Below are positions 1 through 64,000 of a DNA stretch of 64,000 nucleotides, piece after piece; the stretch's first letter is position 1; each line of letters begins with the position of its first letter. This stretch comes from Felis catus (lineage: Eukaryota). The position numbers and the translations under genes were made by a program. The DNA is taken from the NCBI RefSeq assembly GCF_018350175.1, contig NC_058379.1:29884001-29948000 (forward strand), in the 5' to 3' direction. The notes beneath the pieces were generated by a model. The model saw only the letters and a list, made by a program, of their open reading frames with translations. It was not told where the DNA came from and made no database searches.

Positions 1-13127: not shown

Positions 13128-13926
13128 GTATGGGGGGAGGGCAGCCCATCCTGCCTCTCTCTTCCTGCTCATTCGTGTATTCCATTTATTCATTCATCTG
13201 TTCTCTTTATTTCTTTCATCCATTCATGTATTCTCTTTCTTCACATTTTTTAAAATGTTTATTTATTTTTGAGAGAGAGAGAAACAGAGAGACAGAGCGC
13301 AAGCAGGGGAGGAGCAGAGAGAGAGGGAGACACCAAATCCGAAGCAGGCTCCAGGCTCTGAGCTGTCAGTACAGAGCCCAATGTGGGGCTCAAACTCACA
13401 AGCTATGAGATCATGACCTGAGTCGAAGTTAGATGCTTAACTGACTGAGCCACCCAGGCTCCCCATTCACATTTTTCATTCATGCCCACCTCTTCTTTTG
13501 CAAAATGATTAAATATGGTTTCTCTTAAAAAGGCTCATATAAGTAGACACTTAAAGTGGATATAGAAACATGAAAAAGTTTCTCACAGGGTGTGAGTACA
13601 AACATACCCAAACCTATGCTGACAGAGTTCCCATATTTGAGCCATACTCTAAGCCATGAGCTTCCTGGCAGCCAAGGTACAAAGGATGCATTTTTGGGTT
13701 TTCATTACAGATGCAGAGTAGGCTGTTAGGGACTCCTCAGTTTCTGGGGTTTGTCATGTGAGGAAGCAGAGTTTTGAGCACATCCACCTGGGTATTTAGG
13801 GATACCCATCAACAAATCCCCTCTTGACTCAATACTGTTTATATGGCCAGGTGTCTATGTCTATATTAGTTATCTATTCCTATGAAAGAAAATACTCTGA
13901 AACTTACTGGTTGTGCACACATCTAG

Positions 13927-14056
13927 GTGTGAGCATGAATGTCCAGCCCATGTACCTAGGGGAAAGCGCCCCCAAGGAGCTCCAAGGAGCTGTGGCCATG
14001 ACCTCAGTCATCTTTACTGCCCTAGGGATTGTGATAGGCCAGGTGGTTGGACTCAG
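13927..14056 (+). pseudogene. SLC2A11: SLC2A11 exon 5
   Basis: atctag|(G)VSMNVQPMYLGESAPKELQGAVAMTSVIFTALGIVIGQVVGL(R)|gtaagc, 130 nt. Confidence 0.95.
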
Positions 14057-14608
14057 GTAAGCAACCTGCCTCCATGTGCACTGAGTGGTTTGAGGGGTGC
14101 CAGTAAAAGCCCTTCGCCTAAATTTCTCCTCTGTCCATTGAGTATTAAGGCATTGCTTCTTTGTATTAAGAAATCTTTGTATTGAAATCCTGTCTACACC
14201 TATCTGGCCAATACATAAAACAGGTGTTAGTCAACCACACTTCAGTGTAAATCACCATTTTGCATCCTCTCCAGATCAGGGAGCAAAGAACAGATCTTAA
14301 AAAGGGAGAGGGTGAAGATTTGGGCTTTTAAAGGGGAATGTGTCCTGGTCATCCCAGAAAAGAGGGGAGAGGGCAGATCCCAGAGCCCTGGGAAGAGGAG
14401 TTGCTACAGATAAGGTGGAGCCAACACCTGGAGGGAGGGATCTTGGTGTCCAGACCCAGAACTGGTTTGAGGAAACAGAGAGCAATGCAGATCCTCTGCC
14501 TTCAGGAGGGCAGGCAGGGGCCAGGTAGGTGGGTCAGGGGAGTAGGAGGCAAGTGGGCAGGGCTCTGGCAAGAAAGTACCTGGCCCAGCCTCTCTTTTGC
14601 CTCCCCAG

Positions 14609-14757
14609 GAAACTCCTGGGGGACCCACAGGCCTGGCACCTGCTGCTGGCCAGCTGCCTGGTGCCTGGGGTGCTCCAGCTTGCTTTCCTCCCTCTGCTCC
14701 CTGAGAGCTCGCGCTACCTCCTCATTGACCGTGGAGACATGGAGGCCTGCCTGGCAG
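14609..14757 (+). pseudogene. SLC2A11: SLC2A11 exon 6
   Basis: ccccag|KLLGDPQAWHLLLASCLVPGVLQLAFLPLLPESSRYLLIDRGDMEACLA|gtgagt, 149 nt. Confidence 0.95.
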
Positions 14758-17491
14758 GTGAGTCCTTGTGTTCCCAGACCACCCTTGACAAATGGGCACA
14801 TCTGTCCAGAGCATGTGAGTCTCCATTTCTTGGGTTTCATTTATCAGGAAAAAGCTGTCCCTCCTTTTTTGACAACCATTCATCTCTTCAAAACTATTTA
14901 CCAAGGGGTTGTCCTGAGTGCCAAGGCAGTGGGATAGAGCAGACCTGAACCCTGCCATCCAGGAACTGTAGGATGGTGCCAATAAAGAGCCCCCCCCCCC
15001 CCGCCATATATGTAAGATGAAACATGTTAAGACCTCACAGACCCAAGGCCAACTGGGTGCTGATGGGCTTATTCATTAGCTATGGCCATGATAGTGATGC
15101 CCAAGGAACAATACCAAATCTCTGGCTTAAAACAATAATCATTTACTGCATCCTCCACCCACTTACTTGCTGGGCTGGCTGCATGACTGCTGATCTCAGC
15201 TGGGCCAGCTCATGGTGTCTGGGAATCAGCTGGAGGTCAGCCAGTCCAGGCTGGTCTGGGCTGGAGTAGTTTAGCTCTGCTGCGCATGACTTTCCTCTCA
15301 CTCTTAGTACCAACAAGCTAGCCCAGGAATGTTCTTATTACAGCGACAGCAGAGGCACAAGAAAGCAGATCCAACTGCACAAACACTTTTCAAACCCATG
15401 TCCACCCCCCTCGCCATGCGCATTAACATCCCATTGGCCAAAGAGAGTCCTGTCCCTGAACCCAAAGTCAAGGGATGGGAAAATCAATGGCATATCCTCT
15501 CCCATGGCAAGGGGTATAGATTTGGAGAAGGGTGAAGACCAGGGCTCACTCAGGCACCCTCTCAGCTTGCCGTTGTGGCCACAGCTATTATTGATATCCC
15601 TCCCCTGTGCAAAACATGCTCAATGTCATCCAGGACCCCACAGTCTCATCCAATCATGGTGTCAGTCTTGAAGTCCAGGATCTTAAGATCACATCAAATC
15701 TATACGTGCCTTCTCTTGATCCAGACACCTAGGCACTAAAAACACAAGTCTGCCCCTCTGAACTCAGCACACAGTGTAGGACAGTGTAACCAGAACTAAC
15801 CCTCATTCCAAAGACAAGAAGTCAAGGAAGCAGGATGCAGTCACCAATCCTTAATGCCGATGCGCTCTTAAGAAAACGCTGCCAGATCTCCCTGCCTTGG
15901 GGGTAGGGAATGTTTCATGATCAAGTCCTGGCTCTGGCCCCTAGGAGGGGCTCCCCAGGTCATGGTTTCCCCAGGTTCTTGCTTCTTCCCTCTGAGATAT
16001 ACTTCCTAGTCACCTTCTGAAGAGGGCATTGCAAATGTACCCACAGAAAGTTGGGCACATTCAATTTGTCTTGGTCCCTTTCTCTCCAGGCTGGCAGAGC
16101 ATTTGTAAATATAATTTTCTTGAAACCGATGTGATTTTTCTATGTATTTGATCGATGTGCCAAAAAGCCATGCCCACAAGTCTTTCTGAGGCATGCTTCT
16201 CTCTTGAGACTCACTTACTGGAATTTGGGGCATGTCGGGAGGCTGGGGACCAACATCCTTAAGCCTTCTAAATGCCTCTTTTTCCATTGCAGTGAGTCAC
16301 TGCATTAAGCCACACCCTTAATTTGATTGTTGCCCTGCGTCCATGACTCACTGGCAGTGCTCTGGATTTGATCTTTGCTTTCAGGCTGTCACTTAATGTG
16401 AGCCTCTTTTTGCTAACTGGAGAGGCTGGAGATAAGCAACAGGTTTATTTTGTTTGTTTGTTTTTTTATTAAACCAACCTAGTGAGTTCTGGAACTAAAT
16501 CTTTTTCCCTCTGAAGGTTTTTTGAGCTCATGTTTCAATATTGTAAGCTTAGAATACTCAGCTAACAGCAACCAGTTCATGTTTTCAACATATAGAGGTT
16601 TCTTCACTCCAGTCCAGAAGTTCATTAGGTCTGTTTGTTTGTGTTTCTTTATTTTCTTCCATACTACTGCCCTGAATACCCAGGCTTCCATTTTTCCAGC
16701 CTCCTCACCATCTTCTGCCTGGTCTTGGAATCAATGCCATAGATCACAGGTCTAGTATGGTAGCACCTACTCCTGGTACCAGTTAATTCATTAGTTTTGT
16801 ATTGCTGCCTAATAATCACATCTCATGGCAAACCAAAGAAGCAATTACTTAGCTCAAGTGTCTGTGAGTTCTCTGGGGTTGGCTGATATAGGCTGTGCCT
16901 AGCTGGTGGCTCTGCTGGTCTTCGTCACTCATTCAGGTCAGCTGGGCACTGACAAAGTTAGGACAGTCTCAGCTGGGCCATTTCTGCTCCTCCTGGGACC
17001 AGTGGGCTAGCCCCATCTCATGTCTTTATGGTGATGGGAGAAAAGCAAGTAGAAATGAGCAAGGTCTCTTAAGGCTTGGGCAGAAATTTGCACATCCTCC
17101 TTACAACCTCATTCTATTGGCCAGAGTGAGTCACATGGCACAGCGCAGTGCCAAGGAGCAGGATGCATACTTGCCCCTTTTGTGGGGGCAGCTACAAAAA
17201 TCATCTAGCAGAGAGCATAGATACAGGGAAGGGTGGAGAACTGGGGACATTGCATAATTGTCATCTGCCACAATTGTGTCCCCTCTGATGTATCCACAGA
17301 ACCCCCAGCTCCTAAAGCCTTTTCTGGTTCTTGATGCCCTGAAATGACAGGGACAGGAAGATCATCCCCATCTGATCAGGGGGACCCAGAGAGAGAGTGA
17401 ACGGAGCTGGGGTGGGAGCTCACTGCAGGGCACCAAGCAGAGGTTGGGGGAAATGAGGCCCAGCGCCCTCTGCCCTTGCATCCTGCTCTAG

Positions 17492-17679
17492 CGCTGCAGC
17501 GGCTGCGGGGCACCACGGAGGTGGCGGAGGAGTTGGCTGAGCTGGAAGAGGAGCGTATCTTCTGCCAGGGCCGGCGTGCCCTGCGCCCATGGGAGTTGTT
17601 CCAGGATCGCGGGCTGAGGAGACAGGTGACAAGCCTCATGGTCCTGGGCAGTGCCTTGGAACTTTGCGGAACCAACTCG
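17492..17679 (+). pseudogene. SLC2A11: SLC2A11 exon 7
   Basis: ctctag|ALQRLRGTTEVAEELAELEEERIFCQGRRALRPWELFQDRGLRRQVTSLMVLGSALELCGTNS|gtgagg, 188 nt. Confidence 0.95.
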
Positions 17680-17773
17680 GTGAGGCTCCCCGCTGCGTCC
17701 TTCAACTGGTTGGGGGTGGGAGGGCTGCAGACCACAGGCAGCTGGCAGCCCACCCCTCTGCCCCCCTGTCCAG

Positions 17774-17883
17774 GTGTAGCCTACGCCTCCTCCGTGTTCC
17801 GGCAGGCCGGGATCCCCGAGGGGAAAGTCCAGTATGCTATCGTGGGGACTGGGAGCTGCGAGCTGCTCGTGGCCTGTGTCAGT
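17774..17883 (+). pseudogene. SLC2A11: SLC2A11 exon 8, with 1-nt deletion (immediate TAG and frameshift)
   Basis: gtccag|GTG TA- GCC TAC GCC TCC TCC GTG TTC CGG... where VYAYASSVFR is expected; the exon is 110 nt rather than 111; donor gtgagt at 17884. Confidence 0.92.
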
Positions 17884-18065
17884 GTGAGTTTATCTGAGTT
17901 TGTCGTGGGCTCAGGGGTTGACCCTCCACCAGCCCTGTGGGGGTGGGGGTGCATGGGGTGCTGACACCTGGAGGAGTGTCTTCTATCAAGTCCTCTACCT
18001 TGGGCCCTTTTCCACTCCAGTTCACTATGCTCAAATGGGGCGAGTCAGCAGCATTTGAAGTTTGT

Positions 18066-18100
<35 letters not shown>

Positions 18101-18436
18101 TTTTGAGAGAGAGAGAGCATGAATAAGGGAGGGGCAGAGAGAGAGAGAGGAGAGAGAGAGGGTGAGAGAGAATCCCAAGCATCACAGAGCTGTCAGCACA
18201 GAGCTCAGTGTGGGGCTGGAACCTGCAAACCTTGAGATCATGACCTGAGCCGAAACCAAGAGTGGGTGCTTAACCCACTCAGGCCCCCCCTAATAATGTC
18301 TTAATCTCCTGAAGCAATCAACTGCTCCTAATTGCTCCCTCACACACACCTGGAGCTGCCCACTGCTGGCCTTTAAACCAAAGGAAGCATGCTTCCAGCG
18401 CACAGGTCAGTTACTGAGAGCTCCTTTCCTTTGCAG

Positions 18437-18538
18437 TGTGCAGTGATAGAGATGGTGGGCCGCCGGAAGCTGTCGATAGCGGGGTATGGTCTGATGGCCT
18501 GCTGTGGAAGTATCTTTACAGTGGCCTTGTGCCTGCAG
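18437..18538 (+). pseudogene. SLC2A11: SLC2A11 exon 9
   Basis: ttgcag|CAVIEMVGRRKLSIAGYGLMACCGSIFTVALCLQ|gtagtg, 102 nt. Confidence 0.93.
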
Positions 18539-18620
18539 GTAGTGGGGCTGGGCATGAGGGTTGTGGCTTGGGGCAGCCTGGTCTCCACCTCACTTCACCC
18601 CCTCTGCCCCTTTGCTGTAG

Positions 18621-18696
18621 AGCCCCCTCCCCTGGATGCCCTACCTGGCCATGTTCTGCGTCTTTGCCTTCATCCTCAGCTTTGGCCTTGGCCCTG
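18621..18696 (+). pseudogene. SLC2A11: SLC2A11 exon 10
   Basis: ctgtag|SPLPWMPYLAMFCVFAFILSFGLGP|gtgagt, 76 nt. Confidence 0.93.
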
Positions 18697-18931
18697 GTGA
18701 GTGGGCCCAAGGAGCTCTGCACTTTGGGCTTTGCCAAAGGAACACGAATGTCTTCATGAATGACAAGTGGCTATAAATGCAATGTCACCCGCATGCCCTG
18801 CCACCCAGCCCCCCTGTACTGGGGCTTCTGGGAGGGAATGGCTGGAGAAGAGGACAAGGGGCCCCCACTCCTATGTTGGGGACAAGGTGGCAGCCCTGGC
18901 TGGCAGCCCCTGTCCCTGCTCTTCCTTCTAG

Positions 18932-19059
18932 CCGGAGTGACAGGGATTCTGGCCATGGAGCTCTTTGACCAGAAGGCCCGGCCTGCTGCCTCTATGGTCT
19001 GCCGGGTGCTCATGTGGACCATGCTCTTCCTGGTCAGGCTGGGGTTTCCCTTCATCATG
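18932..19059 (+). pseudogene. SLC2A11: SLC2A11 exon 11
   Basis: ttctag|(A)GVTGILAMELFDQKARPAASMVCRVLMWTMLFLVRLGFPFIM|gtaggc, 128 nt. Confidence 0.93.
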
Positions 19060-19270
19060 GTAGGCACCCTCCCCACCCTTCCCTTGCCTTAGGTTTTCCC
19101 CTGTGTCTGCAGGAGAGCCCCAGTGGGAAGTCTCCATCCTGGGAGCCTGAGGCTGGAGGGGATGGGACTCAAAAAGAGGGACAAATCCCTCATCATGACC
19201 TGTCATGTGGCCTTATGTCTGGTCCTGAACAGGGCACACACCAGGTCTCAGAGACTCTTTTCACTCACAG

Positions 19271-19471
19271 GAGGGCTTGTCCCACTTTCTTTATGTGCCT
19301 TTCCTGGGTGTTTGTGTCTGTGGGACCATCTGTACTGGCTTCTTCCTTCCCAAGACCAAAGGCAAGACCTTCCTGGAGATCTCTGAGGAACTTCACAGAC
19401 TCAACTTCCCTAGGCAGAGCCAGGGCCCTGAGTGGCTGGGCCCGGAAGTCATCCAGGCCACAGAGCTGTAG
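19271..19471 (+). pseudogene. SLC2A11: SLC2A11 exon 12 (terminal coding exon)
   Basis: tcacag|EGLSHFLYVPFLGVCVCGTICTGFFLPKTKGKTFLEISEELHRLNFPRQSQGPEWLGPEVIQATEL*. Confidence 0.95.
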
Positions 19472-22289
19472 TTCTGTAGGTGTGGTGGGCTCCAGATCCA
19501 GCGGCAGCTCTCTTCTTTGCTTCCTGCCCAGGGTCCCAGCCCTCTGCGTTCCCTCCTTCCTGCATTCATTTGTTTAATGAGTGCCCATGTAGCACCTACT
19601 GCATGCAGGCTTGGTGCTAGGTGCTTAGCAATCTGTGGTGAGCCAGAGAGATGGGATCAGGACCTACTGGTGCTCCCCATCTAGAGGCAGTTAACTAACA
19701 GGCAACCAATCAAAACATTATTGCAAACTTGGAGAAATGCAGTAGGAGAAAATACAGATTATGAAGTGAGTGCATACTAGGGAACCTGGCCTATCTGAGG
19801 AGGGTGGTCAGAAAAGAATTTTCTGGGGGTACTTGGCTGACTTGGTCAGTAGAGCATGCAATTCTTAATCTTGGGGTTGGAAGTTTGAGCCCCATGTCAG
19901 GTGTAGAGATTACTTAAAAATAAAATCTAAAAAAAAAATATTTTTTTTTCTGAGGAACTGATTTTTTAAAAAAAATCAACGTTGACGGGGCACCTGGGTG
20001 GCTCCGTCAGTTAAGCGTCCGACTTCGGCTCAGGTCATGATCTCACATTTTGTGGGTTTGAGCCCCGTGTTGGGCTCTGTGCTGACAGCTCAGAGCCTGG
20101 AGCCTGCTTCGGATTCTGTGTCTCCCAGTCTCTCTGCCCTTCCCCCACTCATGCTTTGTCTCTGTCTCTCAAAAATGAATACATGTTAAAAAAAAATCAA
20201 CCTTAAGGTGTAATTTACATGCAGTAAAATGAATCTATATTGAGTATACACTTAATGAGTTGTGGCAGATGTATGTGCCCAAGAAACCACCACCACAATC
20301 AAAGTAGAACATTTACATCATCCCAAAGTCTCCCTCATGCCCCTTTGCAACCAGTAAGCCATCCCACCTGCAGGCCCAGGCCATGATAGGTCACATTGCC
20401 TTTTTTGGAGTTTGATATAATTCCACACCATATGTATGCATTTGTGTCCGGTTTTGCTCCAAATAAAGTTTTGGGGATTCACACATGTTGTCACATCATT
20501 AGTACATATTCTTTTGTGTTGCTGAGCAATATTCTACTGTCTGGATGTATCATAATTTGTTTACCATTTACCTGTCGATGGACATTTTGGGTTGTTTTTG
20601 ATTCTTGGCCATTCATGAATAAAACTTCTATTAACATTCCTGCACAAGTTGTGTAGACAAATGTTTCATTTCTTTTGGGTAAGTGAATTACTGAGTTTAG
20701 TAGCAAATGTATGTTTAGGGGCCCCTGGCTGGCTCAGTCGTTACAGCATGATCTCAGGGTTGTGAGTTTGAGCCCCATATTGGGTGTAGAGGTTACTTAA
20801 AAAAAAAACCCATAGTAAATGTATGTTTAACTGTGGGAGGAAAACAAACAAAACAAAACAAAAACTATAGAAGAAATTGTCCAAAGTGATTGTATTGTTT
20901 TACATCCCCACTAGTGATGTAGAAGAGTTGTGGATGCTCCAGACCCTCACCAACACTTGGTATTGTCTGTCTTCTTAATTTAGGCATGCTGCAGGTGGTA
21001 CAATGGTGTCTCCTTGTGGTTTAATGGTGGCATTTCCCTGATGACTAATGATTATAATGCTCATCATAATAATGTTGAGTACCTTTTCATGTACTCAATA
21101 TAGCCATTCATGTATCTTCCCTTGTGAAGAATCTGTTCAAATCTTTTGTCCACTATTAACAACAATAACAACAACAAAACAAAGTTAGGGGCATCTGGAT
21201 GGCTCAGTCGGTTGAGCATCTGACTCGTGATCCCAGGGTGGTGGGATACAGCCCTGAGTCAGGCTCTTTGCTGAGCGTGGAGTGTGCTTAGAATTCTCTC
21301 TCTCTCCCACCCCCGTCTCTACCCCTCATCCACTCGTGCTCTTTCTCTCTCTCTAAAAAAAAAAAGTTAAAATTTATCAAAACTTATGCATGCAAACACT
21401 TAAAGACCATACATGGTGCCATTTGCAGTAGAGAGATATGTAAATAAACATAAAGGTGCAGTATTAAATCATAACTGCATAACATTAACTGTATCACTGT
21501 AATGAAAAAAACCTAAAAAATAAAAAGAGCACAACCTCTTTATCTCCTCTTGAGATACAAATGTCCAGTGTGTATGAAGATGAGCCCAGTACTGGAGATG
21601 GTGTTTAGCTCTCCTATTTGTTCCACTAAATTCCAAGGGAGGAGGAGGCTAAATAGGATCTAGACTGTTTCCATCTGTTAGTATTCAGCTTATCAAATCT
21701 ACAGCCTAGTACTCCTTGAGCAGGACTGCCCCAATAAGGCTGGATGTGTAACAGTCAAAGACAGAGGTGGGAAATATGGAGGATTCAACGTGTACATGCA
21801 GTTTAGGCCAATGTCCCCATATGCTCTTTAAAATTCCACTATTTGAAGGCACCTGGGTGGCTCAGTGGGTTAAACATCCAACTCTTGGTTTCTGCTCAGG
21901 TCATGATCTCACGGTTTGTGAGTTCACGCCCATGTCAGGCTCTGCACCGAGAGCATGGAGACTGCTTGGGATTCTCTCTCTCTCTCTGCCCCTCCTCTTG
22001 CTCACCCTCTCTCTCTCTCTCAAAATAAATAAACTTTTAAAAATATATATATAAAAAATAGGGGCATCTGGGTGGCTCAGTTGATTAAGCCACCGAGTCT
22101 GGGTTTCGGCTCAGGTCATGATCTCACAGTTTGTGAGTTCGAACCCCATGTCTGACTGTGCTATCAGTGCAGAGGCTGCTTGGGATTTTCTATCCCTTTC
22201 TGCCCCTCCCCCTGCTCGTGCTCTCTCTCCCAAAATAAATAAATAAAAAATAAATAAAATAAAATAAAATAAAATAATAAAGCAGAATA

Positions 22290-23284
22290 AAATTCCATTA
22301 CTTGGTCAGAGGGGGAAGTGGTTTCAGGGTGATGACCCATCTTTGCTCCACCGCTCCTCTGATTTTGCTCTGTTGCTGTTGAAGGAGAGTAGGTTCGGAT
22401 CATCCAGTACTTGTACCTTTCGGTCTTGGGCCTTTCAGAGTTCACCACAGACATAGGTAACCTCACAGCATCAAGCCCATTTACCAACCCCTCACACCAG
22501 TGTCCACCCCACCTAGTGATGAGTCCTCTGGTAACTTTAATACATGTGAGCCCACAGCAACCAGGATTCTTTAAGATATGGAGGGCAGGGGCAGTTGGGT
22601 GGCTCAGTGGGTTAAGTGTTCAACTTCGGCTCAGGTCATGGTCTCATGGTTCATGAGTTCCAACCCCACATCGGGCTCTCTGCTGTCAGCAGAGTCTGCT
22701 TCGGATCCTCTGTTCCCTTCTCTCCACCACTCCCCTGCTCACGCTCTCTCTCAAAAATAAATAAACATTAAAAATATTAATTAAAAAAAAGAAAGAAATG
22801 GTGGGCAACTATTTCAGGGTTTAGTTCCCATTTGAGGATGTTCTTCATTCCTGCCTCTAGGTGACAGCTTCTTAGAAATGTCATTATCATCTCACCTGCC
22901 CTGCTCTGGATCTTCTCTAACTTTCCTTCTTGTCTCAGCAATTTCTCCTCCTTGGCCAATTTCTTGGTCTCAGGGGATGCATTTACCGCCAGACCTGGAG
23001 ACAGTAGTCAATTCCCGCCCAAAGATTTCTTCACCAAGTCCAGGTCACTAGTACTCCAAGTCCCACTGACTGTGTGAGGATTAGCTCCGGGGTGTTCTCT
23101 CTACCAGCTCGTAGATGCAGTGTCACCAGTGCAGGCACAGCTTCCGGCCCTCTCCCTCCCGTGGCACCTTCCACCAGCACTCCATGATGACGGTGTTCTG
23201 TGACAGAGGCTGAAGTCACACTCCTGCTGGCGGTTGCTGCCCACTGCCCCTTCACAGCAGAGCTCTCCCTGAGGCTGCCACCAT
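22290..23284 (-). pseudogene. MRPL9: Processed pseudogene of mitochondrial ribosomal protein L9, interrupted by a SINE
   Basis: Intronless minus-strand peptides: ASGRALL*; IMECWWKVPREGEGRKLCLHW*HCIYELVE; ELILTQSV; KKSLG; [20 protein letters not shown]...[13 protein letters not shown]|SINE|VNGLDAVRLPMSVVNSERPKTERYKYW. These match mammalian MRPL9 as recalled, with several stops and frameshifts. Confidence 0.92.
22588..22792 (+). mobile_element. Can-SINE inserted in the MRPL9 retrocopy
   Basis: TSD aagatatggagggca (22573-22587) / aagaaatggtgggca (22793-22807), 2 mismatches. Confidence 0.9.
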
Positions 23285-24342
23285 GTTCCCAGAGCAGAGG
23301 GAAAGCCTGTCCACTGATTTTTTAATAAAGGTTTTATTTTATTATTTTTTAAAGTTTATTTATTTATTTTGAGAGAGGGAGGGAGAGAATGCAAGTGGGG
23401 GGGAGCAGAGAGAGAGGGAGACACAGAATCCCACACTGACAGTATGGAGCTCCATGCGGGGCCCCATGCGGGGGTTGATGGGGGGCTTGAACTCACCAAC
23501 CATGAAATCATGACCTGAGCCCAAGTCAGACGCTTACTGGACTGAGCCACCCAGGTGCCCCAAAGACTTTATTGTTTTTAGGGGGTGCCTGGGTGGCACA
23601 GTCAGTAGAGCATGTAACTCTTAATCTTGGGGCTGTGGGTTTGAGCCCCACACTGGGTATGGAAATTACTTTTTTTTAAATTTTTTTAGCGTTTATTTAT
23701 TATTGAGAGACCGAGAGAGAGAGAGAGAGAGAGAGATTGAGAGAGAGAACATGAGCAGGGGAGGGGCAGAGAGAAGGAGACACAGAATCTGAAGCAGGTT
23801 CCAGGCTTTGAGGTGGCGGCACAGAGCCCAACGCGGGGCTCGAACTCACAAACTGCGAGATCATGACCTGAGCTGAAGTCAGACACTCAACTGACTGAGC
23901 CACCCAGGCACCCCTTACTTTTTTTTTTTAAATATTAAAAAATACTAGAGGCACCTCTCTCTCAACAATAAATAAACTTAAAACATCTTTAAAAAGATTT
24001 TAAAAAATAGTTTATTTTTCTTAGAGAAGTTTTCATTTCACAGCGAAATTTAGAGAAAAATATAGACACTTCCCAAATACCCCCTACCCCCACATATGCA
24101 TAGCCTCATTTATTATCAACATCCCCCACCAGAGTGGTACATGTGTTATAATCCATGAACCTACGTGGACACATCATTAGCACCCAGCAGCCATGTCGTG
24201 TGCTACATTTTATAGGTTTGGACAAATGTATAGTGACACGCACCCATCACTGTAGTCTATACAGAGTATTTTCACCATCCTAAAAGTGCTCTTCTCTACC
24301 TAGTCATCCCTCCCTTTCCGCTGATCCTTAGCAACCAATGAG

Positions 24343-24474
24343 NNNNNNNNNNNNNNNNNNNNNNNNNNNNNNNNNNNNNNNNNNNNNNNNNNNNNNNNNN
24401 NNNNNNNNNNNNNNNNNNNNNNNNNNNNNNNNNNNNNNNNNNNNNNNNNNNNNNNNNNNNNNNNNNNNNNNNNN
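24343..24474. other. Assembly gap (132 N)
   Basis: N run inside L1. Confidence 1.
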
Positions 24475-25350
24475 TGGCTTTATAGCCCATTTCTTTTTAG
24501 CACAGAATAATATTTCATTGTCTGGATGAACCACAGTCTATTTATCCATTCACCTCCCGAAGGACATCTTGGTGGCTTCTAAGTTTTGGTAATTATGAGT
24601 AAAGCTAGTATACACATCCACGTGCAGGTTTTTGTGTCAAAATACATTTTCAACCCCTTTGGGCAAATACCAAGAAGCATGATTGCTCGACAGGATAAGA
24701 GTATGCTTTGTTTTAGGGGTGCCTGGGTGGCTCAGTCGGTTAAGCATCCGACTTTGGCTCAGGTCATGATCTCGCGGTCTGTGAGTTCAAGCCCTGCGTC
24801 GGGCTCTGTGCTGACAGCTCAGAGCCTGGAGCCTGTTTCAGATTCTGTGTCTCCCTTTCTCTCTGACCCTCCCCTGTTCATGCTGTCTCTCCCTGTCTCA
24901 AAAATAAAATAAACATTAAAAAAAATTAAAAAAAAAGAGTATGCTTTGTTTTGTAAGAAACTGCCAAACTATCTTCCAAATTGCCTGTAGCATTTTGCGT
25001 TCTCAGTAGCAGTGAATGAGTGTTTCTATTGCTCTACATCCTCTCCAGCATTTGGTGTTGTCAGTGTTTTGGATGTTGGCAATTTAACAACTGCTAGTGA
25101 TATCTCATTGTTGTTTTATTTTATTTTTTAATGTTCATTTATTTTTGAGAGACAGAGAGAGACAGAGCGCGAGCAGGAGAGGGGCAGAGGGAGAGGGAGA
25201 CATGGAATCTGAAGCAGGTTCCAGGCCCTGAGCTGCCAGCACAGAGCCCGACTCAGGGCTCAAACCCACAAACTGTGAGATCATGACCTGAGCCGAAGTC
25301 GGATGTTCAACTGACTGAGCCACCCAGGCTCCCAATATGTCATTGTTTTA

Positions 25351-25661
25351 NNNNNNNNNNNNNNNNNNNNNNNNNNNNNNNNNNNNNNNNNNNNNNNNNN
25401 NNNNNNNNNNNNNNNNNNNNNNNNNNNNNNNNNNNNNNNNNNNNNNNNNNNNNNNNNNNNNNNNNNNNNNNNNNNNNNNNNNNNNNNNNNNNNNNNNNNN
25501 NNNNNNNNNNNNNNNNNNNNNNNNNNNNNNNNNNNNNNNNNNNNNNNNNNNNNNNNNNNNNNNNNNNNNNNNNNNNNNNNNNNNNNNNNNNNNNNNNNNN
25601 NNNNNNNNNNNNNNNNNNNNNNNNNNNNNNNNNNNNNNNNNNNNNNNNNNNNNNNNNNNNN
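25351..25661. other. Assembly gap (311 N)
   Basis: N run. Confidence 1.
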
Positions 25662-25894
25662 CGTGCCTTTGGTGTCATATCTGAAGAGGCATCACCAAAC
25701 CCATGGTTGATCATCTAGATTTTCCCCTAGTGTTCACCATTTTTTATTGGGTTGTTTGCATTAGTTTTGAGTTGAGGACATTCTTCATACATTCTAGATG
25801 CAATTACTTTATCAGATATATGTATTGCCAGTATTTTCTTGCAGTCTGTAACTTACCTTTTTAATGATATTTTTAATAAAATTTTTATGTTTAT

Positions 25895-25929
<35 letters not shown>

Positions 25930-28900
25930 CGCCGGGAGGAGCAGAGAGAGAGAGGGAGAGAGAAATCCCAAGCAGGCTCTGCACTGATAGCACAGATAGG
26001 CCGCACTGATAGCGAGAACTCATGAACCGCCAGATCAGGACCCACGCTGAAACCACGAGTTAGATGCCCAACCGGCTGAGCCACCCAGGCACCCCACATT
26101 TTTAATTTCTTAATAGTGCCTAGGAGCAGAAATTTTTATTTTGATAAAGTCCAATTTATCAGTTTTATCTCATATGATTAATGCAGTTTGTGTCCTAAGA
26201 CGTCTTTGTCTATCATTGCAAAGATTTTCCTCTAAATGTTTGGTAGTTTTAACTTTTACTTTTATATTTATGTTGATCTTTTTTTTAACAGTTAAAAACA
26301 TTTTTTTAATGTTTATCTATTTTTGAGGGAGTAAGGAGGGGCAGAGAGAGGGGGGAAACAGGGAATCCCAAAGCAGGATCCATGCTGTCAGTGCAAAGCC
26401 CCATGCTGGGCTGGAACCCACTAACTGAACCATGAGATCATGACCTGAGCCAAAGTTGGACACTCAAGCAACTGAGCCACCTAGGCGCCCCATTGATGAT
26501 CAATTTTGAGTTAATTTTTGTTTATGGTATGAGATAAGGGTTGAATCTGTGGCCTCAGCCATCTTCCCAACCCTGGGGATCCTGATGGGACGGGTCAGAC
26601 TTGGACAACTTGGATGCCAACCTGCATGGAGGGTTTGGGGACACCAGTAAGTCTTTCTGTCCTCAAATGATTTTTCAAATCCCGTGGCCTGAAATCTGCC
26701 AATTTGGGCCAAGGCTATTATTAGCCTTCCCATTTGAGTGTGAACTGCCTGGTGAGACTCCATAGTGCAGGGGGCAGAGCGAAGGCTGCACAGAGTAGGG
26801 GGTGATGGTGACGGAGGGATTGTGGGAGGGTGTCAGCCTCAGAGCCTTGTTTTTCTCAAGACAGGGAGGGGCAGGGCCTAGGCCCCTGGGGAAACAGTGA
26901 GGGCATTATGAGACAGGAGAAACTTCCTGCTCCTCTTCTGGGCTGACATCCTGATCCAGAGCTGGTTAGGAAGAAGCACAGGACAATGCGGACCCTCTGT
27001 AGGCCTGCAGGCAAGAGAACAAGGGGTAAGGGAAGGGTTCTAGCAAGGATGCATCTGACCTGGACTCTCCTCTGCCTCCCCAGGGAGCTCCTGGGAAACC
27101 CACGCAGGCCTGGGCCTTGCTGCCTGCCAGCTGCCTGGTGCCTGGGCTGCTCCAGCTTGTCTCCCTGCCCCTGTTCCCTGAGAGCCTGTGCTACCTCCTC
27201 CCTGACTGCAGAGACGGGGAGGCCTGCCTGGTGGGTGAGTCCCTGACCTTGGGCCCTCAGACCACCCTTGATGGAGGGGTCCCACCAGCCAGCCCCTTCC
27301 CATCCCTGTGTACTGATATCTATCAGTCCCCCAACCCCCCTGAAATGCTCTCCTTCATAGACAAAGGCCCCCCAGCTCTGACTCACCTGCCCAGACCCCA
27401 GACAGTGTGGCTTCTCCCATCTTCCAGAGCACCAGCTTAGCTCCCTCTCCTGACTCACACACCTTCTCCCTGGCTTGCTAGTTACCCAGGCTTTGAGTCT
27501 CAGCTTCCGGGGCCCAGCCTCTCCCTGCTGGGCCAGCAAACCTGGCTACCAGTTCTCATGCCCTGCTCTCAAGGGTCAGGGCCGCATGGCTTCCAAAGGG
27601 CTGCAGTTGATTCTCCTGCCTTCGTCCTCATCCACTCCTCTCCGGACTCTGACACTCTGGTTCCCTCTTATTGGGACACAGGTTGTCCTCTCCATGCCTC
27701 AGCTGAATCATCCATTGATTACATTGATTCCTTCAGTTTATCCAGTTTATTCTCTTAGGGCCTGTTGTATCCCGAGGTGTCCACCACTGTCCCTGTCCTC
27801 AGGCTGCACCAGGGTTGGGAGGAAGTGGTGACCTTCACCTTGAAGAAAATCAAACAGTCTCACAACCACAGCATCAACAACACCATTCTGAGCCAACATC
27901 TATGGAGGCTTTTCCACTTATTGAGACTATTTTGAGTGCTTCACAAGCATTGGCACCTCTAACCTGAGCAAATGCCCCCAGAAATAAGTGCTTTTATTAT
28001 CCCTGTTTTACACAGGAGCAGGAGAGGCACATGAAGGCAGTGGCTTATCCAAGGAGCAAGGTCACACCACGAGGTGGTAGGCCAGGACTGAACCTGGGTG
28101 GTCATGACCACTGCAGTACACTGCCTCCAGGCCCTGGCTCTTCTGCTATCTGATCCCATTCTGTGGGGGAGGTCCAAAGGCCATCTGAAGGGTCCACGGT
28201 GACACTATGGGTTAGTGGTGGACCTGGGGCTTGAGCCAGTGCTGAGGGTAGATCCAGGGCTGGTGGCAGGGCATGGAGGCCAAGGCCAAAGGGCCACAGC
28301 TAAGGCTCTGCAGAGGCAGGAGGGAAGAGAGTCCACAGTTTGGCCCTTCCTACAGACCCTGCAGGAGGTCAGAGTCCCTGTGCTGCTGGTTCCCTGGCTC
28401 CATTCTACAGGCAGCAGGAAATCAAAGGTTAGGGAGAACCAGACACTCAAAGAAGGACAAGGATGCTGAGGGGGAGCCCAGGTCTCATCCCTGTGGCTCC
28501 AGCAGTGGAGCCACATTCCAGGGGTGGATGCCAACTTTTTGTGCATGTGTGCGCACACACATACATACTCGGCTTTCTTTGGAGGCAGACCATGAAAATG
28601 TGTCCATGGTGTCCCAGGGTGATGAGGCCTAGGGATGGGTAGGTTTCCAGCTAGAGGTGTCAGGAAGACTTGATGAGGGCCATAGATGCTACTGAATGGA
28701 GATGGGAAAGCCCTGGGACAGAGCGGATGTGTGGGCGGGGAAGTCCAGCATCCATGGGGCAGAAGAGCTCTAAGGTGAAGTGGGGGGGGGGGGGGCTGAA
28801 GGCCAGGTAGGGAATTTATCCTGTAATTATAGGGAGCCAGACCCTCCCATGGTCTCTTCCCATGACACTCCAATGACCAGTGACCTCATACTCTCTAAGG

Positions 28901-30289
28901 TGCCCTGCCACCAGGGTGCATGCTTATGTGTCCTCTGGGAAATAAGGATTTCCAAGAAGTCCAGGACACTACCTTTGGGACAGGCTGCTGTGAGCTCTCG
29001 TGGATGTGAGTCTGAGCGGGACTATGCAGCAGCAGGAGCAGAACAGTGCCTGGGGGCCTTCTGAGCAGCCTGGCCTTGGCTTTGAAGGATCCTGTGAGGA
29101 CAGGGGTGGGTTGGGACAGGACTTGGACACCAGGGAAAGAGAGCACAGTCACCCTCTTGGCTTGCATGTCCACCATTGGGGTTGAGGTCTATTAGCTCAT
29201 TTCCTGCTCCAAGACACTTGGGTACAATATGGTAAGTTCAGGCATTCACTGAGCACCTACTATAAGCCAGGGACTTTGCACTTTGTCCTTTTAGCCACTT
29301 TACTCTTCACACAAGCCTATGGGAAAGGAGTCACCACCTCACCCCCCATTCTGACACTGAGGCTCAGAGAGTTGAAGTGACTTCACCCAGATCACCTTCT
29401 CTGGACCGTGTCTCAGGGTACTGTGGGGAGAACTGGCTGTGACTGCTGGCTCCCCACCACACCTAGACCCTTTCTTTGCCATGTGGTGGTCTCCTGGCAG
29501 ACACCCCCCTCTGCAATCCCATACCTTCAGGTACAGCTGACCCCCATGTCTCTTTCCACTGTGACCAGAAGCAGGAATGAGGGGGGGGAGGAATCATCTT
29601 CGCTTGTCTTTGTTCACTGAATGTGTTCACCACATGTGAACCACAATGTGTTCAGTGAACAAGGGCATGGGACTGATGAGTTCAGGGACTGTCGAGGGCT
29701 CAGGGCTGGCTGGGTTTTTGCTGTAGGGGTGATGAACCTTGCGTGACCAGGAGAGAGATGCTGAGGGAAATGAGGCTCGTGGGAGGCTGTGGAAGGGGGG
29801 ACTGCCCCGGGACATGGGCTGCTGGCAGGGGAGAGGCAGCAAGGGGAAGAGCAGGTAGCCCCACAGTGGGGTGCCAGCAGGCCTCTGTCCTCCCTATGCC
29901 CTCTTTCCAGCTCAGGTAACTCAGATCCTGCCCACAGAAATGCTCCCTGCTTTTAGAGTCTGCTGAGTGCTTGCGTGGGCCATATTCCCCCTTACCCAGC
30001 TGGCGTGTCCCTACATTGGGAGGTTTTCTTCCCTGCTGCTTCGTGCCTGGCAGTCCTTACCCACCAGACGGTTCTAGGTCGTTTTCCTGTTAGCATCTTC
30101 GCCGTAAGCAATTCACCACATAACTAATTGGCTGTGAAACAATTTTGCTGTAAAAGATACAAAAAAACAAAACAAAACAAAACAAAAACTGGTTGGGCTC
30201 TTTGGTTTCATCAACTGGTTGACGGTTTGGTTTAGTTTCTCCATTGACACAGTGTTCCCATTTGTATATTATATGAATCTTAGCCTTCA

Positions 30290-31445
30290 TAATGGTCTAC
30301 ACAGGGGTGCAGAGTATTGACTGCATTTCCCATAGAACTATGGAAGGTCTATGAATGGATATGTGACAAAATACCAAGAACAAATAACAATGTACAAGTT
30401 TTCACAAAGAAAAAAACCCACTAAAACTGAACAAAAATAAAAATAGAACTATCCAGTAGTCACACTATTGGATACTTACCCCCCAAATACAAAAACATTC
30501 ATTCAAAGGGACACATACACCCCTATGTTTATAGCAGCATTATCTACAATACCAAATTATGGAAGCAGCCCCAGTGTCCATCGATTGATTAATGGATAAT
30601 GGATAAAGATGTGATATACACCCTATGTATATGTATATACGATCTCATGGTTCTTCAAGCCCTGCATAGGGCTCTCTGCTGTCAGCACAGAACCTGCCAC
30701 TGATCCTGTCTCCCTCTCTCTCCACCCCTCCCCACTCATGCTCTCTCCTTGTCTCTCAAAAATACACCTGTAAAAGCAAACAAACAGGGGCGCCTGGGTG
30801 GCTCAGTCAGTTGCATATCTGACTTTGGCTCAGATCATGATCTCCCAGTTCGTGGGTTCGAGCCCCTCATCCAGGTCTGTGCTGATAGCTTGGAGCCTGG
30901 AGCCTGTTTCAGATTCTGCATCTCTCTTTCTTCTGCCTCTTCCCAGCTCATTCTCTGTCTCTCTCTCAGAAATAAATAAACATTAAAAAATTAAAAAAAA
31001 GTAAAAACAAAATAAAAACGAACAAACAAAATGCACCCTAGTGTTTAGAAACAGATATCTCTCTTAATGAAGGACGAAAGTTTAGTGAAAAAAGAAAAAC
31101 TGATGCCTAATGAGTGAATAAAAAAAATGTGCAATACTATGAATGAAAGATCTTGAAAGCATACATAGATACAATCCACAAAATAAAATCAGTTATTTGC
31201 ATAGACTCTACACACGTTTTAAATGTATTCAAATATATTAGGGGCACCTGGGTGGCTCAGTTGGTTGCACGTCCAACTCCAGCGCAGGTCATGATCTCAC
31301 AGTTTGTGAGTTCAAGCCCCTTATAGGGCTCTTTGCTGTCTGCTCAGAGCCCACTTCAGATCCTCTGTCCCCATCTTTGCCCCTCCTGCACGTGCATACT
31401 GTCTCTATCTCTGTCTCTCAAAAATGAGTAAACATTAAAAAAAAA
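30290..31445 (+). mobile_element. Carnivore L1 ORF2/3' fragment plus three Can-SINEs
   Basis: cccctatgtttatagcagcattatctacaata...gtgtccatcgattgat; SINE heads at 30787 and 31241. Confidence 0.8.
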
Positions 31446-32149
31446 TAAATGTATCCAAAAATTTTGTATTTCTCAGCCAAGTAGTTTTATTATTCAGTTT
31501 TCATGTTTCATTAATTATGTCCTTTTTAATGAATGTCCCTCTTTTATTTTTCTTGATTTTATCTTTTATGGCAACACTGCCTTGTGACCGGTCAGTGATG
31601 TGGCAAAAACGTTTGCCATGAAAATGCCTGCAGCAAAAACACTTGCAGTAAGAATGCCTGGACATGGCACTCAGGAAGTCCTCTGCAGGAGCCAGGACTT
31701 GCACTGGGGCTGCAAATGACACAAACCCTGATAAGCAGTGCTTTGAGCAGAGAGGGGTTTATTTTTCAGAGCCCCAGGCTCCTCTGGGCTGCCACTCCTG
31801 GCTCTTTGGCCTGTGTTTTTCCAGCTCATGGTTGCCTAACAGTTGCTGCATATCTGGGGGTCATGTCCAAGTTTGGGGAGTGGGCAGGAGGAAAAGGGAA
31901 GGGTGGCACCTCTGTTAGCAAATCACCTGCTTCCCCATAAACCTCACACATGGCATGAGCTTCACGTGGCCATGCCTGGTTGTCAGGGGCTCTGGGGCAG
32001 CGAGTGTTCTAATCAAACAGAACTGAGATTCGGTCAGTGAGGAGGAAAGGGGAGATGATCCCAGGCAGCTCAGCAGCCTGCCGACACCTCCCACTGCATG
32101 TGTCCCTGCTGTTCAGCAAATAATTATCAAGCCCCTATCAATGCCAAGT

Positions 32150-32690
32150 GTATTACCTTTCTATTGCTCCTAGAACAAATCAACACACATTTGTCAGCTT
32201 AAAACAACATAGATTTATTATCTGACACTTTCTGTGGGTCAGAAGTCCAGCATCAAGTGACTGGGTCTTTTGCTTAGGGTCTTGTACGGCCAAAGTCAAG
32301 GTGTCCCTAGGTCAACTAGAGAAGAACCCACTTCTCCCAAGTCCATTCAGGCTGTTAGCAGAATCCAGTTCCTTGTGGTTGTATGACTGAGGCTCCTAGC
32401 CTCCTTCATCTTCAGAGCCAGTAATGGCGCATCAAGTCCTTCTCCTGCTTTTGAGTCTGACTTCCCCTTCTGCCGCATCTCACTGAGTCTAGCTGGAAAA
32501 AATTATCCGCTTTTAAGGGCTCGTGTGATTACATTGGGCCAACCCAGATAATCCATAATGACCCCCCAATTTGAAGGTCCGCAATTCTAGTCACATCTGT
32601 GTGGTGCCTTCTGCCGTGTAACATAACATTCACAGATTCCAGGGGTTAGATCATGGACATCTTTGGAGGCCCTCTGCCTACCACTGAGGT
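32150..32690. mobile_element. MaLR (MLT1-like) solo LTR
   Basis: tgtattacctttctattgct...gcttaaaacaacatagatttattatc...ggttagatcatggacatctttggaggcc...ctaccac, the typical MLT1 pattern. Similar remnants at ~7270-7560, 15020-15540, 16780-17260 and 33300-33610. Confidence 0.65.
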
Positions 32691-34303
32691 AATAATGGGT
32701 CAAGGAGGTGGGCAAACAGCGATGGCCAAAAAGAGACAGTCCAGTCCCCTCTCTCATGGAGCTTACCACCTGGCAAGGAAACATTAACGCACAAATAGGA
32801 ATAAGGTTATGGCCTCAAAGGAAGGAGAGGTGCTGGACATGTTACAGGACCACATTAAAGCCAGGGGTTCTGGGGCTTTCCCAAGGAACTGAGGTAGATA
32901 AGGTAAAGTGCATGCAAACCACATTTCAGGACCAATGCCAGAGCCAAGAGCCAGGAGCATGGTCCCTAAGGACAGTGCACAGACTCAGGGACCAAGGGGG
33001 AGGGGTGCAAACTGTGGGGCAGGGCATTGTGACATGCCAGGGCATTGTGACAGTACTACCTCTAATATCAGCGGGGACTATCACCAGTATTTAGGCCGCT
33101 TGGTCCTCAGAACACTCCTCTGTAAGGTGGACACTACTATCTTCAAATTACAGGTGGGGGAACAAACTGAATCTCAGAGAGGGGGTGAGTCAAGTGTCCA
33201 AGCTAGTAAGGGGTGGGCCTGTGAATGATATCACCTCCCCAGATGCCCTTCTAGAAAGATGGCACTGACTGCTACTGGGAAAGGGAAGGGTAATTAGTAA
33301 GTAGGCTGTCCTGATTAGGGAAGACTGCCCTATGCTACAGTAAACCTCAAAATCGCAGTGGCTCACCTACAGGGGCATTGCTGGTGTTTGCTGGTGTGGA
33401 TCCATCTTGTCACACTTCCACCATCTCAGAGAACCGGGTGCAGGTGCAGGCTCTTGAATATTCTTCCTGGAGTCACTTACGTAACTTCTGTTTGCATTTC
33501 ATTGGGCAAGGTAAGTCATATGGCCAGGTCCGCTGGCAGGGGGCAGGGAAATAGACTCCTCTCCCAGGAAGAACAGTCCACCATGGCGTTATCACAGGGT
33601 CCATGCTAGGCCAAAGGTGAAGCCAGCTAGTTTAAACTAAGGTGGTGGTGGTGGTGATGGGCTGGGTGGAGACAGGGAAGGATAAGGGTGACAGTGGAGG
33701 GAAGTACATTTCACTGGCAGGCCAACAGGTGTGGGAGGAATAGTCATGCACTTGGATTTGGACACAGGAAGCAGAAGGTGCTGAATTGGCTACTGAGCTC
33801 GGAAGGTGGGGTAGCTGTCGACATGGTGTGGAGTGCATCAGTCCATCAGTGGTAAGGAGGCCTGGGCATAGGGTGTGACAGTGAGGAAGCAGCCTGGGGC
33901 CTAGGTGAAGGAACAAACACTTGCAGGGTATTGCACAACTGGGCCATGGGACCTACTTGAATGGATACTGGCTGGTCCCACAGGCACAAGTGTCCTTGCT
34001 GTAGCATATCAAGGCCAGTGTGTGCTGTGCCACCTTAACTGGATAGCACCTGCCAGATGCCAAAGACAGGACCTTCCTGGAGAGCTCTGAGGACTTGGCC
34101 AAAAACAGTGTGCCCCTTAGAGCACCTGAGAGAGATCTGTTCCCCAGCACAGCACCCTGACCAGAGGGGGCTCTTCAGAGTGTAAGTGGGGTGGCCACGT
34201 AGCCACAAGCCCTTCTTCCCAGGGATGGCAAGGCCTGCAGGCCTGGCCAGGGTCCCAATCCAGCCACTGCCCTATCCTCTTCCTGCCGTGTCATGACTGT
34301 CTT

Positions 34304-34323
34304 CATTCACCCATTCGTTCATT
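34304..34323 (+). repeat. Interrupted CATT tract (CATT CACC CATT CGTT CATT), probable orthologue of the human MIF -794 CATT5-8 repeat
   Basis: Flanks (tcctcttcctgccgtgtcatg ... cagtattcagtctgtgtctcttg ... gagcttaccattggtgga) resemble my recollection of the human CATT flanks; about 1.07 kb upstream of the ATG. Confidence 0.7.
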
Positions 34324-34733
34324 CAACCAGTATTCAGTCTGTGTCTCTTGTATGCTTGCTACCCACTAGATGCCCCCTGAGCTTACCATTGGTGGAAGGG
34401 ATGGAAAGAATTCACCAAGACTCTCAGGGAGGGCATTCCTAGAGGACCTAACTATGGTGGGGCTTCCCCCGAGGAGCTAAAGTTCCCAGACCTGCAGAGA
34501 AGTTGCCCAGGGGAGCAGGGGCTCCGAGACAGAGCTGTTAACTGCTTGGCCTATGGAGCCCTGCCTGAGCCTCATCTCTTATTCCCTGCCCCTCCCCCTG
34601 GCACCTCCCAGCATGCTCACTTACGTTAAAGAGCAAGGGTGCAGGGAAGGCACCTGGATGCTGCCCCTGACTCTACTCTGGCTGCCCCCTTCTACCTGCA
34701 GCAATGCCTACCTTTCCCCATCACTCTCACACA

Positions 34734-34734
<1 letters not shown>

Positions 34735-34773
<39 letters not shown>
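34735..34773 (+). repeat. (AC)19 microsatellite upstream of MIF
   Basis: Perfect AC run about 615-650 bp upstream of the ATG. Confidence 0.95.
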
Positions 34774-34775
<2 letters not shown>

Positions 34776-35009
34776 CCCAGGACTACAGCCTTGGGGAACA
34801 TGTAGCCCTGGAAACTCAGGGCACACAAAGGTTCGGTGCGTGTGGTGGAATGGGCTGGGACTTCATCTACTTTGCTGGCTGTGAGCTCCTGGCGGGCGGC
34901 AAGGGGCCACGTGCTCAGTTAACTGCTGCATCTCGAACTCCTGGCACACACACGTCGCTGAATAAACGTCAGTGACTAAAGTAAAGGACTAGCGAAGAAA
35001 CGAAGGATA

Positions 35010-36138
<1,129 letters not shown>

Positions 36139-36484
36139 CGGTTTGGAGGCTGCTGCTGCTTCGGGCTTCCTTGGCTTGCGGAGGAGTGGGTGCAGGGCCG
36201 GGACAGTGACTGGGGAACCGAGGGCGGGAGGGGTGCCCTCCCGGAACCTACTCTTAGAGTCCTTTTGCCTAGCCTTGTCCTGTGCCCCCAGCAGAAGCCT
36301 CAGCCTTGATTGGCATCCTGCCCGGGGCCACAGACCCAGGAATCAGACTCAAATCGGAGCCTCCCATTCAACGTTTGCCGTTTGCAGCTTGGCCCTCCCA
36401 GGGCAGGTTCACGATTGTGCCCTTGGCGGGAACCCAGAGTTGAATCCATTCCCACCTGCGGGGGCGGGGCCACCACGTAGGCTA

Positions 36485-36529
36485 AGGCTGGCTGGGTTCA
36501 GGCTGGCTGGGCTCAGGCTGGCTGGGGTC
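36485..36529 (+). repeat. 15-bp tandem repeat, 3 copies
   Basis: aggctggctgggttc / aggctggctgggctc / aggctggctggggtc. Confidence 0.85.
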
Positions 36530-37464
36530 GGGTCAGGGGGAGAAAGGGAGGGAGAGATCGGGATCAAAATCTGATTTGCTTTAGAGGTTGGAGAGTCAGC
36601 TGGGTCTGGGCTTTTCTCCCAGCCCCACCTTCCTCCATCTACCAGATGGGCAAAGGGTACCCTGGGAAAAGGAAGCCTTCACTTCCCTGTTCCCCAGGAT
36701 CAAACCCTGCCCTAGTTCCCTAGTTTCTTGACCTGGAAAGTCCTGTTCTGGAACTTTTGGACAGCTTTCAGGTGGGAGTGGGGAGGTACACAAGAGGCAG
36801 AGTTTTTGGTTATATTGCCCTGACGTCCCTCAAATCTGTGTCTAGCCTCTGCTCTCCTTAGGCACCCAGGTCTCCACCACAACAGTTTCTGGACACAACA
36901 CAGGGCCTGTAGTTTTGAAGCCATTCATGTTTTATGGAATAGTGCCTCTGGAAAGCCTTCAGGTGTTTAGTGCACCCTGCAGGGACACTGAAGGTCCTGG
37001 CCCTCGGGGCACTGTCAACAATAAAATCAGTATCAAGGCCCAGTGTGCTGGAGTCTAACTGATCCAAGGCCCCTCCCGTCAAGTGCAGGGGCTCCCTTGT
37101 GGAGATGATAAGATAGTGGGCAATTTCTGCACCCATATTGGGCCATAGGGGCCTCAGCTGCCATGTTGCTTGCTCAGAGCAGGTGCCTTTGGGCTAGAAT
37201 GCCTTTCTAGCCCACGGTGTGAGAGGCTCCATAGCCCCTACAGCATCTCCACCTAAGCGAGACCCAGCCACTAGCACTAGGAATTCCTATGCCTGGAACT
37301 GGCCCTAGTCAGCCAGGGCCAGCACTTGTGTGTTGACTAAAGCAAAGGGCCAGCCCGTACTGCCTGACCTGTGGGAGAAGTCAAGTGCATTTTACCTGCT
37401 TGCACAGGGAGGGGACTCCACTGGATGCCTAATGGCTCTGTGCCTTTGAGACCCTCTTGCTCTT

Positions 37465-37681
37465 AATTTTTTTTTTTTCAACGTTTATTTATTTTTGGGA
37501 CAGAGAGAGACAGAGCATGAACGGGGGAGGGGCAGAGAGAGAGGGAGACACAGAATCGGAAACAGGCTCCAGGCTCTGAGCCATCAGCCCAGAGCCTGAC
37601 GCGGGGCTCGAACTCACGGACCGCGAGATCGTGACCTGGCTGAAGTCGGACGCTTAACCGACTGCGCCACCCAGGCGCCCC
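37465..37681 (-). mobile_element. Young feline Can-SINE
   Basis: Full length; TSD agaccctcttgctctt (37449-37464) / agacccccttgctctt (37683-37698). Confidence 0.95.
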
Positions 37682-40600
37682 AAGACCCCCTTGCTCTTGT
37701 TCAGTCTCTCGAGGCAAGATCATCTTAGATGGAAGATTTTTTGTTTCTTTAAACATGTAATTTAAGTGAATTTGCTTTTGAAAGCTGAGGGGCTATAGGG
37801 AACAGCATTGTCACCTGGACCAAGCCTTTGGAGGGAGTGAGGAACAATCCTGCCTTTGAGCCACAGGCAGTGACAAGGGCTGTGTGTGTACAGAGGGGGG
37901 TCTGTTGTGTCCATGAGCTCCTTCCCTGAGATGGCTGTCAGTGGTCCAGCCAATGTGGTACCTCTGTGGTGTCACCGTGAACACCTGGCAGGCAGGGGCA
38001 GGAAACTCCTGGTTCCCAGCCCAGGCTTAAAGCCGAGGACAAGTCCCATGTGCCCTCTGATTGTGGCAAATGCAGAACAACCCAGGCCCCAAGGCTATGG
38101 AGTGCAGTCAGCTGGCACTTTCCACATAGATCTGCATCCTCCCTTCCTCTCCCATCACAGAATGGTTGGCCTCTTGTCCTCTGGGGCAGCCCACCCTTGC
38201 TTGCCATCTTGCTAATCAAGATACCTGAGGACTGCTTTGCATCTTAGTCTAGGTCCTGGGGTAGGGGCGGGTACTGTTCCCTTCAGCCCTAGGCAGCAAG
38301 GATTTACTTCCAGAAGTACAGGAGTGATGGTTGGGGTCACATTTTGAAAGAGGAAGTATTCAGCTCAAAGGGAAGCTGGAAGGGTGTTGCCCATCTTGGT
38401 TGGGAGTGAGATGCTCCTCTTCCACAAAAATCTCTTGAGTGTCTTCCTCCAGCTCCCTCAATGAAAGGGCGTGGAACCCCACATCTGTGTCTGTCCTGGG
38501 GGTGGGGATGGTGGTATGGCTCCAGCTAAAGCCAGAAGGTCTCATCTGCCTCCCTTATGAGCTGGGGCCTCCCTCATGGATCTGAGCAACTACTGCTCCC
38601 ACCCTGGCCCTGGCCTTTGTCACGACCCCTCAGCTCCTGTGTGACCCCCGTCCCTGAGTTCCCAGCACAGAATATCTCTTCTGCTTCTGGGTGTGCTCAG
38701 ATCTGCTCTTAGAGTCTAGCTCTCAGATCCCACACCATACATGGTCAGGAGAGGGTAAGGGCACAGGTCTCCACGAGCATCTAGTCCACCTCCCTCATTT
38801 CACAGAAGAGGACAGACCCTAGCTTCCTTGGGTGTGCCAGTGCTGGGCCAGCCATGTCCCAGGAGTCAGCCACACATTCACTCCCAGTTAGGGCTTACCT
38901 TGTGGCTTCACATGACAATGGGGGTCTCCCAAGACCAGAGAGGGAGACAAGATAGGCTGGGCTCCTGCTGTGTCTAGGGAGGCTGGAGGCCCCACAGGAG
39001 AACAGAGTACGGCCTGCACCGCCCGGCCCCCTTCCCCCCGCCCCCCCAACAAGAAACCTGGAAGTCTCAGGCTCTGAGGCCAGCTGGGGGATCAAGGTGG
39101 TGGCTCCTCGGGAAAGGGGAGTGTCTGTGAGTCAGGGACCCACTTCCAAGTCCCCTGGAACGTGTAATGCCCTGTACACCAAGGAGGCCTGCTGCTGTAT
39201 CTCATTCAAGCCGCATCCTGTCTCCCCCCCCACCCCCCCCACCCCCGCCCAAATGCTGCTGTGGTCAGCCCCATTTAGCCCAAAACAAGGGCTCCACTGC
39301 CCATTGAGCAGCCTGTCCCTTCCTCAAACCCTACAAACCCTAGTGGCTGCCCCAGGGAGCCTTGACAAGAGCTGCAGAAACTCATTTCCAAATAATGCCT
39401 CCAAGTGAGGTGTGAAACAGATGGGGGAGGGGACATAGACTTCCACCTACTCTCCATCATCGCTCCAGTGCTACCATGTCATCTGCCAATAAAGACCTGA
39501 CTGTCCTCACAGCTCACCTCACGGGTGCTGTTCCTTCTGCAGGGAATGCTTATCTCCCATCTGCCCACTTTGAGCCCCACACTATGCCCTTCTGGGAAAC
39601 CTTCCATGAGGCTACCCAGTGCAGGACTATGCCAAGGCCTCCCTGCTTTGGTCCAGGCCTTGTGAGCTGGGGTTTCTCTTCCTGTATCCCCCAGCAACCT
39701 GTGAGCATTGAGAGGTGGCTGCACCCAGCTCCGTGGCCTTTGGGCCCAGGGCTGCATGCAGGAGCCTCACAGCTGGTCTATTCTGGAGAGGCCAGTGGCG
39801 CAGGCTTTTCCCCAGGCCTCCCACCTTGTCACCCCTCACATGCAGGGACCCACTGCTCCTTCAGCCTCAGCTGAGACCCCTGCCTCAGGGCCTTCCTCTC
39901 CCTGCCTCCCCTCAATCCTCTGCTGCTTCTGGGAACCCGATCACACAATCACACAGAGGTTGTTACAGTCAAGCGCATTCCCTGCTCCCCTCCAGGCCTC
40001 ATCCCCATCTGTGAAATGAAAGGAGTCACCTGATGTCCCTACATATTCCTTCAACCTTGGAGCATCTCAGTGCATAGACTTGGGCATGATTAATGTGGAT
40101 CACGTTGCCAAGGGAGGGGAAGGACTGAGCAGGTAGCCTATGCCTGTACTTTGGTCTTGATAAAAATTATGAAGCCCCTTCCCTGGGTGGGCAAAGAAAA
40201 GACTAGGGGGTGTGGGCAAGTTCTCCACCCAGAGCCTGGCGGTGCTGGCGGTGAATGAGGGAGGAGGGCCTGAAGCTGGGCACACATCCCCTACAGGAAT
40301 ACAGCTGAAACATTCACTGTGGACCCCGGCCCACACCTGAGGGCCCACCGACCACTGGAGCTCGTGCCACAGGGCTACCCCACTGCTTTAAAGCAGTAGA
40401 TAGAAATAGTGCAATTTTCCGGGGGAGGTCATCTGACCCCCAGAGATGAGGAGGTTTCCAAAGTTTCTGGGCCACTATCTTCCTTGACTCCTTGCCCCAC
40501 TAGGCAACTATGTTGGCCCCCCAAAACTGTTTCTGTGAAGCTTTATCTTGCCAGCCCAGCTCCCCTTCTCAGCTGAGCATTTGCCAAACTGGGTTCCAGC

Positions 40601-43439
40601 CCTCCTGCCTTCCAGTGAGAATTCCAGAACTAGGGTGTAGGGGGAGTTGAGGGAGGCACAATGCAAACCCACCAGCCACTGGCGCAGATTTTTCCTCCTT
40701 ATTAAGTGAGCACATCTCTGCTGTGTTTGAAGCCCACATAAGAGAGACAAAAGTTGTCAGTTTTTTGAAATTGGCTTTGTTCCCTCTCTCCTGGAGCCTC
40801 AGTTCCCATCTGAGAACAGTGGGATCTGGACTCCACATTCCCATAAGTCTGCCCTGGAAACATCCAGACAGGGCTCCAAATCCCCAAGCTACAGGTGAGA
40901 AGTCTCATACCCCTTGTCCCCCCATGACTGCATCCCCCTGCAACATGGTTTCTTGTGTACCTGATTTGATTCTCATTTTAATCGGTGATATATTCACACG
41001 GCTCCAATTCAGAGCATTACAAGGATCCCCAGAGAGAAGGCTCCTTCCCACCACCTCCCTCCACAGGATTATCCTCTCAAATCCCCCCAGAGATAATTTA
41101 TGCGTATACAAGCAAATATGCATAATATCCCTCCGAATGATAGCATATACTATACAAGTTTGGCACTATGCCTTTTTTTCCCCCCCATTTAAAAGTTGAT
41201 CTTACTACTTGAACAATCTCTAGTATTCCCTTGTTAGGACCAGCCACAATTCCATTCAACCAGTTCCTGTCCTGAACGTTTAGGCTGTTTCCAGACTTCC
41301 ATTCTTAGCTCTGCTATATTAAATTCCACACATGTGTAAGTATATCTATCTGTAGGATAGGTATCTGGAAGTAGAATCATTTGGTCAAAGGTTTAATATG
41401 TTTTAATATGGTCTGATGTCCAGCTTAGAGGTGGGGTTTATGGCACTACCCAGCTGGACAAGGGAGGCCCTCCCAATCCAAGTTTTGATTTTTGGCTGTC
41501 TGATGGGGAAAATGCTTTTCTCTCCAGCCAAACGGTTTTAATTTGCCTCTTACTATGAAGTTGAGCATCTTTTCACAGGGTCAATGGCCATTCCCTTTTC
41601 CTTTCCTGGGAACTAAGTCAAGTCCTCAAGCCCATTTTCCCACTGGATGTTTTTCTTGTTTTAAAGCTCTTTATATATATTAGAGAAATTAACCCATTGT
41701 TATGAGTTGCAAATATTTTTCCCAGTTTGTCATCTGGATTTTGACTTTGTAGATAGACTCAGGACACACACTTCTTATCAACCTCGTCGTGGGATTTGCG
41801 TCATTCTTAGGTTTTCCCCACTCCATGATTATCAAACTGTTTCCCCCAGTTTCTTTCAAGATGTCATGTAATTTTGTTTTGACATTTACATTTTTGCTTC
41901 TTCTGGAATCTCCCCTGTGTCAGGTCTGAGGTATGTTTCCATCTATTTTTTAATCCATTTTTTTTAAAGTAGGCTCCATGCCCAGTGTGGGGCTTGAACT
42001 CATGACCCTGACATTGAGAGTTACATGCCCTGAGCCAGCCAGGCACCCCTAATCCATTTTTATTGTGGACACCACCCAGCTGTCTGTCCCATCATCATCT
42101 GTTAAATTATCCAACTGACCCCACTGATAAATGCCAATTTATTCCCAGTGAAATCCCCTTTGTACTTGGATACAAAAACTCTCGATTCTGTCCCCCTGAT
42201 GGGTCTGCTGGATTTCATTTATAACAGACAAGAGCTTGGGGGCACTTGGGGGCAGTCTGCAAACAAAGGGAAAACTTGTCCTGGCCCTACCAGGGCCCTC
42301 CCTCCTCCAGCTGCTCCCTACTGCCCTCAGTTTCCCCCACAGCCTGCCTTCCCACCTGCCAAATGTCCACCTTTCTGGTCTTGCTGTCCTGGCGGGACTT
42401 TGTCCATCGTGTCCACTAGACAGCCTGCAAGAGTGCCAGGACCTCAGATATCAAGAGACCATGTGGACGAAGTGTTCTCACACCACATTGATGCTGTCAG
42501 CAATACACAAAGAAGCTGCAACAAATTCCAAAGTTTTCAACTTGGCTTATGAATGAGGAACTCTTGCTGGTGCTAGGTTTCTCCTCCCTTCTGCCAGCAG
42601 GGGAGGCAATGTCCATCTGCAACTGTAACATGTGATCCTCAAAGATGGTATGAATTTCAAGGAATGCTGGACCAACTTGAAGAAAGGGCGAAAAAAACCC
42701 AATGTGACATCAGGGCCTCCACACAGAATAAAATTGGGTGGAACTCTGTCAGAACCTTCCAGTTTTTCTTTAGGACAACACTTGACTTTTCAGGTGGTGA
42801 GTGTCCTCTTTTGCTCTCTGATAATTCAGAGGATAATATTCTTGTTTATAAAATAAGGCCATTTCCTTTTTGTTCAGAGAGAAATGAAAAGACCCTTTGG
42901 GTTTAATTCCTTTAGACTCTTTTTAAAATTCTGGTGAATACCCAGACTTTAACAGTGGGTCTGGAGGGAAAAGGAACCAGGAGCCAGACCCCTCCCAGTG
43001 ACCGCACAGCTTTGGAGAAGGATGTGAATGAATCCCACAGCCAGAAGGTGGGGCTGATGATGCTCAGGTGACATTGCTCCTGAGCGAGCTGTTTGGGGAG
43101 CCAGACTGAAGAGAAAAAAACAAGACGAAGCAGTGAGATAAGAGGTGGAAGAATCTTCCCCTCGACCTTCTCCATTCAGACTGTAACAGACAACCTCTAG
43201 CCTTCTCCGACAACACACAAACAGGGTGATAATGCTTTATAGCAAAAGGTGAGTGGCTCTGAGCCTTTGAACCCCATCCATCCACAGGGCTCCTCCTCTC
43301 ACAGCAAAGTATGGATGAGGGCTGTGTGCTAGGAAAGGTTCTGGAAAGGAGCCCTGATCCTTGGAAAGGAATGAATCCTTCAGTGATGGGGTGATTCCTT
43401 AGTTGCTGCCAGTCAAAACAAAACACAGCTACAAGGCAG

Positions 43440-45430
43440 AGAAGAGAGTTCAGTCCTTATTACAGTCTCCCTATTGCCATTTCAAAGTGTAGAGAAGGAC
43501 CACCTGTGTGTGGACATTAAGGATGCTGGTACTCATGATTAGATGAAAAGCCAAAGAAGGACATGAAGGGTGTGAATTTATACAAGTTTAACATTTGAGC
43601 CCATGGGGAGTCGCTGTAATAGTGTATTTACCAAATCTCAAGACAAGGAATATTTAGAATGCACGCACTGAGTATGGATGCAGAAACAGACATTTTTCAG
43701 AATAAGATATGACTTTACATCCATATAGGATATGACTTCATACATACAAAGAAGAGAAGATGGTTTGGGGGCAGGGTAAAGGAAACATGCAACCAATTAG
43801 CAGATAAGTTGCCCTGTATGTAGGAATAGATCCAAGATGTGCAGAATTCTAGAAAAGTAACACATGGGGCCAGGGGAGGCACTAAAGAACTAAATAAATG
43901 GACAGACCATTTATTGTAATGATGCAACTTCTCCCCAGTCCGGGTTATGATTCAACACCATCCCAATAGAAATTCCAACATTTTAATGGAATTTGAGAAC
44001 CCAATTCTACCATTCACATGAGAATCCAAAGGACCAACAGAAGCCAAAACATTTTCTTAAAGAAAACAGGGTGGGAGGGCTTGCTTTCCCCATGTCGGGA
44101 TTTGTTATTAAGTTCCATAATCAAGGCAAAATGAAAGCAGCATGGGGTAGACGACAGAAGGATGGAAAGAAGAGAAATCCCAGAAACAGCTCTCCACACA
44201 CATATGGACATGGTATGTGATCCAGGCAGCATTGAAATCTATGTGAAAGGGAGCACTGTTCAGTTACAGGTGCTGGGCCATAATGACTACCATACCACAT
44301 GGGCAGAAATATCAAACTGGGCCCCCATTTCACATCCACACAAAAATCAGTTCTCCATAAAGCTCTTAAAAGAGAATATCATCTTAATGTTTTTTTTTAA
44401 TGTTTATGTATTTGAGAGAGAGAGAGAGAGAGAGAGAGATCATGAACAGGGAAGGGGCAGAGAGAGAAACACAGAATCCAAAGCAGGCTCCAGGCTCTGA
44501 GCTGTCAGCACAGAGCCCAACACAGGGCTCGAACCCACAAACTGTGAGATCATGACCTGAGCAAAAGTTAGATACTTAACTGGCTGAGCCACTCAGGTGC
44601 CCTTCATCTTAATTATTTCTTAAATGAGATGCACAAAGCACATATGACTAAGGAAAATATGGACACATTTGACCTTATATTAGTAAAACACCATAGACAG
44701 AATGGAAACCCACACCAGCTTTTGCAACTCATATGCTTGACAAAGGGCTCGTATCCAGAACATATTTTTTAAACCCCTACAATAGACAACCCAATAAAAA
44801 TTACCATAGGACTTTAGAAGTCACTTCACAAAGCAGACTCAAATGCAAAAGGTGCTCAACCTTAGTAGAAAACAGGGACATGCGATTAAAGCCACCCCAA
44901 GATACCACGAACCACCCATCACGTTGGCTATAATTAACACAACCACAATCCCGCTCCTAGGTATCTATACTCTAAAGAAACTTCTATCTGGAAAACAACC
45001 TGGATGTCCACCAAGAATAGAATGGATAAATAAATTGTGGTATATTTATGGTGCAGATTACTATGCAGCAGTGAAATGAAAAAGCTGTAGATACTCCATT
45101 GATGAATCTCACCAGCATAGAATGTTGAGCACAAGGTGCAATACACAGATGATAAATATTCATTTATTTAAAGTTCAAAAACAGAGAATGCCGAACTGAA
45201 TTGTTAGAGGTCTGTGCCTAGCTGGTAAAACTGATGGAGGTCGGGAGACTGTTCCCCTCACACTCTGGACAGTGGGCTCCCTGGTGATGGGGGAGGGCAG
45301 AGACTGGGGTAGGTTCATGGGAAGTGATGGGGTCCTGCAGTGGTATTTTTTTGCTCCCTGTTCTCACAAGTGTCTGTGTTATATTTGTTAAACTGTTATG
45401 CATTTTTCTGTATGTATGTTGTACTTCAAT
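43440..45430 (+). mobile_element. Ancient L1 (L1ME-like) ORF2/3' remnant with an inserted SINE (44390-44602, -)
   Basis: Degenerate ORF2 phrases (tgatcaaggc..., aaagggctcgtatccagaacata, ccacaatcccgctcctaggtatctatactc, gaatggataaataaattgtggtatatt). Confidence 0.7.
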
Positions 45431-48204
45431 GATTGCATGTACACAGCAGAACAAAGGGAAGACCATACAGTGGTGCTGCCCAACAACCGTAACACTCTGG
45501 GACCTTGCCCCCACCAAGGGCCTTGCTGAGGGCTGTCCCCACTTCGCTGCCCTCTCCCCGCCCCACCCCCAGCCTCCCTGAATGTCTTACTACTGGTGTT
45601 CCTGCTAGGGTTGGGAGGCCCTTCCCCTCTCATCTCCTCACATTTACCTGTGAGGTTTATACTCTTGTAGAAACCCTCCAGGACCCCCCTCTGCATCCCT
45701 GAACTGCTTGGCTTGACCCTCCTGGGTCTGCTCTGCAGTGTGTTGCTGCCTGCCCTCCGGCACATACCACAACCCCCACAACCATGGCAGATGCCTTGAA
45801 ATCGGACTTGGAAGAAAGTGTTGTTCCGTTTAAGTCCCCTCAAACCTGACATCTTATTCACTGGCTTTGAGCTTTGAGTCCACACCAGTGAAGGCTTTGA
45901 GGTTGCCTGGTATGTTTGTGGGGGCTTCATGAGGACCACACTGGCTTCTGGCCTTGGTTGTTCTCCACAGTGTTTTGGTGCTGTAAGCAGTCCAGGGAGT
46001 GGCTTTTAACTCCTGGTGAGAGTCTCTGCTGCACAAGCAGTATCTGTCAGGGTTTGGCCTCAGCAGCCCAGGGCAGTGCTTTGTGGGGGGGTGGGGTGAG
46101 GGAGTCACAGGTTCACAGCTATGCTTTTTAATGAGTGAGGCCTTAGCAAGCCTCAGCTGTTGGGGATTGGTGAGCAGAGATAGGCCTCAAGAGAACCTTG
46201 GCCTATTACGAACAGTGGGGCAGAGGCGGCTCCAGTGGGCTTGCTGAAGGAGGGGGAGGTGGGGGTAGGTCATGTGTAGGCATTTTCAGCTGCAAAGGCA
46301 CAATGGGCTGCAGTACAACTGGGTGGGAATCTTGGGCCACCCAAAGGGAGGCGATAACCGATGAGTTCCTGCTAGACAGGGGCTGTGGAGAGTCGCTCCT
46401 GCACCCTCCAAATACATCTGAGGCTCTCGAGGTTTAGTCCCTTGGAATTAGAGGAGAATGAAGCCCGATGCACCCACAGAAGGGTGGTAGTTTGTTAACG
46501 GACAATAGCATGCAAAGGAATCAGGGCCTTTCAGAGACCATGCCACAATCTTACTTTCAGAACAGAAGCAGTGGAAAATGAGAGAGAGAGACCAGCTGTG
46601 AAGAGGAATGAATGTCTTTAGAGTATGAGGTGTCAGGAGATAGGCAAGCTCCCTGCTGGAAAGGGAGGGCGGAGGTTTGGGGAAGACACAAGACACCCCC
46701 CCACACACACACCCTGCCTGGGAACCAGGTGACCCAGAACACTCTTGAGGGGTTGGCCACACCACGGACAGGACTCTGGAAGATCCAGAAGCCATCCCAT
46801 GAGCCTGGCAGCTCTGAAGAGGCCATAGAGGATCTGAGCAAATTCAAGAACCAAAGACCAGCATCGAATACTGAGATTTGGCATCCATTTTGGGTGGGCA
46901 ACCCCCATTCCCTTAGGGAGAATGTTCTAGAATGTATAGAGTAGGCTCAAGGAAGGCTCTGCCGAACCCTCCCTACCAGAGGAAGGCTGACCCAGGCATC
47001 TGAGGCGACCTGCTGGCAGAGTGGCCACCGGCCAGCATTCCCCAGGTAGAGCCATAGGATTGTTTCAATAGTAGATTCTTGTGACAAACTTGAGATTGAC
47101 TTGTTTTTCTTTCTATTGCCATGGGAGACCCCAAGAGACAAAATCTAGAGGAATGTGTCAGAAAAGTAAAATTTTGGGTCAGAGAGCAAAAAGCAAAAGG
47201 AGGGAAGGTACTGGAAGCCAACAAAAACAGGTAGCCCTCTGTGTGAAGAAAAGGGATTTTAAACCAGTGTCAGGAGCCAACACAGCACAATTGCTAGGGG
47301 TTCAGCTGAGCCATCCTGGAGTCACCGGCCAGAAACAGTGTGAGGAAGCAACACAGTGGAAACAGATGTTGGCCCACTGGACACTGTGTGGCAGAAAAAA
47401 ATGCTGCTCAAGGCCAGGAGCATCCCAAATGGAGGACAGCTTGTGTCCTGAGAACCAATGGGACAGAGTGGCTGCTCCCTGGCCCTCAGTTCTGGAACCT
47501 GCTCCAGGCAGGACCTGCTGACATGGGCTGGGAGCTGAACACTGGGCAGAGCCCGGACTTGGACACCATATCACTAGGCAGAGCCCAGCACTGGGCCCAC
47601 AGAGGAAAATGGAAATGACAAGGTTTCAAGCATTCTGGAAGAAAGAAGATATAAATAAGACCCAGTGGAGTGGCACAGATGGCTCAGAGAGAAGGAGAGT
47701 GGAAGTTGTTCCCTGCCCCACCCAACATGGTTGACTGGGCTAAAGCTAACTCTCCATGGGTCAAACTCCCAGGGCATGGCATCTGGGCTATCACTCTATT
47801 TCCTATCCACTTTCCATTATCTGCCAGGGCATTTTTACCAGGATCTTGAGGTAGTGGGAAGAGGTGCCTACACAGGGCTGAGCACTGGATTCTGGGGGCA
47901 GCCAGTGGCCTGCAGACTGCCCTAGGGATTTCCCTGTGGCAGGCAGGGCTATGAGGATGTCACCTCCTGCTTCATCCTGGTTAACTCAGGAGTTTTAAAA
48001 AGCAAAGCACATGAGAGGCTAATTAAAATGCTGAGATGTGGAGAAGGACCCTACTTCTGGAGCCACCCAGCCCTCCTTTGCCTGCTGGGTGGGTGAGTGG
48101 ATGGACAAGGAGCCTTGACCAATTAACACCACTGGGCTTTGACAGACAGCTAGGCTCACGGTGAATGCTTCAGGCTTTAATCCTTTTACCTTATTAAGAC
48201 TTTC

Positions 48205-49007
48205 AGTTTTTCTTTCTTTCTTTCTTTCTTTCTTCTTTCTTTCTTTAAATTATTTAAAAATTTTTTAATATTTATTTTTGAGAGAGAGAGCAGTGTAAGC
48301 AGTGTAAGTTTTGAGAGAGTGTAAGCAGGAGAGGGGCAGAGAGAGAGACAGAAAGGGAGAGGAAGACACAGAATCTGAAGCAGGCTCCAGGCTCTGAGTT
48401 GTCAGCACAAAGCCCGAGGTGGAGCTTGAACCCACGAACCATTAGATCACGACCTGAGTCAAAGTCTGCTGCTTAACTGACTGAGCCACCCAGGTGCCCT
48501 TTAATTTTTTTAAATGTTTATTTTTGAGAAAGAGAGAGACAGAGCATGAGTGGGGGAGGGGAAGAGAGAGCCAGAGACACAATCCAAAGCAGGCTCCAGG
48601 CTCTGAGCTGTCAGCACGGAGACCGACTGGGGGCTCAAACTCATGAACAGCGAGATCATGACCTGAGTCAAAGTCGGACGCTTAACTGACTGAGCCACCC
48701 AGGTGCCCCCAGTTTTTATTTCTTTGAACTTGAACTGAAAAGGTCAAGGGAATTTAGTGTTTTTATTTGAATGAATTTCACCCTAGGAAATTCATAATGA
48801 GAGAGGGCAGCTTTCTTTTTTTTTAATGTTTATTTCTGAGAGAGAGAGGATGAGCAGGGGAGGGGCAGAGAGAGGGAGACACAGAATCTGAAGCAGGCTC
48901 CAGGCTGTCAGCACAGATCCTGTCATGGGGTTCGAACTTGTGAACCGTGAGATCATGACCTGAGCTGAAGTTGGACGCTTAACTGACTGAGCCACCCAGG
49001 CGCCCCC
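48205..49007 (-). mobile_element. Three tandem antisense Can-SINEs
   Basis: Heads gccacccaggtgccc at about 48498, 48710 and 49007. Confidence 0.88.
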
Positions 49008-52000
49008 GAGAGAGGGCATTTCTATGTTGACCTGTCTTTGTCATTTTATCTTCTTGCAGAATCTCTGAGCCAAATTTGGACTTTGACATTGGACCTAATT
49101 TAGGATGGGAAAGAGTAGGGAGAGAATTCTTAGTTTGGGGTCCAATGTGCCCTTGGGAGTTCAATAACACTGGTTTCTCACTCATCCCAAGGCCTAGGAT
49201 GGTGAATCTAAACCCCCAAACTGAGAGTTGGCTGAATGGGTCATGGCCTCCCCCTCCCTGGGGGACCTTTCCACTCCCTGCCCAGCCTCACCCTCCACTC
49301 TGCTCAGCAAGTAGCAGCAATATCACAGACCCATGAGTTTAGGAAAAGAAAGTGGACAAGTTCTTTGGGTCCTCTCTTGGGTTCTGGCCTGCCTTGCCAT
49401 GTGGGTGCCTGGCAATGCCCACTCTATGATTGGGGATGAAGCAGAGCAAACTGCCAGCTTTTGAAGGTTCCTCTCCATCACCCCAGAACCCCAATAGGCT
49501 GCTAAGCAGCGGCTCCCCCACTTGACTGGATGCATCCCCACACTCCCTGTCTGGCTTCCTCCTCATCCTCAATGCTGCAGTCAGCATCTGCTTTGCTCCC
49601 CCAACCTCTATCAGCCCAATCCCCAGAACCCAATACCCATTTTCTTGGCTGGAAATGAATCCCAAACTATCATTTCAGGTAAGCTTTTTTGTTTTTTTAA
49701 AGGGCTCACTCTGAACACACTGGAAGAGGCAGAATATGTTCAGATAATGGAGGCAGTGGGGACGTGGAAGGGGGACAAGAAGAGCTAGCCCCAGGTATCA
49801 TCCGGAGGAAAATCAACCATGGAAATGCTGCACGGGCCTAGGCTGCTTTGGAACCACCCTGCAGCTGGGTCCTTGGGCGGTGGCAACACCTGAATCTGTG
49901 GGCCTGGGCTTGGAGCCTGAAGTGAAGCTCCAGCTTTGCAGTCCTCTGCTGAATTGGTCCCCTTGGCTCCTTGATGCCTGGCCCAGCCCTGCCTAGGCCC
50001 TCCCTGTCACTGCCTCTGCTGACGACGGTTCTCCTGCATGCACTTTTTGGGCAGAGGGTTTGTTATCCTGGTCCCCTCCCTCCCCTGGTCCCTTTCCCTG
50101 CAGCCCCTTGGAGAAGCAATTTGGGCTACCCCCAGCAGCTGGGGTCTGGCTAGAGAAAAACAGCAACTCCTCAGTTTTCCAGGCTTCAACAATGGGTCTT
50201 GGCCAGTCGGGGCTCAGGCCCTGGAGCACCCACATACTAAGCTCAGAGTTTCTGACTCCTCAGCCAGTGCTCTCTCTGGTGGCACCCACCTGCACCAGAG
50301 TGTGGAAAATTGTCAAGCAGGGCCACTCTGCCTAAGGCAGGGTCAGCTTTGAGTAAAGGCTAGGGCAATTTTCCCAAAGAGGCAAGGCCCAGGCCTGGGT
50401 CCAGAGCCTCTGAGTCTACTTTCCACCTTTGGCCCAAAGGATTACGAGAGGATCCTATGTGAGTACCCTTTCCCAATCTCCCAAGCAATTTCCCCAGACA
50501 TTACCTCGTGTTATCCTCACAACAACCCTGTGAGGTAGGTATTAGCAGCGTTACTTTAAAGGGGAAACGGGGGCCCAGAGAGGTCAAGAGGGAGGCTTCC
50601 CTCAGTGTCACACAGCAAGTTAGTGGGCAATATGGGCCTCCAGCACAGCAACAGCAGGGAGAGCCCTCCCTCCCCTCGGCAGCTCTGCACCCTCCTCCCA
50701 CGGCCCTCCCTTGCAAGCCACCGAAAGCCTTTCCCCATCCCCCCCCCTTTTTTTTCCAATTCCTCTTCTATGCTTTTTTTCTCTTGTTTCTCCTCCCCTG
50801 CTGGTATTTTTCATACTTGTGGATGTCTTATGCATGGGTTTTATATGGTTCTATTCAACAGTCCTGTTTTAGGACAGGCAGGGAAGACAGGAGCTGGCAT
50901 GGGGTTCTGAAAGGACTGTCTAGGACCCTGATTGGCTTTTCTGGCCCCCACCCTTTTCCCTTTCAGGAAGAGCACCTGTAGTTCAAAGGTCAGCTTGACC
51001 ATTTCCTCATGCCCAAGACAGGGCAGAATGGGCTCAGCAGGGAGAACCCTGCTCAGAGCAAAGAACCCTCTTCCTGTCCAGAGGAGGATACTTTGGAGGG
51101 GGGGGGGGGGGTTGGGGGGGGGAGGTGGTCAAATCCCAGGAGCCTCCCTGGTGTGTATGTGAGGCCCTTGTGGGAGAGGGGTAGCTTGTATGTCAACAAA
51201 ATTAGTCAAAGTTGAGAGTAAACCAGGATTGTTCAGAGTCTTTTGCTAGCTTCCCGTGGGCTAACCTTGAGCCATGCTGCAGTTATTTAGGGCAGAGGTA
51301 GTCAACAGTCCGGACCTCTGTTTGTGCTGGGAGGGGCCCTAGCAGTACTTCCACAGTTGTGTGTTGGGAAATTTGCAGAAGTTATTTTTACAAGTTGGTT
51401 GAGGAGCACTCAGTGTTTCCACTGCAAATTCTGTCACACATATCCTGTGGATATTTTGGATGTGGCTAAGGGGGAAGGTAAAATTGGGGGGAGTCCCTAA
51501 TGTATGGGGTGAGTGGGATTATTTATGTGCTTTGAAGTCACTTGTGGGTCTACTTAATTACAGCTATTTTAATGCATAAATGGCTTCCAGAGGCACTTAA
51601 CTGCCAAAAGAAAGATGGAATTATCTTTCTATTCACTCTGTAGGAAATATTAGAAAATCATTGTCGCATAAAAAGGTAATCTGCCGTCAAAAAGTATGGG
51701 AGTAAGGAATATTTTAAAGGTGAAGGAGTGTCTAGCAGTTAATAAAAATGTCAGGGTATTTTTCTTGACTTTGTGGTGTTTGTGGCATTTGTTTTTAAAA
51801 TTTGTAATTTCTTTTCTCGATCTAAATAATTGTTTTATATAAAAAAGAATTGCTTATCATTTTGAGTGTGTTGCCAATCGGTTTTCTGTTCAGCCTCCTT
51901 TTCCAACCACCTCTTCACTTACGACTCACTGTCCCCCAGTACTTATTCGTTACTCTTTTATCAGCAAGTAATGGGGCCCCAAACTTTCTCCATGGCTCTG

Positions 52001-53929
52001 TTCTCATGTCATGCCATCTGCTGCTCTCTAGAACTGAACATCCCACTTAATACATTTAAACCATAATGTGACAGGATAGCTTCCTTCTCCTAAGCTTACA
52101 GATTCCTACAGATCATCATCCCCAAGTCACACATGAGGAAACTGAGGCCCAGGCCAATGCTAAGGCTGAAGGAGGTGACAGTGTTAAAAAGTGACAGCAA
52201 TCACATGAAGGATGAGGTCCTGGCAGGTGGTGAAGTCAAGAGAGTTGCAGCGCTTTGTCCCAAGGCCATTCCAGTTGGTGACAAAATAACTGTCTGTAAC
52301 AGATTCCTAGCCAGGGCTCCTCCCCCACAGCAGGGGCCTCCTTCAGGAGCCAGAAACGCTTTGGTTTATGTGGTTTCATTCACAGGCCATCTTAGCTCTA
52401 TTTAAGCAGGAAAGCTGAAATGACTTGCCCAAGATCACTCAGCCAGTAAGTGACAGATCCAGGTTTCAAATCCAGGTCTCTGGACTCAGCAGGGCCAGGA
52501 AGAGTGAGGGCAAACAGACTGGCAGTCAATCAAGCTGGCCTGGCGCTCCCAGCAAGTGGGGGCAGTGAGGAGAACAGCAGGAGCAGGTCACAGCCTGAGC
52601 AGGTTGGCTCCAGCCCCTTCTTTTCCCAGTGGCTCCCCAAGCCAAGTAGATGGAGGTTTCTGGTACCACACCCTTGCATTTGATGACCCCCCTGACCCAT
52701 TAAAAGCACTTTCAGTATCTCACTAGGTCTCTATAACAACCTCAGGAGGGGGCAGAGCTGAGATTATTTTACAGATGACAAAGCAGCCTCAGAAAACTTT
52801 GGGAGCTCAATAACCTCCCCATCAGGATATTCCCTGGTGTACTCAGAAATAATGTGACCTACAGGCACAGAGGCCATTCACCTAATATCATAGCTGATTC
52901 CATAGGGAAACACCTGCCATCATGCTCCCTGAGGGAGGTGGGCTGAGGCCCCAAGGCACCCTGGCAAAGGATGAACAAAGCATGAACAAATGACGGGCAC
53001 AGGGGGAGGTCAAGCCCAAGAAGTGGGTCCCCTGTGAAGTCTTATTGACAAGAGTTACCAAGAGAGGTCTTCTCCTGACCCCCTAGTCTTGGTCCACTTG
53101 ATCCACCACACTCAGAATCCATGAAATGGGAAGGCGTGTTCATGACACAGATTTCTCTTAAAATCAGTGTCTAGTTCTCACCAGGCTGGGTCCACATGGT
53201 GTTTTCTCCCTCACCTCCCACTGACATACCTTCCTTACATTGCCACTGTTCATCTGACCCTTCCTCTTTCCTCTCCTAAGGGAAGGGAAGTCTCCCAAAG
53301 GTAAAGGTTAAGTCTTGGGGTGGTTAAGAGGGAGCTTTAGGCACCAGAAAGAGCTGTGGTCCAACTTTCAACTACGTGTAACCTATGAGGTCTCTTCCTG
53401 TTCCAGAACTCGGCTCTTGATTCAGGTCAAAAGAGGTTTTAAAAATTTTCTCCCATATGCCTCTCCCTCCTTTCCCTGACCCTTCTTTCCCTACCCAACT
53501 TGTACATAAAAATATGGACCCTCGAAAAATTAGTCGGAGTCTATTATAGTTTGTTCAATGATCGGGTTTATAAGGCTAGGGAATGATGCCATACACTCAT
53601 CTTTGCCAGGGGACTGCCCCAGCTCTGTCTCTTCCGTCGCTCCCTTTCCCCCTCCACCTTTTCATTGAGTACCCCTCTCCTCAAGCCTTCCTGTCCTCCC
53701 TTCTCCTTCCTTCCCTCCTGGACCCTGCACAGTTCCTTCCACTAGACCCTCGATCTGAAACTCTGGACTCCCAGCTGAAGGGCTGGAGGGGCTCTCTTCC
53801 CTCGCCCAGTGGGCACATCGGGGGTCATCTACCCCTGTCTTCTGCCCACGATCTGAAACAATCTGGGGCCGCCTTCCCTTCCTGCCTCAGAAACCCCCCG
53901 GCACTTTGCAAGCTCCTCACTCCCAGCTG

Positions 53930-54350
53930 GTTTGCCCGCCCTTTCCCTTCAGTCTCAGTGGCCGCCTGGCAATAACGGAGCCACTCGGTGCCCTCAGAAG
54001 GCCCTGAACACAATGGTGGCTCCGATCACCGGGGCATAACTGACCGTGCGCGCGCCCCGCAGCCTGTAGCCTCTGGTGCCGGTTGCCAAGGCAACCCGCC
54101 CACTACCGCCCCAAGCTCCCAGCATGCTCCGCTCACCAAGCAGCGTACCAGAACCGCGACAGCGGGCTTACTGAGCAAGCCCAGGTAGCTCCCAGAGTGC
54201 GCCGCGCGGGGGCGGGGCTCGAGCGGGACCGGCGTCATCCGCTTGCCCATCAGACCCGCGGGCGGGGTGTACCCGCTGAAACCCCGTCCAGTGGGCAAAC
54301 GTGTTGGGGGGAATAGAATGCTCCGCCGAGGGCCAGGCATGAGGCATGCA
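53930..54350. promoter_or_regulatory. Orphan CpG island with palindromic RFX X-box (GTTGCCAAGGCAAC, 54082-54095) and GC boxes
   Basis: Abrupt CpG enrichment; GGGGCGGGGC and GGGCGGGG boxes; GCGCGCGC; X-box matches GTNRCC-N(0-3)-RGYAAC. Confidence 0.7.
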
Positions 54351-54688
54351 TCCAAGAGGAAGTTCATCTGGCTTTATTTTTACCTTTGCAATGACCTTTT
54401 TGTTAGCATCATGATTTAAATTTGTTATAAAGAATAATGTGCAAGTGCTGGTGGCTGGGTGCCCCCGCTTGGGTCAGGCTGAAATGAACTCCCCCCCGCC
54501 CCCCTCCGCCACCAGCCCTTACACTTCAGCCTCTAAGGAGGAAACCATGCTGGGGAATCTGGTGATTTATAGTTGTGTATGTGTTTACTAGAAGGAGTTC
54601 AGATCATGCCACCCCAGAATATGCCACTCTGACAGGTTGACTAGTTTGAATTAGACACTCAAAAAACTTAAATGCAAAAAAGTTGATA

Positions 54689-55097
54689 TGATGTGGGCGG
54701 GGAGGGAATGGTCAAGAAAGAATTCTTGAGAGGTTTCAGTGCAAAAAAGTGTTTTAATTAAAGCGCAGCTGACAGGGCCCATGGGCGGAAAGAGATGCAC
54801 TGGGAAAGTAAGGAGCGATTGATTAGATATTTTTAAGTTGGACGGGGTGAGTAGAGATAGTGGAAGTTTCCAAAAAGATATTCATATATTAAAACTTGGC
54901 AGGATCCTAGAGGTCTGGCTATTGTCAAGCTAGGGGTTGTTTTTTGCCTCTAGCAAAGCATTAACATTAAGTCAGTTTTGAGTTCCTAGAGGAATATCAC
55001 ACTTTGCAGGTCTCATGGTCTCACATATTTATTGATGGGCTGCAAACTGCAAGGAAATTTAATTTTATCTACATATCTTTTGCCTTTGTTCTCATCA
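54689..55097 (-). mobile_element. ERV solo LTR, same family as 60849-61441, inverted
   Basis: TGATG...CATCA termini; aaagaattcttga...gtgcaaaaaagtg...ttaaagc...gacagggcc matches the reverse complement of the 3' end of the 60849 LTR. Confidence 0.7.
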
Positions 55098-55337
55098 GAA
55101 ACCACTCTTTCCTTTTTCTTAGAAGTTACTGGAGGGGGGCATCTGTGTCGTTAAATTGGCGAGCTTCCTACTCTTGATGTCAGGTCATGATCTCACGTGA
55201 GAGATCTGCATCTGGCTCTGTACTGACAGTGTGGGGCCTGCTAGGGATTCTCTCTCTCTCTCTCTCTCTCCCTTTCTCCTCTCCCCAACCCCCTGCTCTT
55301 GTGCACTCTCTCCCTCTCTCTCTAAAAAAAAAAAAAA

Positions 55338-55904
55338 GTTACCAGTGGGGAGTGTCTGCATTGCGTGAATGGAGTCTGGGTTCTTGGATTCCCCACAAAA
55401 GATTTACAGAAAGATTTACACGAGGATCTGCATTCAGATAAAGACAGCCAGAAGGAAAGTAGCAAGCAGAAAGCAGTTTATTAAGGACAGTGCATTCTCA
55501 AGAGGGAAGAGTGGTCAGTCCCAGAGATGGCAGTGCACCGGGGTTAGGGCTGCCTTTTCTTTTTATGTTTGTGTAAGTTATGAGTCATAGTTAGGGTGAT
55601 CTCCCGCTGAAGTTGTTTCTAATCATTGAAGGGACTCTTCCTACCAGTCAGAAGGGGGAGTTTTGGGCCCTACAAGTTTCTTGCTGGAACTGTCATGGAA
55701 CTATTACTCCCATATTGGGGGGTGGATGTCAAAACCACAATGTAAATATATTATAGTGAAGCCATAGGTTACCCTGGGGCAGAAGTTGAAGAAGAGGGCT
55801 CATATTCTGCACCAGTGGCTCTTGGTCTGTCAGTCTCCAGGTGTCTAATGTGTCACCTATTTATCAGAAGCCTTATTTCCTCCAGTTCTTGTCTAACTCT
55901 ATCA
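55338..55904 (-). mobile_element. ERV1-type LTR (antisense)
   Basis: gttaccag...gggttcttggattcc...aagcagtttattaagg...ctaactctatca; antisense LTR pattern with a reverse poly(A) signal. Confidence 0.6.
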
Positions 55905-56229
55905 AAAGCAGGAGATGAAATTCCATGCAGAAGATACCTTCCCTAAGTTAGAAGGAAGTAACATTCTTATCATGGATAAATTGAGACCAAGAGAATTCTG
56001 TACAAATAAACCTTATTAAAATTGTTACCTTCCTGGGGCACCTGGGTGGCTCAGTTGGTCAAGTGTCCGACTTCGGCTCAGGTCATGATCTCACAGTTTG
56101 TGAGTTCAAACCCCTTATTGGGCTCTGTGCTGATAGCTCAGGGCCTGGAGCCTGCTTCGGATTCTGTGTTTCCCTCTCTCTCTGCTCCTCCCCTCCTTCT
56201 CAAAAATGAATAAACATTAAAAATTTTTT

Positions 56230-57733
56230 TTAATTTAAAATAAAAAATAGCTTCCTTTCCTGTTTCTTATTCTCCCCTTGATCTCGGTTGTAATACACCC
56301 AATTGGCAGCTTGTAAGAGCTCCTCCAGTGTCCCTTCCTGGTCAACAGCCAATTTCTGCAGCTTCCTGTGAATATCTGGGGCCAATTTGTCCTTTAAAAT
56401 CGTCTCAGCCTCAGGGGTTTCAGGGGAGATAGCCATATATTTAATGAGATCCTCCCTCAACCTCTCTGGGAAAGGCCACTAGGCTCTCATTCTGAGTTTG
56501 TAAAATGGTGGCTAATTTAGTATAATTTAAAGGCTTAACTTTGGACTTCCTTTTTAATCCTTCTAAAATACAGGCTTGCAAATGGAGCCATACTACTCCC
56601 CAATGGGGTGGTCATACCCCAATTAGGATCTTGGGGTGGAACTCCCTGGGTCCCAGTAGGGGACCGCCAGTCTCATGATAATAAGTTGCTTGTCCCCATG
56701 TTTCTCGGCTGCTGCCAGAAGTCTACATTTTTCTGTTTCATTAAGAGTCTGATTCAACAAAAGCATTCTTTCCAGGTCAATTCAAAAACGCAGGTAATAT
56801 TTTGAAAAGTCTCTATGTATTTATCTGGATCATGAGAAAATTTACCTAGACATCCTTTTATTTGTCTTAACTCTTGCAATGAAAAGGGCATTTGCATTCT
56901 CGCCATAGCGATGCCTCTTTGTGCTCCCCTTCCTGGTGCTCAAGCTTCCTGTAGGGGACACATGCTTGTCATGTCTCCAGGAGGGCCTGGATAAGGTAGG
57001 CAGTAGGGAGCAGAAGTGCACGTGTTTAAGTCTGGATATATAGATTGAGAACCTGAGGAGGAGGGGGTTGAGGTGGAAGGCTTTCTTTCCTCGTTCTCTA
57101 GGTCTGCTTTGGGTACAGGCAAGGGGCCTTGAATTATTTCCCCTCCTGACTGATTCCAAGCAGCTGGACCTTGGAAAGGGCTGCCAATAAGCCAGGGTCA
57201 ACCTTGCATTGCATACACATATGCCGATTTCCTCTTAAAGCCCAGAAACATTGCACATAGGGGACCTCACTTCACTTTCCTTCACATTTACAGAGTAAGT
57301 CCAATTGTAAGGTAGTATTGCAATTGGCACTTTCCTCTGGCTTCCAGGTTTACTTCTCCAATTTGTATTGGGGCCCAGCCTTGGTGGAAAAGAAAATGAA
57401 TTGGTTTTTTCTTCAGGGTTTGCAGATCAAACTCCTCCCAACTTCTGAGGCATCTGGTTGGCTCAGTAGGTTAAGCGTCAGACTCTCGGTTTTGGCTCAG
57501 GTCATGATCTCGGGGTTCATGGGACTGAGCCCCACATCGGGCTCTGTGCTGACAGTGCAGATCCTGCTTGGGATTCTCTCTCACCCTCTCCCTCTCTCTC
57601 TGCCCTCCTCCCGCTCATGCTTACATACTCTTTCTCAAAATAAATGGACTAAAAAAAAATAAAATTAAAAATCCTCCCAATTTTTCAGAATGCATCCCAA
57701 AGGAGCACTGACTTTGACTGGGGAATTATCCAT
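56230..57733 (-). mobile_element. gag: Decayed class I (ERV1; HERV-W/ERV9-like) gag remnant, split by a SINE (57447-57670)
   Basis: MDNSPVKVSAPLGCILKNWED; QTLKKKQFIFF...TTLQLDLLCKCEGK*SEVPYVQCFWALR; LHLQACILEGLKRKSKVKPLNYTKLATILQTQNESLVAFPERLREDLIKYMAISPETPEAETILKDKLAPDIHRKLQKL...YYNRD (MA and CA/MHR motifs, with stops). Confidence 0.88.
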
Positions 57734-60700
57734 CTATAGGAAAAAGAGGAAAAGGTGTCCCTTATCTTGACTTCCTATAGCTGGCCAGGAGAAGCCTTAT
57801 TTCCTGGCCCCAAGAGTTGGCCAGAAGCTTCATCTCCTGGCCAGGTGTTTTGGCTGACTATGTGACTGGCAGCCAAAAGCCCTGTTGATCTCTTAAGATG
57901 CTGGGAGTAGTCACTCTTACCCAGGCTTGGCTCTACCGCTGAGAGCTGACCTTGTTTTCCCTGATTTCTTCTACCCCTCAATTTCCTGCCTGCAGGACTT
58001 TGGGGGGATCGACTGTGGCCAAACAAGCCTCCCCTGGTTGTAGAAGGATCACTAATTTTATTTTGGCCTGTCATCAGCATAAAGATAATAAAATCGCTCC
58101 TCTTTACAAATATATTTTAAAAGGCTGGTGAAAACCATTCTTTTAAGGATAAAATTGGCCACTGGTGCAGGGGTTAAAAGGGTCAAAATCGAGGTCTATT
58201 TCCCTGCCTTTTTCAGTAATGTGCATATAGATATGTTGCAGCCATATGTTGCCACTCCTCCTCAAAAAAAACATTAAAAAAAAGCCCATCATATACCAAG
58301 GTCACCATCCCTCATAAGGCATAGGCACCCATTCCTTTGCTAAACAGGAACAACATTCGTGTGGGTTGTTTGGAGGCAGGCAGCAAGGGCATCGACACTG
58401 TTTTCCCAGCCTTTGGATCAAAGGAGGGGCAATTTCAATCAGAGCTTGAGCAAAACAACTCAAAAGGGTGTGTGCTATCATGCCCTTTTGGTTAAAATCA
58501 CAGTCCTTTCCATTTTCTGGGCAGACAAAAGAGAAAAAAACAACTTTGTTTACATTTTGTTTATCAAGAGTAAACCAACAATCCAAGAAAACTTTTCATT
58601 TTTACAGAGAGTAAAGCAGAATTTTAATCTTATACCAGTGTACTTTTAAAATTAATTTATTTTGGAGGCACTTGGGTGGTTAAGTGTCTGACTCTTGGTT
58701 TTGGCTCGGATCTTGATCTCTTGGTTCATCAGTTTGAGCTCCTCATCTGACTCTGCTGTGCTGGTAGCACAGAGCTTGCTTGTAATTCTCTCTCTCCCCT
58801 TCTCTCTGCACCTTCCCCACTCATACTGTCTCTGTCTGTCTCAAATTAAATAAATAAACTTTTTAAAATAAATAAAATTAATTTTATTTTAAACTTAGTT
58901 TTGACTACACATTAAATTTTTTATTTATTTTTTTAATTAAAAAATTTTTAATGGTTATTTACTTTTGGAGAGACAGAGCTTGAGTGGGGGAGGGGCAGAG
59001 AGAGAGAGAGGGAGACACAGAATCCGAAGCAGGCTCCAGGATCTGAGCTGTTAGCACAGAGCCCGCGCGGGGCTCGAACTCACATACTGTGAGATCATGA
59101 CCTGAACTGAAGTCAGAAGCTTAACTGAGTGAGCCACCCAGTTGCCCCCACATTAAATTTTTCATAGAGCTTTTCCTTTAAAAACCTTTGACAACTTTCT
59201 TTTGCTTTTAGATTTTGACCTAAGCCCTTTTTCTCCAATCAGTCTCATTTAGGACAAAATTACTTTCTTTTACCTTCAACAAAAATATATTCCCATTTTT
59301 TTTTAGATCTTTCTTATCTATCTTCTGCTTTTCTATATACAGAGTTGCTTTCCTTATTTCCATCGTCTTAAGCACATTTAGTAGAATTTTAACTCTTAGA
59401 AACTTTAGTGTCCAGTGAAAACTAAATAGTAACTGATTGTGAACTGTTACATCAGAATTTTTTTAGATGGCAAATTTATCAATCAGTTAAGCACAAAGCA
59501 TGTTTTTTAAAAGATTTAAATATGTTTAGTTTTTCTGAAATAAGAAGCCAAAAGCATAAACTTATGTTTAGTAAGCAATGCCCTAGCATTCCATTGGATT
59601 TGGAAAAGGAATAAATGTCCAATGAATTTAATTCAGTTTATCATCCAAGCAAAACTCTAAAGTTTCAGGTTACCAAAGATCCTCAAAGCTATTTTACCAA
59701 TTACCCATGAAAATTTTGAGACAGAGGCGCCTGGGTGACTCGGTTAAGCGTCAGACTTTTGATTTCAGCTCAGGTCATGATCTCATAGTTTGTGGGTTTG
59801 AGCCCCATGTGGGGCTCTGCACTAACAGTGCAGTCAGTGCAGTGCCTACATGGGGTTCTCTATTTCCCTCTCTTTCTGCCCTTCCCATGCACTTGTTCTC
59901 TCTCTCAAAATAAATAAACTTATAAAAAAACGTTGAGACAGCAAAATTAACCAACATTTAAGTCACCTTTTTGCTGACAGATTGCAAGAGAAATAACATG
60001 AGCTTGTTTGACCTTCAGTAAACCTAGATAGAAAGTTTTATACTTAATGCTGATAACTCTAAAGCCATGTTTATCTTATTAAAGCAATAAACTTAAATTA
60101 GCTTAAACACTGAATATGTTCCACCTGTGTCCATTTAAAAGTCAATAAATTTGTTCACCATTGTCAATTTTTACCTGGGCACCAGTGAGGAAATCTGAAG
60201 TGGGCAGTATAAGTCTAAGGGGGTGTTCTTCACTCCTTGACCACGAGGGGAACAGGAGGGGCCCATGGTGTCAGAGGCATGGAAGATGGTGTAGGAGACA
60301 GCTGTGCAGGCTGTGCCCACGGTAGTGGAGAAGCAGGAGGAGGGGGAGGGAAAGGCAGAAGAGGTGAGGTGTTGCCAAGAAGCCTGGTGGCAGATAAAAG
60401 CCCAGAGGTCAGAGAAAGAGGGCTCCCAGTCCTAAAACTTGTCAGCTTGGACAGATGAGTGGATGCAGATTTTTTTCCACCAACAAGTGGAAATGGGGAG
60501 TCTCCAGAAAAGAGAGGGAACTTCTTTGAAACAAAAGTTTTGACAGCTGCTTGGAAATATTCCTTAAAGTCCACATCCTGTCCCGAGGTAAACTAACCAG
60601 AGACATTTGGCTCTGATTATCATTTTCATCTTGTGGGAGCCTGCCAAATGTCTTCTCTCCCTATGCCCCTCAGCAGCAGGAAGAGGGTAGTAAGCCCAGA

Positions 60701-60848
60701 AGGTGTTGAAGTAAGTCCTGCTCCCTGCCCCACAAGAGACATTTGAAAATAAAAGGTAAAAAAAATGGGGAGCTGGGAGGTGAACTGTGCCAGAGTGTCA
60801 GAAATGGAGGCAAGCTGGGGCGCCTGGGTGGCTCAGTGCTTGCCATGG

Positions 60849-61441
60849 TGATGTGGGAAAAAGGCAAATGAAAAATTAAATTCCCTTACTGCCTACAGCC
60901 CATTGACAAAATCCTTGAAACAGGAAGAGTGACCTTCCTCTAAGCGCTCAGCTGCTTCGATGATGACACTTTGCTAGGGGCAAAAGGGAATCTTGGCTTA
61001 ACATCCTGACCCCCACCCCCCAGGATACTGTGAGTCTCCTTATACACTTAAAAATTCATTTGCAAACCTCCTTTATCTTTAACCCCCAAGTATATGTTGG
61101 TAATTATACTCCAAGCATATGGCCCCTGATACACATCTGAAGGATCTCATGATTGAGGTTTTACTAAATAGTAATAAATGACATTTTCCTGACAACAGCT
61201 AGCCCCTCAAGGTCCTGGGAACCTTGCTTCAAAAATTCCTTAGAGACTTATGCTGTCCCTAACTTGCTCCCAACATGAAGGTATATAATTCAGTCACTCT
61301 TAACAACCTCAATGCAGCTTTTTCTGCCCACAGGCCCTGTCCCCATGCTTTAATAAAATCACCTTTTTGCACCAAAGACATGTCAAGAATTCTTTGTTGG
61401 CTGTCAGCTCTGAACCCCACCATCACCCCAAAACCCCATCA
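60849..61441 (+). mobile_element. ERV solo LTR with TATA (gtatataa, ~61281) and AATAAA (~61352)
   Basis: TGATG...CATCA inverted termini, about 590 bp, U3-R-U5-like signal order. Confidence 0.8.
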
Positions 61442-62123
61442 ATATAGGATAGAAATGAGGGCATTAGCTGCTACTTACCTACAGTTGGAGGATGTTGAGA
61501 TTCCGACAAGCTCCCAAAGAAACTTTGTAGGATTATTTACCTCAATACCTAGGGTTTATTGTCTCACCACTTCGAAGAATGAAGAGGTAGACACAAAATA
61601 AAATGAACAACAGGCAAAAGTTTATAAAAAAGCTAGAATACGTGGTGTCTGGGTGACTCATCAGGTTAAGTGTCCGACTTCAGCTCATGTCATGATATCA
61701 CGGTTCATGAGTTTGAGCCCCACGTCAGGCTCTGTGAAAACAGCTCAGAACCTGGAGCCTGCTTTGGATTCTGTGTCCCCTCTCTCTCTGTCTCTCTGCC
61801 CACTCTCTCTCTCTCAAAAATAAATATTTAAACATTTTTTTTAAAAAGCTAGAATAGCAAAGGTAAGAATAGCACAAAAGCTCTCTTTGCAGAGAGGGGG
61901 CATCTGAAAGTGAATACCCCTATGAGAAAGCAACTTTATTTTATGGGGTTTTGGTCCATTTCCCCTTTTATTTTCCTTTTATTAGCCTGATAACTCTTGG
62001 TGCTGAGTTATTCAGTCCTGTGGGAAACATGAGGGGGGAGTAGGTAGTGCTTGTTACATTCTTAAGACAAACTTTACATCTGAGGGAGTTTCTCTCATGG
62101 TCAGACATTCCCAGCACTGTTTT

Positions 62124-62565
62124 TATTTATTTATTTATGTATGTATGTATGTATGTATTTATTTAATATAATTTATTGTCCAATTGGTTTCCATACAACA
62201 CCCAGTGCTCATCGCAGCGGGTGTCCTCCTCAATGCCTATTTCATTCACAAAAATAAACTCAAAATGGATGAAGGACCTGAATGTGAGACAGGAAACTAT
62301 AAAAACCCTAGAGGAGAAAGTAGGAAAAAAACCTCTCTGACCTCAGCCGCAGCAATTTCTTACTCGACACATCTCCAAAGGCAAGGGAATTTAAAAGCAA
62401 AAATGAACTATTGGGACCTCATGAAGATAAAAAGCTTCTGCACCGCAAAGGAAACAACCAGCAAAACTAAAAGGCAACCGACAGAATGGGAAAAGATATT
62501 TGCAAATGACATATCGGATAAAAGGCTAGTATCCAAAATCTATAAAGAACTCACCAAACTCCACA
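62124..62565 (-). mobile_element. 5'-inverted (twin-primed), truncated L1_Fc-type insertion
   Basis: T-rich tail 62124-62165, antisense 3'UTR to ~62240, then a plus-strand ORF2 piece ([23 protein letters not shown]...[14 protein letters not shown]); perfect 14-bp TSD cccagcactgtttt (62110-62123, 62566-62579). Confidence 0.92.
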
Positions 62566-62679
62566 CCCAGCACTGTTTTAAAATATGTTTTTTTTTTTTT
62601 ACAGAGACCTCAAGTCCCAACTTTTCCCTCTCTACCTATTTAACTCTATCTTTCCCTATCATAATATGGGGGTCCCTCT

Positions 62680-63550
62680 CCTCCTGATGCTGGCAGACTG
62701 GGTCTGGGGACCCAGAGGGTGTCCTGCAAGAGCAGCCAAGAGGATCTTTGGCTTCATGCAGGATGGAAATCAAACAGGGGCCAGCAGGATGTGAAAGCAG
62801 AGTTTACTGAAGATAGCAGATAACAGAGTGAGTGTCCAGGAAATTCAGAAAGGAAGGAGTCTCTCCTATGTTCAGAGTCTGGGGTTTTTACTAGAGATGG
62901 CGGTCTGGTGCCTCAGGCCTCTAGGAACCAGAGAAAAGACGAGAGCCCAAGTGCCATTCCTTGGAGCCAGGAGGGTCTTGGCATTGATGTCTAGCTCAGG
63001 TGGTCTGGAATGGGCATATGAGACTTTCTTCCAGTCATTGTCACCTGGTCCCTCCTAAGATGCTATTTATCCTAGAGAGTCATTAATGCCTTGTCCCATA
63101 GAGGGAGGATGTAGGTTATTTACAAGGCATGTGTAAAGTGGGGTGTGGGGGGGTGCAGGTTCTACCAACAGATAGAAGCAGGAAAAAAGGAGGAAAAGCA
63201 GATTTTTATGGAGTCCTTAATTTTCCCTGTCTCTCTCCCACCTGGAGGAGAGAAAAAAAACCAAAGACATCACCCAGGCTGGACTTTGTTTCCCCTTTAT
63301 TCCATTTGGCTAATAGCAGCCTGGGAGTGGGGGAAGGGGTTACCCAGTGAGCCCGCTATCCTGGGATTAGATCTATCATCTTCAGATTCCATAGCTAACA
63401 TTGACCTCTCACCACTGAGAGCAGCTCAGCGGCTGCTTCACATCACAGATGACAGCATAGCCACCCAGGCACTAAATAGTCCTGCTTCCCTCTTCTGTGG
63501 AACTTTGCATGAAAACTTTTTCCTTCGTGATGAGACCAGATGCTTGGTTG
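62680..63550 (-). mobile_element. LTR-like element (antisense), family not resolved
   Basis: gaggatctttggcttcatgcaggatggaaatcaaac...gaaagcagagtttactg pattern of antisense ERV1 LTRs. Confidence 0.45.
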
Positions 63551-63581
63551 CTGACCTTATTTTGAAAGTATAGGCAGAACT

Positions 63582-63794
63582 GGGGTGCCTGGGTGGCTCA
63601 GTCGGTTGAGCGACCGACTTCGGCTCAGGTCATGATCTCATGGCTTGTGAGTTCGAGCCCCGCGTCGGGCTCTGTGCTGCCAGCTCAGAGCCCGGAGCCT
63701 GCTTCTGATTCTGTGTCTCCCTCTCTCTCTGACACTCCCCCACTCATGCTCTGTCTCTCTCTGCTTCAGAAATAAACATTAAAAACATTAAAAA
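63582..63794 (+). mobile_element. Can-SINE
   Basis: Full length; perfect 17-bp TSD aaagtataggcagaact (63565-63581, 63795-63811). Confidence 0.95.
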
Positions 63795-64000
63795 AAAGTA
63801 TAGGCAGAACTATAATTGTATTCGTTACATTAGTAACCTCCATCCGTGTTCTGTTTTGTTCTCTACTTAATTATGTTTTATGCATCTCTTAACATCATAC
63901 ACCGATGAGGGAGCCAAAGGCAAGCTGAAGGCAAAGCACAAATTAACACCCCCAAAACTACCCCCCTCCCCAGGTGGGGTATGTGTGACATTCCTCAGGC

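Follow-up and report, generated by a model that had tools for sequence, protein, structure and literature searches.

A probable fossil of an old SLC2A11 tandem duplicate between SLC2A11 and MIF in the cat genome

RESULTS

Exon remnants between SLC2A11 and MIF

SLC2A11 (GLUT11) is a class II facilitative hexose transporter. In the window, the whole 64,000-nucleotide stretch of Felis catus DNA that was analyzed and to which all cat positions below refer, coding exons 2–12 of this gene were recognized as 11 coding segments by matches to a mammalian GLUT11 HMM, and several of these exons showed 97% identity to predicted proteins of other cats. This gene, hereafter copy 1, served as the parent and comparison sequence for everything found downstream of it. 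MIF, whose three exons were identified from their translations, forms the downstream border of the SLC2A11–MIF interval, and the orthologous place in gibbon holds an annotated gene with a MIF Pfam domain. When DNA profiles of SLC2A11 exons from six mammals were searched with nhmmer, five plus-strand remnants, collinear with copy 1 and together called copy 2, were detected downstream of SLC2A11 with E values from 2e-57 to 2.5e-8, and these remnants were also supported by protein HMM and tblastn matches. The features are as follows.

2518..19468, plus strand: copy 1, SLC2A11, coding exons 2–12 (mammalian GLUT11 HMM matches, 11 coding segments)
26545..26635, plus strand: copy 2 exon 5 (nhmmer, E 6e-9)
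27009..27292, plus strand: copy 2 exon 6 with homologous intron flanks, exon proper 27082–27233 (nhmmer 27043–27277, E 2e-57)
28909..29035, plus strand: copy 2 exon 8 (nhmmer, E 6e-9)
29873..30032, plus strand: copy 2 exon 11 (nhmmer, E 2.5e-8)
33970..34168, plus strand: copy 2 exon 12, C-terminal tail (nhmmer 34018–34097, E 4e-11; the wider span is from pairwise alignment)
35384..36010, plus strand: MIF, three exons (from translations)

The initial annotation, which was made from the letters alone, had proposed same-strand, collinear remnants of exons 5, 6, 8, and 12 together with a weak candidate for exon 11. Four of these five remnants were recovered at or very near the proposed positions, and collinear matches to copy 1 were present beyond exon 6.

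The exon 6 remnant is by far the best preserved. In blastn, positions 27030–27271 matched copy 1 positions 14555–14788 with 78% identity over 242 bp (E 2e-51), the tract was 80% identical to panda copy 1 over 288 bp, and the protein HMM score was 50.9 bits. As proposed, the exon carries a frameshifting insertion of 2 nt, with its AG acceptor and GT donor intact. The exon 5 remnant matched the protein HMM at 26546–26629 (9.5 bits, E 0.015) and, across 52 nt, showed 79% identity with panda copy 1; inspection confirmed that its donor GT is absent, and the 3ʹ part of the exon is all that remains in carnivores. The exon 8 remnant (28916–29003) aligned with panda copy 1 at 69% identity across 88 nt and has lost 12 nt, and blastn aligned 28957–29003 with copy 1 positions 17825–17872 at 77% identity; it bears deletions and a frameshift. 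The exon 12 remnant, which ends the series about 1.2 kb upstream of the MIF start codon, was 68% identical over 183 nt in pairwise alignment and was also found by tblastn (E 3.5e-5).

For exon 11, the candidate at 33786–33851 on the plus strand gave no match with the protein HMMs and none with E<5 in the DNA profile search, so that this assignment is not supported. The better exon 11 remnant lies at 29873–30032, where tblastn also gave a match (29895–30017, E 0.02–0.06), and the orthologous hyena stretch (L001:42785–42963) was matched independently by nhmmer with an E value of 2.3e-8. An exon 10-like match at 29332–29359 lies in the expected place and is not significant (E 3.5).

Deletions and in-frame stops were present in the remnants of exons 5, 8, 11, and 12, and the exon profiles detected nothing of copy 2 exons 1–4, 7, 9, and 10 in any of the five species (cat, hyena, panda, rhino, and gibbon). 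About 180 codon positions, frameshifts and stops among them, are all that could be recovered from cat copy 2, and there is no complete frame for the 12 transmembrane helices of a sugar transporter (Sugar_tr, PF00083). The view that copy 2 has decayed much further than copy 1 was thereby upheld.

Genomic duplicate rather than retrocopy

In copy 2, exons 5 and 6 are separated by about 560 bp, compared to 690 bp in copy 1, and the intron flanks of exon 6 align with those of copy 1 over about 75 bp upstream (intron 5) and about 55 bp downstream (intron 6). Because the intron spacing is kept, the flanking introns are homologous, and the splice sites of exon 6 survive, copy 2 is a tandem genomic duplicate and not a retrocopy, as the initial annotation had concluded. 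The possibility that the fragments match another locus better than SLC2A11 was refuted, as the exon 6 tract matched only itself and SLC2A11 exon 6 genome-wide. The other GLUT loci of the genome are only 24–52% identical to GLUT11, and genome-wide searches found no further GLUT11-like locus in the cat.

The similarity to copy 1 was very uneven, at 82–86% for exon 6, about 60% for exon 5, and about 50–60% for intron 5, so that a single, simple duplication with even decay afterwards does not account for it, and exon 6 must be assumed to have undergone gene conversion early on. The remnants of exons 11 and 12 are 4 kb apart, versus 200 bp in copy 1, which counts against a simple duplication account; about half of this spacer is common to gibbon.

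Orthologous remnants in other mammals

Orthologous copy 2 remnants were present at syntenic positions in hyena, panda, rhino, and gibbon, and the DNA profiles gave independent orthologous exon matches in hyena, rhino, and gibbon. Copy-2-specific changes were shared across species. A 3-nt deletion in exon 5 is common to cat, hyena, panda, and rhino, and the gibbon exon 12 orthologue (L004:46627–46750) has the copy-2 states SHR, HL, KDRT, and SEDL in common with cat, with at least five shared amino-acid replacements over 42 codons. In support of the proposed antiquity of copy 2, these orthologous remnants and shared copy-2-specific changes suggest that it is older than the boreoeutherian ancestor, that is, than the split of carnivores, perissodactyls, and primates. 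The DNA tree of exon 6 did not resolve whether the duplication came before or after the placental radiation. In the tenrec interval, which contains a 1.6 kb gap and was the sole representative of Afrotheria, profiles of neither copy 1 nor copy 2 detected a remnant.

Neutral drift and probable gene conversion

Between cat and panda, copy 2 was 84% identical in exon 5, 83–85% in intron 5, 85% in exon 6, and 84% in the downstream flank. Exon and intron of copy 2 are thus equally conserved among carnivores, which fits neutral drift. In rhino, exon 6 of copy 2 was 95% identical to that of rhino copy 1 and grouped with it in the exon 6 DNA tree (support 82/81), and it looks as if this exon has been converted by copy 1. 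Judging from sequence, nothing indicates that copy 2 encodes or does anything today. The sequencing runs listed as containing this stretch appear to be DNA runs.

Position of copy 2 in the GLUT11 phylogeny

A comparison with a non-mammalian SLC2A11-like gene, which the initial annotation had suggested, was made with the dipper. Its locus (L006) contains DERL3 on the minus strand, the SLC2A11 orthologue on the plus strand and, 4 kb further downstream, a second plus-strand gene with a Sugar_tr domain, hereafter gene 2. In the protein tree, the copy 2 sequences were monophyletic (92/80) and lay inside the mammalian SLC2A11 clade (100/100), as fits a duplicate of SLC2A11; the pseudo-peptides were derived by projection onto panda codons, a step that could bias copy 2 towards carnivore copy 1. 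A topology uniting copy 2 and dipper gene 2 in one clade was rejected (delta lnL 83.6, p-AU 1e-4) in a comparison that covered only exons 5, 6, and 8 of the bird gene. Mammal-specific SLC2A11 states occur in each of the five remnants (ASCLVPG, SAIF..LGI.MG, V.AY.S, GTG.CEL, and SH..TG..EDL), in contrast to the states of bird gene 2 over the three exons compared.

DISCUSSION

Copy 2 is very probably a gene fossil without function, left by an ancient tandem duplication of SLC2A11 in the genome and subject to neutral drift ever since. It would have arisen when SLC2A11 duplicated in tandem, placing a same-strand copy of exon 5 through exon 12, if not more of the gene, immediately 3ʹ of the parent. 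This would have taken place in the mammalian lineage, at a time when SLC2A11 already had its mammal-specific residues and carnivores, perissodactyls, and primates had not yet diverged from their common ancestor. Copy 2 would then have evolved neutrally, losing most of its exons to decay, deletion, and insertions, and was probably patched at least once by gene conversion from the parent, as in rhino exon 6. Since exons 1–4, 7, 9, and 10 are undetectable in five species, copy 2 may never have been complete; it was perhaps truncated at its 5ʹ end from the beginning and never a working gene.

The initial annotation had gone further and read the locus as a record of the loss, one after the other, of both members of a GLUT11 pair, which assumes that copy 2 was once complete and working. 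According to this account, a functional second GLUT11 gene was lost long before copy 1 and may still work in some mammals, which we regard as possible but rather unlikely. The remnants do run in the right order from exon 5 to exon 12, exon 6 keeps both splice sites and still has an open frame in panda and rhino, and no disabling lesion is clearly common to all lineages. Against a once-working gene, exons 1–4 could not be detected in any of the five species, not even in rhino with its well-preserved exon 5 (E 1e-34), and only about 4.5 kb separate the copy 1 stop codon from copy 2 exon 5 in rhino and gibbon. The exon 12 replacements shared by cat and gibbon point to relaxed constraint before these lineages split. 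As for the suggestion that a functional second copy survives in other mammals, only fragments were found in hyena, panda, rhino, and gibbon, and the best 120 database relatives of GLUT11 were all named SLC2A11 proper. It is improbable that early mammals had a working GLUT11 pair, with copy 2 in the place that a different second GLUT11-like gene takes in other vertebrates, and that an intact copy 2 descendant may survive in marsupials, monotremes, xenarthrans, or most afrotherians; if they had, the slot between SLC2A11 and MIF would have gained and lost an occupant twice over in the history of vertebrates.

A second GLUT11-like gene also occurs in birds, reptiles, and fishes, and in the dipper it occupies a slot like that of copy 2, directly downstream of the SLC2A11 orthologue and on the same strand. 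SLC2A11B, a pigment-cell gene of non-mammals, has been described as absent from or lost in mammals (PMC7935293, PMC8432899), and copy 2 might be conceived as its mammalian remnant, overwritten patch by patch by gene conversion from SLC2A11, a process that apparently does happen at the locus, in rhino. We consider this highly unlikely. The mammal-specific states in all five remnants and the rejected clade with dipper gene 2, over the three exons compared, both place copy 2 with mammalian SLC2A11, and conversion between paralogues that are only about 45–49% identical in protein would itself be very unlikely. The dipper gene 2 corresponds only putatively to the published SLC2A11B, and the pigeon SLC2A11B qPCR primers (PMC7935293) matched neither dipper gene at up to 5 mismatches in the expected orientation. 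That the matches beyond exon 6 are due to chance or stem from another GLUT paralogue has practically no probability: the mammalian protein HMM scores of exons 8 and 11 are weak (3.9 and 1.9 bits, respectively), but the DNA profile E values of exons 5, 8, 11, and 12 lie between 2.5e-8 and 4e-11, all on one strand and in the right order, with independent orthologous matches in hyena, rhino, and gibbon and with the other GLUT loci of the genome only 24–52% identical to GLUT11.

Copy 2, the fossil of an SLC2A11 duplicate, is an ordinary unprocessed pseudogene. Like other unprocessed (duplicated) pseudogenes, it is an intron-bearing genomic copy beside its parent on the same strand, with frameshifts, stops, lost splice sites, missing exons, neutral drift, and occasional conversion by the parent; exon homology to the parent is collinear, and the parent is its closest relative in the genome. 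It differs from the usual members of this class in being unusually old yet still recognizable, probably predating the carnivore/primate split, and in being very patchy, with 5 of 12 exons left and the 5ʹ exons perhaps missing from the start. Compared to SLC2A11 itself, it shares the sequence of exons 5, 6, 8, 11, and 12 and the mammal-specific residues, but it lacks a continuous frame, seven of its exons are undetectable, and it cannot encode a 12-helix transporter. Literature searches brought up papers on read-through transcripts and on SLC2A11B but none that describes a pseudogene of SLC2A11 in the interval up to MIF. Annotated primate transcripts reach as near to MIF as about 400 bp.

For the GLUT family, copy 2 would provide a dated event, a tandem duplication of SLC2A11 in the mammalian stem lineage, with the death or stillbirth of the duplicate probably falling before the boreoeutherian radiation, even though no single disabling lesion marks all lineages. 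The fossil is most likely not a remnant of the pigment-cell paralogue reported lost in mammals. It also explains the GLUT-like stretches upstream of MIF in several mammals, which could be mistaken for conserved regulatory elements, for SLC2A11 exons, or for exons of SLC2A11–MIF read-through transcripts.

Remnants of a second SLC2A11 copy upstream of MIF

The SLC2A11-to-MIF interval under study spans 16 kb in the window. SLC2A11 itself (copy 1) was delimited with a mammalian GLUT11 protein HMM, applied after GLUT11 proteins had been collected by a search with the open frame across copy 1 exons 7–8, and its exons were about 97% identical to proteins predicted for leopard cat and lynx, which marks the genome as that of a felid. 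The initial annotation had proposed that collinear, same-strand remnants of a second copy (copy 2) lie 3ʹ of this gene, which was borne out by blastn, the protein HMM, and nhmmer. The last was the most sensitive test and used a DNA profile for every exon of copy 1, extended by 40 bp of flanking sequence and built from cat, hyena, panda, white rhino, gibbon, and tenrec (n = 6).

Features of the cat locus (window coordinates; blastn self-matches are same-strand)
2518–19468, +, SLC2A11 (copy 1), 11 recognisable coding segments (protein HMM)
9550–9681, N run, 132 bases
24343–24474, N run, 132 bases, downstream of copy 1 and ahead of the exon 5 remnant
25351–25661, N run, 311 bases, downstream of copy 1 and ahead of the exon 5 remnant
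26545–26635, +, exon 5 remnant (nhmmer E 6e-9); protein HMM 26546–26629, E 0.015
27043–27277, +, exon 6 remnant (nhmmer E 2e-57); protein HMM 27102–27236, E 4e-15; blastn 27030–27271 vs 14555–14788, 78% identity, E 2e-51
28909–29035, +, exon 8 remnant (nhmmer E 6e-9); protein HMM 28953–28997, weak; blastn 28957–29003 vs 17825–17872, 77% identity
29873–30032, +, exon 11 remnant (nhmmer E 2.5e-8)
34018–34097, +, exon 12 remnant (nhmmer E 4e-11), 33970–34168 by pairwise alignment; protein HMM 34050–34130, E 0.01; blastn 34060–34093 vs 19356–19389, 91% identity
~35384–36010, +, MIF, downstream border of the interval

The protein HMM matches of copy 2 were all in the parental exon order. The blastn self-comparison gave three non-repeat, collinear matches, and all the remaining matches were SINE to SINE, the SINEs in the window being of carnivore type. 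Across the 2.43 Gb genome, the exon 6 tract had no match other than itself and exon 6 of copy 1, and a genome-wide search found no further GLUT11-like locus elsewhere in cat. Exons 5, 6, 8, and 12 of the initial annotation stood, together with the loss of the exon 5 donor and, for exon 6, the 2-nt insertion and the intact AG acceptor and GT donor. Its exon 11 candidate (33786–33851) was rejected, as no search gave a match there; the true remnant of exon 11 is the one at 29873–30032, 3.8 kb upstream of this candidate.

The distance between exons 5 and 6 in copy 2 was similar to that in copy 1, the spacers between remnants were intron-sized, and the intron sequence flanking exon 6 aligned to copy 1 with ~80% identity over about 75 bp on its upstream side and 55 bp on its downstream side. 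These features agree with the earlier reading, arguing that copy 2 is a genomic duplicate of SLC2A11 and not a retrocopy. Judged by its sequence, the fossil is a real, old, unprocessed pseudogene of SLC2A11.

Orthologous remnants and age of copy 2

We compared the SLC2A11 loci, with 10 kb flanks, of five mammals besides cat (hyena, panda, white rhino, gibbon, and tenrec). The cat interval was collinear with the downstream flank of hyena (~84%), panda (~77%), rhino (~69–80%), and gibbon (~66–78%). At the orthologous place, nhmmer detected exons 5, 6, 8 (weak), and 11 in hyena; exons 5 and 6 in panda, where the locus sequence ends after these; exons 5 and 6 in rhino (E 1e-34 and 1e-66, respectively); and exon 12 together with the 5ʹ half of exon 5 in gibbon (E 7e-8 and 1e-8, respectively). 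The gibbon exon 12 remnant was ~1 kb 5ʹ of MIF, as in cat, and exon 6 was deleted. No copy 2 remnant was found by nhmmer in tenrec, a fast-evolving species with a gap in this interval and the sole representative of Afrotheria.

When copy 2 nucleotides were projected onto panda copy 1 codons to read copy-2-specific changes, exon 5 carried a 3-nt deletion and an ILMG motif common to cat, hyena, panda, and rhino, and exon 12 carried SHR, HL, KDRT, and SEDL states common to cat and gibbon. Because such changes and the orthologous remnants are common to several species, copy 2 would already have been present in the boreoeutherian ancestor. From the mean identity between copies 1 and 2 (~72%) and a neutral rate taken from cat versus panda copy 2, we infer, as a crude estimate, a divergence on the order of 100–170 million years.

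Origin of the duplicate

Birds and ectotherms have a paralogue, SLC2A11B, that was lost in mammals according to papers on pigeon eye colour (PMC7935293, PMC8432899). In the dipper (Cinclus cinclus) locus L006, DERL3 (−) and the SLC2A11 orthologue (+) are followed 4 kb downstream by a second Sugar_tr gene, GLUT11-like and also on the + strand (L006:23019–29145), in a slot equivalent to that of the fossil. The fossil was therefore tested as a remnant of this bird gene, and this origin was ruled out. Exons 5, 6, and 8 carried mammal-specific SLC2A11 states and not those of the bird second gene, and exon 12 carried mammalian states and not those of non-mammalian SLC2A11; the comparison with the bird second gene covered exons 5, 6, and 8. 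In the maximum-likelihood tree, mammalian SLC2A11 was nested in vertebrate SLC2A11 on a long stem, and the five copy 2 rows formed a single group (92/80) within the mammalian clade (100/100); a constrained topology uniting copy 2 with the bird second gene was rejected (delta lnL 83.6, p-AU 1e-4). Because of these states and this placement, the duplication would have occurred in the lineage of mammals, once most mammal-specific changes were in place. The copy 2 pseudo-peptides in the tree were projected onto panda codons, which may explain their weakly supported place beside carnivore copy 1; copy 1 monophyly was not rejected (p-AU 0.11).

The dipper second gene grouped with the fish genes named “slc2a11, like” (96/94, on long branches) and apart from those that NCBI names slc2a11b, so the names SLC2A11B, 11-like, and 11 may mismatch orthology across vertebrates.

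Mode of evolution and probable gene conversion

Cat and panda copy 2 were 83–85% identical in every segment compared (exon 5, intron 5, exon 6, and the downstream flank), indicating that the former exons are without extra constraint. The likeness between copies 1 and 2 was very uneven, at 82–86% for exon 6 in carnivores, ~60% for exon 5, and ~50–60% for intron 5. In rhino, copy 2 was 95% identical to its own copy 1 in exon 6 and 80% in exon 5, and its exon 6 (L003:28858–29082, in the rhino locus) had an open frame, scoring 91.5 bits versus 93.1 for the real exon. As this exon also grouped with rhino copy 1 in the DNA tree (82/81), it is best explained by lineage-specific gene conversion from the parent. 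Earlier conversion may account for the well-kept exon 6 in carnivores.

Extent of the duplicate and probable read-through

Exons 1–4, 7, 9, and 10 of copy 2 were undetectable by nhmmer in all five of cat, hyena, panda, rhino, and gibbon; the distance from the stop codon of copy 1 to exon 5 of copy 2 is only ~4.5 kb in rhino and gibbon; and in exon 12 at least five amino-acid replacements in 42 codons were already common to cat and gibbon. These observations favour, without proving, a partial or early-dead duplicate. No disabling lesion clearly common to all lineages was found in copy 2. No functional second copy was seen among the species with a detectable copy 2, and the best 120 GLUT11 relatives in the database were all named SLC2A11.

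The remnants of exons 11 and 12 were ~4 kb apart (spacer 30033–33969), compared to 200 bp in copy 1. The part at 30.6–31.45 kb consists of carnivore SINEs. Window positions 31966–32742 and 33037–34100 aligned to gibbon, with which about half of the spacer is common; an insertion or rearrangement between these exons would therefore be old, predating the carnivore/primate split. The annotated range of gibbon SLC2A11 (L004:37049–47299, in the gibbon locus) continues for 10 kb beyond the stop codon, covering the fossil and ending ~400 bp short of the MIF coding start, and SLC2A11-MIF read-through transcripts have been described in human (PMC6862657); thus, the fossil in primates is probably transcribed as part of a read-through RNA.

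A (CA)n-type dinucleotide microsatellite, giving an HT/TH run on translation, was located at 34740–34800, ~600 bp 5ʹ of the MIF start codon. In copy 1, several cat exons scored below their hyena, panda, and rhino counterparts with the mammalian GLUT11 HMM (exon 9, 44.8 bits versus 53–61 bits), and cat exon 4 was 75% identical to that of panda.
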